From Gaiellaceae bacterium (lineage in GTDB: Bacteria; Actinomycetota; Thermoleophilia; Gaiellales; Gaiellaceae), in NCBI GenBank assembly GCA_035640455.1, contig DASQWB010000032.1, positions 7,189 to 71,188 on the forward strand: DNA of 64,000 nucleotides. Reading direction: 5' to 3'. Below are positions 1-64,000 of the stretch, piece after piece (positions within the stretch are counted from its first letter, which is position 1; every line of letters begins with the position of its first letter). The translations under genes and the position numbers were made by a program. The notes below the pieces were generated by a model. The model was not told the DNA's origin, searched no databases, and was given only the letters and a program-made list of their open reading frames with translations.

Positions 1-410
1 AGCGGTAGCCCCGCCTGGACGCCCTCGACGACCTTGTGGAGCGGCGACTCGAGCTCCTCGCCGCCGAGGGCGCGCGTTAGCTCGCGCTCGGCCGCGCTCA
101 CCCTGGTGAACGCGAGCTGGCATTCGACCCCGTCGAGCCGGAAGCTCTCGCCGTGGTCGTTCTCGTCGCGCGGGTAGATGAGCTCGCGGTGTGCGCCGCC
201 GAGTCGTTCCAGCACCGCGTCGATGCGCTCCACCGGCGGGAGCTCGTCGCAGTAGACGATCAGGTCGAGGTCGGAGTACAGGTCGGCCTCGCCGGTCGCC
301 GCCGACCCGACGAGGAGGATCGCGCGCGGCTCGGTCTCCTCGACCACGACGTCGGCGATTCGCCCGGCGAGCGCGCGCAGGTAGCCGGTCGGAGTCTCGG
401 GTGCCGGCAT
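1..410 (-). CDS. nucleotidyltransferase-domain protein (partial, 3' end beyond left edge)
   Basis: Own translation from ATG (rc of 408-410): MPAPETPTGYLRALAGRIADVVVEETEPRAILLVGSAATGEADLYSDLDLIVYCDE... This carries the GS-x(10)-DxD minimal NTase motif. It is absent from the ORF track because it runs off the edge. Confidence 0.55.
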   Translation of the reverse strand, partial: MPAPETPTGYLRALAGRIADVVVEETEPRAILLVGSAATGEADLYSDLDLIVYCDELPPVERIDAVLERLGGAHRELIYPRDENDHGESFRLDGVECQLAFTRVSAAERELTRALGGEELESPLHKVVEGVQAGLP

Positions 411-427
411 CGTCGTAGCATCTTGAC

Positions 428-1012
428 GTGACCGAGTTCGTCCTCGACACATCCGTCGTGCGGAACTTCGTCGCGGACGTCGAGCAGGCGATCGCGGCCG
501 CCTCCTCGCCGGCCGAGGCCTGCGAGGCGATCAGGCCGCGCTTCGCCGAGCTCCTCGCCGACCTTGACTGGCTCCCGGAGCGGTATCAGGCGTCCGCGCC
601 GGAGAGCGGGATGGGCGGCGGCATCGGCCAGTGGCTCCTCTACCGCGCCGAGGACGGGTCGCTGTCGCTCTTCTCGCTCGTCGTGCCGCCCCGTGCGGAG
701 ACGCCGATCCACGACCACCTCGCCTGGGGTCTCGTCGGCCTCTACCGCGGCACGCAGGACGAGGAGATCTACGTGCGCGGGAACGGCGGGCTCGAGCTCG
801 TCGAGCGGCGCTCGCTCGTGCCCGGCGACTTCTACGTCCTCATCCCGCCGCGCGACGACATCCACCGCGTGCGGACGACCTCCCCCGAGACGTCGGTGTC
901 GATCCACCTCCTGACGAACGACACCGGCTGTGTCTGGCGGCACGCCTACGACGCCGACTCCGGCGAGGCGAGGCCGTTCCGCTCCGGTTACGTCAACGTC
1001 TCGTGCGAGTGA
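428..1012 (+). CDS. cupin protein, cysteine dioxygenase type I-like
   Basis: 194-aa ORF. It has the TPIHDH...G and DIHRV cupin metal motifs typical of bacterial CDO-like proteins. Confidence 0.6.
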   Translation: MTEFVLDTSVVRNFVADVEQAIAAASSPAEACEAIRPRFAELLADLDWLPERYQASAPESGMGGGIGQWLLYRAEDGSLSLFSLVVPPRAETPIHDHLAWGLVGLYRGTQDEEIYVRGNGGLELVERRSLVPGDFYVLIPPRDDIHRVRTTSPETSVSIHLLTNDTGCVWRHAYDADSGEARPFRSGYVNVSCE

Positions 1013-1025
1013 GAGACTGCTTCTC

Positions 1026-1919
1026 TTGAAGCCGACGTACGAGAGCGCGGGGGTCTCGCTCGCCAAGGCCGACGACGTCGTCGAGCGGCTGCGCGCCGCG
1101 GTCGAGTCGACCGGCGCCCGCGGCTTCGGCGCCTTCGCGGGGCTCCATCCGCTCGACGACCGGCGGTTCCTCGTCGCCTCGACCGACGGCGTCGGCTCGA
1201 AGCTCGTGCTCGCGCGGCGGGCCGGACGGCTTCGCTCCGCCGGCGCCGACCTTGCCGCCCACTGCATCAACGACGTCCTCACGACCGGCGCGGAGCCGCT
1301 CTTCCTCCTCGACTACGTCGCCGCGGCGAGCCTCGACCTCGACCAGGTCGCCGAGCTCGTCGAGGGCGCGGCGGAGGTGTGCCGCGCCGCCGGCGTGGCG
1401 CTGATCGGCGGCGAGACGGCCGAGCTGCCCGGGATCTACCGCGACCGAGAGCTCGACTTCGCCGGCACTTGCGTCGGGATCGTCGAGCGCTCGCGGCTCG
1501 TCGACGGCTCGCGGTGTCGCCCCGGCGACCTCGTCGTCGGCTTCCCGTCGTCGGGGGCGCACGCGAACGGCTTCTCGCTGATCCGCCGGATCCTCGAGGT
1601 CGAGCCGTACGACGGTCCCGACCTGCTCGCCCCCACCCGGCTCTACCTCGACGACGTGCGCGGGCTGCGCGAGCAGGCGGACGTCCGCGCCCTCGCGCAC
1701 GTCACCGGCGGCGGCATCGCCGCGAACCTCGCCCGGGTGCTCCCGGAGGGCGTCGAGGCGCGAATCGACTGGGACGCGTGGGAGCGGCCGCCTGTCTTCG
1801 AATGGCTCGCGCGGCACGTCGAGGAGGGGGAGCTGCGCCGCGTCTTCAACCTCGGCATCGGGTACTGCGCGGTCGTTCCCGACGCCGGCGACGGCCTCGT
1901 CATCGGCGAGCTCGCGTGA
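1026..1919 (+). CDS. purM: phosphoribosylformylglycinamidine cyclo-ligase (AIR synthetase)
   Basis: Contains YESAGVSL, DGVGSK, INDVLTTGAEPLFLLDY and GGETAE motifs. The likely start is in-frame TTG 1026; the 930 start in the track is probably too long. Confidence 0.9.
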   Translation: MKPTYESAGVSLAKADDVVERLRAAVESTGARGFGAFAGLHPLDDRRFLVASTDGVGSKLVLARRAGRLRSAGADLAAHCINDVLTTGAEPLFLLDYVAAASLDLDQVAELVEGAAEVCRAAGVALIGGETAELPGIYRDRELDFAGTCVGIVERSRLVDGSRCRPGDLVVGFPSSGAHANGFSLIRRILEVEPYDGPDLLAPTRLYLDDVRGLREQADVRALAHVTGGGIAANLARVLPEGVEARIDWDAWERPPVFEWLARHVEEGELRRVFNLGIGYCAVVPDAGDGLVIGELA

Positions 1920-2458
1920 TCGGCGTCCTCGTCAGCGGCGAGGGGACGAACCTCCAGGCCCTCGTCGACGCTGGGCTCCCGGTCGTGGCCGTCGCGTCGA
2001 ACAGGCCGCAGGCGCGCGCGCTCGCACGGGCCGAAGCGGCGCGCATCCCGACGGGCGTCTTCGACGCGGCGGACTACGAGAGCCGGGAGGCCCGCGACGA
2101 GGCGATGGCGACCTGGCTCGAGGGCCGCGGCGTCGAGCTCGTCGTCTGCGCAGGCTTCATGCATCTGCTGCGGAAGCCGTTCCTCGACCGGTATGGAGGC
2201 CGGATCGTCAACACACACTCGGCGCCGCTCCCGCAGTTTCCGGGCGCCCACCCAATCGAGGACGTGCTGGCGGCCGGCGTTCCCGAGACGGCGGCGACGA
2301 TCCACTACGTCGACGAGGGCGTCGACTCCGGCCCGGTGATCGCGGCCGAGCGCGTCCCGGTCCGATCGGGCGACAGCGTCGAGACCCTTCGCGCGCGCGT
2401 GCAGGCGGTCGAGCATCGGCTCCTCCCGCAGGTGGTGAAAGAACTCTGCGCGCGCTGA
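1916..2458 (+). CDS. purN: phosphoribosylglycinamide formyltransferase
   Basis: VIGVLVSGEGTNLQAL...NTHSAPLPQFPG...IHYVDEGVDSGPVI. The GTG start overlaps the purM stop (GTGA). Confidence 0.9.
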   Translation: MIGVLVSGEGTNLQALVDAGLPVVAVASNRPQARALARAEAARIPTGVFDAADYESREARDEAMATWLEGRGVELVVCAGFMHLLRKPFLDRYGGRIVNTHSAPLPQFPGAHPIEDVLAAGVPETAATIHYVDEGVDSGPVIAAERVPVRSGDSVETLRARVQAVEHRLLPQVVKELCAR

Positions 2459-3978
2459 TCTCGGTCTACGACAAGACCGATCTCGAGGACTTCGCGCGCG
2501 GGCTCGAGTCGCTCGGGGCCGAGCTCGTCGCGAGCGGCGGCACGGCGACGTACCTCGAGGAGGTCGGGCTCCGGCCGACGCGGGTCGACGAGCTCACCGA
2601 GGTGCCCGAGCTCCTCGGCGGCCGCGTGAAGACCCTCCACCCGCGCATCCACGCGGCGATCCTCGCCCGCCGCGACCGCTCCGACGACCTTGCCGCCCTC
2701 GGCGAGCAGGAGATCGAGCCGTTCGACCTCGTCTGCGTGAACCTCTACCCGTTCGCGCGGGTTGCGGCGAAGCACGGCGTCCGCGAGCACGAGGCCGTGG
2801 AGATGATCGACGTCGGCGGCCCCTCGATGCTCCGCGGTGCGGCGAAGAACTTCGCCCACGTGGCGGCCGTGTCCAGGCCGGAACAGTACGGACGAGTCCT
2901 GAACGAGCTGCGCGCGACCGGCGCCCTGTCGCTCGAGACGCGGCGGACGCTCGCCGCCGAGGCCTTCGCCACGACCGCTGCCTACGAGGCGACGATCGCG
3001 CGCTGGTTCGCCGACCGCGAGGCCTTCCCGGAGAGCTTCATCCCTGTCTTCACGAAGGTGCAGGACCTCGCGTACGGAGAGAACCCGCACCAGCGAGCGG
3101 CGTACTACGCCGAGGTCGGCGCGCGGCGCCATCTCCTCTCGCGCGCCGAGCAGCTGCACGGAAAGGACCTGTCCTTCAACAACCTGGGCGACCTCTCAGC
3201 CGCCCGCGCGTGCGCCGCCGAGTTCACGCTCGCCTGCTGCGTGATCGTCAAGCACGGGAACCCCTGCGGCGTCGCGGTGGCGGCGACGATCGAGGAGGCG
3301 TACGAGCGGGCGCTCGCCTCGGATCCCCTCTCGGCGTACGGCGGCGTCGTCGTGCTCAACCGGCCTGTCGTGCGGGAGCTCGGCGAGCGGCTGGCGGAGC
3401 AGTTCGTCGAGGTCCTGCACGCGCCGGGCTTCGACGACCGCGCGCTCGAGGCGCTGCGCGCGAAGCCCGGCACGCGGATCCTCCTCGACGGCGAGCGGCG
3501 GCGCCGCGACGCGGGCGAGCGCGACTATCGCCGCGTGCTCGGCGGCCTCCTCGTCCAGGATCGCGACGCCGACGTCGACGACCGCGCCGGAATGAGCGCC
3601 GTCTGCGGCTCGCCGTCGGAGAGCGACTGGGGGAGCCTCCTCTTCGCGTGGCGCGTCTGCAAGCACGTCGCGTCGAACGCGATCGTGCTCGCGAAGGGCC
3701 TGGCGACGATCGGCATCGGCGCCGGCCAGCAGAGCCGCGTCGACGCGGTGCGCCTAGCCCTCGAGAAGGCGCGGGCGCACGGCCACGACGTCGGTGGCGC
3801 CGTCCTCGCCTCCGACGCCTTCTTCCCCTTCGCCGACGGGCCCGAGCTCGCCCTCGAGGCGGGCGTCACCGCGATCATCCAGCCCGGCGGCTCGAAGCGC
3901 GACGACGAGGTGGTGACGGCGGTGGAGGATGCGGGCGCCGCGATGATCTTCACCGGCCGGCGCCACTTCCGGCACTGA
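2455..3978 (+). CDS. purH: bifunctional AICAR transformylase / IMP cyclohydrolase
   Basis: The ORF track starts at 2602, but the conserved MGS-like N-terminus (LISVYDKTDLEDFARGLESLGAELVASGGTATYL) is encoded in frame from 2455. No ATG/GTG/TTG is available there. CTG 2455 overlaps the purN TGA. Confidence 0.88.
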   Translation: MISVYDKTDLEDFARGLESLGAELVASGGTATYLEEVGLRPTRVDELTEVPELLGGRVKTLHPRIHAAILARRDRSDDLAALGEQEIEPFDLVCVNLYPFARVAAKHGVREHEAVEMIDVGGPSMLRGAAKNFAHVAAVSRPEQYGRVLNELRATGALSLETRRTLAAEAFATTAAYEATIARWFADREAFPESFIPVFTKVQDLAYGENPHQRAAYYAEVGARRHLLSRAEQLHGKDLSFNNLGDLSAARACAAEFTLACCVIVKHGNPCGVAVAATIEEAYERALASDPLSAYGGVVVLNRPVVRELGERLAEQFVEVLHAPGFDDRALEALRAKPGTRILLDGERRRRDAGERDYRRVLGGLLVQDRDADVDDRAGMSAVCGSPSESDWGSLLFAWRVCKHVASNAIVLAKGLATIGIGAGQQSRVDAVRLALEKARAHGHDVGGAVLASDAFFPFADGPELALEAGVTAIIQPGGSKRDDEVVTAVEDAGAAMIFTGRRHFRH

Positions 3979-3985
3979 GGCGAGG

Positions 3986-4156
3986 CTAGCGTCTACCGCG
4001 TCGCGCGAGCTCGAGCAACCGTTCACGCACCTCGAAGTACCCACGGCGCCCGTGCTCGTACATGGCGCGCCCGAGCTCCTCCATCTCGCGCGCCCGTCGA
4101 AGGCGCTCTTCCTGCTCCGGCGTGAGCCCCGGAGGGATCTCAGGTGCCTTCGTCAT
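3986..4156 (-). CDS. small hypothetical protein (56 aa, charged/helical)
   Basis: MTKAPEIPPGLTPEQEERLRRAREMEELGRAMYEHGRRGYFEVRERLLELARRGRR. Its ATG overlaps the stop of the upstream small ORF (ATGA). Confidence 0.35.
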   Translation of the reverse strand: MTKAPEIPPGLTPEQEERLRRAREMEELGRAMYEHGRRGYFEVRERLLELARRGRR

Positions 4157-4413
4157 TGCCGCAGCATACCGCTGGCCTCGACTCGCTCCCGAAGCGCCTC
4201 GAGCCGAAGTCGCAGACCCTCTATCTCGTCTTGGACGACATCCCAGGCCGACGTCGTCGTCGAGGCCAGTTCGGTCCACTCGGCGCCTTTGCCACGCTCG
4301 AGATAGAGGAGCAAGCCTGAGCCCATCGCCGTCGCGGGAAGCTTCTGCGGAACCGCCATGAAGGCGGGCAGCACGAGCGCCACGGCCGTCACCGCGACCG
4401 CTCCCGTCCGCAC
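4153..4413 (-). CDS. small membrane-anchored hypothetical protein
   Basis: 86 aa with an N-terminal TM helix (AVAVTAVALVLPAFMAV) followed by a charged helical tail. Translationally coupled to 3986..4156. Confidence 0.4.
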   Translation of the reverse strand: MRTGAVAVTAVALVLPAFMAVPQKLPATAMGSGLLLYLERGKGAEWTELASTTTSAWDVVQDEIEGLRLRLEALRERVEASGMLRQ

Positions 4414-4533
4414 CGCCTGCCGCTCGCTCCCCGCCGGCGAGGATAGGCTCAGCCGCGCCCGCGCGGAAGTGGCCGGAATAGCGTCGTCGGCAAGCTCGTT
4501 CGCCCACCACGACGCCGACCCGGAGGAGATCGC

Positions 4534-5973
4534 ATGCCCGATGCCCCGAACCGCCGTTCCTGGTTGACGCTCGCCGTCGTCGGCGCCGCGTTCTTCATGA
4601 CCGTGCTCGACGTCGCGATCGTCAACGTCGCGATCCCGTCGATCCAGCGCGACCTGAACATCGCCGAGGAGACGGTGCAGTGGGTGATCACGGCGTACGC
4701 GATCACGTTCGGGGGCTTCCTCCTCCTCGGGGGACGGATGGCCGACCTGCTCGGCCGGCGCCGGATCTTCGTCGTCGGCTTGATCCTCTTCACGGCTGCG
4801 TCGCTGACGTGCGGGCTGGCCGACAGCGCGGGCGTGCTAGTCGCCTCGCGGGCGGTGCAGGGCCTCGGCGCCGCGATCATCTCGCCGGCGGCGCTCTCGA
4901 TCGTCACGACGACGTTCACCGAGGGCGCCGAGCGGAACAAGGCGCTCGGGATCTGGGGCGCGCTCGGCGGCTCGGGCGCCGCAGCCGGCGTCCTGTTCGG
5001 CGGGATCCTGACGAAGTACCTCGGCTGGGAGTGGATCTTCTTCGTCAACGTTCCGGTCGGGGCGCTCGTGTTCGCCCTGACCTGGCCGATCGTGCCGGAG
5101 AGCCACGCGGAGCTCGGGCACAGGCGCTTCGACGCGGCCGGAGCGGTAACGGTGACCGGCGGCTTGGCGCTGTTCGTCTACGCGATCTCGAAGGCGCCGG
5201 ACGTCGGCTGGGGCTCGACCCGCACGATCCTGCTGCTCGTCGCCTCGGCCGCGATGCTCGCCGCGTTCACGCTCTGGGAGCTGCGCACGAGTGCGCCGCT
5301 GATGCCGTTCAGGATCTTCCGGCTCCGCTCGCTCGCGGCCGCGAACGTCGTCGGCTTCCTGCTCGGCGCCGTCATCTTCGCCAACTTCTTCGTCCTCACC
5401 CTCTACGTCCAGCAGGTGCTCGGCTGGTCGGCGCTCCGAACCGGCCTCACCTTCCTCGCCACCGCAGGGACGACGGTGATCTGGGCCGGCGTCTCGCAGG
5501 CGCTCGTCACGCGGTTCGGTCCCCGGCCCGTGATGGTCCTCGGGATGCTCGTCCTCGCGGCCTCGCTCGGCTGGTACACGCAGATCCCCGTCGACGGCCA
5601 TTACTGGCCCGACCTCCTTCCGGCCTACATCACCTTCGCGCTCGGGCTCGCCTTCTCGTTCATCCCGGTCTCGATCGCGGCCCTCTCGCAGGTCGCTCCG
5701 CACGAGGCAGGACTGGCATCCGGCCTCATCAACACGAACCAGCAGATCGGCGGCGGGATCGGCGTCGCCGTCGCGGCGACCATCTTCACCTCGCACGCCA
5801 ACTCGTTGCTCGCGAGCGGCCACACGCCGACCGATGCGTTCACCTCCGGCTACCAGCACGCCTTCTGGGCGCTTCTCGCGATCGCGCTCGTCGGGGCGTT
5901 CACAGCTGCGGTGCTCCTCCGCGGCCGCGCGGAGCTCCCTGCGAAGGCGACGGCGGACGTGCCGGCCGTTTAG
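4534..5973 (+). CDS. MFS transporter, DHA2 (EmrB/QacA-like, 14 TMS) drug exporter
   Basis: 479 aa. Contains LDVAIVNVAIPSI and GRMADLLGRRRIF motifs and many TM helices. GGAGGAG SD lies 7 nt upstream of the ATG. Confidence 0.85.
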   Translation: MPDAPNRRSWLTLAVVGAAFFMTVLDVAIVNVAIPSIQRDLNIAEETVQWVITAYAITFGGFLLLGGRMADLLGRRRIFVVGLILFTAASLTCGLADSAGVLVASRAVQGLGAAIISPAALSIVTTTFTEGAERNKALGIWGALGGSGAAAGVLFGGILTKYLGWEWIFFVNVPVGALVFALTWPIVPESHAELGHRRFDAAGAVTVTGGLALFVYAISKAPDVGWGSTRTILLLVASAAMLAAFTLWELRTSAPLMPFRIFRLRSLAAANVVGFLLGAVIFANFFVLTLYVQQVLGWSALRTGLTFLATAGTTVIWAGVSQALVTRFGPRPVMVLGMLVLAASLGWYTQIPVDGHYWPDLLPAYITFALGLAFSFIPVSIAALSQVAPHEAGLASGLINTNQQIGGGIGVAVAATIFTSHANSLLASGHTPTDAFTSGYQHAFWALLAIALVGAFTAAVLLRGRAELPAKATADVPAV

Positions 5974-6077
5974 CTGAGGCGCCGCTTGCGGCGCCGCCGT
6001 CAGGACACGCGCGCTCGGCCCGCGTGTCCGTCTGAAGCGACCGGTCGACACGCCCGACGGCGCCGCGGCCGTCTAGG
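5974..6077 (+). repeat. family-2 intergenic repeat copy E1 (two GC hairpins, ends GTCTAGG)
   Basis: Hairpin GGCGCCGC-TT-GCGGCGCC at 5978-5995. Hairpin GGACACGCG/CGCGTGTCC at 6003-6029. Similar to 10491-10600, 26369-26490 and the rc of 47691-47768. Confidence 0.6.
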
Positions 6078-6602
6078 CTACGGCTTCCAGAAGCGGTAGA
6101 AGCCCGGGCCGAACGCGCTGAACGCGGCGAGGAAATCTTCGAGCGCCCGCGCTTTCTCGAGGCCGCCGCCGTTCACCGGGTCGTAGCCCGCGTCCCGAAT
6201 CAGCCGCTCGGTCACGTCCCGCGACTCGTCGTCCGCGGCGTACAGGCAGCCGGGCCGCTCGGGCTGCTCGTCGATCTGGTCGTAGAGCCGGGCGAAGTTG
6301 AGGTTGAAGGCCTTCGCGACGGGACCGCCGGTGATCGACTTGACCTCGTGCGCAAGCGAGGGGAACTGCTCGTCTCTGCCCGCGAACGCGTTCGTCGCGT
6401 CGACGACGACCTTGCCCTCGAGGCCCGTCACCTTCCCGAGCGCATCGGCGATCGCCCCGGACGGCACCGCGACGAGCACGGCCTCGGCGCTCGAGGCGTC
6501 GCCGCCCTCCTTCCCGAGCTCCTGCACCTCGTGACCGGCCTTGCGCCAGCGTGCGGCGAGGCCGCCGCCGACGTTGCCCCTGCCGATGACTGTGATGTTC
6601 AT
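6078..6602 (-). CDS. NAD(P)-binding oxidoreductase, NADPH-dependent F420 reductase-like
   Basis: [26 protein letters not shown] Rossmann N-terminus; 174 aa. Confidence 0.7.
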
Positions 6603-6612
6603 GGGCCGCAGA

Positions 6613-6801
6613 TTAGCCGCCTGCCACCCGTCGGAGGGCGCGCGCCGCCGCCAGGATGTCGGCCGCCAGCTCGACGTCGCCGACGATCCCGACCGAGACG
6701 CGCAGGAAGGACGAGTAGCCGCGCCGGTAGATCGCCCGAGCTCCGCGAGCCGGTCCGAGCCCTCCGCACACTTCCTCCGATCCGGGCCGTCGCCATTTTC
6801 C
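6613..6801 (-). pseudogene. C-terminal remnant of a Cys/Met-metabolism PLP enzyme (MetB/MetC-like)
   Basis: Own translation: ...[35 protein letters not shown]. It resembles the family C-terminus GIxxxLLRxSxGIEDxEDLIADL. An upstream stop at 6802-6804 leaves about 60 codons with no N-terminal domain. Confidence 0.4.
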
Positions 6802-6829
6802 TCAGCCGCGCGATCTAAGCTTTCGGCGG

Positions 6830-8224
6830 ATGCCTCCTGAGTATCCGACCGTCCTCGACCTGGTGGGCCGGACGCCGATCGTCCGCCTCCAGAAGCTCGG
6901 CGCGCGCGTCGAGCCGGCCCTGCTCGCGAAGCTCGAGTATCTGAATCCCGGCGGCTCCGTCAAGGACCGGATCGGCCTACCGATGATCGAGTCCGCCGAG
7001 CGCGAGGGGAAGCTCCGGCCGGGCGGCACGATCGTCGAGCCGACGTCGGGCAACACCGGCGTCGGACTTGCCATCGGCGCGGCGATCAAGGGCTACCGGT
7101 GCATCTTCGTCATGCCCGACAAGATGAGCCAGGAGAAGATCGCTCTCCTCCGGGCCTATGGCGCCGAGGTCGTCATCTGCCCTACCGCCGTCGAGCCCGA
7201 CTCGCCCGAGAGCTACTACTCGGTCTCCGACCGGCTCGCCGAGGAGATCCCCGGCGGCTACAAGCCGGACCAGTACTCGAACATGGCGAACCCGCAGGCG
7301 CACTACGAGCGCACCGGCCCCGAGATCTGGGAGCAGACGGACGGGGAGATCGAGGCGATCGTCATCTCGGTCGGCACGGGCGGCACGATCTCCGGGGTCG
7401 GCCGCTATTTCAAGGAGCGGAAGCCGGAGGTGCTGATCGTCGGCGTCGACCCGGAGGGGTCGGTCTACACGGCGAAGGACGAGCAGGACGTCCACCCGTA
7501 CCTCGTCGAGGGCATCGGCAAGGACGCGTGGCCGAAGACGATGGACCCGAGCGTCGTCGACGAGTGGATCAGCGTCTCCGACCGCGACTCGTTCCTGACG
7601 GCGCGCCGGCTCGCGCGGGAGGAGGGCCTCCTCGTCGGCGGCTCGGGCGGCACGACGGTGTTCGCCGCCCTCGAGGTCGCGCGGCGCTTCGGCCCGGAGG
7701 CGTGGATCCTCACGCTCATCCCCGACACCGGGCGCAACTACCTCTCGAAGTTCTACGACGACAAGTGGATGCTCGAGCACGGCTTCGTTGAGCGAGTCGC
7801 GCCCACACCCACCGTCGAGCAGGTGCTCCGCTCGAAGCGCTTCGAGGAGGCGGACGTGCCCGACCTCGTCACGATCGCGTCGCACCAGAAGGTCGGCGAG
7901 GCGATCGACGTCATGCAGCGCTACTCGATCTCGCAGCTCCCGGTCGTCCGCGACGGCGAGGTGACCTCGCTCGCGGACGTGATCGGTTCGCTGCACGACC
8001 GCGACGTCCTCGAGCGGGTCTTCCGGAACCCGGACTCGCTGCACGAGGACGTCGTCGCCGCGATGCAGCCGCCGCTCGCCGCGATCGAGGCCGGCGAGTC
8101 CTTCGACGAGGTGTTTACGACGCTGACCGGCAGGACGAACGCGATCGTCGTCGCCCGGGCCGGAAAGCCGATCGGCGTCCTCACGCGCTCCGACCTGCTC
8201 GAGTACCTCGCCCACCGGCGGTGA
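6830..8224 (+). CDS. cystathionine beta-synthase (PLP domain plus CBS-pair)
   Basis: Contains [17 protein letters not shown] and GTGGTISG motifs. The C-terminal CBS domains include [10 protein letters not shown] and the following segment. Confidence 0.85.
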
Positions 8225-8451
8225 CCGCTTCCCTCGAGGCACGGCTCCGGGAGGCGTTTCCGGACGCGACAGAGCTCTCCGTGACCGATCGGACGGGCGG
8301 CGGCGACCACTTCCACGTGCGGGTGAGGAGCGCGCGGCTGAACGGCCTCTCGCTCGTCGATCAGCACAAGCTCGTCTACGAGGCGCTCGCAGAGCCGCTC
8401 GCCGATGGCACCATTCACGAGCTGAGGATCACGACGAGGGGAACCGAATGA
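8221..8451 (+). CDS. BolA family protein
   Basis: 76 aa with DRTGGGDHFHVRVRS...QHKLVY. GTGA overlap with CBS. Confidence 0.75.
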   Translation: MTASLEARLREAFPDATELSVTDRTGGGDHFHVRVRSARLNGLSLVDQHKLVYEALAEPLADGTIHELRITTRGTE

Positions 8452-8819
8452 GCGAGCTTCGCGACACCATCCAGCAGGTCATCGAGAACGAGCCGGTGGC
8501 GCTCTTCATGAAGGGGACGCCGCAGTTCGTCATGTGCGGCAACTCCCAGCGCGCGCTGCAGGCGCTCCGCGAGGCGGGCGCGCCCGTGACCGCGGTGGAC
8601 ATCCTGCCCGACCCACGCATCCGCCAGGAGCTCTCGGCGCTCTCCGGCTGGCCGACGATCCCGCAGGTCTTCGTCCGCGGCGAGCTGATCGGCGGCGCCG
8701 ACATCGTCGAGGAGCTGGCGGCGACCGGCGAGCTGGAGCGGAAGCTCCAGGAGAAGTTGGGGGCGGACTACCGTGCCGACGGCGCTAACGGACGCGTCGT
8801 CGACGTCTTAGCTGCCTAG
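8448..8819 (+). CDS. monothiol glutaredoxin (Grx4 family) with CGNS active site
   Basis: VALFMKGTPQFVMCGNSQRA...WPTIPQVFVRGELIGGADI. ATGA overlap with bolA. Confidence 0.8.
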   Translation: MSELRDTIQQVIENEPVALFMKGTPQFVMCGNSQRALQALREAGAPVTAVDILPDPRIRQELSALSGWPTIPQVFVRGELIGGADIVEELAATGELERKLQEKLGADYRADGANGRVVDVLAA

Positions 8820-9290
8820 GACGCAGCCTCGACGAGTGGTCAGGGCGCCACAGCTCGTACTCCTCGAGGCCGGCGCGGCGCGCGTCGAGTGAGCACAGGA
8901 GCGCGGTGACGACCGCCGGGTCGAACTGCGTGCCGGCGTTTCGCTCGAGCTCCGCGCATGCGGAATTCGACCGCGAGCGCCGGCCCGTAGGGCCGCGGCT
9001 CACCATCGCGCGGAAGGCGTCGCAGACGGCGACGATGCGGGCGCCGATCGGGATCGCCTCGCGCCGCAGGCCGTCCGGATAGCCGCCGCCGTCCCAGCGC
9101 TCGTGGCTCGAGCGGACGATCGGGACGGCCCCGGCCAGGGCTTCGATCGGGGCGAGGATCCGCTCGCCAACGACCGGGTGGGTGCGCATCAGGGCCCACT
9201 CCTGGTCGTCGAGCGCGGACGGCTTATCGAGGATCAACTCCGGGATCCGGATCTTGCCGATGTCGTGGAGGGCGCGACACGCACCAAGGG
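8785..9290 (-). pseudogene. 5'-truncated HD-GYP phosphodiesterase domain remnant
   Basis: The reading frame opens just after a stop: GIPLGACRALHDIGKIRIPELILDK...HERWDGGGYPDGL. The only canonical start (TTG 9237) lies downstream of the HD dyad. The N-terminal part of the HD domain is absent. Confidence 0.55.
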
Positions 9291-9323
9291 GGATGCCTCA
9301 TCACCGGTTCGGAGGTTTGCCCG

Positions 9324-10493
9324 TTGCCCGTGCCTAGAATCGGCCGCGTGGACTTCGAAACGCGAGCGATCCACGAGGGGCAGGAGCCGGACCCGGCCAC
9401 TGGCGCCGTCACCGTCCCGATCTACCAGACCTCGACGTACGTGCAGGAAGCCGTCGGCGAGCACAAGGGCTACGAGTACGCGCGGGTCTCGAACCCGACG
9501 CGGACGGCCCTCGAGCTCTGCCTCGCCTCGCTCGAGGGCGCCGAGCACGGCGCGGCCTTCGCGTCCGGTCTCGCCGCCGCGACGACGCTCATGCACCTCG
9601 TCTCCCCGGGCGAGCGGGTCGTCGCCGTGAACGACGTCTACGGCGGGATCTACCGCATGTTCTCGCAGGTCTACGAGTCGAAGGGCTACGTGTTCGAGTG
9701 GGTGCCGGCCGCGGAGCTGAGCACGAACCTCGGCGCCCACCTCGACGAGCGGACGCGGCTCGTCTGGCTCGAGAGCCCGACGAATCCGCTGCTCAACGTC
9801 GTCGACATCCGGCCGGCGGCGGAGGCGGCCCATGCCGCGGGCGCGATCGTGGTCGTCGACAACACCTTCGCGACGCCATACCTGCAGCGCCCGCTCGAGC
9901 TCGGCGCCGACGTCGTGCTGCACTCGACGACGAAGTACCTCGGCGGCCACTCGGACGTCATCGGCGGCTTCCTCGCGACGAACGACCCGACGGTGGCGGA
10001 GCGGCTCCGCTTCCTCCAGAAGTCGCTCGGCGCGGTGCCCGGGCCCTTCGACGCGTGGCTCGTCCTGCGCGGCCTGAAGACGCTCGCCGTGCGCATGCGC
10101 CGCCACTGCGAGAACGCGCGCGCGGTGGCGGAGTTCCTCGCGGCTCACCCGCGCATCGAGCGGGTGCTCTACCCGGGCCTCGAGGACCACCCGGGCCACG
10201 AGATCGCCGCGCGCCAGATGGCCGACTTCGGCGGGATGGTGTGCTTCCTCGCCGAGTCGGAGGAGGAGGCGGTCGGCCTGGTCGGCCGCACAGCGATCTG
10301 GAAGCTCGCCGAGTCGCTCGGCGGCGTCGAGAGCCTCATCGAGCACCCCGCCCGGATGACGCACGCCTCCACGGCGGACGCGCCGTTCGCCGCTCCGCGC
10401 AACCTCGTCCGACTGTCGGTCGGGCTCGAGTCGCCGGACGACCTGATCGCCGACCTCGAGGCGGCGCTCGTCCGCTCGGCCGCGGCGGTCTGA
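9324..10493 (+). CDS. cystathionine gamma-lyase/gamma-synthase family PLP enzyme
   Basis: FETRAIHEGQ, NPT, STTKYLGGHSD and VRLSVGLESPDDLIADLEAAL motifs. The start may instead be GTG 9348. Confidence 0.85.
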   Translation: MPVPRIGRVDFETRAIHEGQEPDPATGAVTVPIYQTSTYVQEAVGEHKGYEYARVSNPTRTALELCLASLEGAEHGAAFASGLAAATTLMHLVSPGERVVAVNDVYGGIYRMFSQVYESKGYVFEWVPAAELSTNLGAHLDERTRLVWLESPTNPLLNVVDIRPAAEAAHAAGAIVVVDNTFATPYLQRPLELGADVVLHSTTKYLGGHSDVIGGFLATNDPTVAERLRFLQKSLGAVPGPFDAWLVLRGLKTLAVRMRRHCENARAVAEFLAAHPRIERVLYPGLEDHPGHEIAARQMADFGGMVCFLAESEEEAVGLVGRTAIWKLAESLGGVESLIEHPARMTHASTADAPFAAPRNLVRLSVGLESPDDLIADLEAALVRSAAAV

Positions 10494-10600
10494 GGCGTCG
10501 ACTCGGCGGCGCCGACCATCAGGACGCGCGGGCTCTGCCCGTGCGTCCGTCTGCAATGACCGGTCGATCCGCTGGGATCGCTTCGCGCCGGCGTCTAGGA
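10491..10600 (+). repeat. family-2 intergenic repeat copy E2
   Basis: Starts at the stop codon (TGAGGCGTCGACTCGGCGGCGCC). Hairpin at 10522-10548. Contains TCTGCAATGACCGGTCGA and ends GTCTAGGAAC. Confidence 0.6.
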
Positions 10601-10656
10601 ACCGCTCCCGCGGCACCGGTGTAGAGACGGCGTCGATGCGGTCGAAAGGAGCGGTC

Positions 10657-11265
10657 ATGAAACGTCTCTCGGTGCTCGCGCTCGTCGCGCTCGGAGCTCT
10701 CGGCGTCGCCTCCGCGGCGCTCGGCAAGGGCGCCTCGCAGGCGACGATCAACGGCCCCGGCCTGAAGAAGGGCGGGCTCGTCATCAAGAGCGACAGGGGC
10801 GGCGACCCGTCGAGCGGCTCGCGGCTCGGGCAGCTCGCGAACGCGGCGGGGTTCTTCCCGGCCGTCTTCACCCAGGCCCCCGACCCGATGCTGCGCGACC
10901 GGCCGAAGGGCACGCTCGGGCCGAAGTACACCGTCGAGTACGTCATGCCGGGGCCGGACGGCACAAACTCGACGATCCGACAGGACCTCTACCCGTACGC
11001 GACGCCGTATCCACTGAGCTACACGAAGCCGGGACAGCGCTTTTGGGACCGGGGCGAGACCACCCACGGCGGCTGGTTCCTGACGACGTCGGCGATCCGC
11101 GGGACGCTCGGCCTCCCGCCACAGCCTCCGGTGGGCTCGCCCGGCGACGGCAGCGACTGGCTGCGCTGGGTCGCGGTCGCGATCACCATCGCAGCCGGGC
11201 TCACGCTCGTCGCGGCGTTGTCGCTCGTGGCGCTGCGCCGCCGCCCGGGACCTGCCACCGCGTAG
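10657..11265 (+). CDS. secreted, C-terminally membrane-anchored hypothetical protein
   Basis: AAGGAG SD before ATG 10657. Signal peptide MKRLSVLALVALGALGVASAALG. C-terminal TM helix followed by RRRPG. Confidence 0.5.
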   Translation: MKRLSVLALVALGALGVASAALGKGASQATINGPGLKKGGLVIKSDRGGDPSSGSRLGQLANAAGFFPAVFTQAPDPMLRDRPKGTLGPKYTVEYVMPGPDGTNSTIRQDLYPYATPYPLSYTKPGQRFWDRGETTHGGWFLTTSAIRGTLGLPPQPPVGSPGDGSDWLRWVAVAITIAAGLTLVAALSLVALRRRPGPATA

Positions 11266-11288
11266 ACGGGCACACATACGATGCGCCG

Positions 11289-12149
11289 GTGCACGCGCTC
11301 GAGCCGATCGACCTCCGGTTTAGAGGCATCGAGCGCGTCATCGGCATCTACCTCCTCGAGACGGACGACGGGCCGGCGCTCTTCGACTGCGGCCCGTCGA
11401 CCTGCGTCGACCGGCTGAACGCGGGCCTACGCGAGCGAGGCCTCGAGCTTCGCGACCTGCGGCACGTCCTGCTCTCGCACATCCACCTCGACCACGCGGG
11501 CGCCGCCGGCGTCCTCGTCCGCGAGCACCCCGGTTTGCGCGTCCACGTCTCGGAGGTCGGGGCGCCGCACCTCGTCGATCCGACGCGGCTCGAGGCGAGC
11601 GCGCGGCGGCTCTACGGCGAGAACTTCGACGACCTCTGGGGAGAGCTCGCGCCTGTCCCGAAGCGGAACCTCGAGGTCGTCGGCGGCGACGTTGTCGGGC
11701 TCCAGTGCTTCCCTTCCCCCGGCCATGCGCGGCACCACGTCTGCTATGTCGACGCCGATCGGACGATCTACGCGGGCGACGCCGCAGGCGTCCGCATCCA
11801 GCCTGGCCGGTTCGTCATGCCGCCAACTCCGCCACCGGAGGTCGACCTCGAGACATGGGCGACGACGCTGGACGAGATCGACCGGCGCGAGCCGGAGCGG
11901 TTGGCAATCGTCCACTTCGGCGTCGCCGACGACCCGAAGCGGCACCTGGCCGACCTTCGCCGTGAACTGCGTGACTGGGCGGCGATCGTCGAGCGCGGCG
12001 CGAGCGAGGACGAGTTCGTCGCCGCGGCGCGCGAGCAGCTGAGGCAGGCCGAGGCGGAGCTCATGCCGGCCTACGAGGCGGCGATGCCGCTCTGGCAGTC
12101 GTACGCCGGCCTGAAGCGCTACTGGGAGAAGCGGCGACAAGCGGCGTGA
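11289..12149 (+). CDS. MBL-fold metallo-hydrolase
   Basis: LLSHIHLDHAGAAG (HxHxDH) motif. In-frame GTG 11289; the part of the track ORF upstream of this looks non-coding. Confidence 0.75.
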   Translation: MHALEPIDLRFRGIERVIGIYLLETDDGPALFDCGPSTCVDRLNAGLRERGLELRDLRHVLLSHIHLDHAGAAGVLVREHPGLRVHVSEVGAPHLVDPTRLEASARRLYGENFDDLWGELAPVPKRNLEVVGGDVVGLQCFPSPGHARHHVCYVDADRTIYAGDAAGVRIQPGRFVMPPTPPPEVDLETWATTLDEIDRREPERLAIVHFGVADDPKRHLADLRRELRDWAAIVERGASEDEFVAAAREQLRQAEAELMPAYEAAMPLWQSYAGLKRYWEKRRQAA

Positions 12150-12297
12150 GCAACGCCGCGCTCGAGTTCGTCGAGGCCGACGGCTACGGCGAGATCTTCC
12201 GCGCCGCCCCGGAGTCGGTTCGGCGCGCGCACGGGGTCGAGGTCTGTGACGTCGCGGGCGCCACGTGCATCCTGCTCGGAGCGGCCGCGGCAACCTG

Positions 12298-12942
12298 ATG
12301 CTGAACCGCGTGAACGGGCTCGGCCTGCGAGGACCCGTCGGCGACGCGGAGCTGGACGAGATCGATGCCTTCTTCCGCGCCGGCGGCACCCGGTACGCGA
12401 TCGGCCTCAGCCCGCTCGCGCCGCCCGACCTCGCGCCGCGCCTCGCCGAGCGCGGCTTCGAGCCGGGCTACGCGTGGATGAAGTTCGGCCGCGGCGTCGA
12501 GCCGCCGCCCGAGGTCGAGACGGCGCTTCGAATCGAGGAGGCCGGCGCGGATCGCGGTGCCGTCTTCGGGAGCATCGTCGCGCGCGGCTTCGGCCTGCCG
12601 GACGTGGCCGCCGAGTGGTTCGCCGCCCTCGCCGATCGGCCGGGGTTCCGCCTCTTCCTCGCCTACGACGGCGAGGAACCGGCGGGAGCCGGGGCCCTCT
12701 TCGCCCGCGACGGGATCGGCTGGCTCGGCATCGCGGCGACCGTGCCGGAGCACCGGCGCAAGGGCGGGCAGGGCGCGATCCTCGCCGCGCGGATCCGCCT
12801 CGCGGGCGAGCTCGGCCTGCGCGCGCTCGCGACCGAGACCGGCGAGCGGACCGCCGACCGCCCGAGCAACTCCTACCGCAACATCGTCCGGGCCGGCTTC
12901 GAGGAGCGCTACCTGCGCCCGAACTACGCGTCGCCGGCCTAA
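12298..12942 (+). CDS. GNAT family N-acetyltransferase (N-terminal segment lies in another frame at 12146-12298)
   Basis: MLNRVNGLG...EHRRKGGQGAILAARI acetyl-CoA motif. See the finding on the frame split. Confidence 0.65.
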   Translation: MLNRVNGLGLRGPVGDAELDEIDAFFRAGGTRYAIGLSPLAPPDLAPRLAERGFEPGYAWMKFGRGVEPPPEVETALRIEEAGADRGAVFGSIVARGFGLPDVAAEWFAALADRPGFRLFLAYDGEEPAGAGALFARDGIGWLGIAATVPEHRRKGGQGAILAARIRLAGELGLRALATETGERTADRPSNSYRNIVRAGFEERYLRPNYASPA

Positions 12943-13649
12943 GACGTGTCGCCGCCGGCGAGGCGCCCGAGGTCGACGCGACTCACCTCCTGACCCTGCG
13001 CGTCGTAGCCGACGAGGACGTAGGGTCTGCCGGCCGCCGGCAGCTGGCCTTGCGGCGCCACGGCGAGATCCGTGAGGAAGTAGCCCTTCGCGAGCGGAAG
13101 CTTGCTCTTGTCCGTGGCCGACTCCAGCACGATCCTCGTGATCCGAGATCCGGCGGCGACGTGCCCGTCGACGAGCAGCGTGAACTTCCCGTTGGCCGGG
13201 TACCACGTCAGATCCGTCGCGATCGGGATCGTCTGCGGCGCGCTGGGCCCGATGTCGCACTGCGAGCCCCCGTTCGGCGTCGGTACCGCGCCGTTCGCCG
13301 TCTCGCCGATGTGGATAAAGACGCAGCGACCGGATGCTTGGGTCGGGCCGATCCACAGGCTCGCCTCCCCGGCCGGCGTCTGAACGGAGGCGAGCTCCTG
13401 GACGCGATTTCCGACGACGCCGGGAAGCCGTGGATCGGAATCGAGACGACCGAAGAGCCCGTGCCCGATCCCGAGTGCCGGCGCCGCGACAACCGCGACG
13501 ATTGCCGCCGCCGCGGCGAGGAGGACGTGGCGCGGCCGCAGGCGGCGACCGGCAGTCTGAAGCTCGTGGAGCAGGTGTTCCCGCCGAGCGCGGAAGTGAT
13601 CGACAGGAAGGCTGCGCTCGGGCGGCGGTCGGTGCAGATCCTCGGTCAT
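12939..13649 (-). CDS. single-pass membrane protein, putative anti-sigma/regulatory partner
   Basis: 236 aa. Cytoplasmic N-terminus, TM helix LLAAAAAIVAVVAAPAL, and an extracytoplasmic domain. ATGA overlap with the ECF sigma gene. Confidence 0.5.
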   Translation of the reverse strand: MTEDLHRPPPERSLPVDHFRARREHLLHELQTAGRRLRPRHVLLAAAAAIVAVVAAPALGIGHGLFGRLDSDPRLPGVVGNRVQELASVQTPAGEASLWIGPTQASGRCVFIHIGETANGAVPTPNGGSQCDIGPSAPQTIPIATDLTWYPANGKFTLLVDGHVAAGSRITRIVLESATDKSKLPLAKGYFLTDLAVAPQGQLPAAGRPYVLVGYDAQGQEVSRVDLGRLAGGDTS

Positions 13650-14266
13650 GGCGATCTCCTCGCGGTCGAAGCCTGTTCGCCTCCTTCATGACCGGTCGTC
13701 GCCGTGAGTTCCCGCAAGCGGCTTCGGGCACGAGACAGGCGCGACCGAACCGTGCCGACGGGGATCGCGAGCGCGACGGCGGCTTCTTCGTAGCTGAACT
13801 CCGACCAAACGCACAGGGCCAAGACGTCCTGCTCGCGCGCCGGCAGCGTTCGCAGCTGCTCGAGGAGCACGGCCATCCTGCTCTCGTCCGCGAGGCGTGC
13901 CTCGACGTCGCCTGCGAAGTCCGGCGTCGTCGATTCACGCGGCAGGCGGGCGAGCGCGCGCCGGTACCGGAGCTCGGTTCGCCGGCGATTGCGAACGACG
14001 AACGTCGCGATCCCGAAGAGCCATGCCCTGACCATCCCTGGCGGCAGATCCTTCTCGCGCCTCCGCCACGCCTCGAGGAAAACGATTGACATCAGGTCCT
14101 CGGCGAGCGACCAATCCGCCGTCCGGCGGAAACAGAAGTTGTAGATCGCCTGGGAATGTCGCTCGAAGAGACCCGCGAAGGCTTCGGCGTCACCGCCTCG
14201 AGCCCTCAGCCACAGCGCGTCGTCGGAGGGATCGAGCTCGCTTGCCGAGCCGTGGGCGGTCAGCAA
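13646..14266 (-). CDS. ECF-type RNA polymerase sigma-70 family factor
   Basis: Region 2 (FAGLFERHSQAIYNFCFRRT...DLMSIVFLEAW) and region 4 (LPAREQDVLALCVWSEFSYEEAAVALAIPVGTVRSRLSRAR) are both present. The likely TTG start at 14266 overlaps the upstream stop. Confidence 0.8.
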   Translation of the reverse strand: MLTAHGSASELDPSDDALWLRARGGDAEAFAGLFERHSQAIYNFCFRRTADWSLAEDLMSIVFLEAWRRREKDLPPGMVRAWLFGIATFVVRNRRRTELRYRRALARLPRESTTPDFAGDVEARLADESRMAVLLEQLRTLPAREQDVLALCVWSEFSYEEAAVALAIPVGTVRSRLSRARSRLRELTATTGHEGGEQASTARRSP

Positions 14267-14658
14267 TAGGTGTCGCCGGACGAGTCGCTCTTCCCGGCTC
14301 CCACGACGTTGATGTAGAAGAACGTGTGCACCCAGGCTCCGGCGCACGGCACCGTCGGCGTGTTCCACGACTGGGTTCCGCCGCCGTACGAGCCCGTCTT
14401 GGTGATCAAGGCGCTGCCGGCTCGGTTCACCATCTTGACGGTGTACGTGTACGCCGGGGCCGGTGAGCCGCACCAGACGTATCCGTATGCGTAGCCGGTG
14501 CGACTCCCGCTGAACACGACGGGGGTACGGCCGTCGGGGGTGCACGTGGCGAAGACACGCGTGGTTCGCGCGGGTGCCCCGATCGCGACGGTGAGGACGA
14601 GGAAGCAGACGGCGGCGAGGGCAGCCGCGGACGCGCCGATGCGGCTTGCACGGGACAT
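14260..14658 (-). CDS. small secreted Cys-containing hypothetical protein
   Basis: 132 aa with a signal peptide (AAALAAVCFLVLTVAIGAPA) and four Cys in the mature part. First gene of the sigma operon. Confidence 0.5.
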   Translation of the reverse strand: MSRASRIGASAAALAAVCFLVLTVAIGAPARTTRVFATCTPDGRTPVVFSGSRTGYAYGYVWCGSPAPAYTYTVKMVNRAGSALITKTGSYGGGTQSWNTPTVPCAGAWVHTFFYINVVGAGKSDSSGDTYC

Positions 14659-14777
14659 GCTTGGGCCTCCGATCAGTAGGAAGGTGATCTGTCTGGGCGC
14701 CGGCGCCTCAGGCGAGCCTAGCCACGCGTTGCGCTGAGGTCAACGCGTCATTGTCAGACATGGCTATTGCGAGGCGG

Positions 14778-15821
14778 TCAGACCGGAACGCGGTCCATGG
14801 CCTCGCGATAGGCGTCGAGGTAGTCCGCAACCATGCGCTCGGGGGCGAAGCGCTCCTCGACGTAGCGCCGGCACTCGAGCGGGTCGATCGCGTCGGCGGC
14901 CTCGAGCGCCGGCACCATCTCGCGGTAGTCGTCGACGATGATGCCGCTCCTGCCATGCTCGATCACCTCGGGCACCGCGCCCCAGCGGGTCGCGATCACC
15001 GGCGTCCCGCAGGCCATCGACTCGATCATGACGAGCCCGAACGGCTCCTCCCAGTCGATCGGGAAGAGCGTCGCGCGCGCATTCTGGAGCAGCTCGACCT
15101 TCTCGCCGTGCGAGACCTCGCCCACGTACTCGATGCCGTCGTGGAGATGCGGCCGGACGAGCTCGTCGAAGTATCGGTGCTCCCGCGCCTCCCGTCTCTT
15201 GCCGGCGATCTTCAGCGGGAGCTCGGCCTCCATCGCGACGGCGACCGCGCGGTGGCAGCCCTTGTCGGGCGTCATCCGGCCGAGGAAGAGCAGGTAGTCG
15301 CCGCGGTGCGGGTGGGAGGGGTAGACCGAGAGCTCGATCGCGTTCGGGCAATTCCCGACCCACGGCAGGTGCGGAAGCGGGCGGCGCTGGTTCAGCGAGA
15401 TCGAGATGAACGCTAGCCCCGGCGTGAGCTTGGCCAGCTCGTCGTACGCAGCTCCGGCCTCGCCGTCGAGCGGCCCGTGGACGGTGTGCACGACCGGGGT
15501 GTCGACGAGGAGGGAGAGCCCGGCTGCGGCGACGCCGGAGTGGTCGTTGATGATGTCGAAGTCCGACGCGCGCGCGTAGCAGGCGAGCGCGTTCCTGACC
15601 TCGGGGAGCGCGTGGCCGACGCGGTCGCTCGGCGACTCCTTGTAGACGGACACGAGCTCGGCCTTGGTGTGCGAGTCGCCGGAGGCGAACAGCGTCACCT
15701 CGTAGCCGGACTCGGCGAGGCGATCGGCGAGGAGCGAAACGACGTGCTCGATGCCACCATAGAGCGGAGGCGGGACCGGAAACCAGGTCGGCGCGATGAC
15801 GGCTATGCGACGTGGATCCAT
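14778..15821 (-). CDS. glycosyltransferase family 4 (GT-B)
   Basis: MDPRRIAVIAPTWFPVPPPLYGGIEHVV...EPFGLVMIESMACGTPVIAT. It forms the 3' part of the artefactual 1324-aa track ORF. Confidence 0.85.
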   Translation of the reverse strand: MDPRRIAVIAPTWFPVPPPLYGGIEHVVSLLADRLAESGYEVTLFASGDSHTKAELVSVYKESPSDRVGHALPEVRNALACYARASDFDIINDHSGVAAAGLSLLVDTPVVHTVHGPLDGEAGAAYDELAKLTPGLAFISISLNQRRPLPHLPWVGNCPNAIELSVYPSHPHRGDYLLFLGRMTPDKGCHRAVAVAMEAELPLKIAGKRREAREHRYFDELVRPHLHDGIEYVGEVSHGEKVELLQNARATLFPIDWEEPFGLVMIESMACGTPVIATRWGAVPEVIEHGRSGIIVDDYREMVPALEAADAIDPLECRRYVEERFAPERMVADYLDAYREAMDRVPV

Positions 15822-15866
15822 TCCTGAAGCGGCGCGTCTCGGGGCGCGAAGCGGCGTAACGATACC

Positions 15867-16577
15867 GTGGCGCTGATCCCGAGTCGCGCTATCCCAAGCG
15901 GCCTCGGCGTCCACGGCCAGCGCGAGCTCGTCGGCGTCGTCATTCCCGGGACGCTCGTCCTCATCGAGATCTGGCTGCTCGTCCTCTCGCCGCAGCACGC
16001 CCACCGGCGCGGCGGCTACCTCAAGCTCGCGTCGAGCCAGATCGCGGACGTGAACGACTGGATCCTCGCGGCCGCGCTCGTCGTCGCCGTGCTGGCCGCG
16101 TACACGCTCGGCTCGCTCGGGCGCGTGGCCGCGTGGTTCTTCTTTCACCGGCTCAGGAAGACGCGATTTCCGACCGGTGCCGAGCTCCTGAAGCGCTTCG
16201 AGCGCGAGCACGGCCGCGAGCCGGTCACACGCGCGCTCACTCGGCACGACGCGCTGCGGCATGCGCTCCACGGCGACGAGCACGACGCGTTCTTCCAGTA
16301 CGCGAAGCTCTGGCTGCGTCAGAACCGGCCGCGGCTCGCGGTCGAGAACCACGAGACCGAGATCAACTTCCTGATCGCCATCGAGGTGCCGCTCCTGCTC
16401 GCGGTGTTCGTCTTCTGGCGGCAAGTCGGCTGGATCGCCTTCGTCGTCGCGCTCCCCGCGTCGCTCCTGCTCGCGTGGGTTCTCGGCCGCATGGCGATCA
16501 GCCGCTCGCAGGCGGAGTCGCTGGACGTGATGCGGCACTTTCTTTTCGCGCAGTGGTACGCGGCCGGCGACGCCTAG
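15867..16577 (+). CDS. hypothetical multi-pass membrane protein
   Basis: 236 aa with several TM helices and strongly GC-biased third codon positions along its whole length. It lies opposite the artefactual 1324-aa ORF. Confidence 0.55.
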   Translation: MALIPSRAIPSGLGVHGQRELVGVVIPGTLVLIEIWLLVLSPQHAHRRGGYLKLASSQIADVNDWILAAALVVAVLAAYTLGSLGRVAAWFFFHRLRKTRFPTGAELLKRFEREHGREPVTRALTRHDALRHALHGDEHDAFFQYAKLWLRQNRPRLAVENHETEINFLIAIEVPLLLAVFVFWRQVGWIAFVVALPASLLLAWVLGRMAISRSQAESLDVMRHFLFAQWYAAGDA

Positions 16578-18637
16578 GTCTCCGACACCGTGACCCGGCC
16601 GTTCTCGAGCTGCACGTTCCAGGCGCGATCGAAGGCGCGCACCCGCTCGAGGCTCAGCCGGCCCGCCCACGGCGGCAGCTCGGGCGCGACACTCTCGAGC
16701 GCCCGCCGCTCCAGATTCGGCCGCAACCCGAGCAGGAGGCGCAGCAGGAGCACAGGCGTTCCGGCCGCCCACGCCTGCGGGCGGGCTGCGGTCGGATAGG
16801 CGATCGGGAACGGCGTGGCCCCTCGCGAGAGCCCGGCAAAGACCTCCGGCAGCTGGTAGCTGAAGAAACCGGCGGCCTCGAGCATCCGACGGGCGATGCG
16901 GTGCACCTCCTCCCAGCGGCTGTAGCGGGCGAGGCCCCACGCGATCAGCGAGTTGTCGTGCGGCCAGACGGTGCCGTTGTGGTAGGAGAGCGGGTTGTAG
17001 CCACCTTCGCTCGCGCCCATCGTCCGGACGCCCCAGCCCGACCACAACGAGTCCGAGGTGAGCTGCGAGACGACGGCGTCGACCCGATGCTCGGGCACGA
17101 TCCCGCTCCACAGGAGGTGCCCCATGTTCGACGTGAGCGCGTCGACCTGCCGCTTGTCGGCATCGAGCCCGAGCACGTAGTAGCCTCCGCGCTCGTCGCG
17201 CCAGAACGCCGCGTCGAAGGCCTGTTGGAGCGCCTCGACCTCCCGCTCGAGGCGCGCGGCGAGCTCGTCGTCGAGCCAGACCTCGCGGGCGAGCTCGGCG
17301 AGCCGCCGCTTTGCGTCGTAGACGTAGCCCTGGACCTCGACCGGCGCGATCGGCGGCTCCGCCAGCGTCCCGTCGGCGAAGCGCTGCGAGTCGTCGGAGT
17401 CCTTCCACGACTGGTTCTTGATCCCCGGCTTCGCCCGCCGCAGGTACTCGACGAAGCCGTCGCCGTCGCGGTCGCCGTACTCGTCGATCCACCGGAGGGC
17501 GAGGAGGGCCGGCTCCCGTAGCCCTCGGACGAGGTCGGCGTCGCCCGTCCACCGCCAGACCTCGGAGAGCAGGATTAGATAGAGCGGCGTCGCGTCCGCG
17601 GTTCCGTAGTAGGTCCCGTGCCACGCCGTCGCGGTCTTGCCGTGGCGCACCTCGTGGACGATCTTGCCCGGCTCGGCGTCGATCGACGGGTCGTCCTCGC
17701 GCGCCTGGAGCTCCGCGAGGGTCTCCAAGGCGCTCCGAGCCAGGTCCGGCCCGAAGAGCAGCGTCTGCAGGCACGTGACGATCGTGTCCCGACCGAACAC
17801 GGTCATGAACCAGGGCATGCCGGCCGCGGGCAGCTTGCCGATCCGCCGGTCGCGGCCGCGGATCCGCAGCGATGCGAGGTCGGCGACGGACTGCTCGAAC
17901 GTGTGGGAGAGGACGTCCCAGCTCGTGTCGAGCCCCGGGATCCAGACCCGCCATTCGCGGAGCGAATCCCTGATGTGGCTCCGCTCGTCGCCGAAGCGAG
18001 CCGCGACGGCGCTCGGAGCGCTTAGCTCGCCGTTCTCCGTGGGCACGACGTCGACCCGCAGCTCCCACACGGAGCGGGGCTGGAGCGAGAGCCGGTACGC
18101 GACGGCGCCGTTCCCGACTTCGCCGCGCTCGGAGAGGATCACCTGGGTCCGAGGCCCCGATTCGGCGCCGTCCTCGAACAGGAAGCGGTTGTTCTCGTCG
18201 TCGAAGACGGGGTCGACCGGGTCCGGCAGGCGCCGCGTGCCGGTCGGGTCGCCGAACGCGACGTCCTGCGCCTTGACCGTGAAGATGTCGGCGAAGTCGG
18301 AGGCGAACTCGAGCGCCAGCTCGAACTCGACCGGCTCGCCGCCCTCGTTCGTGACCGTCAGCCGATCCTGCATCGCCTCGCCGACGAACCGCCGCCGCGC
18401 GATCAGCAGCGTGTCCGCCGGCAGGCCACCCGCACGCGGGTTGCGCAGGTAGAACGCGGCCGAGAAGTACTCGACCTTGTCGGAGGAGAGCAGCATCGGC
18501 CGCTCCCCGTTCACCGTCAGCCTGAGACCGGAGAGGAACCGCGTGTCCTGCGCGAAGAAGCCGCTCGTCCGGTCGCCGATGTCGCCGCGGTCGTCGCAGA
18601 TGCAGAAGGTCGAGCCTTCGAGGATCGTCAGGGTCAC
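16574..18637 (-). CDS. amylo-alpha-1,6-glucosidase / glycogen debranching enzyme (GDE_C family)
   Basis: 687 aa. N-terminus MTLTILEGSTFCICDDRGDI. Also GMPWFMTVFGRD and YHNGTVWPHDN motifs. Confidence 0.85.
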   Translation of the reverse strand: MTLTILEGSTFCICDDRGDIGDRTSGFFAQDTRFLSGLRLTVNGERPMLLSSDKVEYFSAAFYLRNPRAGGLPADTLLIARRRFVGEAMQDRLTVTNEGGEPVEFELALEFASDFADIFTVKAQDVAFGDPTGTRRLPDPVDPVFDDENNRFLFEDGAESGPRTQVILSERGEVGNGAVAYRLSLQPRSVWELRVDVVPTENGELSAPSAVAARFGDERSHIRDSLREWRVWIPGLDTSWDVLSHTFEQSVADLASLRIRGRDRRIGKLPAAGMPWFMTVFGRDTIVTCLQTLLFGPDLARSALETLAELQAREDDPSIDAEPGKIVHEVRHGKTATAWHGTYYGTADATPLYLILLSEVWRWTGDADLVRGLREPALLALRWIDEYGDRDGDGFVEYLRRAKPGIKNQSWKDSDDSQRFADGTLAEPPIAPVEVQGYVYDAKRRLAELAREVWLDDELAARLEREVEALQQAFDAAFWRDERGGYYVLGLDADKRQVDALTSNMGHLLWSGIVPEHRVDAVVSQLTSDSLWSGWGVRTMGASEGGYNPLSYHNGTVWPHDNSLIAWGLARYSRWEEVHRIARRMLEAAGFFSYQLPEVFAGLSRGATPFPIAYPTAARPQAWAAGTPVLLLRLLLGLRPNLERRALESVAPELPPWAGRLSLERVRAFDRAWNVQLENGRVTVSET

Positions 18638-18646
18638 GGCGCGAGG

Positions 18647-19378
18647 CTACTCGGTGCGCAGGATGCGGCCACCGCTCGATTGCGCGAGCGCCTTGACGAC
18701 GATCTCGTCGACATTGACATGCGGAGGCCGCGTGAGCGCGAACAGGATGCACTCGGCGATGTCGTCCGGGCTCATCGCCTCGACACCGGTGTAGACGGCG
18801 CGCGCCTTCTCCGCGTCGCCGCGGAAGCGGACGAGCGAGAAGTCGGTCTCGACGAGCCCGGGATCGACGGTCGTAATCCGGATCGGCCGGCCGAGCAGGT
18901 CCTCACGCAGCGCGTAGGTGAAGCCGCGCACCGCGAACTTCGACGTCACGTAGAGCGCCGCGTTCTCGTACGCCTGCCGGCCGGCGACCGAGCCCATGTT
19001 GACGACGTGCCCGCCGTCGCGCAGGTGCGGGAGGCAGAGGCGCGTCATCCGGATCAGCCCGTTCACGTTCGTCTCGAGCACGACTCGCTCGTCCTCCTCG
19101 CTCGAGGCGTCGAACGGATCGCGCCCGAGCGCGAGGCCGGCGGCGTTCACGAGGACGTCGAGCGGGCCCAGCTCTTGCACGACGCGCTCGACGAAGCGCG
19201 CGCAGCTCGCCGGGTCGGTGACGTCGAGCTCGAGCGCGAGATCTCCCTCGAGTCGGTCGGCCCGCCGCGCGCCGACGGCGACCCTGGCGCCCTCGCGCCG
19301 GAGAGCCCTCGCCGTCGCCGCGCCGATCCCGCTCGACGCGCCGGTGACGATCGCCGTCTTGCCGTCGAGGGCGCCCAC
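18647..19378 (-). CDS. SDR family oxidoreductase
   Basis: TAIVTGASSGIGAA, NAAG and YVTSKFAV (YxxxK) motifs. Confidence 0.85.
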   Translation of the reverse strand: MGALDGKTAIVTGASSGIGAATARALRREGARVAVGARRADRLEGDLALELDVTDPASCARFVERVVQELGPLDVLVNAAGLALGRDPFDASSEEDERVVLETNVNGLIRMTRLCLPHLRDGGHVVNMGSVAGRQAYENAALYVTSKFAVRGFTYALREDLLGRPIRITTVDPGLVETDFSLVRFRGDAEKARAVYTGVEAMSPDDIAECILFALTRPPHVNVDEIVVKALAQSSGGRILRTE

Positions 19379-19390
19379 GCGCGGAGCTTA

Positions 19391-19553
19391 GAGCCCCTTT
19401 CGGGACGAACGCGCGCTGATCGGGTGCGCTGGGCGAGTGCGAGCCAAGGACGCAGGGAGCGTTCGTAGCCGGAGGCTACGGGCGCGACCGAGGACGCAGG
19501 ATCGTGGCGCCCAGCGCGGCCGGGCAGCCCGCGGCTCATTCCGAAAGGGGCTC
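19391..19553 (+). repeat. family-1 long-hairpin element, copy C
   Basis: Terminal arms GAGCCCCTTTCGG / CCGAAAGGGGCTC. The core CCAAGGACGCAGGGAGCGT...GGCGCGACCGAGGACGC is shared with copies at 39281-39449 and 52715-52882. Confidence 0.6.
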
Positions 19554-19976
19554 TCTAAGGCGTTCGAGCGGCTCCCAGACGAGCTCGGCGACGTCGACGA
19601 CAACCCCACCGGTCGTGATTTCGCCGACCACGGTGCAGACGACGTCGTTCAGGCGCGCATAGCGGTCGTCGTCGCTGAGGTGGGTCATGCTCCCGACCAG
19701 CTCGCGTCCGCCGGGGCCCTCGCTGCGGAGGAAGCCGTACAAGGCGATCATCAGCACTGCGCCGTCGTCGGTCTCGACGACGCCGCGAAAATCGGGGACG
19801 AGTGTGCCGTCGGCGCGACGCCGTGGGAAGTTGGCCGCCCGGAACCGCCCCATCACCTGCCCTTCACACCGGCCTTCGGCGATAAAGAAGCTCTGCCCCT
19901 CGGCGCCGTCGAAGAGGTCGACGCTCCATCCCTCGGGGGTGGTCCAGCGAATCCGGTAGAGCGGCTCGAGGCGCAT
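19536..19976 (-). CDS. DUF3237-like protein
   Basis: 146 aa; the assignment is from recalled family resemblance only. The last codons overlap the arm of repeat copy C. Confidence 0.6.
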   Translation of the reverse strand: MRLEPLYRIRWTTPEGWSVDLFDGAEGQSFFIAEGRCEGQVMGRFRAANFPRRRADGTLVPDFRGVVETDDGAVLMIALYGFLRSEGPGGRELVGSMTHLSDDDRYARLNDVVCTVVGEITTGGVVVDVAELVWEPLERLREPLSE

Positions 19977-19986
19977 CGGCCCTACA

Positions 19987-20013
19987 GGGACCCCGGCTCA
20001 TGGCCGGGGTCCC
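19987..20013 (-). terminator. GC-rich stem-loop downstream of the lactonase gene
   Basis: GGGACCCCGGC-tcatg-GCCGGGGTCCC gives a perfect 11-bp stem. There is no U-tract, which is the common actinobacterial style. Confidence 0.4.
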
Positions 20014-20034
20014 AGACTCGGACGACCTTCACCG

Positions 20035-21072
20035 TCAGCTCGCCGCCAGCCCCGCGACCGTCTCGGGCACGCCCTCGAAGGCGCCGACCGGTCGCAGGCG
20101 GCCGTCGTCCTCGACGCTCCAGCCGTGCACCCGCTGCGCGTCGGCGTCGATCGCGTACAGGAACGAGCCGTCGCGCGTCAGCGCCTCGTCGCGGATCCCG
20201 GCCTCGCCGAGCCGCGCCGAGCCCGCTACGGGCTCCAGCAGCTCGAGCGCGCCGTCGGAGCCGATCGCGTAGCTCGAGATCGTCCCGTCCCCGAAGTTCG
20301 TCACGTAGACGTAGCGGCCGTCGTTCGTCGCCGCGGCCCAGCAGACCTCGCTTCGGGTGTCGCCGACCGAGCCGCTCACCGGCGCGAGCCGGCCGGGGCC
20401 CGTGATGCTGTAGGAGGACGCGGCGGCCCGGCCGATCTCGCCGCCGAAGGCCTCGGTCACGACGACGGTCCCGGACGCGGTGAAGTCGAAGCCGTAGGGC
20501 GTCGCGCCCGCCGACTCGATCGTCGCCGGCCCGTCGGCGTAGCCGCGCTCGTCGACGGCGAACGAGCTGATGCTGTTCGTGCCTCGCTCGGTCACGACGA
20601 GCGTGCGGCCGTCCGGGCTGAAGGAGATCTGCGCCGGGTCGGCGTCGTCCGCGCTCAGCGGCCGCGCCGAGTCCGGAAGCGGCGTCAGCTTCCCGTCCGC
20701 GAGCCGGAAGCCCGCGATCGACGGCGTGCCGTTGTTGAGGACGTAGACGAGGTCGTCGTGCACGGCGACGCTCGTGGGGCCGGCGCCGCCCGAGGCGACG
20801 CGGTCGGCCAGCCGCAGGCCGTCCGGCTCGACGGCGAAGAGCGTGAGCTCGTCGCTGCCCGCGTTCGTGGCGAGGAGCCAGCGGCCGTCGCGGCTCAGGA
20901 CGACCGAGCTCTGCGACGGGAGATGCGGCTTGCCGGTGCCGCGGCCGCTGGTGCTGTAGCTCCCGAGCGGGTGCAGCGCGCCGTCCACGGAGCGGCGGTA
21001 GGCGACGATTCGGTTGTCGGTCTCGTCGTTCGTCTGCACGAAGACGGCGCCCTCTGCTGCGTGATCGTTCAT
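20035..21072 (-). CDS. lactonase, 7-bladed beta-propeller family
   Basis: 345 aa with repeated blade-like segments (FVQTNDE.., DGRWLLATNAGSDELTLF, DGRTLVVTERGTNSISSF, DGRYVYVTNFGDGTISSY). Confidence 0.7.
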   Translation of the reverse strand: MNDHAAEGAVFVQTNDETDNRIVAYRRSVDGALHPLGSYSTSGRGTGKPHLPSQSSVVLSRDGRWLLATNAGSDELTLFAVEPDGLRLADRVASGGAGPTSVAVHDDLVYVLNNGTPSIAGFRLADGKLTPLPDSARPLSADDADPAQISFSPDGRTLVVTERGTNSISSFAVDERGYADGPATIESAGATPYGFDFTASGTVVVTEAFGGEIGRAAASSYSITGPGRLAPVSGSVGDTRSEVCWAAATNDGRYVYVTNFGDGTISSYAIGSDGALELLEPVAGSARLGEAGIRDEALTRDGSFLYAIDADAQRVHGWSVEDDGRLRPVGAFEGVPETVAGLAAS

Positions 21073-21130
21073 CGAGACTCCCTCTGACCCCTTCGTTGAC
21101 GCTCCTGCAGTCGCGGGAGCGGCCGGGGCG

Positions 21131-22054
21131 TTACACGGGAGTCTCGCGGCGGAACGGCTCGCCGAGCTCGACCGGCTGGCGCGGGCCCGCGGCGTGCTCG
21201 ACCTGGAGCGTCGTGTGCGTCAGCCCGAAGCGCTCGCCGAGCATCCGCTCGAGGTCCGCGCGGAGGCCGTGGCAGTCGGCGCCGGGCTCGACGAGCACGT
21301 GCGCCGAGAACGCGGGGAAGCCGCTCGTCACGGTCCAGACGTGCAGGTCGTGTGCCTCGACGACCTGCGGCTCGGCGACCAGAGCATGGCCCACCTCGTC
21401 GGGGTCGATCTCGCCGGGCGAGCCCTCCATGAAGATCCGCGTCGATTCCCGCAGCAGCACGAACGCCGAGCGGAAGACGAGCGCGGCGACGAGGAGGCCG
21501 GCGATCGGGTCGAAGCGGTCCGAGCCGGTCGAGAGCACGAGCGCGCCGGCGACCGCAGTGCCGGCGAAGGCGGCCAGATCGGTGGCGACGTGGAGGAAGA
21601 CGCCGCGCACGTTCAGGCTCTCGCGGCTCGAGCGGGCGAGGATTGCCGTCGCGACCAGGTTCACGGCGACGCCGATAAGCGCCACCACGAGGACGACGCC
21701 GCCACGCACGTCCGGCGGGTCGACGAGCCGCCGCACGGCCGCGTAGACGATCCACACGCCGACGAGGAGGAGCGAGAGCCCGTTCGCCTGGGCGGCGAGG
21801 ATCTCGAGCCGCGAGAAGCCGAAGGTGAAGCGGCCTCGCGGCGGGCGGCGCGCCATCGACGCCGCGACGAGCGCGAACCCGAGCGCGCCGACGTCGGTGA
21901 GCAGGTGCCCCGCGTCCGCGAGGAGCGCGAGCGAGCCGGCGACGAGGCCGGCGACGACCTCGCCGACCATCAGCCCGCCGACGAGCACCGCCGCCGCGGC
22001 GAGTGCCCGCCGGTCGGCAGCGACCCGCGTCTCGTGCGCGTGAGCGTGCATCAC
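21131..22054 (-). CDS. cation diffusion facilitator (CzcD/ZitB-like) metal exporter
   Basis: His-rich N-terminus MMHAHAHE. SLALLADAGHLLTD, HVATD and a C-terminal cytoplasmic domain (AHDLHVW) are present. Confidence 0.85.
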   Translation of the reverse strand: MMHAHAHETRVAADRRALAAAAVLVGGLMVGEVVAGLVAGSLALLADAGHLLTDVGALGFALVAASMARRPPRGRFTFGFSRLEILAAQANGLSLLLVGVWIVYAAVRRLVDPPDVRGGVVLVVALIGVAVNLVATAILARSSRESLNVRGVFLHVATDLAAFAGTAVAGALVLSTGSDRFDPIAGLLVAALVFRSAFVLLRESTRIFMEGSPGEIDPDEVGHALVAEPQVVEAHDLHVWTVTSGFPAFSAHVLVEPGADCHGLRADLERMLGERFGLTHTTLQVEHAAGPRQPVELGEPFRRETPV

Positions 22055-22082
22055 GGCACCGTAGCGCGGGCTCAGGCCAACC

Positions 22083-22141
22083 CCGAGTGACAGTCACTCG
22101 GACCCGGCCAGCAGGGGCGTGTCGGAGTGACTGTCACTCCG
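22083..22141. promoter_or_regulatory. two 19-bp palindromes (candidate operator pair) upstream of the CDF gene
   Basis: CCGAGTGACAGTCACTCGG at 22083-22101 and CGGAGTGACTGTCACTCCG at 22123-22141, with centres 40 bp apart. The proximal one is 29 bp from the CDF ATG. Confidence 0.45.
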
Positions 22142-23236
22142 GGTTCCCGCGGCCCAGGCGCGGCCGGCGGCGACTCGCTCGGGCGCGGTCGGGTGGGTGA
22201 AGAGGAGCGCGTAGACCGGCCGCGGCGGAGCGAGGTCCGAGAGGTTGGCCGCCGCGAGGCGCACGTGGGCCGTCTCGAAGGCCTCGAGGTCTCTCGTCAG
22301 CTCGAGCGAGAAGCGATCGGCGTGCCGCTCCCAGCGCCGCGAGATCGCCGAGCCCAGCGGAAGCGCCGCCAGCTCGAGCGCCGTCACGAGCAGGAGCACG
22401 AGCGGCGCCTGCCGCGGATCCGCCGGGTGGGAGACGAGCTCCCACAACACGACGACGGCCGCGGCCGCTCCGGCCATGCCGAGCAGGGTCCCCTTGGCGA
22501 CGTGCCGCGCGTGCCGGTGGCCGAGCTCGTGGGCGACGACGAGCTCGATCTGGCGCGGCTCCTCGGCGGTGAGCAGCGTGTCGAAGAGGACGACGCGCCG
22601 AGTCGCGCCGAGCCCGGAGACGTACGCGTTCAGCTTCCGCGTGCGGCGGCTCGCGTCGGCGACGAGGACGTCGCGGACGGGGACTCCGGCCCGGCGTGCG
22701 AGGGCGCGCAGCCGCGAGGCGAGGTCCGCGTCCTGGAGCGGCCGGAAGCGGTTGAACAGCGGCTCGAGGACGACCGGCGTGACGAACCCGAAGAGCAGCA
22801 CCGCCGCGGCGGCGACCGGGGCTGCCACGACGGGCCAGCCGCGAGGGAAGGCGCGTGCCAGCCCGACGAGCGCGAGGACCGCCGCCGAGGTGAGGACGAG
22901 GCCGACGCCGAAGCTCTTGAGCCGGTCGAAGAGCCAGCCGCGCGCGGTCTGCGTCGAGAACCCCCAGCGCCGCTCGCGGACGTGGCCGCGCCAGAACGCG
23001 AGCGGCAGCCGCACGAGCGTCGAGACGCCGACGACGAGCGCCGGGAAGGCGAGCGCCCGCCCCCACCACGGGAGCGAGTCGACCGCGCCGTACAGCCGGT
23101 CGCCCGCGCCCGTGAACGCCGCCGCCGACAAAACGGCCAATCCGAGCGTCACATCAAGCAGAAGAGCGACGTAGAGCGGCCGGTGGTAACGCCGCGCCCG
23201 CTCGACCTGCTCGACGCTGAAGAGCTCGGCCGGCAT
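22094..23236 (-). CDS. M48 family (Ste24/HtpX-like) zinc metallopeptidase, membrane
   Basis: VVAHELGHRHARH HExxH motif and several TM helices. Confidence 0.8.
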   Translation of the reverse strand: MPAELFSVEQVERARRYHRPLYVALLLDVTLGLAVLSAAAFTGAGDRLYGAVDSLPWWGRALAFPALVVGVSTLVRLPLAFWRGHVRERRWGFSTQTARGWLFDRLKSFGVGLVLTSAAVLALVGLARAFPRGWPVVAAPVAAAAVLLFGFVTPVVLEPLFNRFRPLQDADLASRLRALARRAGVPVRDVLVADASRRTRKLNAYVSGLGATRRVVLFDTLLTAEEPRQIELVVAHELGHRHARHVAKGTLLGMAGAAAAVVVLWELVSHPADPRQAPLVLLLVTALELAALPLGSAISRRWERHADRFSLELTRDLEAFETAHVRLAAANLSDLAPPRPVYALLFTHPTAPERVAAGRAWAAGTRSDSHSDTPLLAGSE

Positions 23237-25670
23237 GGCGGAAACCCAAGGCTACACTCCGAGGATGGCGACGGCGGAGGGGCTCGGCCCGACCCTCACG
23301 ACGCGCGAATCTTCGGAAGAGCTCGCGACGCAGTGGCGACTGCTGACCCGCGCGACGACGTTCGTCGCCGTCCTGACGAGCCCCGTCGCGTTCCTCTGGT
23401 TCGACCGGCACGTCGGCTGGCCGTGGTACTGGTCGGTCCTCGCCGCCGCCGGCCTCGTCATCGCCTTCCGCGGCGTCGTCGACCTGGGCCTGCGGCGCTT
23501 CATCCCCTGGCCGAGCCTCTTCGGGATCGAAGACCACCGCCTGAAGGAGCAGGACGTCGTCGCGCGGCGCCGCTCCTGGTTCTGGGCGCGGCTCGTCCGC
23601 TCGGTCGTCTTCGTCGCGCTCTTCGTGACGGCCGTCTTCCTCGTCCAGCTCGCGCTCGGCAAGGACGTGACGTGGCTCGGGACGGGCGACGCGCTCTGGC
23701 ACGGCTTCTGGCGCGCCCTCTTCTCGCGGACATTCTGGACGCAGGCGATCTTCGTCTTCTTCCTCTTCATCTCGAACTTCCTGATCTTCCTCGGGCCGCT
23801 GATGCTCCTGGGCATCTCCCAGATCAGGGGCTACGAGCCGGGCGACGCGCAGTGGGGCGTGCGTCTCGAGGACGTCCGCGGCCAGGCCGAGGCGAAGGAG
23901 GAGGTGCGGCGGGTCGTCAGCCTCTGGCAGTCCGGCGAGGCGTTCGAGAGCGCCGGCGGGAGGCGCGAGCGTGGCCTTCTCTTCGTGGGCGCTCCCGGGA
24001 CCGGCAAGACGATGCTCGCCAAGGCGATCGCGACCGGATTCAACTCGCCGTTCGTCTCGATCCCGGGCTCCGGGTTCGCGCAGGCGTTCCTCGGAATCGA
24101 CGCGCTCATCGTGCGCTGGCTCGCGCGGAAGGCGCGGCGGCTCGCGGCCAAGTGGGGCGGCCAGTGCATCGTCTTCATCGACGAGATCGACGCCGTCGGC
24201 ACGCGCCGCTCGGCGCTCCAGGGTGGCGGCGCGGCCCGGTACGAACCGGCTCGCCCCGCCGAGTTCCACGGCCCATGGGGCGCGCTCAACCCGAGCGGCG
24301 ACCTGATCGTCGAGAGCCGCGCCTGGCGCGAGCACCTCTTCGAGCTGCGCGCGCCGGAGTCGCGCTCGCCCTACCCGCCGTGGGCCCGCAAGCTCGGCAA
24401 CCTCCTGAACCAGGGGCTCTTCCCGGGGATGATGGGCGGCAGCGGCCAGCTCGCGCTCAACCAGCTCCTCGTGACGATGGACGGGATCGACAACCCGCCC
24501 TTCCTGCGCCGCGTCCTCACGAGCACCGTCAACTCGGTCCTCGACGCCTCCTACGTCGTGCCGCGGCGCCTCGGCCGTCTCCCGCTCCGCCTGCCGGCGG
24601 CGGGGCCGCGGCGCGTGCAGATCTACTTCATCGGGGCGACGAACGTCTCGCTGAACGTCCTCGATCCGGCCCTGACGCGGCCAGGACGAATGGGCCGCCA
24701 TGTCTGGTTCCGCACCCCGACGAAGCAGGACCGGGTGGACATCTTCGACCTCTACCTCGGCAAGGTTGCGCACGAGCGCGACCTCGATCGGCCCGAGCGG
24801 CGCGACGAGATCGCCCGCATCACGAACGGCTACTCGCCCGCGATGATCGAGCAGATCTGCTCGATGGCGCTCACGCACGCCCACCACGACGGGCGCCTCG
24901 AGTTCGGGTGGGCAGACCTCGTCGAGGCGATGACGACGGTGGAGTCGGGCACCGCGATCGGCGTGCAGTACGTCGAGGAGGAGACGCGGGCGGTGGCGAT
25001 CCACGAGGCCGGCCACGCGGCGGCGGCCCACGTCTACCGGCCGCAGCTCGAGTCGAGCCGGCTCTCGATCCGCATGCGCGGCGGCTCGCTCGGCCACCAC
25101 CAGGCGTTCGAGAAGGAGGAGCGGTTCAGCCAGTGGCACAGCGAGGCCATGGGCGAGCTCGTGCACACGCTCGGGGCGATGGCCGCGGAGCACGTCTTCT
25201 ACGGCGAGACGTCGAACGGCGTCGGCGGCGACCTCGACTACGCGACGTCTCGCGCGGCGTCGATGGTCGGCATCGCCGGCATGGGCCCGAAGACGATCGA
25301 CCTCCACGGCGCCCGCTTCGCGGACGAGACGGAGGAGCAGACGCGTGAGCGGATCATGAAGCGGTTCGAGGCCATCGGGGCGCAGCTCATGAACCGGACG
25401 CGCGGCAGCGCGGACTTCCACGCCGACCCGATCGCCGCCGTCCTCCGCGACCCGCACAAGCGCACGCTCGCGGCGCAAACGCTCGGACAGGCGTACGTCA
25501 CTGCCGAGAACTTCGTCGCCGCGAACCGGGAGGCCGTGCAGCGGATCGCGGACGAGGTCGTCGCGAAGCGCGAGCTCTACGGCGACGAGCTCGTCGCGCT
25601 GCTCGCGCGCGCCGGCCTGCAGAAGCCCGAGATCGACTACCTCGACGATGCCTCCTGGCCGACGCTGTGA
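23235..25670 (+). CDS. atypical FtsH-like AAA+ / M41 zinc protease
   Basis: N-terminal TM helices, Walker A GAPGTGKT, Walker B VFIDEIDAV, a long insertion before GATN, LTRPGRMGRH, and the M41 site IHEAGHAAAAH. Confidence 0.8.
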   Translation: MAETQGYTPRMATAEGLGPTLTTRESSEELATQWRLLTRATTFVAVLTSPVAFLWFDRHVGWPWYWSVLAAAGLVIAFRGVVDLGLRRFIPWPSLFGIEDHRLKEQDVVARRRSWFWARLVRSVVFVALFVTAVFLVQLALGKDVTWLGTGDALWHGFWRALFSRTFWTQAIFVFFLFISNFLIFLGPLMLLGISQIRGYEPGDAQWGVRLEDVRGQAEAKEEVRRVVSLWQSGEAFESAGGRRERGLLFVGAPGTGKTMLAKAIATGFNSPFVSIPGSGFAQAFLGIDALIVRWLARKARRLAAKWGGQCIVFIDEIDAVGTRRSALQGGGAARYEPARPAEFHGPWGALNPSGDLIVESRAWREHLFELRAPESRSPYPPWARKLGNLLNQGLFPGMMGGSGQLALNQLLVTMDGIDNPPFLRRVLTSTVNSVLDASYVVPRRLGRLPLRLPAAGPRRVQIYFIGATNVSLNVLDPALTRPGRMGRHVWFRTPTKQDRVDIFDLYLGKVAHERDLDRPERRDEIARITNGYSPAMIEQICSMALTHAHHDGRLEFGWADLVEAMTTVESGTAIGVQYVEEETRAVAIHEAGHAAAAHVYRPQLESSRLSIRMRGGSLGHHQAFEKEERFSQWHSEAMGELVHTLGAMAAEHVFYGETSNGVGGDLDYATSRAASMVGIAGMGPKTIDLHGARFADETEEQTRERIMKRFEAIGAQLMNRTRGSADFHADPIAAVLRDPHKRTLAAQTLGQAYVTAENFVAANREAVQRIADEVVAKRELYGDELVALLARAGLQKPEIDYLDDASWPTL

Positions 25671-26368
25671 CGACCGTGACCGCCTACGCCCGCCGCTTCG
25701 GGCTCGTCTACTTCGCGCTCGCCGCCGTCGTCGGCGCGGCCGTCGGCGGGACGATCGTGCTCGCCGGCCGCGGCGGCCCCGCCCGCTCTCCCTGGTCGGA
25801 ATGGCATCCGACCGCCTCGGGCGAGCTGCGGACGAAGGAGATCGCGAACCGGATCGCGGCCGCCTACCGCCTCCGGAACGGCCGGCCGCTCGTCGACGTC
25901 GTCACCGGCGCGCCGTTCCAGTCCGTGGTGACGGAGATCGCGACGCCCGCAATCGGCGCCGGCTTCGGCAGCGACACGCCGGTCTACGACCCGAGCCGCA
26001 CGCGCATGTTCGTCCTCTGCGGCGCCGGCAAGAACTGCTCGCTCCCGGGGACGCCGACGGTCGCGCGCACGCAGCTCCTGCGGCGAGAGGCGCTCGAGCT
26101 CGCCCTGTACACGTTCAAGTACGTCGACACCGACGCCGTCGTCGAGTTCCTGCCTGGCGGTGCGAAAGCGCGGCCGAATCTCGCGCTCTTCTTCCGCCGG
26201 AACGAGGTCGAGCCGTTCCTCTCGCACCCGCTCCGGGCGACGCTGCCGCGCAAGCCGCAGCCCTCCACGGCCCGGCAGATCGACGAGTTGACGCTCTCCC
26301 ACATGTTCCGCTTCCAGCTCCAGCCGTCGCAGGCCGGCGGCGGGCTGCTCGTGCTCGACCGCGGCTAG
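25667..26368 (+). CDS. membrane-anchored hypothetical protein
   Basis: 233 aa with N-terminal TM helix LVYFALAAVVGAAVGGTIVLA. GTGA overlap with the ftsH-like gene. Confidence 0.5.
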   Translation: MTTVTAYARRFGLVYFALAAVVGAAVGGTIVLAGRGGPARSPWSEWHPTASGELRTKEIANRIAAAYRLRNGRPLVDVVTGAPFQSVVTEIATPAIGAGFGSDTPVYDPSRTRMFVLCGAGKNCSLPGTPTVARTQLLRREALELALYTFKYVDTDAVVEFLPGGAKARPNLALFFRRNEVEPFLSHPLRATLPRKPQPSTARQIDELTLSHMFRFQLQPSQAGGGLLVLDRG

Positions 26369-26490
26369 CCCAAGACGCCGCTTGCGGTGCCGCCGTCGGC
26401 GCGTGGGCGCGCTCAGCCCAAACGCCGATGTGCACTAGTGCACAAGCTTCGGATCGCTCGCCCCGTCGAGCGTCGGACCGCGGCTAGGAA
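26369..26490 (+). repeat. family-2 intergenic repeat, divergent copy E3
   Basis: GACGCCGCTTGCGGTGCCGCCGTC and the tail GGATCGCTCGCC...GGCTAGGAAC match E1/E2. The middle is replaced by the palindrome GTGCACTAGTGCAC (26430-26443). Confidence 0.45.
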
Positions 26491-26516
26491 CTCGCGCCTG
26501 CGGGTAAGCGCGCCGG

Positions 26517-28601
26517 ATGCAGATCGACGACCGGGTCGGCGACGCGATCGAGCGGGCGATCGGCGCGCATCACCGCCGGCGGCTGCGCCGCCTCGGCTGG
26601 GCGCACGCGCTCGACGGCCAAGGCCCGGCCTGGGCGCGCGGCGACCCGCCACCGCGCTCGGGCAACGCCGTCGAGGTGCTCGCCGACGGCGCGGAGGCGC
26701 TGCCGCGGATCGCCGAGGAGCTGCGGCACGCGGCGTCGCACGTCCGCCTCGCGGGCTGGCACGTGACGCCGACCTTCCGCCTCGGCCCCTCGCCGGAGGA
26801 CGAGCTGCAGGCGATCCTCGCCGAGATCGCGGAGCGCGTCCCCGTGCGCGTCCTCCTCTGGGCGGGAGCGCCGGTGCCGCTCTTCCGGCCTTCGCGCAGC
26901 GACGTGCGCGAGCTCCGCGACACGCTCGAGCGCGGCACGCGGATCCGCGTCGGCCTCGACGAACGCGAGCGGCCGATGCACTGCCACCACGAGAAGCTCG
27001 TCGTGGTCGACGATCGCGTCGCCTTCGTCGGCGGGATCGACCTCACCTCGTACGCCGGCGACCGCTTCGACACGAACGACCATCCAGCGCGCGGCGAACT
27101 CGGCTGGCACGACGCGGCGGTGCGGCTCGAGGGGCCGGTCGTGGCCGACGTGACGGAGCACTTCGCGTTCCGCTGGCGAGAGGTGACCGGCGAGGCGGTC
27201 GCCGCGCCCGCACCGCCGCGCGCGGCGGGAGGCCTCGACGTCCAGCTCGTCCGGACGGTGCCCGAGGGCATCTACGACGCTCTACCGCGCGGCGACTTCC
27301 GGATCCTCGAGGGCTACGTCGGCGCGCTGCGCGGCGCGGAGCGACTCGTCTACCTCGAGAGCCAGTTCCTGTGGTCGCCCGAGATCGTCGCGATCCTGGC
27401 CAAGAAGCTGCGAGAGCCGCCGACGGACGGCTTCCGGGTCGTTGTCCTGCTCCCCGCCAGGCCGAACGACGGCGCCGACGACACCCGCGGCCAGCTCGGC
27501 GTCCTCGCCGAGGCCGACGACGGCCGCGGCCGGCTCCTCGCGTGCACGCTCCGCCAGCGCGGCCCGGACGCGAAGCTTGTCTACGTGCACGCGAAGATCG
27601 GGATCGTCGACGACGCGTGGCTGACCCTCGGCTCGGCCAACCTGAACGAGCACTCGCTCTTCAACGACACCGAGGTGAACGTGGTCGTGCGTGACAGCGC
27701 CCTCGTGCGGCAGACCCGCCTTCGCCTCTGGGCCGAGCACCTCGAGCGCGATCCTGGGGAGCTCGAGGGCGATCCGACCGAGGTCGTCGACGGACTCTGG
27801 CGGCCGCTCGCGGACGAACCAGACCACCGCCTCGCACGCCTGCGCCACGTCTCGCGCCGCTCGAAGCGTCTCGTCGGGCCGCTCCGGAGCCTCGTCGTCG
27901 ACGGCTGCGCGCTCAAGAGCAGGCCGCCCGGCTCCGATTCCTCAACGGTGCGCAAGATCGCACCGCTCCTGCTCGTGCCGTTCCTGGCTGCGGCCTGCGG
28001 CGGCGGCTCGCTGAGCGCCGCCGGCGCCGAGCACTACCTCCGGACGACCGCCGGCGTGCCCCACGCTCACTGCCGGCCGGGGCACAGCGGCTGGAGCTAC
28101 GTCTGCACCGTCCGGCGCGCGAAGCGCGCTTTCCGTGTCGCCGTCGTCGTCGACGGCAGGCGCGTGAAGGAGACGACAGAGCTCCTTCCGCTCCGTGGCC
28201 CGCTCCCGCCGGTGCCGGGGTCGCCGGAAGCACGCGTCGCCGAGTTCCTCGCCGACGCGAGCGCGATCTGCTCGCGCCGCACGACCCTCGTCGCCGCGAT
28301 CCCCCACCCGCGCAACGTCTACGCCGCCTACCGGCTCATGGGCGCCTACATGAGCGCCGAGCGCGAGGAGGCCGAGTCGCTCCGCCGCCTCGATCCGCCC
28401 GGCGACTCGGCCGAGGCCATGCGCCGGCTGATCTCCGCCGCCGACCGCGCCGTCGCCGCCGCCGAGGCGTACCGGACAGCCCTGTTGCATCGCGACCGGA
28501 CCGGCGTCGCGCGCGCCCTAGCCGCCCGCCGCGCAGCCGCCTCGGAACAGGAGCGCGCCGCCGTCGCGCTCGACCTCCGCTGCGTCGCGGTGACGCGCTA
28601 G
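26517..28601 (+). CDS. phospholipase D / cardiolipin-synthase-like two-HKD protein; the ORF continues in frame into a lipoprotein-like module
   Basis: HKD motifs HCHHEKLVVVDDRVAFVGGIDL and YVHAKIGIVDDAWLTLGSANLN. From 27948 onward, the same frame encodes VRKIAPLLLVPFLAAAC, a lipobox. Confidence 0.7.
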   Translation: MQIDDRVGDAIERAIGAHHRRRLRRLGWAHALDGQGPAWARGDPPPRSGNAVEVLADGAEALPRIAEELRHAASHVRLAGWHVTPTFRLGPSPEDELQAILAEIAERVPVRVLLWAGAPVPLFRPSRSDVRELRDTLERGTRIRVGLDERERPMHCHHEKLVVVDDRVAFVGGIDLTSYAGDRFDTNDHPARGELGWHDAAVRLEGPVVADVTEHFAFRWREVTGEAVAAPAPPRAAGGLDVQLVRTVPEGIYDALPRGDFRILEGYVGALRGAERLVYLESQFLWSPEIVAILAKKLREPPTDGFRVVVLLPARPNDGADDTRGQLGVLAEADDGRGRLLACTLRQRGPDAKLVYVHAKIGIVDDAWLTLGSANLNEHSLFNDTEVNVVVRDSALVRQTRLRLWAEHLERDPGELEGDPTEVVDGLWRPLADEPDHRLARLRHVSRRSKRLVGPLRSLVVDGCALKSRPPGSDSSTVRKIAPLLLVPFLAAACGGGSLSAAGAEHYLRTTAGVPHAHCRPGHSGWSYVCTVRRAKRAFRVAVVVDGRRVKETTELLPLRGPLPPVPGSPEARVAEFLADASAICSRRTTLVAAIPHPRNVYAAYRLMGAYMSAEREEAESLRRLDPPGDSAEAMRRLISAADRAVAAAEAYRTALLHRDRTGVARALAARRAAASEQERAAVALDLRCVAVTR

Positions 28602-30514
28602 CGGAAGAGCCGCAGCCGCGGGAGGAAGACGACGCGGCCGCCGGTGCTGTCGGCGTAGCTGTAGTAGAGGCCGGACGGCTCCAGGTCGGCAAAGACGGGG
28701 CCGCGGCCCGGCGTGAGCGTCGTCGAGCGGCCGTCCTCGAGCCGCAGCAGCTCGATCGTGTCGGCGTGGATCAGCACCGCGATCCCGCCGTCGACGTCGA
28801 CCAGCCGGCCTTCCGGTAGCGGCCGCGACAGCACGCGGGCTCCCGTCGCCGTGTCGTAGACCTCGAGCGTCGAGGAGCGCGCGACGACGACGCGGCCGCC
28901 GTCGAGGAGGGCGGCGGACACATCCGTGAGCGGCAAGAAGCGCACCAGCGCTCCGCTCTCGTCGAGCACCGCCACCCCGTCGAGCTCGCGAACGGCGATC
29001 AGGTGGCCGGAGACGGAGTCGGCCGGCGCGGAATGCTCGCCGCTCCGGATCACGGTGCAGATGTTCCGGCTCCGGAGGGGAACGGGCCTCGCGCAGTGCT
29101 GACGGCCGGCGCCGATCCGGACGAGCCCGAGCCGGTCGTCGAAGACGAGCAGGTCGCCGTCGCCATGCAGGTGGTAGTCCCAGAGCCGACCGGTGCCGTT
29201 GAAGCCGTCCTCGGCCAGCGAGACCGGGCGCGGGTCGGCCAGCGTGACCGTCTTGAGGAGGAAGTCGCACGTCGTGCCGCACCCGTACAAGACCCAGGCG
29301 ACGCGCGAGCCGGCGAGCTCGACGTCGTAGAGGCTCGGCACGCCGCCGCAGCTCGCGGGGACGTCGAAGCGCCGGAGGGATCGCCGCGCCGGCGTCCACA
29401 CGGCGACGTGGTCGCAGTCGAGGGGCGTCGGGCCGACGACGAACGCGACGCGCGAGCCGTCCGCCGAGAGGTCGCTGACCGGCGCTCGCGTCGCGACGGT
29501 GCGGGCGTCGACCGCACGCTCCGACGGCGGGATCGGCCGCGCGGCCGGCCGGACCGGAGCGAGGCGCGTCCAGCCGACGAGCTGGTTGTGGCCCATCCCG
29601 GTGATTCGGCGGAGCCCTCTTCCGTTCGCACCGACGAGCCAGATCCGATCAGGGCCCCCGCCCGGGTTCGCGGCGAGCGCGAGACGGCGTCCGTCCGGCG
29701 ACCACGCCTCGCTGCCCACGCTCAGACCGAGCCCTAGCCACCGCAACCCCCGGCCGTCGACGCCGACGACGCCGACGTCTCGGATGTTGCCGCTGAACGC
29801 GAGCCTCCTGCCGTCGGGCGACCACGCGAACGTGCCGACGTTTCGCGCGACCCGGTGCCGGTGCGTGCCGTCCTGCCGCACGACGAAGAGATCGTCGTGA
29901 CCCGCGTCGGTGTACGCGATCCAGCGCCCGTCCGGCGACCACGTCGGCCCGCTGACGATTCCGCCGCGGGCGATCAGGCGCCGCCGCCCGCCGAGCGACT
30001 CGACGACGACCGCCTGTTCATCCTCGCTGAGGTCGCTCAGGAGAACGAGCGCCTTGCCGTCGGGCGACCAGTCGGGCCTGTAGCCGAAGCCGGGGAGGCG
30101 GCGCCGGCCGTGTCCGTCCGTGCCGACGATCCAGGTGGTCACCCGCTCCTCTCCCGTTCCGAAGGCGAGCAGCTTGCCGTCGCTCGAGAGCGCCGCACCG
30201 TTCGCCTCGGTCCGCACCACCTGATGCAGCCCCGCTCCGTCCGCGCGCGAGACCTCGATCGGCTGGAGGGCGCCGCCGTACGCGATCGTCCCGCCGTCGC
30301 GCGACACCGCCGCCGGTCCCAGCGCGCGGCTGCGCGGCAGGAGCGGCGTCAGGCGCGAGCCGTCGGGCCGAACGCTGTACACGCGCGACTCGCCGTCGCG
30401 ATCGCTCGTGAGCAGCACGCGAGGCGCGCCGTCCCCGGCGGCCGTCGTCCGTTCCCCGCAGCCGGTGAGACAGGCGACGACGAGAACCGCGACGAGTGCG
30501 TGCGGGAAACGCAT
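28598..30514 (-). CDS. TolB-like (PD40 beta-propeller) lipoprotein with a Cys-containing C-terminal domain
   Basis: Starts MRFPHALVAVLVVACLTGCG (lipobox). Repeated WSPDG motifs. The 756-aa track ORF is over-extended. Confidence 0.7.
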   Translation of the reverse strand: MRFPHALVAVLVVACLTGCGERTTAAGDGAPRVLLTSDRDGESRVYSVRPDGSRLTPLLPRSRALGPAAVSRDGGTIAYGGALQPIEVSRADGAGLHQVVRTEANGAALSSDGKLLAFGTGEERVTTWIVGTDGHGRRRLPGFGYRPDWSPDGKALVLLSDLSEDEQAVVVESLGGRRRLIARGGIVSGPTWSPDGRWIAYTDAGHDDLFVVRQDGTHRHRVARNVGTFAWSPDGRRLAFSGNIRDVGVVGVDGRGLRWLGLGLSVGSEAWSPDGRRLALAANPGGGPDRIWLVGANGRGLRRITGMGHNQLVGWTRLAPVRPAARPIPPSERAVDARTVATRAPVSDLSADGSRVAFVVGPTPLDCDHVAVWTPARRSLRRFDVPASCGGVPSLYDVELAGSRVAWVLYGCGTTCDFLLKTVTLADPRPVSLAEDGFNGTGRLWDYHLHGDGDLLVFDDRLGLVRIGAGRQHCARPVPLRSRNICTVIRSGEHSAPADSVSGHLIAVRELDGVAVLDESGALVRFLPLTDVSAALLDGGRVVVARSSTLEVYDTATGARVLSRPLPEGRLVDVDGGIAVLIHADTIELLRLEDGRSTTLTPGRGPVFADLEPSGLYYSYADSTGGRVVFLPRLRLFR

Positions 30515-30568
30515 GCGACGCCAACGTACGCCTCTCGGAGCGCGACTACCAGGCGTAAGGTCGGGCCG

Positions 30569-31054
30569 ATGAGCGTGGAGACGCGGCCGCCGCGCGCCGA
30601 CGAGGCCGACGAGCTCTTCCGGAGGTTCCGGGAGACGGCGCTCGTCGCCTACCGGCACGTCTTCCCGCCCGAGCTCTATCCGTTCCCGGACGAGGCCGAG
30701 CGCAGCAAGTGGCGCCGCCTCGTGCGCGACCACGGGCGGACGCACCGGCTCGTGGTCGCCGAGGTCGCCGGCGACGTCGTCGGAGCCGTCGTCGCGACAC
30801 CGGGGACCCTCCAGCACCTCTTCGTCGTGCCGAGCAGCTGGGGCACGGGAGTCGCCGACGCCCTGCACGCCGCAGCCGTCGAGGTCTCACGTGAGGCCGG
30901 CGTCGCCGAGTGCCGGCTCGAGGTGCTCGCCGAGAACTGCCGCGCGCGCCGTTTCTACGAACGCCACGGCTGGGTGCCCGACGAGCGGAGCCGCCCCGCC
31001 GACTACCCGCCGTACCCGCGCGTCGTCGGCTACAGGCTGCCGCTTCGGCGATGA
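30569..31054 (+). CDS. GNAT family N-acetyltransferase
   Basis: 161 aa with LFVVPSSWGTGVADAL...ARRFYERHGW. Confidence 0.75.
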   Translation: MSVETRPPRADEADELFRRFRETALVAYRHVFPPELYPFPDEAERSKWRRLVRDHGRTHRLVVAEVAGDVVGAVVATPGTLQHLFVVPSSWGTGVADALHAAAVEVSREAGVAECRLEVLAENCRARRFYERHGWVPDERSRPADYPPYPRVVGYRLPLRR

Positions 31055-31055
31055 G

Positions 31056-31087
31056 GGGATCCAACCGCCGACGCCCTGCTTCTAAGG
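31056..31087 (-). other. degenerate tRNA 3'-half remnant (old att scar)
   Basis: GGGATCCAACCGCCGACGCCCTGCTTCTAAGG matches the remnant at 33843-33885 at about 29 of 32 positions and tRNA-Val at about 25 of 32 by my hand alignment. Confidence 0.35.
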
Positions 31088-31208
31088 ACGAACCGACTGA
31101 CTGACCTCTAGCGACCGCTTCAAACGGGTAGATGCGGACGAGAAGGTCGCTTCGCGTGCCCAAACCCGGAATGTGAGTTTGAAGGTAACTCCGAGAGCAT
31201 GGGACGAC

Positions 31209-32546
31209 TCACGCGCGGCTACGCCTCGGTTCGTGGTCTTGGGGCGGGACGATGCGGAGCGCGAACGCTGAGGCTCGCTCCAGCAGGCCGAGCGCTTTGT
31301 CCGTGTCCCCGAGCGACCGATAGAGGTCGGCCCATTCGCGAGCGACCATCGTTGCCTCGCGCCACTGCCGATGCTCCGTCAGAAAGTCGAGCGCCTGCTG
31401 AAAGTACGGCTCTGCTTTGCGCGCGTTCCCTAGCGCTGCGTAGGCGGTCGCGTAGGCGTGCCACTCGGCGCCCCGATGGAGCGAGTCCTCTGCGATGAGT
31501 TCGTGCGCTTCTTGCGCCAGCCGTAGCGCCTCTTCTCCGTCCCCTGACCAAGCTGCCACCTTGGCTTGTTCGGCGCGCATGAGCCCCATGTCCTCCGAAC
31601 TCGCACCCGTCGCAGTGAGCAACTTGTCGGCGCGGTCGAGATGCCGCGCGGCCTTCTGCCAGTCACGCTCGAGGTTGAGGAGCGAGGCGTTGAGGATGTG
31701 CGCGAGCGCGAGCCCGCGCGTGTCCTCGGTGGTGCGGTAGAGCGCGAGTGCCTCCCGCGCGTAGCGCAGCGCCGTACCCGAGTCTTGCGCCTCCCACCAG
31801 GCCATCCTGGCGAGCGACCAGTAGACGCGAACGCGGGCCTGGGGCGAAGCGACCGTCTCGACACGTTCAGCCGCCTCCTGTAGGAGGCGGGAGGCTCGGC
31901 CTGCGTCGCCCGCGTCGGAGTAGGCGCACGCGAGATAGGCCATGAAGCGAGCCTCCAATGCAGCATCTCCTGCGGCGTGCTCGCGAACATCGGCCAGCGC
32001 TCGCTCCAGAGTGATGATGGCGTGGCCGGGCCTGTCCGTGAACGAGTAGGCCTGAGCCAGTTCCTCGTACACGTCGGGGCGCTCGTGCGGCGGGAGGTGC
32101 CCCGTCTTGATTGCTTCCTCCAGCCGTGTCGCAGCCTCCTCGCGCTCTCCCTTGTGAGCTGCGATCAGGCCGAGTCCCGCGAGTGCTCGCGCGCGGATCT
32201 CGTCCTCTGCCTCCTCGTCTGCAACGAGGGAGCGGAATGCCTCCTTGGCGGCGTCAAGATCGTTCTCGAGCCGAAGCTGGAGCTCGGCATCCGACACTCG
32301 CAACTCGCGCTCGGCTACCTCGGGAACGCGCCTCCCCGTCTCCAACTCCTCGGCTGAAACTCCGAGCCGCTTCGCGAGCTTGCGAATCGCTTTTAGCGAA
32401 GGTCCACGGTCGCCGCTCTCTATGCGGCTTATGTAGGCGTAAGAAACGCCGGGCATCGACAGTTCGCGCTGCGATAAGCCGCGTGCACGGCGCAGGCGCC
32501 TGAGCCTTTGCCCGATTGTCTCCTCTTCCCCGGAAGGTTGCCCCAT
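31209..32546 (-). CDS. XRE-family HTH plus TPR-repeat regulator (RRNPP-like architecture)
   Basis: N-terminal HTH_3 (IGQRLRRLRRARGLSQRELS...SYISRIESGDRGPS) followed by about 370 aa of TPR-like helical repeats. Confidence 0.8.
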   Translation of the reverse strand: MGQPSGEEETIGQRLRRLRRARGLSQRELSMPGVSYAYISRIESGDRGPSLKAIRKLAKRLGVSAEELETGRRVPEVAERELRVSDAELQLRLENDLDAAKEAFRSLVADEEAEDEIRARALAGLGLIAAHKGEREEAATRLEEAIKTGHLPPHERPDVYEELAQAYSFTDRPGHAIITLERALADVREHAAGDAALEARFMAYLACAYSDAGDAGRASRLLQEAAERVETVASPQARVRVYWSLARMAWWEAQDSGTALRYAREALALYRTTEDTRGLALAHILNASLLNLERDWQKAARHLDRADKLLTATGASSEDMGLMRAEQAKVAAWSGDGEEALRLAQEAHELIAEDSLHRGAEWHAYATAYAALGNARKAEPYFQQALDFLTEHRQWREATMVAREWADLYRSLGDTDKALGLLERASAFALRIVPPQDHEPRRSRA

Positions 32547-32642
32547 GGCCGCGGGCCGCAGTTTGCCTGACTGGCCTCTAGTGAGTCAATCTCCGCGCGC
32601 TTAACCCGCGGCAAAAGCGATTCCTACGAGAGGGGGTGAATC

Positions 32643-32741
32643 ATGCGCACAGGCAACATTGTCCGCGCGCTCGCGGCGCTCGCGGTACTCGCCACGGCTC
32701 TTTATGGCGTCTCCGTGCAGTGGCCGATCTGGCCTCCGTAG
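32643..32741 (+). CDS. candidate 32-aa secreted/hydrophobic pro-peptide (micro-ORF)
   Basis: GAGAGGGGGTGA SD ends 5 nt before ATG 32643. Product MRTGNIVRALAALAVLATALYGVSVQWPIWPP*. Divergent from the XRE-TPR gene (96-bp spacer). Below the size cut-off of the ORF track. Confidence 0.35.
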   Translation: MRTGNIVRALAALAVLATALYGVSVQWPIWPP

Positions 32742-33210
32742 GCGTGCCCCAATGCGGCGGGGAAAGGTGCTGCGGCGCTTGACCCCGCCGCTCCCCCTGT
32801 ACGCGCGGGAAGTCCTGAAACGCGTTCTGCGCTCCGCGTCAGCCAGGCGACGAGCCTTGCCGCCCCCTGCTACGCAAGCATGGTTCCCGCACCCGTGCTG
32901 GACCTCCGAAACTACCATCGCTGCTGCGATTGGAAGGCGAAGTACTGCGCGGGCACCGAGTGCGACTGCCGCGGATGGCTTCGCTCCTGCTAGCGGCGCG
33001 CGGAGCTCGCGGCTCATGCGGCGGTAGCAACGAAGCGTGCGATGTAGAGGAACGATAGTTGCCGTCGTCTTAGGAGGAGTTTCGGCACAGCGCTAGGCGG
33101 GCGCCGATCAAGACATCCGAGCGCATTTGACGAGTCGCTTGCCACTCGGCGCTAGACCGGCGAGCACTCTGCGCGTGGGATGACGCCTCGTCACGGGAGA
33201 CGGCGCGAGC

Positions 33211-33813
33211 GTGAACCGGCCACGCGGAAGGCCCCTGTTCGTGCGCCTGTTGAGCAGAACCGGCGGCTCTTCCACGACCGGCATCGCCCGCGTCGTCATG
33301 CAGTGGGGTGAGCTGTACGAGGCCAAGCTCAGGGTTCCAGCCGGAGGGATCGGCGGGATTCGGATCGGGCTCCGCGGCCGCCCCGAGAGGCTGTTTCGCG
33401 TCCAGAACGATCCATTCACGACGCCGCGAGGGACTCGCTGCGACGTCGCAGCGCTCAGTGCCACGCTGAGAGCGTTCGTACGTGCATACAACGGAGGAGA
33501 CGGTCAGAAGCTCGATCGACTGTTCTCACGTCGGCGGTTCTATTGGTATGCATCGAACGGCCCCGGGCCACGTCAGTCGCCTGAGTCGCGAAACCGCGAG
33601 ACACTCGTGTCCTACTTCCGGGAGCGTCACCGACTCGGTGACCGTCTCAAGCTGCGTGCGTACAGATTCAACAGCTACGAACGTGCGCGAAACCTTGGTC
33701 ACTTCGAATTTGGCGGAGACAGACGAGCAGACGACTTTCGTGACGGCAGCTGGTTCGCATGGTCGGCAAGGGGGCGCTCGACTGCTCACGGCAGCCCGTC
33801 ACGGTCAGCGTGA
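33211..33813 (+). pseudogene. decayed hypothetical gene (frame break near 33755)
   Basis: The middle section looks protein-like (ATLRAFVRAYNGGDGQKLDRLFSRRRFYWYASNGPG...RLKLRAYRFNSYE...DGSWF). The sequence continues sensibly in another frame (GKGALDCSRQPVTVSVMFLG). There is no convincing N-terminus. Confidence 0.3.
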
Positions 33814-33842
33814 TGTTCCTCGGGGACCGGATCGGTAACGAA

Positions 33843-33885
33843 TGGGCGGTGACGGGATCGAACCGCCGACCTCCTGCTTGTAAGG
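33843..33885 (-). other. tRNA-Val 3'-half copy (distal att site of the int-bearing islet)
   Basis: TGGGCGGTGACGGGATCGAACCGCCGACCTCCTGCTTGTAAGG is a direct repeat of tRNA-Val positions 37490-37532. A 19-nt stretch CGACCTCCTGCTTGTAAGG is identical, and identity ends in the anticodon loop. Confidence 0.65.
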
Positions 33886-34196
33886 AACCACGTAGGAAGG
33901 CGCCCGACGAGGGCGCTTTCCCTTTGCTGGAGCCGTTTCCGGGCCTGTTCGCCGCCCTCGCGGGGTGGCCCGAAAATAGGGCGATTTGCGGACGATTACC
34001 GGGGGTTTGGGCACTAGAAGCGTGTTAGTGCCCATTCAGATGGGCGGGCGAGCCCGAACGCCCGGGCTCGGTGAAGGGTCGTCTCGGCCGGGAGCCGGTC
34101 GGCCTGCTCGGCTGGATCGGCTAGCGAGGGAGCGGCGGCGAGCGGTGCAGCCCGCCGTGGATTTGCTGAGCCACGCCTTCCGGCGCTGCTTCGGCC

Positions 34197-34727
34197 TTAT
34201 GGTCTCGCGCAGATCACGTACGGTGTCAGCGTGGTGTTTGCCGCGGTCGCGCGGAGGTAGACCCTCCAGGCCTTCGGCGGGGTCCCCGATGGGAACGAGG
34301 ACACCAGCGATGCGGAGGAGAGATTCGAGAACCCACCACCGCCCGTGGCAACCTCTCCCTGCTGACACACCGCAGTCGCGGCCTTTGTGGTACCCGCGGG
34401 TACGGGGACCGAAGGTGCGCTGCGCCGAGTTACATTCGTGGCCCCGGGGTCGCCCTTGTCGCCCTTGTCGCCCTTCACGCCTTGGGCGCCCGGCGGCCCT
34501 GCCGGGCCGCGCGGCCCCTTCTGGCCCTTGAGCAACGTGATCGCTTTCTTGCGGATGTCGATCAAGCGTATCGACCTGTTCTTGATCTGAGTCGAGCCGA
34601 CGCTGTTCGCCGGAACCAGCGAGGCGGCCGCGAACGACGTGCCGCCGAGCGCGACGAACAGCGCCAGCGTCGCCATCACATTCGCGTAGCTCAGGCGGCG
34701 CCGTAGGCGTGTCGCGAAACCCTTCAT
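34197..34727 (-). CDS. collagen-like (Gly-X-Y) repeat protein with an N-terminal signal anchor
   Basis: TM helix VMATLALFVALGGTSFAAA followed by GQKGPRGPAGPPGAQGVKGDKGDKGDPG. Confidence 0.65.
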   Translation of the reverse strand: MKGFATRLRRRLSYANVMATLALFVALGGTSFAAASLVPANSVGSTQIKNRSIRLIDIRKKAITLLKGQKGPRGPAGPPGAQGVKGDKGDKGDPGATNVTRRSAPSVPVPAGTTKAATAVCQQGEVATGGGGFSNLSSASLVSSFPSGTPPKAWRVYLRATAANTTLTPYVICARP

Positions 34728-34924
34728 GCGCAGTCTCCCCTCGGGAAGGAGGTCAAGCTCTGCCCGCCGACGGCATGCCGCTTGATCTGTGCCCGCCGAC
34801 GCCGGTCAGGCTCCGGGCTTGCAACACGAGTGTTTAGTACGTCCGGAGTCGAAGGTCAAGAGACGGTATGGCCTCAGCCCCGGCGCGCATTGCCGGGATC
34901 CCGACGCCCACCAGCGCACCAGTC

Positions 34925-36041
34925 CACTTCGCCGCGCGCGGCGAAGTGAGTCCTCCGAAATCGGGTGGATCCCCCGCCCACCGATTGTGAACCTCTGCCA
35001 GGAGGCTCGGACCGTCCCGCGCGGCGAAGTGAGTCTGGTGAGATCGGGTCGGGAGAGGGCGCGGGTGCCTCTGGATTCTCGCGCAGCTAGGAGGGATTGG
35101 CGCCGCGGGTCGGGCGCGCGGGTCGGGCGCGCGCGGCGAAGTGAGTCCTCCGAAATCCCCCTCCTAGCCGCACGGCTGCCGGGAGCGCGCAGGGCCCCGG
35201 CGAACCTCGCTGAGCCAGACCGTCCCGCGCGCGGCGAAGTGAGTCCGCCAGCCGCATGGCGTTCGGCGAGCCGCCCGGGCGGAAACGCTGCACGCGCTGT
35301 ACGACTCCGAGGTTTAGACTCCGGTTATGGACCTCACGCGTGTCCGGAATCGGACTCTCGTCTATTTCGGCATTGCCGAGGCCGAGGAAGTCGAGTTCCC
35401 CCAGCGCATCTCACCGTTCAAGAGCGGCTTGGGTGTCGTTGTGGGAGCGGTCGTCGCTGGAGTCTTGTTCGGGCTCGTCGAGCGCGACGTCACTGAGGGC
35501 GTGGTCGTTGGCGGAATCTGGCTCGGCCTGATGACTATCCGCTCGGCCTTGGCTCATCACCGCGCCAGACAAGACAAGATGAGCCGAACTCGCTCCTAGG
35601 TCAAAGCGGTAAGCAGCCGCAGCGCGCATCGCGAGCGCCGCCGTTGGGGTAAAACAATCGCGAACGTGGGGTAGCCCGCTCAGCGGCTCAACCGGCAGGG
35701 CGCATGGCTACTGGCCTTACAGCGTTGCGCCAATCCCTCCTAGAAGCGTGTTCGTGCCCATTCAGATAGGCGCCAGAGCCCCGGCGAGCCTCGCTGAGCC
35801 AGACCGTCCCGCGCGCGGCGAAGTGAGTCCGTTGAGATCGGGCCCGGGGAGAGCGCGGGTGCTTCGCTCGACGCCTTCACGGCACGTTCAGCACTCGCGA
35901 CGCTCGACGCCCTCGATCTCGTTGATCAGTCGCTCGTCTCCTGTTCGGGGAGAGCGCGCAGAGCCCCGGCAAACCTCGCTGAGTCAGACCGTCCCGCGCG
36001 CGGCGAAGTGAGTCCGTTGAGATCGGTCGGGGAGAGCGCCC
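34925..36041 (+). repeat. field of six dispersed direct repeats sharing the core CGCGCGGCGAAGTGAGTC
   Basis: Cores lie near 34935, 35019, 35131, 35227, 35811 and 35997. The two longest copies (35776-35861 and 35947-36041) are about 90 bp and nearly identical. The first copy is a perfect 24-bp palindrome (34925-34948). Confidence 0.6.
35327..35599 (+). CDS. possible small two-TM membrane protein
   Basis: 90 aa with GLGVVVGAVVAGVLFGLV and VVVGGIWLGLMTI. No clear SD. It lies inside the TIR-bounded segment 35087-35743. Confidence 0.3.
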   Translation: MDLTRVRNRTLVYFGIAEAEEVEFPQRISPFKSGLGVVVGAVVAGVLFGLVERDVTEGVVVGGIWLGLMTIRSALAHHRARQDKMSRTRS

Positions 36042-36236
36042 GAGTGCACTGAGGTCGCCGAGATCGCCGGAGTCGCGAAGCGTACGGCGCTCACATACGC
36101 CCGCAGACCCGACTTTCTGCGTCCGCTCGACAGGCTGGCGTCCGGCCCAGTCTGGCGCCGTAGCGCCGTCGAGAAGTGGGCGAGGAAGACCCTGCCGTTG
36201 CCGGTCGGTCGGCCCGCGAAGAAGAGGAGGCACTGA
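36042..36236 (+). pseudogene. excisionase/AlpA-like HTH DNA-binding ORF without a canonical start
   Basis: Own translation: TEVAEIAGVAKRTALTYARRPDFLRPLDRLASGPVWRRSAVEKWARKTLPLPVGRPAKKRRH*. The frame is open from 36021 with no ATG/GTG/TTG before the HTH. It ends 4 nt before the int ATG. Confidence 0.45.
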
Positions 36237-36239
36237 GCA

Positions 36240-37475
36240 ATGGCACCACCCCTGCGAGGTTCAATCATCGAGCATCGCCGCAAACGCGGAACCGTGTACT
36301 CGGCCCGCTTTCGCGCCTATGGGAAGCGGCGTCTCGTTGTCCTAGACAAGACGACACGCGCCGAGGCCGAGACGGAACTCCAGAACATCATCGCCGACGT
36401 GCGCCGAGGCATCTGGCGTCCAAGAGAGCGCACCCCCGTTCCCGTCGAGGCGACGGAGGAAGAGCCGACCTTCCACGTCTTCGCGTCCGAGTGGCTGGAG
36501 GAGCATCGCCTCGGGTTGCGGCCGCGCAGCGTGGAGGCGCTCAAGTGGGCGCTGACCTATCACCTGCTGCCGTATTTCGCGCATCACAAGCTGTCGGCGA
36601 TCACGCGGCGCGAGGTTGATCGCTACCGGCGAGGCAAGCTCCGCGAGCGCGAGGAGGGCCTCGTTCCGCGCCCGCTCTCGGATCGCTGCATCAACAAGAC
36701 GATCTCGATCCTTGCGCAGATCCTCGACGACGCGATCGAGGCGGACCTGATCGAGACGAACCCGGCGCGCGGGAGGAAGCGGAGGCTCCGGGCGGGCAAG
36801 CCGAGCAGGAACATCCTCGAACTGGACGAGGTGCGCGCCCTCCTCGCCGCGGCAGGCGCGGACCGGGCGCTGCTAGCGACGATGATCTACGGCGGGCTCC
36901 GCATCGGCGAGCTCCTCGCACTGGAATGGCGCGACGTCGATCTCGCCAATCGCCAGATGCACGTGCGGCACGCGAAGACAGACGCGGGCGAGCGCACCGT
37001 CGATCTCACGCCCGATCTCCACGACGACCTGCTCGCGCACAAGGCGACGACCCGCTTCGGCGGGCCCGACGATCTCGTCTTCCCGGCGGCGAGCGGCAAG
37101 CCGAACAACCGCAGCAACGTCCGCACGCGCATCCTTGCGGGGGCGATCGAGCGGGCGAACGCGAAGCTGGCCGAGGAGGGCAAGCCGCCGATCCAGTCCG
37201 GCGTCACGAACCACGCGCTGCGCCGGACGTTCGCCAGCCTGCTCTACGAGGCGGGGGAGAGCCCGCCGTATGTGATGGCGCAGATGGGCCACACGAGCGC
37301 TGCGCTCGCGCTTGAGGTGTACGCGAAGGTCATGCAGCGGAAGCGTGATAGCGGGGCGCGCATGGACGCGCTCGTCAGGGGCGCTGAATTGGCACCAAGT
37401 GGCACTAACGGTGGGAACGGCGAGGTTGCGCTTCCCGTGTCGGCCTCGGCCGTGCCGCCGGAAAGCGCCGATTAG
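36240..37475 (+). CDS. int: tyrosine-type site-specific recombinase (phage/ICE integrase)
   Basis: 411 aa with a SAM-like N-domain and a catalytic region (GLRIGELLALEWRDVD...HALRRTFASLL...GHTSAALALEVYA). Confidence 0.9.
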   Translation: MAPPLRGSIIEHRRKRGTVYSARFRAYGKRRLVVLDKTTRAEAETELQNIIADVRRGIWRPRERTPVPVEATEEEPTFHVFASEWLEEHRLGLRPRSVEALKWALTYHLLPYFAHHKLSAITRREVDRYRRGKLREREEGLVPRPLSDRCINKTISILAQILDDAIEADLIETNPARGRKRRLRAGKPSRNILELDEVRALLAAAGADRALLATMIYGGLRIGELLALEWRDVDLANRQMHVRHAKTDAGERTVDLTPDLHDDLLAHKATTRFGGPDDLVFPAASGKPNNRSNVRTRILAGAIERANAKLAEEGKPPIQSGVTNHALRRTFASLLYEAGESPPYVMAQMGHTSAALALEVYAKVMQRKRDSGARMDALVRGAELAPSGTNGGNGEVALPVSASAVPPESAD

Positions 37476-37489
37476 CAACGCGTTCTTGA

Positions 37490-37562
37490 TGGGCGGTGCT
37501 GGGCTCGAACCAGCGACCTCCTGCTTGTAAGGCAGGCGCTCTCCCAGCTGAGCTAACCGCCC
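37490..37562 (-). tRNA. tRNA-Val(TAC): tRNA-Val (anticodon TAC)
   Basis: rc: GGGCGGTTAGCTCAGCTGGGAGAGCGCCTGCCTTACAAGCAGGAGGTCGCTGGTTCGAGCCCAGCACCGCCCA. Cloverleaf checked by hand; anticodon loop CTTACAA. Confidence 0.9.
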
Positions 37563-37638
37563 TGGTGCCCCCAGCGGGATTCGAACCCGCGCTACGGCCT
37601 TGAAAGGGCCGTGACCTGGGCCGCTAGTCGATGGGGGC
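37563..37638 (-). tRNA. tRNA-Glu(TTC): tRNA-Glu (anticodon TTC), CCA encoded
   Basis: rc: GCCCCCATCGACTAGCGGCCCAGGTCACGGCCCTTTCAAGGCCGTAGCGCGGGTTCGAATCCCGCTGGGGGCACCA. Confidence 0.9.
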
Positions 37639-37690
37639 GGCCGGGCAAGAATAGCCGCCTCCGGCGGGACGACCTGCGAGACTTCCTGCC

Positions 37691-38020
37691 GTGACGGAGC
37701 TTCCCCCGGAGGCCGAGCAGCACGGCATCGCGCCGGCCGTCGAGCCCGAGCCCGGCACGATCGTCGAGACGCGCGAGGAGCGGATCGCCCACCGGCGGCG
37801 CCAGCAGCGCCTCTACGCGTGGGCGTTCCTGCTCGTCGCGTTCCTCGTCGTCCTCGTCGCGCTCGTCGTCGCGAACACGCGCAGCGTGAAGATCAGCTGG
37901 GTCGTCGGCTCGACGCGCACGTCGCTGATCTGGATCATCATCGTCTCCGCCGTCCTCGGCTGGCTCAGCGGGGTCGTCACGAGCCTGCTGTTCGGCCGCC
38001 GCAGGCGCCGCGCGCGCTGA
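37691..38020 (+). CDS. LapA/DUF1049-like small membrane protein
   Basis: 109 aa with two TM helices (YAWAFLLVAFLVVLVALVVA and LIWIIIVSAVLGWLSGVV) and a basic tail. Confidence 0.55.
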   Translation: MTELPPEAEQHGIAPAVEPEPGTIVETREERIAHRRRQQRLYAWAFLLVAFLVVLVALVVANTRSVKISWVVGSTRTSLIWIIIVSAVLGWLSGVVTSLLFGRRRRRAR

Positions 38021-38038
38021 TTCCTATACTCGGCTGCG

Positions 38039-38110
38039 GGGCCGGTAGCTCAGTGGTAGAGCAGGGGACTTTTAATCCCAAGGCCGCAGGTTCGAATCCT
38101 GCCCGGCCCA
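38039..38110 (+). tRNA. tRNA-Lys(TTT): tRNA-Lys (anticodon TTT)
   Basis: GGGCCGGTAGCTCAGTGGTAGAGCAGGGGACTTTTAATCCCAAGGCCGCAGGTTCGAATCCTGCCCGGCCCA. Confidence 0.9.
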
Positions 38111-38117
38111 CCTAGGA

Positions 38118-39279
38118 TGGACTGTCACCGAGTGGTCCCGACACTCGGGCCTTTCTTCTTGAGCTGGTAGGCGTGGACGGCGCCCGTCAGAGCGCCGTCC
38201 GGTTTTCGGCTCACGCTCGCCTTCGACCACCACGTCGGAAGGAGAGGAGTGCGCCGCATGTCGGAGGATGACGTGTTGTTCGGCTACCGGTTACGTGTGC
38301 TTGACCACGCCGGTCGCACCTCGGTGAGTGAGGCCTGTCGGGTGTTCGGGATCCATCGTTCGACCTACTACGTCTGGAAGCGGCGGGCGGAGCGGCATGG
38401 GCTCGAGATCCTGCGTCCACGGGAGCGGCGCAGGCCGCGGATGCCGCAGCAGTTCTCTCCATTCGTTGAGGAGCGGATCGTCGCTTTCGCGCTCGGGCAT
38501 CCCGGGCTCGGCCCGGGGCGGATCGCGGCGGAGCTGCGCAAGCCGCGCTGGGGCGGCATCGTCGTCTCGCACAACGGCGTTTGGCGCTGTCTGCGACGCC
38601 ACGGGCTCAACACGCGTGCCAAGCGGCTCTCGCTCGTCGCGGGCTACGCCGCGCCCTACGAGCCGCCGCGGCAGCCAGAGCCGGAGCGGCATGTCGAGGC
38701 CGAGCGACCCGGTGAGCTGGTGGGGATGGACTGCTTCTTTGTCGGCAGGCTCGCCGGCTCCAAGGGCTCGGTCTGGCAGCTGACCGCGATCGACGTCGCC
38801 TCCAGCTACGCCGGGGCCGAGCTCGTCACCTGCCCGAAGGGAAACCCGACCGGCCGGCAAGCCTCGAAGCTCGCCCGGCGCGTCGCGGCCGAGCTGCAAG
38901 CCGCCGGCTGGCGGCTCGAGCGCGTGCTCACCGACAACGGTGGCGAGTTCCGCTCAACCGACTTCCGCGACACGCTCGCCAGCCTCGGCACCCGGCACAC
39001 GCTGATCCGCGCCGGCCGGCCGCAGACGAACGGCGCAGTCGAAGCGCTGCACAAGACGATCCTCGACGAATGCTGGCGCCCCGCCTTCGCCCGCTACCTG
39101 CACGTTCGCTTCACCGGCCTGAAGCGCGACCTCGACGCCTACCTCCGCTACTACGACGACGAGCGCGCCCACACCGGCCGCCTCACCCGCGGTCGCATCC
39201 CCGCCGAGATCGTCTACGGTGCCCGCAAGGTGAGAGCGAGATGAGCCGAAACTGTCGGCACATCTCGGTGACGATCCAA
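38118..39279 (+). mobile_element. IS481-family insertion sequence (about 1.16 kb)
   Basis: Imperfect terminal IRs: TGGACTGTCACCGAG... on the left and the rc of the right end, TTGGATCGTCACCGAG... Flanked by direct repeat CCTAGGA (38111-38117 and 39280-39286). Single DDE transposase ORF. Confidence 0.8.
38249..39244 (+). CDS. IS481-family DDE transposase (HTH plus rve integrase core)
   Basis: 331 aa with SVSEACRVFGIHRSTYYVWKRR, WQLTAIDVASSY, TDNGGEF and RPQTNGAVEALHKT. Confidence 0.85.
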   Translation: MRRMSEDDVLFGYRLRVLDHAGRTSVSEACRVFGIHRSTYYVWKRRAERHGLEILRPRERRRPRMPQQFSPFVEERIVAFALGHPGLGPGRIAAELRKPRWGGIVVSHNGVWRCLRRHGLNTRAKRLSLVAGYAAPYEPPRQPEPERHVEAERPGELVGMDCFFVGRLAGSKGSVWQLTAIDVASSYAGAELVTCPKGNPTGRQASKLARRVAAELQAAGWRLERVLTDNGGEFRSTDFRDTLASLGTRHTLIRAGRPQTNGAVEALHKTILDECWRPAFARYLHVRFTGLKRDLDAYLRYYDDERAHTGRLTRGRIPAEIVYGARKVRAR

Positions 39280-39280
39280 C

Positions 39281-39449
39281 CTAGGAGGGATTGGCGGAAC
39301 ATCGCTTGTGCCGCCCGAAGCGCGCTGCTCGTCCCGATGCGGCGTCCTCAGTCGCGCCGATAGCGCTGCTATCGACGCTCCCTGCGTCCTTGCCTCGCAA
39401 CGAGCATCACGCTCCGTGCGACGAACGACGTTCCGCCAATCCCTCCTAG
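39281..39449 (-). repeat. family-1 long-hairpin element, copy A
   Basis: Perfect 20-bp terminal inverted repeat CTAGGAGGGATTGGCGGAAC. The core, about 95 bp, is nearly identical to the rc of copy B. Before the IS insertion it abutted the tRNA-Lys 3' end. Confidence 0.65.
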
Positions 39450-39787
39450 CAGGGCTCGTTGGCCCAGCCGAGAAGCTTCCACTCCCCCTCGCGGCGCACG
39501 AACAGGCGAAGGTTGTGGAACTCTCGGCCCTCGACCGCGACGATGCACTTGACGATCGCTCGATCTCCGTAGACCTCGATCGGCTCGACGATGCGGGTGG
39601 CGCGAGCGCTGCCCGCCTTGACCTTCTGGAGGAAGGCGACCTGATCGTCGACGGTTCGGGACTCGTCCGCTCGCTGAAACGCGAGTCGGGGCGCAAGGAT
39701 CGTGGAGAGCCAGTCGCGGTCGCCGCTGCTCTCGGCCGCGCCGATCCTCTCGTTCAGCTCCCTGAGCGCCAGCTCGTCAGCGCTCAC
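39446..39787 (-). CDS. NTF2-like (DUF4440/SnoaL-like) protein
   Basis: 113 aa; the fold assignment is by pattern only. Its stop codon is the TAG inside the terminal CTAG of element A. Confidence 0.55.
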   Translation of the reverse strand: MSADELALRELNERIGAAESSGDRDWLSTILAPRLAFQRADESRTVDDQVAFLQKVKAGSARATRIVEPIEVYGDRAIVKCIVAVEGREFHNLRLFVRREGEWKLLGWANEPC

Positions 39788-39856
39788 GGCTTACACCCCC
39801 CGATCGTGATCCAACCATCTTGCCAGGTCTCCTCGCCGGGCTAGTCGGGCTCACCT

Positions 39857-41116
39857 CTAGCCACGGAACTCGTAGGCGCCAATGTCCGGCGCGGGTTCGC
39901 GCGGGCGGCCCGTGATGTCTCTCGTCGGGGCCCAGCGACGGCTCGCCTGGTCGATCAGGAGCGCCGACTTCGCCGTCGGCCGCCCTAGAGCGTCCAGGTC
40001 GGCCGGCCCGACGACATCCGACGACGTGCATGCCTGACCCCGCAGGACGACGTTCGCCACGAACACCCGCGCCGCGTCGCAGACCGGCCATCGCTGCCCC
40101 AGCAGCGCGATCACGTTGTTCGCAACGACAGGCCGCAGCCGGCGAGGGACGTCGCCGTAGAGCGAGCTGACGCGAATCGAGCCCTCGTAGCCGTCGCGCC
40201 GCCTGGCGCCGGTGAGGATCGTGTTGTTCACGATCTTCACGTCGTGTGGAAGCCGTCGCGTCCCGCGGCTGCCGACGACGATCGCGACGCGGGCGTGGTA
40301 GCCGGGAACACGCCGATCCGTGCCGACGAAGACGTTGTTCACGATCGTCGCGTGGTCGATCGCGTTCGTGAGGTAGAGCTGCGCGCCGCCGCTCCGGTAG
40401 ACGCCGAAGCGGTTGCCCTCCACCCGCAGCCGGCGACCCAGGAAGAGCTCGACGAGGTCCTGGTGGCCGCACCGGTAGCGGCCCAGAGCGCACGGCAACG
40501 TCCGCTCGAACCGGTTGTGCCTGATCGTCAGGTCCGAGCCGAAGCGGCCGTGGAGGAAGTCGCACCCGTAGCAGTCGCGGAACCAGTTGTCCTCGAGGGT
40601 GATGCGCCTCGACCACCGGTACAGGAGCACGCAGTTCGCAAACTCGATCGACCGGTCGCCGCAGTGCGTGAACGTGCTCCGCCGGATCGTGACGTCGTGC
40701 GGGTCGGGCAGCAGGATCGACGCCGAGTACGGAGTCCCTCGCGCCGTGACGACGAGGTCGTGGAGGTCGATCCACGCCGAGGTCCTGACCTCGACGAGCG
40801 CGTCCTGGACGCGCGGGAAGATCGCCAGCCGGCCCAGCGAGACGTGCTGCGTGTGGTCGAGGAGGATCCGCTCCACCCACACGCCCGGGCTCCCGACGAC
40901 GTCGAGCGGGCGGGACGACCGCGGTGGGATGACGAGATCGCCGTAGCTCCCCGGCAGCAGGACGACGGTCCCGCCCGAGTCGCGCAGGGCCGAGACCGCC
41001 GCCTGGAACTCCCCCGCACTCCGGACGGTGAGCGCGAGCGAGCGCGGCCGAGCCGCGGGCGCAGCCGCGAGCACGACGAGGGCGAGGGCCGCGGCCAGTG
41101 CCGACCGGATTAGCAT
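39857..41116 (-). CDS. secreted right-handed parallel beta-helix repeat protein
   Basis: Signal peptide MLIRSALAAALALVVLAAAPAARP and repeated NN(V/T)(F/I/L) turns (IVNNVF, IVNNTIL, VANNVI). Confidence 0.7.
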   Translation of the reverse strand: MLIRSALAAALALVVLAAAPAARPRSLALTVRSAGEFQAAVSALRDSGGTVVLLPGSYGDLVIPPRSSRPLDVVGSPGVWVERILLDHTQHVSLGRLAIFPRVQDALVEVRTSAWIDLHDLVVTARGTPYSASILLPDPHDVTIRRSTFTHCGDRSIEFANCVLLYRWSRRITLEDNWFRDCYGCDFLHGRFGSDLTIRHNRFERTLPCALGRYRCGHQDLVELFLGRRLRVEGNRFGVYRSGGAQLYLTNAIDHATIVNNVFVGTDRRVPGYHARVAIVVGSRGTRRLPHDVKIVNNTILTGARRRDGYEGSIRVSSLYGDVPRRLRPVVANNVIALLGQRWPVCDAARVFVANVVLRGQACTSSDVVGPADLDALGRPTAKSALLIDQASRRWAPTRDITGRPREPAPDIGAYEFRG

Positions 41117-41122
41117 CCGCGC

Positions 41123-42133
41123 ATGGTGTCACCGTCCGCGGTCGGCCTGCAGCCTGCGCTTCGCCGGTGCTGGCACCCTGTCGCGTTCGGGCGCGACCTC
41201 GAGCAGGGGCCGCTTGCCGCGCGCCTGCTCGACGAGCCGCTCGTGCTGTGGCGCGACTCCGCCGGCACCGCCCGCGCGTTCTCGGACCTCTGCATCCACC
41301 GCGGGACGGCACTCTCGCTCGGCACGGTGGAGGAGGACGAGATTATCTGCCCCTACCACGGCTGGCGCTACGGCAGGGACGGCAGGTGCACGCTGATCCC
41401 GCAGCTCGAGGATCCCACGCGCGTGCCGGCGAAGGCCCGGGCCGAAGCATTCGGCTGCGTCGAGCGCTACGGCATGGTCTGGGTCGCGCTGGAGGAGCCG
41501 CGCTGGCCGCTGCCGGAGGTCCCCGAGCTCGAGTCGGACGAGTGGCGAACCGTGCTCTGCGGCCCCTACGAATGGCGATGCGACGCGTCGCGGCAGGTGG
41601 AGAACTTCACCGACTTCGGACACTTCCCGTTCGTCCACCCGGGCCTCCTCGGCGACCCGAGCCGGCCGGTCGTGCCGCGCCACGAGGTCGAGACCGACGG
41701 CCACGTGCTGCGCTACGAGATCGTCCGGCCGGAAGCGCCGAACACGGACGACTTCCCGGTGTTCGCCAACGAGGAGCGCGAACGGCCGGTGCGGCGGAAC
41801 CGCTACGAGCTGCACCTGCCGTACACGATCGTCCTGCGGCTCGGCTGGGGCGGGCGCGAAGGCATGGTCTACTTCTTCGCCTCGCAGCCGGTCGCGGGTG
41901 ATCGCTGCAGCGGCTACCTCGTGGTCGGACGGAACTACAACTTCGAGCAGCCCGACGAGCTGCTCGTCGAGTTCGAGAACGTGATCTTCGGCCAGGACCA
42001 GCGCGTCGTCGAGTCGCAGCGGCCCGAGCAGGTACCGTTCGACCTCGCGGCCGAGCTGCACATGAAGTTCGACGCCGTCGCCGTCGCCTATCGGCGGGCC
42101 ATGCGCGAGTCCGGGCTGGCGACGGCCGGCTGA
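41123..42133 (+). CDS. Rieske [2Fe-2S] non-haem-iron oxygenase, alpha-subunit type
   Basis: CIHRGTALS...CPYHGWRY Rieske motif and ENFTDFGHFPFVHP iron-site region. Confidence 0.8.
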   Translation: MVSPSAVGLQPALRRCWHPVAFGRDLEQGPLAARLLDEPLVLWRDSAGTARAFSDLCIHRGTALSLGTVEEDEIICPYHGWRYGRDGRCTLIPQLEDPTRVPAKARAEAFGCVERYGMVWVALEEPRWPLPEVPELESDEWRTVLCGPYEWRCDASRQVENFTDFGHFPFVHPGLLGDPSRPVVPRHEVETDGHVLRYEIVRPEAPNTDDFPVFANEERERPVRRNRYELHLPYTIVLRLGWGGREGMVYFFASQPVAGDRCSGYLVVGRNYNFEQPDELLVEFENVIFGQDQRVVESQRPEQVPFDLAAELHMKFDAVAVAYRRAMRESGLATAG

Positions 42134-43296
42134 GGGAGCACGAGCTCGAAGCGCGAGCCCGACGGCGAGACGTCCCGGTGCAGGATGTCTCCTCCCTGCG
42201 CCTGCGCGTAGGCGCGCGCGATCGCGAGCCCGAGGCCGGTGCCGGGCACGGAGGCCCCGGGGGCACGGGTGAACTGCTCGAAGAGCCGGCCGCGGAGCTC
42301 GGGCGCCACGCCCGGACCGTGGTCCTCGACGACGATCCGGAGCTCGGCACCCGTGCGCTCGGCCGACACCACGATCGGCGGCGCGCCGTGGCGGATCGCG
42401 TTGAGCGCGAGGTTCGTGACGACCCGGTCGACGGCGACCGGATCGATCTCGGCCTCGAGATCGGCCGGCACACGGAGCTCGATGTCGCTCGAGTCGGGAA
42501 AGCCCTCCACGATCGTCGACAGCCGCTCGTGGAGCTGGAGGCGCTCTGGGTTGACCTCGACCGCGTGCGCGTCGAGCCTCGAGAGGTCGAGCAGCTTCTC
42601 GAGCAGGTCGACGAGCCGGGCGCTCTGCTCGTGCAGCGTCCTCTGGAGCGCGCGCACCTGGTCGGGGTGCAGCTCGCCGGCCCGCGCGTCGAGGGTCGCC
42701 GCGGCCCCGTAGACCGCCGTCGCCGGGGTGCGGAGCTCGTGCGAGGCGCGGGCGACGAACTGCTCCCGCACCTGGTCGAGGCGGCGCAGCTCGTCGTGGA
42801 GGAGCGCCCGCTCGACCCCGAGGGCGGCCCGCTCCGCGGCCCGCTGGAGGAGCTCGGCGTCCTCGGCGTCGAAGTGCCGCGGCGTCAGCGTCCCCACGTG
42901 CACGACGCCGAGCACGCGCCCGCGGGCGAGCAGCGGCGCCCCGAGAAGCGACTTGATCCCCTTCTCGCGCAGGATCGGGTTCAGCACGTCGGCGTGGTCG
43001 ACGTCGTCGACCGCTACGACGTGTCGCTCGTCGGCGATCCGGCCGGCGAAGCCGCCGCCGACCGGGATCCGGACGCCCTGCACTACCTCCTCTTCGAGCC
43101 CCTTGGCCGCCCGCGCTACGAGTTCGTTGGCACGCTCGTCGAGCATCAGGAACGCAGCGGTGTCGGCGTCGAGGATCTCGCGGATCCGCGTCAGCAGCTC
43201 GTCGAGCAAGTCTTCGAGCGACAGGTGCGCCAGCGCCGCGTCGGTGACGAGCAGGAGCTTGCGTAGGCGCTCGGCAGCTGCGTCCGGAGTCTCCAT
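42088..43296 (-). CDS. GAF-domain sensor histidine kinase (no adjacent response regulator)
   Basis: GAF N-terminal half, H-box ASHELRTPATAV, and HATPase motifs NLALNAIRHG and GTGLGLAI. The 3' end overlaps the Rieske gene by 46 nt. Confidence 0.8.
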   Translation of the reverse strand: METPDAAAERLRKLLLVTDAALAHLSLEDLLDELLTRIREILDADTAAFLMLDERANELVARAAKGLEEEVVQGVRIPVGGGFAGRIADERHVVAVDDVDHADVLNPILREKGIKSLLGAPLLARGRVLGVVHVGTLTPRHFDAEDAELLQRAAERAALGVERALLHDELRRLDQVREQFVARASHELRTPATAVYGAAATLDARAGELHPDQVRALQRTLHEQSARLVDLLEKLLDLSRLDAHAVEVNPERLQLHERLSTIVEGFPDSSDIELRVPADLEAEIDPVAVDRVVTNLALNAIRHGAPPIVVSAERTGAELRIVVEDHGPGVAPELRGRLFEQFTRAPGASVPGTGLGLAIARAYAQAQGGDILHRDVSPSGSRFELVLPQPAVASPDSRMARR

Positions 43297-43315
43297 GGCC
43301 GCACGAGGCTAGCCG

Positions 43316-43609
43316 CTACTCGGGCTGCGGTTGGGGCTGCGCCTCTCCCTCGAAGGGCTTTCCGGACCGGATCCTCTCGGCCATGTCCTTCGACTCCTCG
43401 CGGTAGACGCTCCCGTCCTCGAACTGGATCACCGGGTACTGCCGCTGCCCGCTCAGCGTTTCAATGTGGTCGCGCTTGCCGCGGCGGAGCGGGCCGGGCA
43501 CGAGCTCGTAGTCGATGCCCTGCTCGTCGAGCGCCTTCTGCACACGCCAGCATGGATGACCCCCGAACTTCACCCATAGGTTCGAGCAGCGATAGAGCTT
43601 TATGGCCAT
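43316..43609 (-). CDS. glutaredoxin/GST-N-like thioredoxin-fold protein
   Basis: Starts at internal ATG MAIKLYRCSNLWVKFGGHPCWRVQKALDEQGIDYELV...YPVIQFEDGS. Confidence 0.5.
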   Translation of the reverse strand: MAIKLYRCSNLWVKFGGHPCWRVQKALDEQGIDYELVPGPLRRGKRDHIETLSGQRQYPVIQFEDGSVYREESKDMAERIRSGKPFEGEAQPQPQPE

Positions 43610-43946
43610 GTCGAGCCTCCTGGGACGAGATTGCAGCGCGAACTTACTCCTCCCGAGCGGCGGTGGACGAACGGGCAGAGAGCGCATCGGCCGCAACGAG
43701 GAATCTCGTTCGCACCGGTAAACGACCAGATCGAAGGCGTCACGTGGCCTTCGGCACCATCAGGCGGTCAAGCCCGGCCATGTTAGGAGCGGCGACCGAG
43801 GTTGCGGCCCCGGCCGCCGCTCCTCGCTCGTCGCTACCGGACGACGAACGGCTCGAGAACCTTGCTCGCGTTGTAGGCCGAGCGGCCGTCGAGCGTCAAT
43901 CGCGCGTTGGAGTGAGCCGCCCGTCCCGTGGAATACGATCCTCTTC

Positions 43947-45413
43947 TTGTCGGTGCGAGACAAAGAGGAGAGCCGCGCGGTCGGGACCGCGGTCCTCGGC
44001 GGCGGCCCGGCAGGACTGACGGCGGCGTACGTGCTCGCGCTGCGCGGCGAGCCGGCGGAGGTCTTCGAGGCCGACGGCGTCGTCGGCGGGATCGCCAAGA
44101 CGGTCGAGTTCGGCGGCTACCGGTTCGACCTCGGCGGCCACCGCTTCTTCACGAAGCTCAAGCCGGTCGAGCGCCTCTGGCACGAGATGCTCGGCGACGA
44201 GCTGCTCCTCCGGCCGCGGCTGTCGCGGATCTACTACCAGGGCAAGTTCTTCTCGTACCCGCTCGTGGCGAAGGACGTCCTCGGCCGCCTGGGCGTCGTC
44301 GAGTCCACCCGCTGCGCGCTCTCCTACCTCTGGAGCCGCCTGCGTCCTGTCCCCGAGCCGGCGAGCTTCGAGGACTGGGTGACGGTGCACTTCGGCCGGC
44401 GGCTCTACGACGCGTTCTTCCGCTCCTACACGGAGAAGGTCTGGGGGATCCCGGGCAGCGAGATCAAGGCCGAGTGGGCCGCGCAGAGGATCAAGAACTT
44501 CTCGCTCTCCAAGGCGATCCTGACCATGCTCGGCCTGCGCCGGACGCACGTGACGACGCTGATCGAGCACTTCCACTATCCGCGGCTCGGGCCGGGGCAG
44601 ATGTGGGAGGCCTTCCAGCAGCGGATCGAGGAGCGCGGGATCCCTGTTCGGCTCAACCACCGCTGCACGGCGATCGCGCACGACGGCGCGGGCCGGGTCG
44701 AGAGCATCGTCGTCCGGACGAACGGGAGCGAGCTCGAGCTGCCGGTCGACGCGGTGCTGTCGAGCATCCCGCTCAGCGAGCTTCTCCTCGCGCTCGATCC
44801 CCCGCCGCCGGCCGAGGTCGTCGCCGCCGCCCGGCGCCTGCGCTACCGCGAGCTCTGCCTCGTCGCGCTCGTCATCGACGACGAGACGCCGTTCCCGGAC
44901 AACTGGATCTACCTCCACGACCCGGGCACGAGGGCCGGGCGGGTGCAGAACTTCGGCGCCTGGAGCGCGAGCATGGTGCGGCCCGGGACGACGTGCCTCG
45001 GCGTCGAGTACTTCTGCTTCGAGGGCGACGAGATCTGGGAGCTGCCGGACGCCGAGGCGGTCGAGCTCGCGAAGGCGGAGCTCGCGCGGATCGGCCTCAT
45101 CGACCCCGCGCGCGTCGTCGACGGCGTGAAGGTGCGCGTCCCGCGCGCGTACCCCGTCTACGACTCGAACTACCAGGACGCGCTGCCGGTACTCCGGGAC
45201 TTCCTTCGCGGGTTCACGAACCTTCGCACCTTCGGCCGCAACGGCCTGCACCGGTACAACAACCAGGACCACTCGATGTGGACGGCGATCCTCGCGACGC
45301 TGGACCTCCTGGACGGCGGCGGTCACGACGTCTGGTCGGTGAACACCGAGGCCGACTACCACGAGGAGGGGGCGATCGTCGAGGGGCTGCTCGAGGTCGA
45401 GCTCGTCGCCTGA
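43947..45413 (+). CDS. NAD(P)/FAD-dependent oxidoreductase (amine-oxidase/UGM-like fold)
   Basis: Dinucleotide motif AVLGGGPAGLTAAYVL...GGIAKT. 488 aa. Confidence 0.75.
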   Translation: MSVRDKEESRAVGTAVLGGGPAGLTAAYVLALRGEPAEVFEADGVVGGIAKTVEFGGYRFDLGGHRFFTKLKPVERLWHEMLGDELLLRPRLSRIYYQGKFFSYPLVAKDVLGRLGVVESTRCALSYLWSRLRPVPEPASFEDWVTVHFGRRLYDAFFRSYTEKVWGIPGSEIKAEWAAQRIKNFSLSKAILTMLGLRRTHVTTLIEHFHYPRLGPGQMWEAFQQRIEERGIPVRLNHRCTAIAHDGAGRVESIVVRTNGSELELPVDAVLSSIPLSELLLALDPPPPAEVVAAARRLRYRELCLVALVIDDETPFPDNWIYLHDPGTRAGRVQNFGAWSASMVRPGTTCLGVEYFCFEGDEIWELPDAEAVELAKAELARIGLIDPARVVDGVKVRVPRAYPVYDSNYQDALPVLRDFLRGFTNLRTFGRNGLHRYNNQDHSMWTAILATLDLLDGGGHDVWSVNTEADYHEEGAIVEGLLEVELVA

Positions 45414-46285
45414 CGCGCGAGCGCCGTCGCAGCCGCGGCGACGCCCGTCAGATGGTGGACGGTGTGGAGGGCGACGCCCGCGAGCGCACGCGCCGGGCCC
45501 TCGCGGCGCACGAGGAGCGCGTAGAAGCGCGCGTTCAGCGCGAGCAGGGCCGCGAGGCTCGCACCGGCGAGACCCGGTCGCCGCGCCGCCAGGCCGCCGG
45601 CGATTCCGATCGAGGCGAGGGCGCTCGCGCGGTGTCGTGGGGCGAGGTTGAGCGTCCTCGCGCCCGGCCGACGCTCGAGCAGGAGCTCGGCCCACGGCAG
45701 CCCGCGCCGCGCGAAGTCGGCGTGCACCATCGCGGGGAGGGTCCACGCCTTCAGGTGCTTGCCCTGGATGCGCGGGTCGAGCTCGATGCGCGTGAGCCTG
45801 AGCCCGAGCTCGATGTCCTCGATCGAGGCGGTGGGATATCGCTCCGCGTCGAACCCGCCGGCCGCGACGAAGGCCTCGCGGCGGACGGCGCCGAGGCCTG
45901 CCCAGAAGGTCGTGGCCGGGCCCGCGCCCTCCTGGTGGACGTGGTGGTGGAGCAGGTTGCGGAAGCGCGAGACGAGCGCCGGGTCGGCCGGGTCGTCGTC
46001 GTAGGAGCCGAAGATCGCGTCGAGGGTGTCGTCGGCCGCGAGGGCGGCGCGGATGCGGGCGAAGACGTCGGCGTGCGGCTCGACGTCGGCGTCGACGAAG
46101 ACGAGCAGCTCGGCCGTCGTCCGTCGCGCCCCTTCGTTGCGCGCCGCCGCCGGGCCGGGCGCGCCGGCCGCCTCGACGACGACCACCTCGTCGGGCGGCT
46201 CCTCCGCCGCACGGATCGCGGCCAGGCACCGCTCGAGCGTCGCCCGGCGGTCCGTGGCGGGGACGATCGCCGCGAGCCGTGTCAT
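45356..46285 (-). CDS. glycosyltransferase family 2
   Basis: MTRLAAIVPATDR...VVVVEAAG...LVFVDADV (DxD). ATGA overlap with the upstream GT-C gene. The 3' end overlaps the FAD gene by 58 nt. Confidence 0.75.
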   Translation of the reverse strand: MTRLAAIVPATDRRATLERCLAAIRAAEEPPDEVVVVEAAGAPGPAAARNEGARRTTAELLVFVDADVEPHADVFARIRAALAADDTLDAIFGSYDDDPADPALVSRFRNLLHHHVHQEGAGPATTFWAGLGAVRREAFVAAGGFDAERYPTASIEDIELGLRLTRIELDPRIQGKHLKAWTLPAMVHADFARRGLPWAELLLERRPGARTLNLAPRHRASALASIGIAGGLAARRPGLAGASLAALLALNARFYALLVRREGPARALAGVALHTVHHLTGVAAAATALARQATSSTSSSPSTIAPSSW

Positions 46286-47703
46286 CGCTCGAAGATTCGC
46301 GCCGTCTCGAGGGTCGCCACGGGGCGGTAGCGCCCCGCCCGCAGCGCGACGTCCCAGTCCGCGAACGGCGGGCTCGTCACCCAGTTGCGCTCGACGACGA
46401 GCCGCGGCACGCGTCGCTCGATCAGGCGCTCGATCTCCTGCTCGGAGAGGACGTGGACGCGCACCGCCTCGCGCGCCGAGACCTTCGCCGCCGCGGCCGG
46501 CGCGAACTGATTCGTGTAGCCCGGCACGGCCTCCGCGTGCGTGCCGAAGAGGTACCCGGGCCAACCGGACAGGACCTTTTCGCCCGGCCGGGTGCGGCTC
46601 TGTACGACGTCCGAGACACGCTCGACCGAGCGGACGCTCGGCTTCAGGAGCGGCTCGGTGCGGACGTCGTGGGAAAAGGCGACCGCGCCCGCCGCAGCGT
46701 AGACGGCGAGACCGGCGGCGAGTGCGATCGCACCGGCGCGCCACGCGGTGAGCTCCACCACCGTCAGCACGAGGTACGGCACGACGACGCAGAAGTACTG
46801 GACGTAGGTCGGCGTCGGCAGGAACGAGGCGATCCCCAGCGAGATGCCGACCGCGGCCGCGAACGGGAGCCGGCGCCGCAGAAGCCAGAGCGCCGCGACC
46901 GCGCCCGCGAGGAGCACCGCGAACTGGAGGCCGAGCGCGTGGTCGGCGGCTCCGAAGCCGAGCAGGTTCGCGGCCGTCCGCGCCTTCTGCACCGGCTCCC
47001 CGACGAGCCCGTGCGAGGTCTTCTCGCCGTGGTAGCGGAGGTTGTCGAAGACGAACGCGTGCGGCGAGAGCGCGAAGAAGACGACGCTGGGCACCACGCC
47101 CACGACGAGCCCGGCGACGAGGCGCGGCAGTCCGCGGCGCCGCGCCGCGAGCACCGCGAACGCCGGAATGGCTGCCGCGAAGACGAGCCGCGTGTCGACG
47201 GCGAGGCCGACCAGGAGCCCCGCCGCGAGCCAGCGCGGTCGGGGCCGCCCGTCGACGAGGACGAAGGCGCCGAGCAGGAAGAGGCTCGCGAGCGCGAAGG
47301 TCTTGACGATCGAGAAGTAGCCGAAGACGAGCCCCGAGAGGGCGTAGAGCGCGACCGCGGCGAACGCAGGCCACCGGCCGGCCCGCCGCTCGACGTGGAC
47401 GTAGAGGAGTGCGCCGATCGCGATCGCGAGGAGCGCCGAGAGGCTGCGGATCACGTACCACGACTCGCCGAGGACGCCGATCCACGCGCCGTAGACGAAC
47501 GGCAGGAGCGGCATCTGCTCGTAGAAGAAGTCGCGGTAGGGGACGTGTCCGTGGAACGCGAGCCGCGACGCGTAGGCGTAGACGCCCTCGTCGCCGTCGA
47601 GGAAGCGGAAGGCGACGAGCGGCCCGAAGACGAGCGCCTGCGCCGCGACCGCAAGCGCTGTAGCGGCGGTTTCGGAATGGCTTCCATTCGTCCGACCGGT
47701 CAT
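46282..47703 (-). CDS. GT-C fold polyprenyl-phosphate-dependent glycosyltransferase (GT39/PMT_2-like)
   Basis: Many TM helices, with the first-loop acidic motif FLDGDEGVYAY. The start is either ATG 47703 or TTG 47769. Confidence 0.7.
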   Translation of the reverse strand: MTGRTNGSHSETAATALAVAAQALVFGPLVAFRFLDGDEGVYAYASRLAFHGHVPYRDFFYEQMPLLPFVYGAWIGVLGESWYVIRSLSALLAIAIGALLYVHVERRAGRWPAFAAVALYALSGLVFGYFSIVKTFALASLFLLGAFVLVDGRPRPRWLAAGLLVGLAVDTRLVFAAAIPAFAVLAARRRGLPRLVAGLVVGVVPSVVFFALSPHAFVFDNLRYHGEKTSHGLVGEPVQKARTAANLLGFGAADHALGLQFAVLLAGAVAALWLLRRRLPFAAAVGISLGIASFLPTPTYVQYFCVVVPYLVLTVVELTAWRAGAIALAAGLAVYAAAGAVAFSHDVRTEPLLKPSVRSVERVSDVVQSRTRPGEKVLSGWPGYLFGTHAEAVPGYTNQFAPAAAAKVSAREAVRVHVLSEQEIERLIERRVPRLVVERNWVTSPPFADWDVALRAGRYRPVATLETARIFER

Positions 47704-47768
47704 TTCAGACGGACGCGCGGCCGAAGTCCGCGCGTCCTGAATGTCGGCGCCGCCGAGTCGGCGCCTCA
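47691..47768 (-). repeat. family-2 repeat copy E4 (reverse orientation) between two GT-C genes
   Basis: rc: TGAGGCGCCGACTCGGCGGCGCCGACATTCAGGACGCGCGGACTTCGGCCGCGCGTCCGTCTGAAATGACCGGTCGG. Closely matches E2. Confidence 0.6.
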
Positions 47769-49466
47769 AGGCCGAACGTCACTCGCGCGCGCGCGTGGAG
47801 CCTGGAAGAGGAGCCGACGTTGGGCGAACGCCGCGGCGAGCGCCACGACGAAGAGGACGAGGAGCGCCGCCGCGGGCTCGCGCGCAACGGCGGGGACGAG
47901 AAGCGCGAGCAGCGGGAGCGCAGGCAGGCCAGCCAATGCTCCGGCCTGGAGGACGCGTACGACTGCGAAGACGACGAGGAGCGCGAGGACGAAGGCGGCG
48001 ATCGCGCCGAGCCGGCCGCCGTGGAAGCGGTCGTGCCGGAGGAGCACCGGCGCCGCACGCAGCGTCACGAGCCAGCAGGCGAGCGCCGCGACGCCTCCGG
48101 CGACGTCGTGGCGGCCGAGGGGCAGGCGCGGCGTCGCGCGCACGACGAGCGCGATCGGCGCCCCGATCAGCAGCAGGAACGGCGCGATCCCGATCACACC
48201 GCGGCCGAGCCCGGCGGCGCTCGCGGCGGTCCGTGCGAAGTGGTCGTCGCCGATCAGCCGGCCCCACGTCCACGGGTCGGCGACATCGCCGTGGCCGCCG
48301 ACCTCCGGGTCGTTCGGCAGGAGCGGGTTCGTCGCGGTCGCGGCGATCATGAGCACGGCGGACACGACCGCAAGCACACCTGTCGTCAGCGGCGAGCGGC
48401 GCCAGGCGAGCGCAAGCGGGACGGCGAGGAACGGGAGCATCGGGACGAGGTAACGCGGCCCGGGCCCCCAGCCGCCGAACTGTCCCCAGAAGCCGGCGTT
48501 GTAGAGGACGAAGGCGACGGCGACGACGGCGATCGCGAGCGCCTCGGCGCGGCGGCCTCGCCGGTAGAGCAGGACGGCGCCGGCCGCGCCCGCCGCGATC
48601 ACCGGCCCGAGCACCACGAGGCCGCGCGAGGAGAGGAGGAGCTCCAGGGCGACCCGCGGCCGCGGCGTCACGAGGCCGAAGTGGTGCGGCGCATGCGTGG
48701 ACACCGACGCCGCCCGCGCGGCCGCCGTCCCCTGCTCGGCCGTGGCGTCCCCGTAGGACAGGTGAAAGGGAGACCCGAATGCCCACCAGTCGAAGGCCAG
48801 GAGCGGCGCCACGCCGACGGCCACTCCGGCCGCGTAGGCGAGCCCGCGCCGAACCGGCCGCGCCCGTGCGATCGCGTACACCCCCAGCACAGCGCCGGCG
48901 AGCGCGAGCGGATACTCCGTCGTCACCGCGAACCCGGCGAGCACGCCGGCCGCCGCGAGCAGCGCGAGCCGCGGCGGCCCCTCCCGCTCCCGCCAGAGCA
49001 CCGCGAACGCGGCGAAGCCGAGGAGCGCCGATAGGACGTGGGCGAAGAAGAGGCCGGTAAAGGGGAGCACGAGCGTCGCGAGCCCGAGCGTCGCGGCGGT
49101 CAGCGTCCCGAGGCCGGGCTCGATCCGCTCCACCGTCGAGGCAACGAGGAGGAGCAGGATCGCCGCCGGCAGGAGCACACTCCAGAGCGAGAGCGCGTGG
49201 ACGCCGTGCGGAAGGTGCGCGGCCCGCAGCGTGACGTAGGCAGGCAGCGTGGCGAACGCGAGCCCGGGCGCCTTGTTCGAGTAGAAGTGGCCGTGGTAGT
49301 AGCTCTCGTCGCCCGAGTAGTCGCGGTAGGCGTCGATCCGCGGCGAGCCATCCGCGAGCGCGCGCACGAGCGCGAAGTGCGAGCCCTGGTTGAACCCGAA
49401 CGGCTGGAGCAGGACGGCGGAGGCGCCCACCAGCACGAGGAGCGCCAGAACGCCGAGCCGCGGCAC
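47766..49466 (-). CDS. GT-C fold membrane glycosyltransferase (ArnT/GT39-like)
   Basis: 566 aa with more than 10 TM helices and first-loop motif YSGDESYYHGHFYSNKAPG. Confidence 0.65.
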   Translation of the reverse strand: MPRLGVLALLVLVGASAVLLQPFGFNQGSHFALVRALADGSPRIDAYRDYSGDESYYHGHFYSNKAPGLAFATLPAYVTLRAAHLPHGVHALSLWSVLLPAAILLLLVASTVERIEPGLGTLTAATLGLATLVLPFTGLFFAHVLSALLGFAAFAVLWREREGPPRLALLAAAGVLAGFAVTTEYPLALAGAVLGVYAIARARPVRRGLAYAAGVAVGVAPLLAFDWWAFGSPFHLSYGDATAEQGTAAARAASVSTHAPHHFGLVTPRPRVALELLLSSRGLVVLGPVIAAGAAGAVLLYRRGRRAEALAIAVVAVAFVLYNAGFWGQFGGWGPGPRYLVPMLPFLAVPLALAWRRSPLTTGVLAVVSAVLMIAATATNPLLPNDPEVGGHGDVADPWTWGRLIGDDHFARTAASAAGLGRGVIGIAPFLLLIGAPIALVVRATPRLPLGRHDVAGGVAALACWLVTLRAAPVLLRHDRFHGGRLGAIAAFVLALLVVFAVVRVLQAGALAGLPALPLLALLVPAVAREPAAALLVLFVVALAAAFAQRRLLFQAPRARASDVRP

Positions 49467-49487
49467 CGCGCGATCGTATCCGAGGCC

Positions 49488-49694
49488 TCAGCCGGTCTTT
49501 CGACGCGCCGCCCGGATGCCTCGATCGACGAGCCAGACGAGCCCGATCGCAAGCAGCGCATAGACGACGATGAACGGCGCCACGAGCCCTGCCTGCCCGT
49601 CCTCCGAGTCCCGATAGGCGAAGTACGCGACGACCTCGAGCGGTACGACTGCGATCGCGATGAGGGCGGCGGCGACGCGCGCCGGGCGGCTCAT
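49488..49694 (-). CDS. small two-TM membrane protein
   Basis: MSRPARVAAALIAIAVVPLEVVAYFAY...APFIVVYALLAIGLVWLV. ATGA overlap with the LLM gene. Confidence 0.4.
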   Translation of the reverse strand: MSRPARVAAALIAIAVVPLEVVAYFAYRDSEDGQAGLVAPFIVVYALLAIGLVWLVDRGIRAARRKTG

Positions 49695-50710
49695 GCCGCC
49701 GCGACGCGCGTGAACTGCGGGATGATCTCGCGCCCGTAGGCCCCGAGGGTCTCCTCCTGCCCGCGGGTCATGAGATAGATGTTGAACTGGTCGACGCCGA
49801 CCGACTCGAGCTCGCGCAGCTTCGAGGTCGTGGCCTCGACGTTGCCGAGGACGCAGAAGCGGTCGACGATCTCGTCGGTGACGAACTCGCCGTGCTTCGC
49901 CCCCACGCGCGAGTGCTCCTTGTAGTCGTAGAACTTGCGGGCCTTGACGAAGTCGGTCAGGTCCTTGGGGATCTCCGAGTCCTCGCCGTAGCGCTCGATC
50001 AGGTCCATGACGTGGTTCGAGACCATCGCCGGGAACCACCGCGACTGCTCGCGCGCGTCGGCGAGATCGTCCGAGATGTGGCTCGGCGCGCCGACGATGC
50101 ACTTGAGCTCGCCGGGGTCGCGCCCGGCCTCCTCGGCCGCGCGCCGGGCCGTGTCCATGATCCACTGGATGATCACGGGATCGGCGAGCTGGATGATCAC
50201 CCCGTCGCCGACGCGGCCCGCCACGCCGAGGGCGCGCGGCCCGTAGCCCGCGATCCACATCGGGACCTCCGGCAGCTCCGGCCGCACCCACTTCAGCTCG
50301 AGCTCCTTGTCGTTCCACTGCACCGCGCGGCCGTTCATCAGGTCCTTGATCATCCGGCAGCGCGCCTCGAACTCGGCCACCTTCACCGGCTTGAGGCCGA
50401 CGACGCGCCGGGACGAGTCGCCGCGGCCGATCCCCATCGCCATGCGGCCGTTCGAGATGTCCTGCATCGTCGCGTACCAGCTGGCCGTGATCGTCGGGTC
50501 GCGGATTCCGGGATTCGTGACGAAGTGGCCGAGCTTGATCCGCTCGGTGTTGTCGGCGGCGAGCGCGAGCGTCGCGTACGACTCCTGCCACAGGATGTGC
50601 GAGTCGTAGGTCCATGCGTACTCGAACCCGAGCCGCTCGGCGAGCTGCATCAGCTCGACCATGCGCGTGTAGGGCGGGTCGGGCAGGACGGTTACGCCGA
50701 AGCTGAGCAT
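49691..50710 (-). CDS. LLM-class (luciferase-like) F420-dependent oxidoreductase
   Basis: MLSFGVTVLPDPPY...GFEYAWTYDSH...GIGRGDS. The track ORF is over-extended at its 5' end. Confidence 0.85.
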   Translation of the reverse strand: MLSFGVTVLPDPPYTRMVELMQLAERLGFEYAWTYDSHILWQESYATLALAADNTERIKLGHFVTNPGIRDPTITASWYATMQDISNGRMAMGIGRGDSSRRVVGLKPVKVAEFEARCRMIKDLMNGRAVQWNDKELELKWVRPELPEVPMWIAGYGPRALGVAGRVGDGVIIQLADPVIIQWIMDTARRAAEEAGRDPGELKCIVGAPSHISDDLADAREQSRWFPAMVSNHVMDLIERYGEDSEIPKDLTDFVKARKFYDYKEHSRVGAKHGEFVTDEIVDRFCVLGNVEATTSKLRELESVGVDQFNIYLMTRGQEETLGAYGREIIPQFTRVAAA

Positions 50711-50794
50711 CGCTCCTCCCGGGTCGCTGACCCGAAAAACATACTCCGGCGGTTCGGGGAGGTGAACCGGCCCGGCGGAGCGAACTTGCGGCCC

Positions 50795-51238
50795 GTGAGC
50801 GTTCTCTACCTCCTGCTGGCCGCCGCGGCCGGCGCGATGCTGCCGATCCAGGCCGGCGTGAACGCGCAGCTCGCCCGCTTCGTCGGCGGGCCCGTCCGCG
50901 CGTCCTTCGTCTCCTTCCTCGTCGGCACGATCGCGCTGCTCCTGCTCTCGGTCGCGATCCTGAAGCCGCTCCCTTCGAGCTCGAAGCTCGGTACCGCGCC
51001 GTGGTGGGTTTGGGTCGGCGGCCTCCTCGGCGCTTTCTACGTCGTCGGCGTGATCGTGAGCGCGCCGCGCCTCGGGGCCGTCGCGCTGATCGCCGCTGTC
51101 GTCGCCGGCCAGAGCGTCTGCTCCGTGCTGGCCGACCAGTTCGGCTGGGTCGGCTTCCGTGAGCATGCGGCGACGCCGGGCCGCATCGCGGGTCTCGCGC
51201 TGCTGTTCACGGGCGTCGCGCTCGTTCGGATCTTCTAG
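50795..51238 (+). CDS. DMT-superfamily DUF606 (YdcZ-like) membrane protein
   Basis: VSVLYLLLAAAAGAMLPIQAGVNAQLARFVG... with five TM helices. The start is GTG 50795 or TTG 50786. Confidence 0.65.
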   Translation: MSVLYLLLAAAAGAMLPIQAGVNAQLARFVGGPVRASFVSFLVGTIALLLLSVAILKPLPSSSKLGTAPWWVWVGGLLGAFYVVGVIVSAPRLGAVALIAAVVAGQSVCSVLADQFGWVGFREHAATPGRIAGLALLFTGVALVRIF

Positions 51239-51482
51239 CCCACCGGCGAGCGGCAGCAATGGGTCCTGCAGCCCGAGCTACCTCTGCCATGCACAGTGGG
51301 GCTACGACGGCCCCCACGGCCTCGGCACTCCGAACGGCGTCTCGGGCTTCTAGCGTCCTCGCGGAGCCGAGAGCCCCCGCGGAGCCGAGAGCCCCCCGCC
51401 GCGCCGGGCCCCAGGGCTCGACGGCCAGTCCCCGTTTTGGGGGGCGACGAGCGAGCGAGACCGAACGACTCTTGGATGGAAG

Positions 51483-52718
51483 ATGCTGCGGCGCTTCTTC
51501 AGGGTCCGTGTCGGGCGGCCACGCTTTCCCGAAGGCGAGGTCGTACCCTGGGGCGGGATCGCGTTCGTGGGCGCGACCTGCTCGCTTGCGCTGGGCCTCG
51601 TGCTCGCGTCGGCCGGGCACGCGTCGACTCGGCACTGGCAGGCGATCACCGTGCTCACGGTCCTGGCGGCCCTGACGCCGCTCTTCACCGTCTACGGGCC
51701 GGCGTTCACCGTCTACGACACCGCGTCGGTCTTCGTCGTCGCGGCCGCTCTGCTCGCCTCGCCCGTGGTGGCCGCGCTGGTGGGGCTCCCCGCCTGCCTC
51801 GTCGACGCGGTGCGGCGTCGCATCTCCGTCGTCTCGCTCGCGCACAACTCGGCCGCGCTCGCGCTCGCCGCCTTCACGACCTCGCTGCTGGCCCAAGCCT
51901 TGGCGGGGCTTCCGCCCGTGCCGCGGGCGCTCGTCCTGCTCGGCGCGATCGGTTGCTACGCCTGGATCATCACCGGCGCGGATGCCCTTTTCGGCTGCTT
52001 CGCCCGCGGCAGCTCGCGACCGCGGCTCCCCATGGCGGCCCTCGCCGCCGAGGCGGCTCTGGCCTCGATCGGCGTCGGCTTCGCCGCGCTCCTGGCGGAG
52101 GATCCTTGGCGGGCGCCGTTCGCGCTCGCGCCCGTGCTCTTCATCCATCGTCTCCAGCGCCTGCCGGCGCTCGAGGAGGAAGCGGCGACAGATGCGAAGA
52201 CGGGCCTCCTCAACATGCGCTGCTTCGAGCGCGAGCTCGAGCGGCTCTGCACGGGCGGGCAGCTCGCGCGACCGCTGAGCCTGCTCGTGATCGACCTCGA
52301 CCACCTACGCGAGATCAACAACCGCTTCGGCCATCTTGCCGGCGACGCCGTCATTCGTGCCGTCGCCCGACTCATCGACGGAGAGCTGCGTCCGGCCGAT
52401 CGCGCGGCCCGGTTCGGCGGCGAGGAGTTCGTCGTCGCGATCCCCGAGATCGCTCCGGAGGACGCGGTCGCGGTTGCGGGCCGTCTGCGCGAGGCCGTCG
52501 CGTCGTCGCTCTTCAACGCGAACGATCCCCCGCTCACCTGCCGTGCGACCGTGTCGATCGGCGTCGCGCACGCACCGGGAGACGCGACGACGCCGCGCGA
52601 GCTGCTTCACGCCGCCGACCTCGCCGTCCTCCAGGCGAAGCTGCTCGGGCGGAACCGCGTGGTCGAGCGGCGAGAGCTGGAGGCAGCGACGGCCGAACAG
52701 ACGAGCGGCTCGGCCTAG
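51483..52718 (+). CDS. membrane-bound diguanylate cyclase (GGDEF)
   Basis: N-terminal TM domain, then DLDHLREINNRFGHLAGD and RFGGEEFVV (GGEEF). Its stop TAG lies in the CTAG end of element B. Confidence 0.8.
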   Translation: MLRRFFRVRVGRPRFPEGEVVPWGGIAFVGATCSLALGLVLASAGHASTRHWQAITVLTVLAALTPLFTVYGPAFTVYDTASVFVVAAALLASPVVAALVGLPACLVDAVRRRISVVSLAHNSAALALAAFTTSLLAQALAGLPPVPRALVLLGAIGCYAWIITGADALFGCFARGSSRPRLPMAALAAEAALASIGVGFAALLAEDPWRAPFALAPVLFIHRLQRLPALEEEAATDAKTGLLNMRCFERELERLCTGGQLARPLSLLVIDLDHLREINNRFGHLAGDAVIRAVARLIDGELRPADRAARFGGEEFVVAIPEIAPEDAVAVAGRLREAVASSLFNANDPPLTCRATVSIGVAHAPGDATTPRELLHAADLAVLQAKLLGRNRVVERRELEAATAEQTSGSA

Positions 52719-52882
52719 GAGGGTCCGGCGAAACGGCCTTCGTCGGCCGGGCCGTGATGCTCGTTCCGAGGCAAGGACGCAGGGAGCGTCGATAGCAGCG
52801 CTATCGGCGCGACTGAGGACGCCGCATCGGGACGAGCAGCGCGGCGCGGACGGCACAAGGGTGTTTCGCCGGCCCCTCCTAG
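52715..52882 (+). repeat. family-1 long-hairpin element, copy B
   Basis: Arms CTAGGAGGGTCCGGCGAAAC / GTTTCGCCGGCCCCTCCTAG. It exactly fills the gap between two convergent genes. Confidence 0.65.
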
Positions 52883-52883
52883 C

Positions 52884-54128
52884 TCAGCCGGCTTCCACGA
52901 CGCGGGCGATCGTCTTCGTCGCCAGCGCGTCGAGCGCTCGCACCGAGAGCTCCAGGTGCTCCGGCTTCGTGTCCTCGAGCTTCGTGTGCGAGAGGCCGCG
53001 GAGCGACTGGACGAAGAGCATCACGGTCGGCACCCCGGCGCGCGCGACCTCGGCCGCGTCGTGGAGCGGGCCGCTCGGCAGCCGGTGCGACTGGCCCGCC
53101 ACCTCGCGCACCGCCTCGTCCGCGAGCTCGATCAGCGCCTCGTCGAAGAGGATCGGCTCGATGTTCCAGATCCGCTCCCACTCGACGTCGATGTTCTCCT
53201 CTTGCGCGAAGCGCTTCGATGCGCGCTTCGCCTCGTCGAGCATCGCCGCGAGTTTCTCCGCGTCGAGGTGCCGCTGGTCGAGGAGGCACTCGGCGGTCTC
53301 GACGACCGAGGTGACGATGCCCGGCTTCGTGACCACGCCGCCCATCGTGCAGACCGCGCCGCCGCCCGTCCGCTTCGCGATCTCGCGGATCTCGAGCTCG
53401 AGCTTCGCGGCCCCCGCGAGCGCGTCGCGGCGCTTGTCCATCGGGGTCGATCCCGCGTGCGCGGCCTGGCCGCGGAAGGTGACCTGGTGGCGTTCGACGC
53501 CGAAGGTGCCGAGGACGACGCCGAGCGGCAGCTCCATCGACTCGAGCACCGGCCCTTGCTCGATGTGCAGCTCGAGGTAGGCCGCGGCGCCGTCGAGCTG
53601 GCGCCGGGCCTCCGTCGCGCGGTCGAGGACGACGCCGTGCCGGCCCACGACCTCCGGCAGCGCGTTCCCGTCGGCGTCGCGCCGCTCGCGCAGCTCGTCC
53701 TGGTCGGCCATCGAGCCGGCCGCCGCGCTCGAGCCGAAGAGCGAGCGGCCGAAGCGCGCCCCCTCCTCGTCGGCCCAGTTCACGAGCCGGACCGTCGCCG
53801 CCGGTTGCCCCTCCTCCGCGAGCCGCCGCAGCACCTCCACGCCGGCCATGACGTTCAGCGCCCCGTCGAGCCAGCCGCCGTTCGGCACCGAGTCGATGTG
53901 CCCGCCGATCAGGACGGCCCGGTCGGAGTCGCCGTGCAGCGTCCACCACTGGTTCGCGGCCTCGTCCTCTGCGAGCTCCAGCGGCAGCCCGGAGAGCTTG
54001 TCGGTGAACCACTCGCGGGCGCGTACCCATGTGTCCGTCCAGGCCACGCGCTGGGCGCCGTTCTCGTCGCTGGTCAGCTCCTGGAGCTCACGCAGCTCGG
54101 CCACGGTGCGCGACGGCGTGAGAGGCAC
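52884..54128 (-). CDS. M20-family amidase (N-carbamoyl-amino-acid / allantoate amidohydrolase type)
   Basis: 414 aa with GGHIDSVPNGGWLDGALNV and HAGSTPM motifs. Confidence 0.85.
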   Translation of the reverse strand: MPLTPSRTVAELRELQELTSDENGAQRVAWTDTWVRAREWFTDKLSGLPLELAEDEAANQWWTLHGDSDRAVLIGGHIDSVPNGGWLDGALNVMAGVEVLRRLAEEGQPAATVRLVNWADEEGARFGRSLFGSSAAAGSMADQDELRERRDADGNALPEVVGRHGVVLDRATEARRQLDGAAAYLELHIEQGPVLESMELPLGVVLGTFGVERHQVTFRGQAAHAGSTPMDKRRDALAGAAKLELEIREIAKRTGGGAVCTMGGVVTKPGIVTSVVETAECLLDQRHLDAEKLAAMLDEAKRASKRFAQEENIDVEWERIWNIEPILFDEALIELADEAVREVAGQSHRLPSGPLHDAAEVARAGVPTVMLFVQSLRGLSHTKLEDTKPEHLELSVRALDALATKTIARVVEAG

Positions 54129-54156
54129 GGCGGGATCGTAAACGTGGTACGAAATA

Positions 54157-55044
54157 GTGGTGGCGACGGTCGCTCATGCTGGCCGGCTGCGGGTCGGGCG
54201 AGAGACCGCGTGGGCCGACGCCGTCAGGCGCGTCGCTCTGCTGCCGGTGGTGCTCGCCGTCCTCTGGGGGCTCTGGGAGGGCTACCGGGCCCTCTGGATC
54301 GAGACCGGCTGGACGTGGCCGTTCAGGGTCGACGACACGGCCATGCCGCACATCCACGCGATCCTCGCCCAGCTGTTCGAGCCGTCGAGGCTGAACGGCC
54401 CGACGCTCATCCACGTCCTCTTCGACGCCGCGCTCTTCACGGCGAAGGAAGCGGCCGTCGGCTTCGCGATCGGCGCCTCGGTCGGCTTCCTGCTCGCCGT
54501 CGTCCTCGTCCACTCGCGACTCCTCGAACGAGGCCTCCTGCCCTACATCGTGGCCTCGCAGACGATCCCGCTCCTCGCGATCGCGCCGATGGTCGTCGTC
54601 GGGCTCGGCAGCAAAGGCGTGACGGGCTGGGTGTCGGTCTCGGTCACGGCCGCGTACCTCACCTTCTTCCCGGTCACGATCAACGCGCTGCGCGGGCTAC
54701 AGTCGGCCGACGCGCGGGCGCTCGAGCTGATGCGCTCGTACGCCGCAAATCGCCGCGCGATCCTCTGGAAGGTGCGCGTGCCGGCCTCCCTCCCCTACCT
54801 CTTCGCCGCGCTCAAGATCTCCGCGACCGCGAGCGTCGTCGGTGCGATCATCAGCGAGCTTCCCTCCGGGATCCAGGACGGACTCGGCGGCGCGATCCTC
54901 AACTTCAACCAGTACTACATCTCCGAGCCGAAGAACCTCTGGGCCACGAACCTCGTCGCCGCGCTGCTCGGGATCCTCTTCTTTCTCGCCGTCGTCGTCG
55001 CCGAGAAGCTCGTCGTCCGCCGCGCGCCGGAGCACGTCGCATGA
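54157..55044 (+). CDS. ABC transporter permease (NitT/TauT family)
   Basis: 295 aa and six TM helices, with the EAA-loop region ELMRSYAANRRAILWKVRVPASLPYLF. Confidence 0.8.
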   Translation: MVATVAHAGRLRVGRETAWADAVRRVALLPVVLAVLWGLWEGYRALWIETGWTWPFRVDDTAMPHIHAILAQLFEPSRLNGPTLIHVLFDAALFTAKEAAVGFAIGASVGFLLAVVLVHSRLLERGLLPYIVASQTIPLLAIAPMVVVGLGSKGVTGWVSVSVTAAYLTFFPVTINALRGLQSADARALELMRSYAANRRAILWKVRVPASLPYLFAALKISATASVVGAIISELPSGIQDGLGGAILNFNQYYISEPKNLWATNLVAALLGILFFLAVVVAEKLVVRRAPEHVA

Positions 55045-55874
55045 GCTCCCCCGAGACCGTCGTCTCGCTGCGTGGCGTCGCCAAGACCTTCGCCAAAGGA
55101 CAGGTCACCGCCCTTCACGCAATCGACCTCGAGGTTCGCCCGCGCGAGTTCGTCTCGTTGATCGGCCCGTCCGGCTGCGGCAAGTCGACGCTGCTCCGGA
55201 TCGTCGGCGACCTCATCGAGCCGACGAGCGGCGACGTGGTCGTGAACGGCAAGCCGGCGCACCGGGCGCGGCTCGACCGCGACTACGGGATCGTCTTCCA
55301 GGATCCGGTCCTCTACGACTGGCGGACGGTCTCGAAGAACGTCGCGCTGCCGCTCGAGATGCTCGGCTGGAGCCGCAGGCGCCGGAGCGAGCGCGTGCGG
55401 GAGATGATGGAGCTCGTCGAGCTGACGGGGTTCGAGAACCACCACCCGTGGCAGCTCTCGGGCGGGATGCAGCAGCGTGTGTCGATCGCACGCGCGCTCT
55501 CCTTCTCGCCCGCCCTCCTGCTCATGGACGAGCCGTTCGGGGCGCTCGACGAGATGACCCGCGAGCGCCTGAACATGGAGCTGCTGCGCATCTGGGAGGC
55601 GAGCGGCGCCACGGTGATCTTCGTCACGCACTCGATCCCCGAAGCCGTCTTCCTCTCGACGCGAGTCGTCGTCATGTCGGCGCGGCCGGGACGCATCTCC
55701 GGCATCGTCGAGGTCGACCTTCCGTACCCCCGCACCGCGCACACACGCGAGGAGCCGCGCTTCTTCGAGCTCGTCACCGAGGTCCGCGAGGGGCTCGCCG
55801 CCGGCCGCCTGCCGGTCGACGAGGAGGCCCAGGCCGAGGAGGAGCTCCTGATCGTCGAGGAGGAATCCGGCTGA
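55041..55874 (+). CDS. ABC transporter ATP-binding protein
   Basis: GPSGCGKST, LSGGMQQRVSIARAL and LLMDEPFGALD motifs. ATGA overlap with the permease gene. Confidence 0.9.
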   Translation: MSSPETVVSLRGVAKTFAKGQVTALHAIDLEVRPREFVSLIGPSGCGKSTLLRIVGDLIEPTSGDVVVNGKPAHRARLDRDYGIVFQDPVLYDWRTVSKNVALPLEMLGWSRRRRSERVREMMELVELTGFENHHPWQLSGGMQQRVSIARALSFSPALLLMDEPFGALDEMTRERLNMELLRIWEASGATVIFVTHSIPEAVFLSTRVVVMSARPGRISGIVEVDLPYPRTAHTREEPRFFELVTEVREGLAAGRLPVDEEAQAEEELLIVEEESG

Positions 55875-56698
55875 CGACGCTCGCCGAGCCGGTCCCGCGC
55901 GGGACGCTCGTCCGCGGCATCGGCCGCCGGACGCGCGACTGGGTTCCGGCGCTCGTCGTCTTCGGCCTCGGCATCGCCGCGTGGCAGTGGCTCCTGCCCG
56001 CGCTCGGCGTGCAGAAGTTCCTGCTCCCGAGGTTCTCCGATGTCGCGACGACGTTCTGGGACGACCGGGCCCAGCTCTGGAGCGAGGGCTGGTTCACCTT
56101 CAAGGAGGCGCTCGGCGGCTTCGGCATGGGGTGCGGCCTCGCCGTCCTCGTCGCGCTCGTGCTCGCCCGCTGGCGGCCGCTCGGAGCGGCCGTGATGCCG
56201 TATGCGGTTGCCGCCAACGCCGTGCCGATCATCGCGTTCGCTCCGATCACGAACAACTGGTTCGGCGCGCTGAACCCACACTCGAAGATGGTGATCGCCG
56301 GAATCCTCTGCTTCTTCCCGGTGCTCGTGAACACCCTCCGCGGGCTCACCTCGGTCCATCCGTCGGCGATCGAGCTGATGCACTCGTACGCGGCCGGCCA
56401 CGTCGAGATCTTCCGGCGCGTGCGCATCCCGAGCTCGCTGCCGTACCTCTTCACAGGCTTGAAGGTGGCGAGCGTCCTTGCCATGATCGGCGCGATCGTT
56501 GGGGATTTCTTCGGCGGTTCGGCTGAGACGCTCGGGGTGCAGATCTACAGCTCGACGCAGATCTTCGAGTTCGAGAAGGCTTGGGCGGCGATCATGGTCG
56601 CGAGCATCCTCGGCATCGCCTTCTACGGAGCGGTTGCCCTCGCGGAGCGGCTCGCGCTGAGACAGCACCCGTCGACGAGTGCCGGGCGACAGGAATAG
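55871..56698 (+). CDS. ABC transporter permease 2 (NitT/TauT family), start uncertain
   Basis: TM1 WVPALVVFGLGIAAWQWLL is encoded before the first canonical start codon. In-frame CTG 55871 overlaps the ATPase TGA. EAA-loop region ELMHSYAAGHVEIFRRVRIPSSLPYLF. Confidence 0.75.
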   Translation: MTTLAEPVPRGTLVRGIGRRTRDWVPALVVFGLGIAAWQWLLPALGVQKFLLPRFSDVATTFWDDRAQLWSEGWFTFKEALGGFGMGCGLAVLVALVLARWRPLGAAVMPYAVAANAVPIIAFAPITNNWFGALNPHSKMVIAGILCFFPVLVNTLRGLTSVHPSAIELMHSYAAGHVEIFRRVRIPSSLPYLFTGLKVASVLAMIGAIVGDFFGGSAETLGVQIYSSTQIFEFEKAWAAIMVASILGIAFYGAVALAERLALRQHPSTSAGRQE

Positions 56699-56721
56699 GC
56701 CGGGCGGAGGGAGGTCGGTAG

Positions 56722-57843
56722 ATGAAGGTACGGAAGCGCTACGTGTTGGCAGGACTGGTGCTTGCAGGCGCCGTCGCCGCGGCGGCGCTCGGCGTGGCCA
56801 GCTCGAGCGGAGGCGGCAAGCGCGCCACGAAGGACAAGGTCACGCTCCAGCTCAAGTGGGTGACGCAGGCGCAGTTCGCGGGCTACTACGCGGCGAAGGC
56901 GAAGGGCTACTACGCGAAGCAGGGCCTCGACGTCAACCTCAAGGTCGGCGGACCGAACATCACGCCCGAGGTCGTCGTCGCGAGCGGGCAGGCTCAGTTC
57001 GGGATCGACTGGCAGGGCAGCCTGCTCTCGACGCGCGACAAGGGCGGCAAGATCATCAACATCGGCCAGGTCTACACCCGGAGCGGCACGACGGAGCTGA
57101 CCTGGAAGGACACCGGGCTGAACAGCTTCTGCAAGCTGCGACGCAAGAAGGTCGGCGTGTGGATCGGCGGCAACGAGTTCGAGCAGTACGCCGCGCTGCG
57201 GAAGTGCGGGATCGACCCGAACAACAAGGGCCAGGTCACGATCTTCGCGCAGCCGTTCGACATGCAGGCCTTCCTCAACCGGCAGATCGACGCCGCCTCG
57301 GCGATGACGTACAACGAGCTCGCGCAGGTGCTCGAGACGAAGAACCCGAAGACCGGGAAGCTCTACCGGCTCAAGGAGCTGAACGTCTTCAAGTACGAGA
57401 AGCTCGGGACGGGGATGCTGCAAGACGCCGTCTTCGTCCGCGACAGCTGGATCAAGGACAAGAAGAACCAGGACATCGCTCGCCGGTTCCTCCAGGCCTC
57501 GTTCCAGGGCTGGATCTACTGCCGTGACCACTACAGGGCGTGCGTGAACATCGTGCTCGCGAACGGCCCGACCCTCGGCCGCGGCCACCAGACCTGGCAG
57601 ATGAACGAGGTGAACAAGCTCATCTGGCCGGCGAAGCTCGGCATCGGCGTGATCAGCCCCGCCGCCGCGAGGCGGACCGTGGCCGTCGCGCGGCAGGGCA
57701 AGCTGATCACGAAGGCGCCCACGACCTGGTACCGCGCCGACCTCGCGAAGAAGGCGGTCGCGAACCTGAAGCGGCAGGGGCTCGACGTGTACGGCAAGCG
57801 CTGGAAGCCGGCTGTCGTCCACGTGACGCCCGGGGGGAAGTAG
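56722..57843 (+). CDS. ABC transporter substrate-binding protein (NMT1/THI5-like)
   Basis: Signal peptide followed by VTLQLKWVTQAQFAGYYAAKAKGYY. Confidence 0.8.
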   Translation: MKVRKRYVLAGLVLAGAVAAAALGVASSSGGGKRATKDKVTLQLKWVTQAQFAGYYAAKAKGYYAKQGLDVNLKVGGPNITPEVVVASGQAQFGIDWQGSLLSTRDKGGKIINIGQVYTRSGTTELTWKDTGLNSFCKLRRKKVGVWIGGNEFEQYAALRKCGIDPNNKGQVTIFAQPFDMQAFLNRQIDAASAMTYNELAQVLETKNPKTGKLYRLKELNVFKYEKLGTGMLQDAVFVRDSWIKDKKNQDIARRFLQASFQGWIYCRDHYRACVNIVLANGPTLGRGHQTWQMNEVNKLIWPAKLGIGVISPAAARRTVAVARQGKLITKAPTTWYRADLAKKAVANLKRQGLDVYGKRWKPAVVHVTPGGK

Positions 57844-57873
57844 CAAGACCGAGACCGAGAAGGGAGATCCGCC

Positions 57874-59289
57874 ATGTCCGTTCTGATCAAAGGCGGCCGA
57901 GTCCTGACCGCCGCCGACGACTACGTCGCCGATGTCTACGTCGAGGGCGAGCGGATCTCCCTGATCGGGGAGTCGCTCGACGTGCACGCCGACCGGGTCG
58001 TCGACGCGTCCGGGAAGTACGTGCTGCCGGGCTGCGTCGACCCGCACACCCATCTCGACATGCCCTTCGGAGGCACCGTCACGATCGACGATGTCGAGTC
58101 GGGCCAGCGGGCGGCCGCGGCCGGCGGCACGACCTGCCACGTCGACTTCGTCATCCAGCCGAAGGGCGCCACGTTCGCCGACGCGCTCGAGGAGTGGCGC
58201 GGGAAGGCGAACGGCAAGCAGGTGATCGACATGGGCTACCACATGGCCGTCACCGACCTGAAGGAGGGCGGCACGCTCGAGGAGCTCGCCGGCCTGCCCG
58301 ACCAGGGCGTCACCTCGTACAAGCTGTTCATGGCCTACAAGGGCGCGCTCATGGTCGACGACGAGACGCTCTTCCGCACGATGGAGGTCGCGGCCGAGAC
58401 CGGCGCGCTCGTCATGGTGCACGCGGAGAACGGCGACGCCATCGACGTGCTCGTGAAGCAGGCGCTCGCCGAGGGGAAGACCGACCCGATCTGGCACGCG
58501 CGGACACGTCCTCCCGAGACGGAGGGCGAGGCGACGAACCGCGCGATTCAGCTCGCCCGCGTCGCCGGCTGCGCGCTCTACGTCGTCCACGTCTCGTGCC
58601 AGGAGGCGGTCGAGCCGATCCAGCTCGCCCGCGAGAAGGGCTGGAACGTGCACGGCGAGACGTGCACGCAGTACTTCTTCGTCGACGAGACGTTCCTCGA
58701 GCGGCCGAGCTTCGAGGGCGCGAAGTACGTCTACACGCCGCCGCCGCGGGCAAAGGCGAACCAGGACGTGCTCTGGAACGCCGTGCGCACCGACACGCTG
58801 AGTGTCATCTCGACCGACCACTGCGCCTTCCTCTGGGACGGCCAGAAGACGCTCGGCCGCGACGACTTCTCGAAGATCCCGAACGGCGGGCCGGGCCTCG
58901 AGAACCGGCTGCACATGATCCACGAGTTCGGCGTCCGCGCCGGCCGGATCTCGCTCAACCGCATGGTCGAGCTCCTCTGCACGAACCCGGCGAAGCTCTT
59001 CGGGCTCTACCCGCGCAAGGGCACGATCGCGGTCGGCTCCGACGCCGACGTCGTCGTCTTCGACCCCGAAAAGCGGCACACGATCACGGCCGCGAGCCAG
59101 TACTCGAAGACGGACTACAACCTCTACGAGGGAACGGAGGTGACGGGCGCGCCGGAACTCGTGCTGTTGCGCGGCAACGTCCTCTTCGAGGGCGACGAGG
59201 TCGTCGCGCAGCCGGGGATCGGGCAGTTCGTCGAGCGGGCGCGCTTCGGCGAGGAGCTGCGGCCCGCACGGCCGGCGATGACGGCCTGA
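57874..59289 (+). CDS. dihydropyrimidinase / D-hydantoinase
   Basis: LPGCVDPHTHLDMPFGG, SYKLFMAYKG, MVHAENGD and STDHCAF motifs. Confidence 0.9.
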   Translation: MSVLIKGGRVLTAADDYVADVYVEGERISLIGESLDVHADRVVDASGKYVLPGCVDPHTHLDMPFGGTVTIDDVESGQRAAAAGGTTCHVDFVIQPKGATFADALEEWRGKANGKQVIDMGYHMAVTDLKEGGTLEELAGLPDQGVTSYKLFMAYKGALMVDDETLFRTMEVAAETGALVMVHAENGDAIDVLVKQALAEGKTDPIWHARTRPPETEGEATNRAIQLARVAGCALYVVHVSCQEAVEPIQLAREKGWNVHGETCTQYFFVDETFLERPSFEGAKYVYTPPPRAKANQDVLWNAVRTDTLSVISTDHCAFLWDGQKTLGRDDFSKIPNGGPGLENRLHMIHEFGVRAGRISLNRMVELLCTNPAKLFGLYPRKGTIAVGSDADVVVFDPEKRHTITAASQYSKTDYNLYEGTEVTGAPELVLLRGNVLFEGDEVVAQPGIGQFVERARFGEELRPARPAMTA

Positions 59290-60176
59290 CGCCGCTCCGG
59301 ATCGGGCTCGTCGGTTGCGGGCGCATCGCCGAGCGCGGTTGGATTCCCGCGCTCGAACGAAGCGTGGCCGCGCGGCTCGCGGCGGTGGCCGATGTCGACC
59401 CGGCGCGCTGCGCGGCGGTCGCACCGGACGTCCCGGCGTACGAGGACGCTGACGCGCTCGTCGCGGCCGGCGGCGTCGACGCGGTCGTCGTCGCGACACC
59501 GGTCGACGCGCATCTCGCCGATGCGCGGGCGGCGGCCGCCGCGGGGCTGCCGACCCTCGTCGAGAAGCCGCCGGCGCGGGACGCCGCCGAGGCGCGAGCC
59601 CTCGCCGACCTCGACCCGCCGCCCTGGATCGGCTTCAACCGGCGCTTCGACCCAGCGCTCCGCCGTCCCCACGCCGAGGGGCGCCTGGACCTGCGGCTCG
59701 CCCTGCATTACCGGCGCGCCTCGTGGCGGCCCCTCCAGGTCTTCGATGAGGCGCTGCTCGACCTCGGCCCGCACACCGTCGATCTCGCGCGGTGGTTCGC
59801 TCGCTCGCCGGTCCGGCGGGTTCGGACAGACGTCCTTACCCCCGCTCGGTGCGAGCTCGAGCTCGAGCTCGAGACCGGCCGCGCCGTACTCTCGTGCGCA
59901 AGCGACCGCGTGTTCCGCGAGGTCGTCGACGTCCGCGCGGCCGGGTCCTCGGTCGTGCGTGTCACCCGCGGCGGCCTGCGAGCGGCGGTGCTCGCGCGAC
60001 TTCGGCTCGCCGACGAGCACGTCCTCGTCGACTCGCTCGCTGCGGAGCTCGAGGCCTTCCGCGGCGCCGTCCGCGGGAACGGCGACGGGGCGCTCGCGAC
60101 GGCCGCGGACGGCGTCGCAGCGATGGAGGCGATTGACGCGGCTCGGCGCTCCGCCGGCGCGTGGGTCGACGTCTGA
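59286..60176 (+). CDS. Gfo/Idh/MocA-family oxidoreductase, start uncertain
   Basis: Rossmann N-terminus LRIGLVGCGRIAERGWIPAL and EKPPA motif. No canonical start lies upstream of the GxGxxG. CTG 59286 overlaps the hydantoinase TGA. Confidence 0.65.
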   Translation: MTPLRIGLVGCGRIAERGWIPALERSVAARLAAVADVDPARCAAVAPDVPAYEDADALVAAGGVDAVVVATPVDAHLADARAAAAAGLPTLVEKPPARDAAEARALADLDPPPWIGFNRRFDPALRRPHAEGRLDLRLALHYRRASWRPLQVFDEALLDLGPHTVDLARWFARSPVRRVRTDVLTPARCELELELETGRAVLSCASDRVFREVVDVRAAGSSVVRVTRGGLRAAVLARLRLADEHVLVDSLAAELEAFRGAVRGNGDGALATAADGVAAMEAIDAARRSAGAWVDV

Positions 60177-60179
60177 CCC

Positions 60180-61658
60180 GTGCTCGTCCTGCTCAACTTC
60201 GACTCCGCGAGCGTCCCGCTGCTGGAGCGGCTCGTAGCCGAAGGCCGCCTGCCTGCCGTCGCCGACCTCCTCGGCCGCGGCCGCCGGTACCCGTTGCGCT
60301 CGCCTGCGACCTACTTCCCGGCCGGCGCCTACCCGACCCTGTACACGGGCCTCGAGCTCGCCGACCACGGCCTCTACTACCCGTTCCAGTGGGACGCGGC
60401 GGCGCAGCGCAGCCGCTACGTCGAGACGTTCCCGTCGCCGGCCACGGTCTGGGAGCGCGTGTCTGAAGCGGGCGCGCGCTCACTCGTCGTCGACCCGTAC
60501 GAGAGCCGCCCGCCGCGAGGGCTGCGCGGCCTCTGGCTGTGCGGCTGGCAGTTTCGGAACCGCGTCGTCCTGCCGCCGCGCTCGCGACCGGAGGACGCCA
60601 ATCGCCGCCTGCAGCGACGGCTCGGGCGCTCGCCGTCGGTCGAGGAGGTCTTCGGGACCCAGTCGCGCGCGAGGCTCGAGGCGATGCGCCGCGCGCTCCT
60701 CGCCGCGCCCGGCCGGGTGGCTCGGCTGGCCAGGCACCTGCTGCGCCAGCAACGCTTCGACCTCCTCTGGCTCACGTTCAGCGCCGCCCACCTGGCCGGC
60801 CACCAGTTCTGGGACCTGTCGCAGTTTCCCGACACGCAAGGACTCGAGCGGACGCTTCCCGAGGTGTACGAGCGCGTCGACGAGGCGATCGGCGAGATCC
60901 TCGGCGCGGTCGGCGACGACGCCGACGTTGTCCTCTTCGCCGTGCTCGGGATGGGGCCCGACACGAGCCGCGTCGACCTCCTGCCGGGGATGCTCGGGGC
61001 GGTGCTCGGCGGCCGCCCCGCCGAAGCCGGCCCCGGGACCGTCCTCTGGCGCCTGCGCGACGCCATCCCGACGGGCGTGCGGGCGTCGGTCGCCGACCGG
61101 CTGCCCCGCCGGGCCGTGCTCGACCTCACCGCCCGGCTCGAGACCCGCGCGCCGGACTGGTCGGGCGTCCGCGCGTTCGTGCTCGCGAGCGACGTCGTGG
61201 GCTACATCCGCTTCAACCTCCGCGGGCGGGAACGCGAGGGCGTCGTCGAGCCGGACGAGACGGATGCGCTCTCGGAGCGGATCGCGACGGGGCTCGCGAC
61301 CTTCGCCGACCCGGACGGCACGCCCTCGATCACGCGGGTCGAGCGGCGCGCGGACGTCGTGGCCGACGGCCCCTGCTCCCAGATGCTCCCCGACCTCGTC
61401 GTCCGCTGGAGCGACCGACCGTCGATCGGACTCGACCGCGTGGTGTCACCGCAGTACGGCGAGGTGCGCCGCGCCGGCCGCGGGAGCGGGCGCTCCGGCA
61501 ACCACGTCGACGACGCCTGGACCGTGGTCGTTCCCGGTCGCGCGCGCGAGCCGGAGGACAGGCCGGCCGGCAACGTCGTCGACCTGGCCGCCACGGTGTG
61601 CGCGGCACTCGGGGCGGAGACGACGGGGCTCCCCGGCCGGTCGCTGCTCCTACCGTGA
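60180..61658 (+). CDS. alkaline phosphatase / type I phosphodiesterase family protein
   Basis: 492 aa with N-terminus MLVLLNFDSASVPLLERLVAEGRLPAVADLL and a later HLAGHQFW. Family call by pattern only. Confidence 0.55.
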   Translation: MLVLLNFDSASVPLLERLVAEGRLPAVADLLGRGRRYPLRSPATYFPAGAYPTLYTGLELADHGLYYPFQWDAAAQRSRYVETFPSPATVWERVSEAGARSLVVDPYESRPPRGLRGLWLCGWQFRNRVVLPPRSRPEDANRRLQRRLGRSPSVEEVFGTQSRARLEAMRRALLAAPGRVARLARHLLRQQRFDLLWLTFSAAHLAGHQFWDLSQFPDTQGLERTLPEVYERVDEAIGEILGAVGDDADVVLFAVLGMGPDTSRVDLLPGMLGAVLGGRPAEAGPGTVLWRLRDAIPTGVRASVADRLPRRAVLDLTARLETRAPDWSGVRAFVLASDVVGYIRFNLRGREREGVVEPDETDALSERIATGLATFADPDGTPSITRVERRADVVADGPCSQMLPDLVVRWSDRPSIGLDRVVSPQYGEVRRAGRGSGRSGNHVDDAWTVVVPGRAREPEDRPAGNVVDLAATVCAALGAETTGLPGRSLLLP

Positions 61659-62480
61659 GGCCCGCCGCGCCGCGAGCCAGCCGCCGAGGTAGCCGGCGAC
61701 GGTGGCGACCTGGGCGAGCGCGACGAGCAGGCCCACGACTGCACCCTCCCGGAAGCCGCGCCCGAGCAGGTCCGCGTAGAAGCGCGGCCGCTCGAGCGGG
61801 CGCCGCGGCCCGCCCCGGTGGTACCGGTAGGCGCCGCGCCCGTACCGGGCCTGCTGCCGCAGGAACGCCGTCGCCGTCAGCTCCTGGTGGTGGACGACCG
61901 CCGCGTCGGGCCGACGCTCGATCCGCTGGCCCGCCGACGCGAGCCGCCGGCACCAGTCGCGGTCCTCGCCGGCCGCGTCCGGATACGCGTCGTCGAACGG
62001 GAGCTCCAGGAGCAGCCGCGCGGTCGAGCCGACGTTGTTCGTGGCCGCGAAGGGCACGGACGCACGCCGGGCGACGTAGTTCGTGATCAGCTGCGACGCG
62101 ACGTCGTACCGATTCGCGGAGTCGGCGGGCTCGGTCCGGCCCGCGACGACCTCGGCGCCTGCCCGCAGCGCCTCGGCGAGCGCCTCCGCCCATCCCGAGG
62201 CGGGCTCGCAGTCGTCGTCGGTGAAGCAGACGATCGGAGCGCGGGCGGCCCGGACGCCTGCGTTCCGGGCGGCGGCCGGACCGCGGCGCGGCTGCCGCAC
62301 CAGACGCGTGCGGGGTGTCGCCGTCACCGCAGCCGCGACGGACTCGGCATCGTCCGAACCGTCGTCCACGACCACGATCTCGATCCGCTCGGAGACAGTC
62401 TGCGCCGACAGCCGCGCAAGACAGCGCCGAAGCCCGCCCGGCCGGTCGCGAGTCGGCACGACGACGGTGATCTCGGGCAT
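61650..62480 (-). CDS. glycosyltransferase family 2
   Basis: ITVVVPTRDRPGGLRRCLARLSAQT...VVVDDGSDD...CFTDDDCEP. Confidence 0.8.
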   Translation of the reverse strand: MPEITVVVPTRDRPGGLRRCLARLSAQTVSERIEIVVVDDGSDDAESVAAAVTATPRTRLVRQPRRGPAAARNAGVRAARAPIVCFTDDDCEPASGWAEALAEALRAGAEVVAGRTEPADSANRYDVASQLITNYVARRASVPFAATNNVGSTARLLLELPFDDAYPDAAGEDRDWCRRLASAGQRIERRPDAAVVHHQELTATAFLRQQARYGRGAYRYHRGGPRRPLERPRFYADLLGRGFREGAVVGLLVALAQVATVAGYLGGWLAARRASR

Positions 62481-62508
62481 GCCGGTCTTCGTCAGTTTCA
62501 GTTAGCGG

Positions 62509-62537
62509 GATGGGGAGCCCGAAATGGGCTCCCCATC
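62509..62537 (-). terminator. stem-loop downstream of the solute-binding protein gene
   Basis: GATGGGGAGCCC-gaaat-GGGCTCCCCATC gives a perfect 12-bp stem, 5 nt after the stop at 62542. Confidence 0.5.
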
Positions 62538-62541
62538 GCGC

Positions 62542-63930
62542 CTAGATCTTCCCCAGCTTGCGCCACTTGCGGAAGATCGCGTTGATGCGGCGCTGGTAGT
62601 CGCGCGCCGCGTCGTCGGGGCTCCGCTTGCCCTGCGCCACCTCCGCGAACATCTGCGGGATCAGGAACTTGTCGAAGAGCTCGCCGACCGCCGCGTTCGT
62701 GAAGCCGGGGTAGCCGACGTTCTTCGTGTACTTGTCGCTGATCGTGTTGAGGATCTTGTACTTCCCCTTCGGCGTGTGCGGGTCGCGGGCGAGCCGTACG
62801 GGGACGTTCTGCACCGACCTCGGGAACGACGCGAAGTTGTAGAACTTGCTCGCCTCGAAGGCTCCCCGGTACTTGAGCTCGAGCTCGGCGAGGAACTTCA
62901 CCGCCGTCTTCTTGTTGGAGGCGAACTTCCAGATCATGTAGGTGTGCATCACGTGCTCGAGCCCGAGGCGGCCGTGCGGGCCCTTCGGGATCGGAAGCAG
63001 TCCGATCGTCTTCGCGAGGTCCGGGTTCGACAACTCCGCCGAACGCGGGATCGAGATCGCGTTCAAGGCAAGCGAGAGCCGTCCGGCCAGGAATGCCTGG
63101 TTGTTCGACGCCGCCGTCCACGCGAAGATCTCGTTGCTCATCCCCTTGCGGAAGAGCTCGCGCCCGAACTTCAGCGCCTCGCGCGTCGCCTTCGTGTTCA
63201 ACGTCACCCGCGCACTCCGGTTCTGGATGAACGAGCCGAAGCACATCATCAGCGCCATCAGCGCCATGTTCGAGTCGATCTCGTTCGACATCCCGATCCC
63301 GATCGGGTGTCCCATCGCCCTGAGCTTCGGCGCCGCCTTGAGTACGCGGTCCCAGCTCGTCGGCTTCGAGTGGATCTGGGCCCAGAGGTCGGTCCGGTAG
63401 TTGATCGGATCCGGCGCGTAGGAGTCCGGGAAGCCGTGGTACTTCTTCGTCTTCGGGTTGTAGGAGGAGCGGTAGCAGACGTCGATCATCTTCCCGCGCT
63501 TGCGCCGAACCTCCTGGACGATCTCCTTGTGGTCGATGACCCGGTCCTCGTACTGCGGCGCCGGCGCGAGCAGCGCCACGATGTCGTGGCCCTTGCCGGC
63601 GGCCGCCTCGGCGGCGACGCGGCCCGGCAGGTCGGCCTGGTTGACGTGGTCGACGATGACGTCGGTGTCGTTCGCCTGGCCCCACCGCTTGGTGTAGACG
63701 TTGTCGAACCACCCGTCGTATGCGGGGACGAAGTGGCTCCACTGGAGGATCCGCAGCGTCCCCTTCAACTCCTTGCCCCGGAACTTCGGCGCGCCGGCCA
63801 CGGCGCTCTTCGCGCCGAAGCCGCCGTAGACGAGGACGACTGCGCCGGCGGCTGCGCGGCGGAGGAGCTCCCGCCTCGTCACCTCGTCGTGCACAGCCGT
63901 GATGTCGACCCTGGGTCGGTCGTCACTCAC
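62542..63930 (-). CDS. extracellular solute-binding protein (ABC, family 1) with a Tat-type signal
   Basis: 462 aa with TRRELLRRAAAGAVVLVYGG twin-arginine leader. Confidence 0.8.
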   Translation of the reverse strand: MSDDRPRVDITAVHDEVTRRELLRRAAAGAVVLVYGGFGAKSAVAGAPKFRGKELKGTLRILQWSHFVPAYDGWFDNVYTKRWGQANDTDVIVDHVNQADLPGRVAAEAAAGKGHDIVALLAPAPQYEDRVIDHKEIVQEVRRKRGKMIDVCYRSSYNPKTKKYHGFPDSYAPDPINYRTDLWAQIHSKPTSWDRVLKAAPKLRAMGHPIGIGMSNEIDSNMALMALMMCFGSFIQNRSARVTLNTKATREALKFGRELFRKGMSNEIFAWTAASNNQAFLAGRLSLALNAISIPRSAELSNPDLAKTIGLLPIPKGPHGRLGLEHVMHTYMIWKFASNKKTAVKFLAELELKYRGAFEASKFYNFASFPRSVQNVPVRLARDPHTPKGKYKILNTISDKYTKNVGYPGFTNAAVGELFDKFLIPQMFAEVAQGKRSPDDAARDYQRRINAIFRKWRKLGKI

Positions 63931-64000
63931 GTGCCCACCTCCTCAATCGTTGCAGCAGATGCAAAGGTTCCCGATCTACCCCCTCACCGAAACGCCCCGC

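Follow-up and report, generated by a model that had tools for sequence, protein, structure and literature searches.

Known MITEs include some that form long RNA hairpins, are flanked by TA and contain internal protein-binding sites (PMC3184786). ERIC repeats and the Correia/NEMIS elements of Neisseria measure 100-170 bp, form a hairpin over the whole element, have TA at both ends and no transposase of their own, and reside in transcribed intergenic DNA at the ends of genes, their copies numbering tens to hundreds; Correia elements possess an internal protein-binding site (IHF) (PMC3184786). In size, fold, flanks, lack of a transposase, location and copy number, the repeat family analyzed here resembles these elements. 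It shares with REP/REPIN-RAYT systems the extragenic hairpins at gene ends, the presumed single-stranded recognition, long-term vertical persistence and conserved unpaired nucleotides beside the stem (PMC3733652). Another comparable structure is the attC site, a single-strand hairpin recombination site of which the structure and the unpaired bases but not the stem sequence are conserved and only one strand is used. Hairpins attributed to template switching exhibit paired multi-base changes in their arms and stems extended by inverted copying of the neighboring sequence (PMC8794818), as also seen here at the 3′ end of gyrB (locus L020).

The best explanation, to which we give a somewhat better than even chance of being right, is an old, Thermoleophilia-wide family of small non-coding hairpin repeats, i.e. 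an ERIC/Correia-type MITE with an asymmetric and strongly constrained core. There is no sequence relationship to ERIC or Correia, which belong to a different phylum, and here the center is most conserved, while the termini differ among the subfamilies and among all copies of the short type. The usual MITE pattern is thus reversed, the ends vary and the center is fixed. Unlike in ERIC and Correia, the core is asymmetric, consisting of two non-complementary purine-rich strands, and the arms take in flanking coding sequence. The window, i.e. the whole 64-kb stretch of DNA that was analyzed, contains three copies (A, B and C) and several related or neighboring features:

19389..19390: left flanking TA of copy C, identical with the TA of a -10-like hexamer TAAGCT (19385-19390, minus strand)
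19391..19555, plus strand: copy C, long-type element of 165 nt, an imperfect hairpin over the whole length with the termini GAGCCCCTTTCGG / CCGAAAGGGGCTCTC
19445..19462, plus strand: purine-rich 5′ core block CAAGGACGCAGGGAGCGT of copy C
19459..19485, plus strand: apical hairpin P1 of copy C (GCGTTCGTAGCC-GGA-GGCTACGGGCGC), pairing kept, sequence different among copies
19481..19497, plus strand: 3′ core block GGCGCGACCGAGGACGC of copy C
19556..19557: right flanking TA of copy C, second half of a presumed TA target duplication
35087..35743: 657-bp unit with A-type termini (CTAGGAGGGATTGGCG ... CGCCAATCCCTCCTAG) and without the core
38116..39280, plus strand: IS481-like insertion sequence, transposase at 38249-39244 with HTH and rve domains
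39281..39449, minus strand: copy A, long-type element of 169 nt, CTAG on both sides, core blocks at 39375-39392 and 39342-39358
51483..52718, plus strand: GGDEF protein, one of two convergent ORFs around copy B
52715..52882, plus strand: copy B, long-type element of 168 nt, CTAG on both sides, core blocks at 52772-52789 and 52806-52822
52879..54030, minus strand: second convergent ORF

The three copies had been proposed in an earlier note on this DNA, together with two shared blocks, and both proposals were confirmed. The block CAAGGACGCAGGGAGCGT matches the window exactly three times, at 19445, 39375 (minus strand) and 52772, compared to a chance expectation of 0.11, and three or more matches were obtained in none of 100 shuffles; GGCGCGACYGAGGACGC is exact in copies C, A and B at the same three places. 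Each copy folds into one long hairpin and none of 200 shuffles folded as well. The minimum free energies amounted to -116.3 kcal/mol for copy C (z -9.2), -123.6 kcal/mol for copy A (z -14.2) and -122.2 kcal/mol for copy B (z -11.5), and the forward strand of copy C reached -115.4 versus -99.3 for its reverse complement. Copies A and B are 87.6% identical, A and C 68.6%. The helices named in the note, i.e. the terminal stem, the inner stem (TGCTCGT/ACGAGCA versus GCGCTGGG/CCCAGCGC) and the central hairpin (CGATAGC-AGC-GCTATCG versus CGTAGCC-GGA-GGCTACG), had been read correctly, and so had the TA (copy C) and CTAG (copies A and B) flanks. The -10-like hexamer at copy C lies 6 nt before the GTG start codon (19376-19378) of a short-chain dehydrogenase gene, for whose product no exact-protein record was found. 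Copy A is bordered on one side by the IS481-like insertion sequence and on the other by the stop codon that ends a DUF4440 gene (39446-39787, minus strand). Each of the two convergent ORFs around copy B stops at the TAG of one terminal CTAG.

The recurrence of the A-type terminus around another interior was also seen, since CTAGGAGGGATTGGCG is present at 35087 (plus strand) and 35728-35743 (minus strand). The first 83 bp of the 657-bp unit thus delimited (35087-35169) form a separate small palindrome, and its inner ORF of 90 aa had no Pfam match. The IS481-like insertion sequence has inverted ends of 37 nt and CTAG (CCTAGG) on both sides. The right one of these CTAGs doubles as the terminus of copy A, and the insertion sequence begins with CTAGGATGGACTG, which agrees with the element terminus CTAGGAGGGATTG in 11 of 13 positions. 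That a CTAG-targeting element with partly similar termini adjoins copy A speaks for the MITE interpretation. On the other hand, the search for a partner transposase suggested earlier yielded no autonomous insertion sequence with the ends of the element in the window or at 200 loci, and the likeness to the IS481-like element extends to the CTAG and about 11/13 terminal bases only, which speaks against it. An additional terminus-like match at locus L068 lies within coding sequence and proved fortuitous.

Beyond the window, at least 120 genome stretches contained the core; almost all are Thermoleophilia MAGs, and the core is conserved across three orders of this class, which bears out the claim of a real multi-copy family. 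About 907 kb of flanking sequence contained 11 further copies, and the density is roughly one copy per 50-130 kb, with unrelated genes alongside. Flanking proteins fell into 212 clusters, the largest with three members, and there is no constant gene partner. For this reason, the idea of a cis-regulator tied to a particular gene, e.g. a riboswitch or leader, was rejected. The elements are thus small, non-coding, dispersed and present in many copies, as is usual for MITEs. They occur in two size classes, a short type of 100-112 nt and a long type of 160-174 nt. Of 43 long copies, 18 have a TA no more than 4 nt from each end, compared to 0.7% of random position pairs. Long subfamilies have common termini, e.g. 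CTAGGAGGGNTTGGCGGAA in copies A, B and at nine other loci, and several different termini coexist. By contrast, the outer arms of the short type are distinct in all 54 copies, even inside one genome (L037, L041), which is unlike recent cut-and-paste of a transposon with fixed ends and argues against the MITE interpretation. Near-identical copies were not seen, the best pair being A and B, and current mobility is therefore unproven.

The family is apparently undescribed. Rfam searches at gathering score revealed only three tRNAs in the whole window and, at E≤10, nothing for copy C and only generic hairpins of miRNA precursors for one short-type copy (12-24 bits compared to gathering scores of 66-168). 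This agrees with the earlier note, in which the element was not recognized as a known RNA family. The core string was unmatched in the searchable literature, where keywords on Thermoleophilia repeats led to general repeat papers only, and plasmid and viral-contig collections gave no match to the element. Hammerhead ribozymes require CUGANGA and GAAA, but here the Y position is C or U and GAAA is missing; other known ribozymes were rejected on the absence of any Rfam hit.

The core consists of two purine-rich strands around a variable hairpin, which are non-complementary and nearly invariant inside the palindrome. As copies were collected by an exact core pattern and CAAGGACGCAGGGAGCGT was demanded in all 122 of them, the apparent invariance is inflated. 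However, the secondary copies, which are free of this ascertainment, differ from the 22-nt core pattern at only one to three positions although their arms are 30-50% diverged, so that the core is indeed better preserved than the stems, as had been claimed. One copy shows a compensated change of GCG/CGC to GCC/GGC at the base of P1, and a CAA beside CAAGGACGCAGGGAGCGT is at least 90% conserved though not selected for. The Y position of the 3′ block (C or T), which is opposite a G, pairs as G-C in 16 long-type copies and as G·U in 22. The two conserved blocks are direct, not inverted, copies of each other (AGGACGC in both) and not mutually complementary. Kink-turns comprise a C stem, a 3-nt bulge, tandem sheared G·A / A·G pairs and an NC stem. 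By inspection, the forward strand of the core has CY/GG, a GAG bulge and a G·A pair at invariant positions, but the second pair is A·C instead of A·G.

The organization of the core also separates the elements from REP sequences and attC sites. REPs are 20-40 nt long and bear a GTAG or CGTC tag immediately beside the stem, and REPINs are pairs of inverted REPs with mutually complementary conserved parts; as the present elements have 100-174 nt, no GTAG at P1 and non-complementary blocks, membership of this group was rejected. In attC sites, the conserved part is at the stem base, where R''/R' boxes (RYYYAAC/GTTRRRY) are located, while here it is near the apex, and neither such boxes nor cassette arrays beside an integron integrase were seen. 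Membership was rejected due to the termini GCGGAAC/GTTCCGC, which have purines in place of the required pyrimidines, and to the single, dispersed copies in both orientations.

For the stems, the larger copy set substantiated the proposed covariation: 84.9% of the cells were paired, compared to 35-44% in slid controls, and both sides had changed in 48 of 65 pairs, well beyond both controls. In helix 4 (P1), five of six pairs had changed on both sides and 97.4% of the cells were paired; there were 96 distinct hairpins among 125. The pairing register of P1 and P2 differs between the types, and partner swaps were assessed by folding. At locus L020, the left arm repeats the final 13-16 nt of gyrB in inverted orientation, and beside a ThiS-family gene the arm bases change with its stop codon (TGA versus TAG). 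Hence, templating underlies at least some of the stem covariation, arms copying the flanking coding sequence in inverted form, and paired changes alone do not prove a selected RNA. Stems built from neighboring coding DNA are a caution for covariation-based RNA discovery. Among the 65 paired positions of the long type, on the other hand, 40 had more G·U than A·C and seven the reverse. The excess was alike in (-,-) and (+,+) gene contexts and thus independent of gene direction, for which reason the single-stranded fold of the purine-rich strand is under selection in this type. A mutational bias was rejected as its cause, since transcription-coupled deamination predicts the opposite sign in the commonest (-,-) context. 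The selected RNA or ssDNA structure inferred in the earlier note is therefore upheld by the strand asymmetry of the long type; the paired changes, on which the note had relied, are no proof of it by themselves.

The elements are inserted into shared CTAG stops of convergent genes, into ATGA/GTGA overlaps of stop and start codons and into stop codons overlapping a TANNNT -10 box. Stop codons of the neighboring genes end within the outer 1-11 nt of the arms, and the G...C termini restore a stop codon on each strand, so that both reading frames remain intact. The family demonstrates how insertion into maximally compact gene junctions can leave both genes unbroken. According to a crude GC3-based gene caller, on which all statistics of gene context rest, convergent or tandem 3′ contexts account for approximately 94% of the cases, and the gene 3′ of the core converges on the element in approximately 92 of 120. 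A simple cis-acting mRNA element in the orientation assumed earlier does not fit this arrangement. In tandem contexts, the purine-rich strand is antisense to the upstream gene in 43 cases and not in 18. Thus, in most contexts the best-folding strand is not mRNA sense. In some copies, a Shine-Dalgarno (SD)-like run within the 3′ arm immediately precedes the start codon of the downstream gene (GGAAGG...ATG in L008, GAGGAG...GTG in L076), and translation termination in the 5′ arm could therefore allow the ribosome to unmask it.

Filled and empty orthologous sites were found, as expected from the mobility that the earlier note had suspected, and TA, CTAG or TAA was duplicated in several cases. The site of copy C is filled in the window but empty at L121 (GCT-TA-AGCTC versus GCCT-TA-[element]-TA-AGCTCC in the window) and in about 15 other orthologues; all orthologues of this site have TANNNT 6-8 nt before the start codon. 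CTAG is duplicated at a shared stop in L006 compared to the empty L082. L008 and L076 are each occupied where the other is empty, and a TAA duplication is readable for L008, while L014 is filled and its counterparts in L011 and L076 are empty. The empty counterpart of a long-type element at L065 was located in the window as follows:

8428..8431: empty site, five codons before an ATGA stop/start overlap of two tandem genes

No target duplication is visible for the L076 and L065 elements, which argues against the MITE interpretation; due to the palindromic ends, TA or CTAG cannot always be distinguished from the inverted repeat itself. L070 may be a deletion derivative retaining one arm and was therefore not relied on as the empty counterpart of the L038 element; the neighbor of copy B had only distant homologues (identities up to 64%, covering 67% of the length), which were useless for comparing sites. 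Many close orthologous junctions lack the element. By contrast, copies were long retained at orthologous sites in L027/L038/L047, in L020/L025 (between gyrB and gyrA) and in L041/L053/L071 (after a ThiS-family gene), where the flanking proteins are only 45-89% identical between species. From these comparisons the elements look like mobile repeats of the MITE/ERIC/Correia type that are nevertheless retained for long periods. The choice offered earlier between a selected structure and a mobile element is thus a false one, as the element looks like a mobile palindromic repeat that has been long kept together with a constrained core. An intact core at sites retained across deeply diverged lineages is no less compatible with a host function than with selfish DNA, which counts against the MITE interpretation.

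It is conceivable, though on balance rather unlikely, that the element is a domesticated structured RNA, i.e. a hairpin between cistrons or at gene 3′ ends with an irregular purine-rich helix bound by a protein, for which mobility would only be the ancient origin. It might act as a terminator or insulator, as a barrier to 3′ exonucleases or as an RNase III-type processing site comparable to the intergenic signals of phage T7. The position directly on stop codons in predominantly convergent or tandem 3′ contexts matches this assumption, and so do the retention after the ThiS-family gene and between gyrB and gyrA with an arm tracking the stop codon, the covariation and G·U excess, the core left unpaired within an otherwise homogenized palindrome, the SD-like runs and a k-turn-like tandem G·A that, by inspection, the forward strand can form at invariant positions (GGGA-GCG / CGC-GA-CY). 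However, the G·U-bearing and better-folding strand is mostly antisense to the upstream gene, the G·U excess does not depend on gene context, the hairpin is not followed by a T-run and many close orthologous junctions manage without it. Strand-specific folding irrespective of the direction of transcription would rather be expected of a REP-like ssDNA element, whose purine-rich strand is folded for an HUH/Y1 transposase (RAYT, IS200/IS605-like) or another structure-specific recombinase without duplication of the target. We consider this improbable. Conserved single-stranded blocks do flank a hairpin with a freely varying stem, some insertions lack a visible duplication, and extragenic location at gene ends with class-wide inheritance is typical of REP/REPIN sequences (PMC3733652). 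But GTAG does not adjoin the hairpin, GACG/CGTC tetramers are about 9 nt off, the size is three to five times that of a REP and direct duplications of TA, CTAG or TAA elsewhere point to DDE-type insertion. Moreover, none of the 18 window proteins scanned is a Y1 transposase, and REP families were not reported from Actinobacteria (PMC3733652).

The least probable assumption, with very little in its favor overall, is that only the palindrome matters, hairpins being kept and extended by replication template switching and the core reflecting recent common descent through horizontal transfer. Inverted copying of flanks was demonstrated, and template switching is known to generate hairpins, to preserve them and to imitate compensatory change (PMC8794818). 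This mechanism accounts for the arms but not for a preserved asymmetric core or strand-biased wobble pairs. It should erase a non-complementary core, yet the core differs far less than the arms; the predominance of G·U over A·C (40 versus 7) is unexpected from a strand-symmetric mechanism, and orthologous copies persist although their flanks have strongly diverged. This explanation is therefore already disfavored.

Returning to the MITE with a constrained core, the core would be a putative recognition module for a trans-acting protein that reads the single-stranded fold of the purine-rich strand, either as ssDNA during propagation or as RNA. The arms would need only to pair, and pairing may be upheld by intrastrand template switching and selection. 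Long subfamilies flanked by CTAG or TA may be mobilized in trans by a transposase targeting TA or CTAG, for which IS630 and IS481 are candidate families. That a fixed core is kept non-complementary inside a palindrome argues for a factor reading it. A bolder proposal, which we make tentatively and consider doubtful, is that the core (CAAGGACGCAGGGAGCG - variable hairpin - GCGACYGAGGACGC) represents a new class-wide nucleic-acid recognition motif, which is read single-stranded and defines a transposon or an RNA module. If true, the element might be a new hairpin transposon that a structure-specific enzyme moves and whose stems are formed anew as inverted copies of target sequence, or a new protein-binding RNA module allowing genes with overlapping stop and start codons to be split and insulated. 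Thermoleophilia abound in soil, and hardly any molecular genetics exists for them; the element looks like their main intergenic repeat family. Its exact 22-nt core is a ready marker for this class.

Three long-type elements lie in the window, each with a core of two conserved blocks flanking the apical hairpin P1. The features are, by window position:

19391-19555, + strand: copy C, TA on both sides
35087-35743: unit without core, 657 bp, bounded by A-type termini
38116-39280: IS481-like insertion sequence with a 331-aa HTH + rve transposase (38249-39244)
39281-39449, - strand: copy A, CTAG on both sides
52715-52882, + strand: copy B, CTAG on both sides

The earlier note had placed the three copies correctly and its listed helices were correctly read, each copy folding as one long hairpin (z = -9.2, -14.2 and -11.5 against dinucleotide shuffles). 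Both core blocks are exact in all three: the 18-mer CAAGGACGCAGGGAGCGT has exactly three matches in the window, compared to 0.11 expected by chance (three were reached in 0 of 100 shuffles), and the second block GGCGCGACYGAGGACGC matches exactly in A, B and C alike. Identity is 87.6% between A and B, and 69% between C and either of them. The A-type terminus does recur as previously described, around the core-less 657-bp stretch. This unit opens with a small palindrome of its own, 83 bp long and bounded by CTAG, and it encodes a 90-aa ORF (35327-35599) without Pfam match.

A single scan of species-representative genomes with the pattern GGACGCAGGGAGCG-N10-40-GAGGACGC revealed the core in at least 120 genome stretches. 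The matches listed come almost entirely from MAGs with the label Solirubrobacterales, Thermoleophilaceae, Gaiellaceae/Gaiellales or unclassified Actinomycetota; the orders named here all fall in the class Thermoleophilia. The sole match labelled Acidobacteriota among those listed (locus L008, 3-kb contig JBDTXY010000426.1) is a Gaiellales-like long-type element on a probably mis-binned contig. The palindromes form two size classes: 100-112 nt, mostly in Solirubrobacterales, and 160-174 nt, the Gaiellales-like class to which the window copies belong. At one locus (L031, 3541-3719), two short-type copies stand in tandem and point the same way, separated by about 20 nt. Since the adjoining genes fall into 212 unrelated clusters, the biggest with three members, the element is a dispersed repeat and not a single-gene regulator. 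An HMM search added 11 copies from some 907 kb of flanking sequence and two distinct ones from 267 kb of metagenome loci, which roughly suggests tens of copies per genome. Rfam, a literature search for the core, and plasmid sequences and viral contigs gave no match. The element is real and without identity to any known RNA family, in line with the earlier reading.

The mobility suspected from the TA and CTAG flanks is supported by filled and empty orthologous sites, with duplication of these bases in some. For the site of copy C, 80 metagenomic orthologues of the adjoining dehydrogenase gene were retrieved. All possess a TANNNT hexamer (TAGAGT, TAAGCT or TAGGCT) at a distance of 6-8 nt from the GTG start on its upstream side, which, going by known actinobacterial promoters, is the -10 box of a leaderless gene. 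In many cases this hexamer shares bases with the stop codon of the gene before it. Copy C is placed exactly on the TA of the hexamer (GCCT-TA-element-TA-AGCTCC in the window, GCT-TA-AGCTC in the empty L121). Only two orthologues, L137 and L138 (76% identical), are also filled; nearer relatives (89-80% identical) are empty. Such frequent sharing of bases by stop codon and next promoter, across the window (19376-19390) and L121-L143, implies tightly packed leaderless genes. At another site, L006 is filled and L082 empty; a CTAG providing the stop codon of both convergent genes has been duplicated there, with one copy on each side of the element. L008 and L076 are reciprocal, each filled at the other's empty site, L014 has an element that L011 and L076 lack, and L065 is filled where the window counterpart (about 8430) is empty. 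In L008, L076 and L014 the element stands between tandem genes that, in the empty relatives, overlap by stop and start codon (ATGA or GTGA); its first bases provide a new TAA or TAG. A duplication of TA, CTAG or TAA is clear in some pairs, and none is visible in others.

According to a crude GC3-based gene caller, the contexts in core orientation are convergent (42), tandem (-,-) (43), tandem (+,+) (18) and divergent (7), the two tandem classes differing with p = 0.002. By the same caller, the neighbour's stop codon usually ends in the outermost 1-11 nt of the arm. This applies to 36 of 42 right-hand genes of short-type copies; long-type copies provide the stop, left and right, as the TAG within their terminal CTAG. 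Of 43 long copies, 18 have a TA no more than 4 nt from each end, versus 0.7% of random position pairs; of 55 short copies, 13 have a stop triplet at each end, versus 1%. As the window has 71% G+C and TA dinucleotides at half of the expected number, TA is found at stop codons and -10 boxes.

Once inserted, elements may be kept for long. In L027, L038 and L047 the element is at the same position between proteins 74-89% identical; about 30% of the arm positions changed, every change being compensated. Covariation was tested on 38 long-type copies with an RNAalifold consensus on a plain MAFFT alignment, not structure-fitted: standard pairs fill 84.9% of cells versus 35-44% with partners slid by 1-3 columns, 48 of 65 pairs changed on both sides (30-37 in slid controls), and the score of 0.42 compares to 0.08-0.17 in slid controls and was reached in 0 of 500 shuffles. 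The apical hairpin has 96 different sequences in 125 copies. Chimeric hairpins, combining the 5′ half of one copy with the 3′ half of another, fold far worse than real ones (mean energy of long-type P1, -4.9 versus -9.7 kcal/mol), and of the outermost 14 nt about 12 pair with their own partner versus 5.8 with that of another copy.

The arms, on the other hand, are partly templated. In two Thermoleophilaceae MAGs (L020, 2315-2429; L025, 5382-5496) the element lies between gyrB and gyrA, as identified by Pfam. The palindrome of L020 is 13-16 bp longer, because its left arm includes the final 13-16 nt of gyrB (...NLDV stop) copied in inverted orientation. L025 has the NLDV C-terminus, which is typical of GyrB, outside the palindrome. 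In three MAGs the element immediately follows a ThiS-family gene whose Pfam match reaches the terminal Gly-Gly; its stop codon, along with positions 2 and 3 of the final Gly codon, is part of the palindrome base, and the arm across from it has TGA or TAG in agreement with that stop. Hence, arms are built and corrected, at least partly, through inverted copying of the opposite side, a behaviour described for replication template switching (PMC8794818). Paired stem changes had been put forward as the signature of a selected structure; the covariation stands above all controls, but with templated arms it is weakened as proof of a selected RNA.

The invariance of the core is partly ascertainment, as the search pattern had a fixed core. 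Free of this bias, CAA and GCGAC beside it, outside the search selection, are at least 90% conserved, HMM-found secondary copies differ at 1-3 of 22 pattern positions with arms 30-50% diverged, and one shows a compensated change (GCG/CGC to GCC/GGC) at the P1 base. RNAalifold predicts a largely paired irregular helix with an AA bulge, single-A bulges, a 1x3 loop and tandem G·A beside P1. Judged by eye, the forward strand might take up a k-turn-like layout, though with A·C in place of the second sheared pair; the positions concerned are invariant. Both blocks contain AGGACGC in direct rather than inverted orientation, and they carry three SD-like GGA runs.

In 89 of 98 elements the better fold belongs to the purine-rich strand, on which the elements were originally read; in A, B and C it is ahead of the complement by 16-24 kcal/mol. 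Long-type arms contain 247 G·T versus 62 A·C (39 elements versus 2), with equal ratios across (+,+), (-,-) and convergent contexts; counted per position, G·U is the more frequent of the two at 40 of 65 pairs and A·C at 7 (p = 1e-6). Transcription-coupled deamination was rejected as the cause since it predicts the reverse sign for the most frequent context, and the excess is therefore read as selection on the single-stranded fold of the purine-rich strand, independent of the neighbours' transcription. In the short type the bias is weaker and reversed (A·C 106 versus G·T 64), mostly due to one conserved motif, CCAAGC/GCGCCGG, whose complementary strand would form a helix with two G·U pairs and a bulged C.

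We somewhat favour a mobile palindromic repeat with a recognition core read as single strand. The strongest argument for something reading the core is that this region stays non-complementary inside a palindrome homogenised elsewhere, and a palindrome without function is accordingly very improbable. A domesticated mRNA hairpin module is less likely than the mobile repeat, and a REP-like ssDNA/HUH element is less probable still. The repeat works most like the ERIC/Correia-type MITEs (PMC3184786). Unlike in these, its core is class-wide, asymmetric and constrained, and its stems are free in sequence and partly target-derived.

A partner transposase with matching terminal repeats, which the earlier note proposed to look for, was not found: the window and the collected loci yielded no autonomous element with the repeat's own ends. 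The IS481-like element, placed between a tRNA gene 3′ end (38039-38110) and copy A, is a lead only. It has 37-nt inverted ends with CCTAGG on both sides and sits in the CTAG that doubles as the end of copy A; it begins CTAGGATGGACTG, the repeat CTAGGAGGGATTG. IS481 targets NCTAGN, IS630 targets CTAG with TA duplication.

A tyrosine (phage-type) integrase gene (36240-37475) directly adjoins three tRNA genes (37490-38110), and the stretch between about 31 and 37.5 kb, which holds an HTH-TPR regulator, ORFs without Pfam matches and repeats, resembles an integrated element. The 18-mer CGCGCGGCGAAGTGAGTC occurs upstream of the integrase (34935-36014) in six exact direct copies, all on the + strand, at irregular spacings of 83, 112, 98, 584 and 185 nt (0.11 matches expected by chance); these may be protein-binding iterons. 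At a gene junction (22079-22145), an inverted repeat containing GAGTGACAGTCACTC, with 31-nt arms, 87% complementary, and a 5-nt spacer, is unrelated to the hairpin family.
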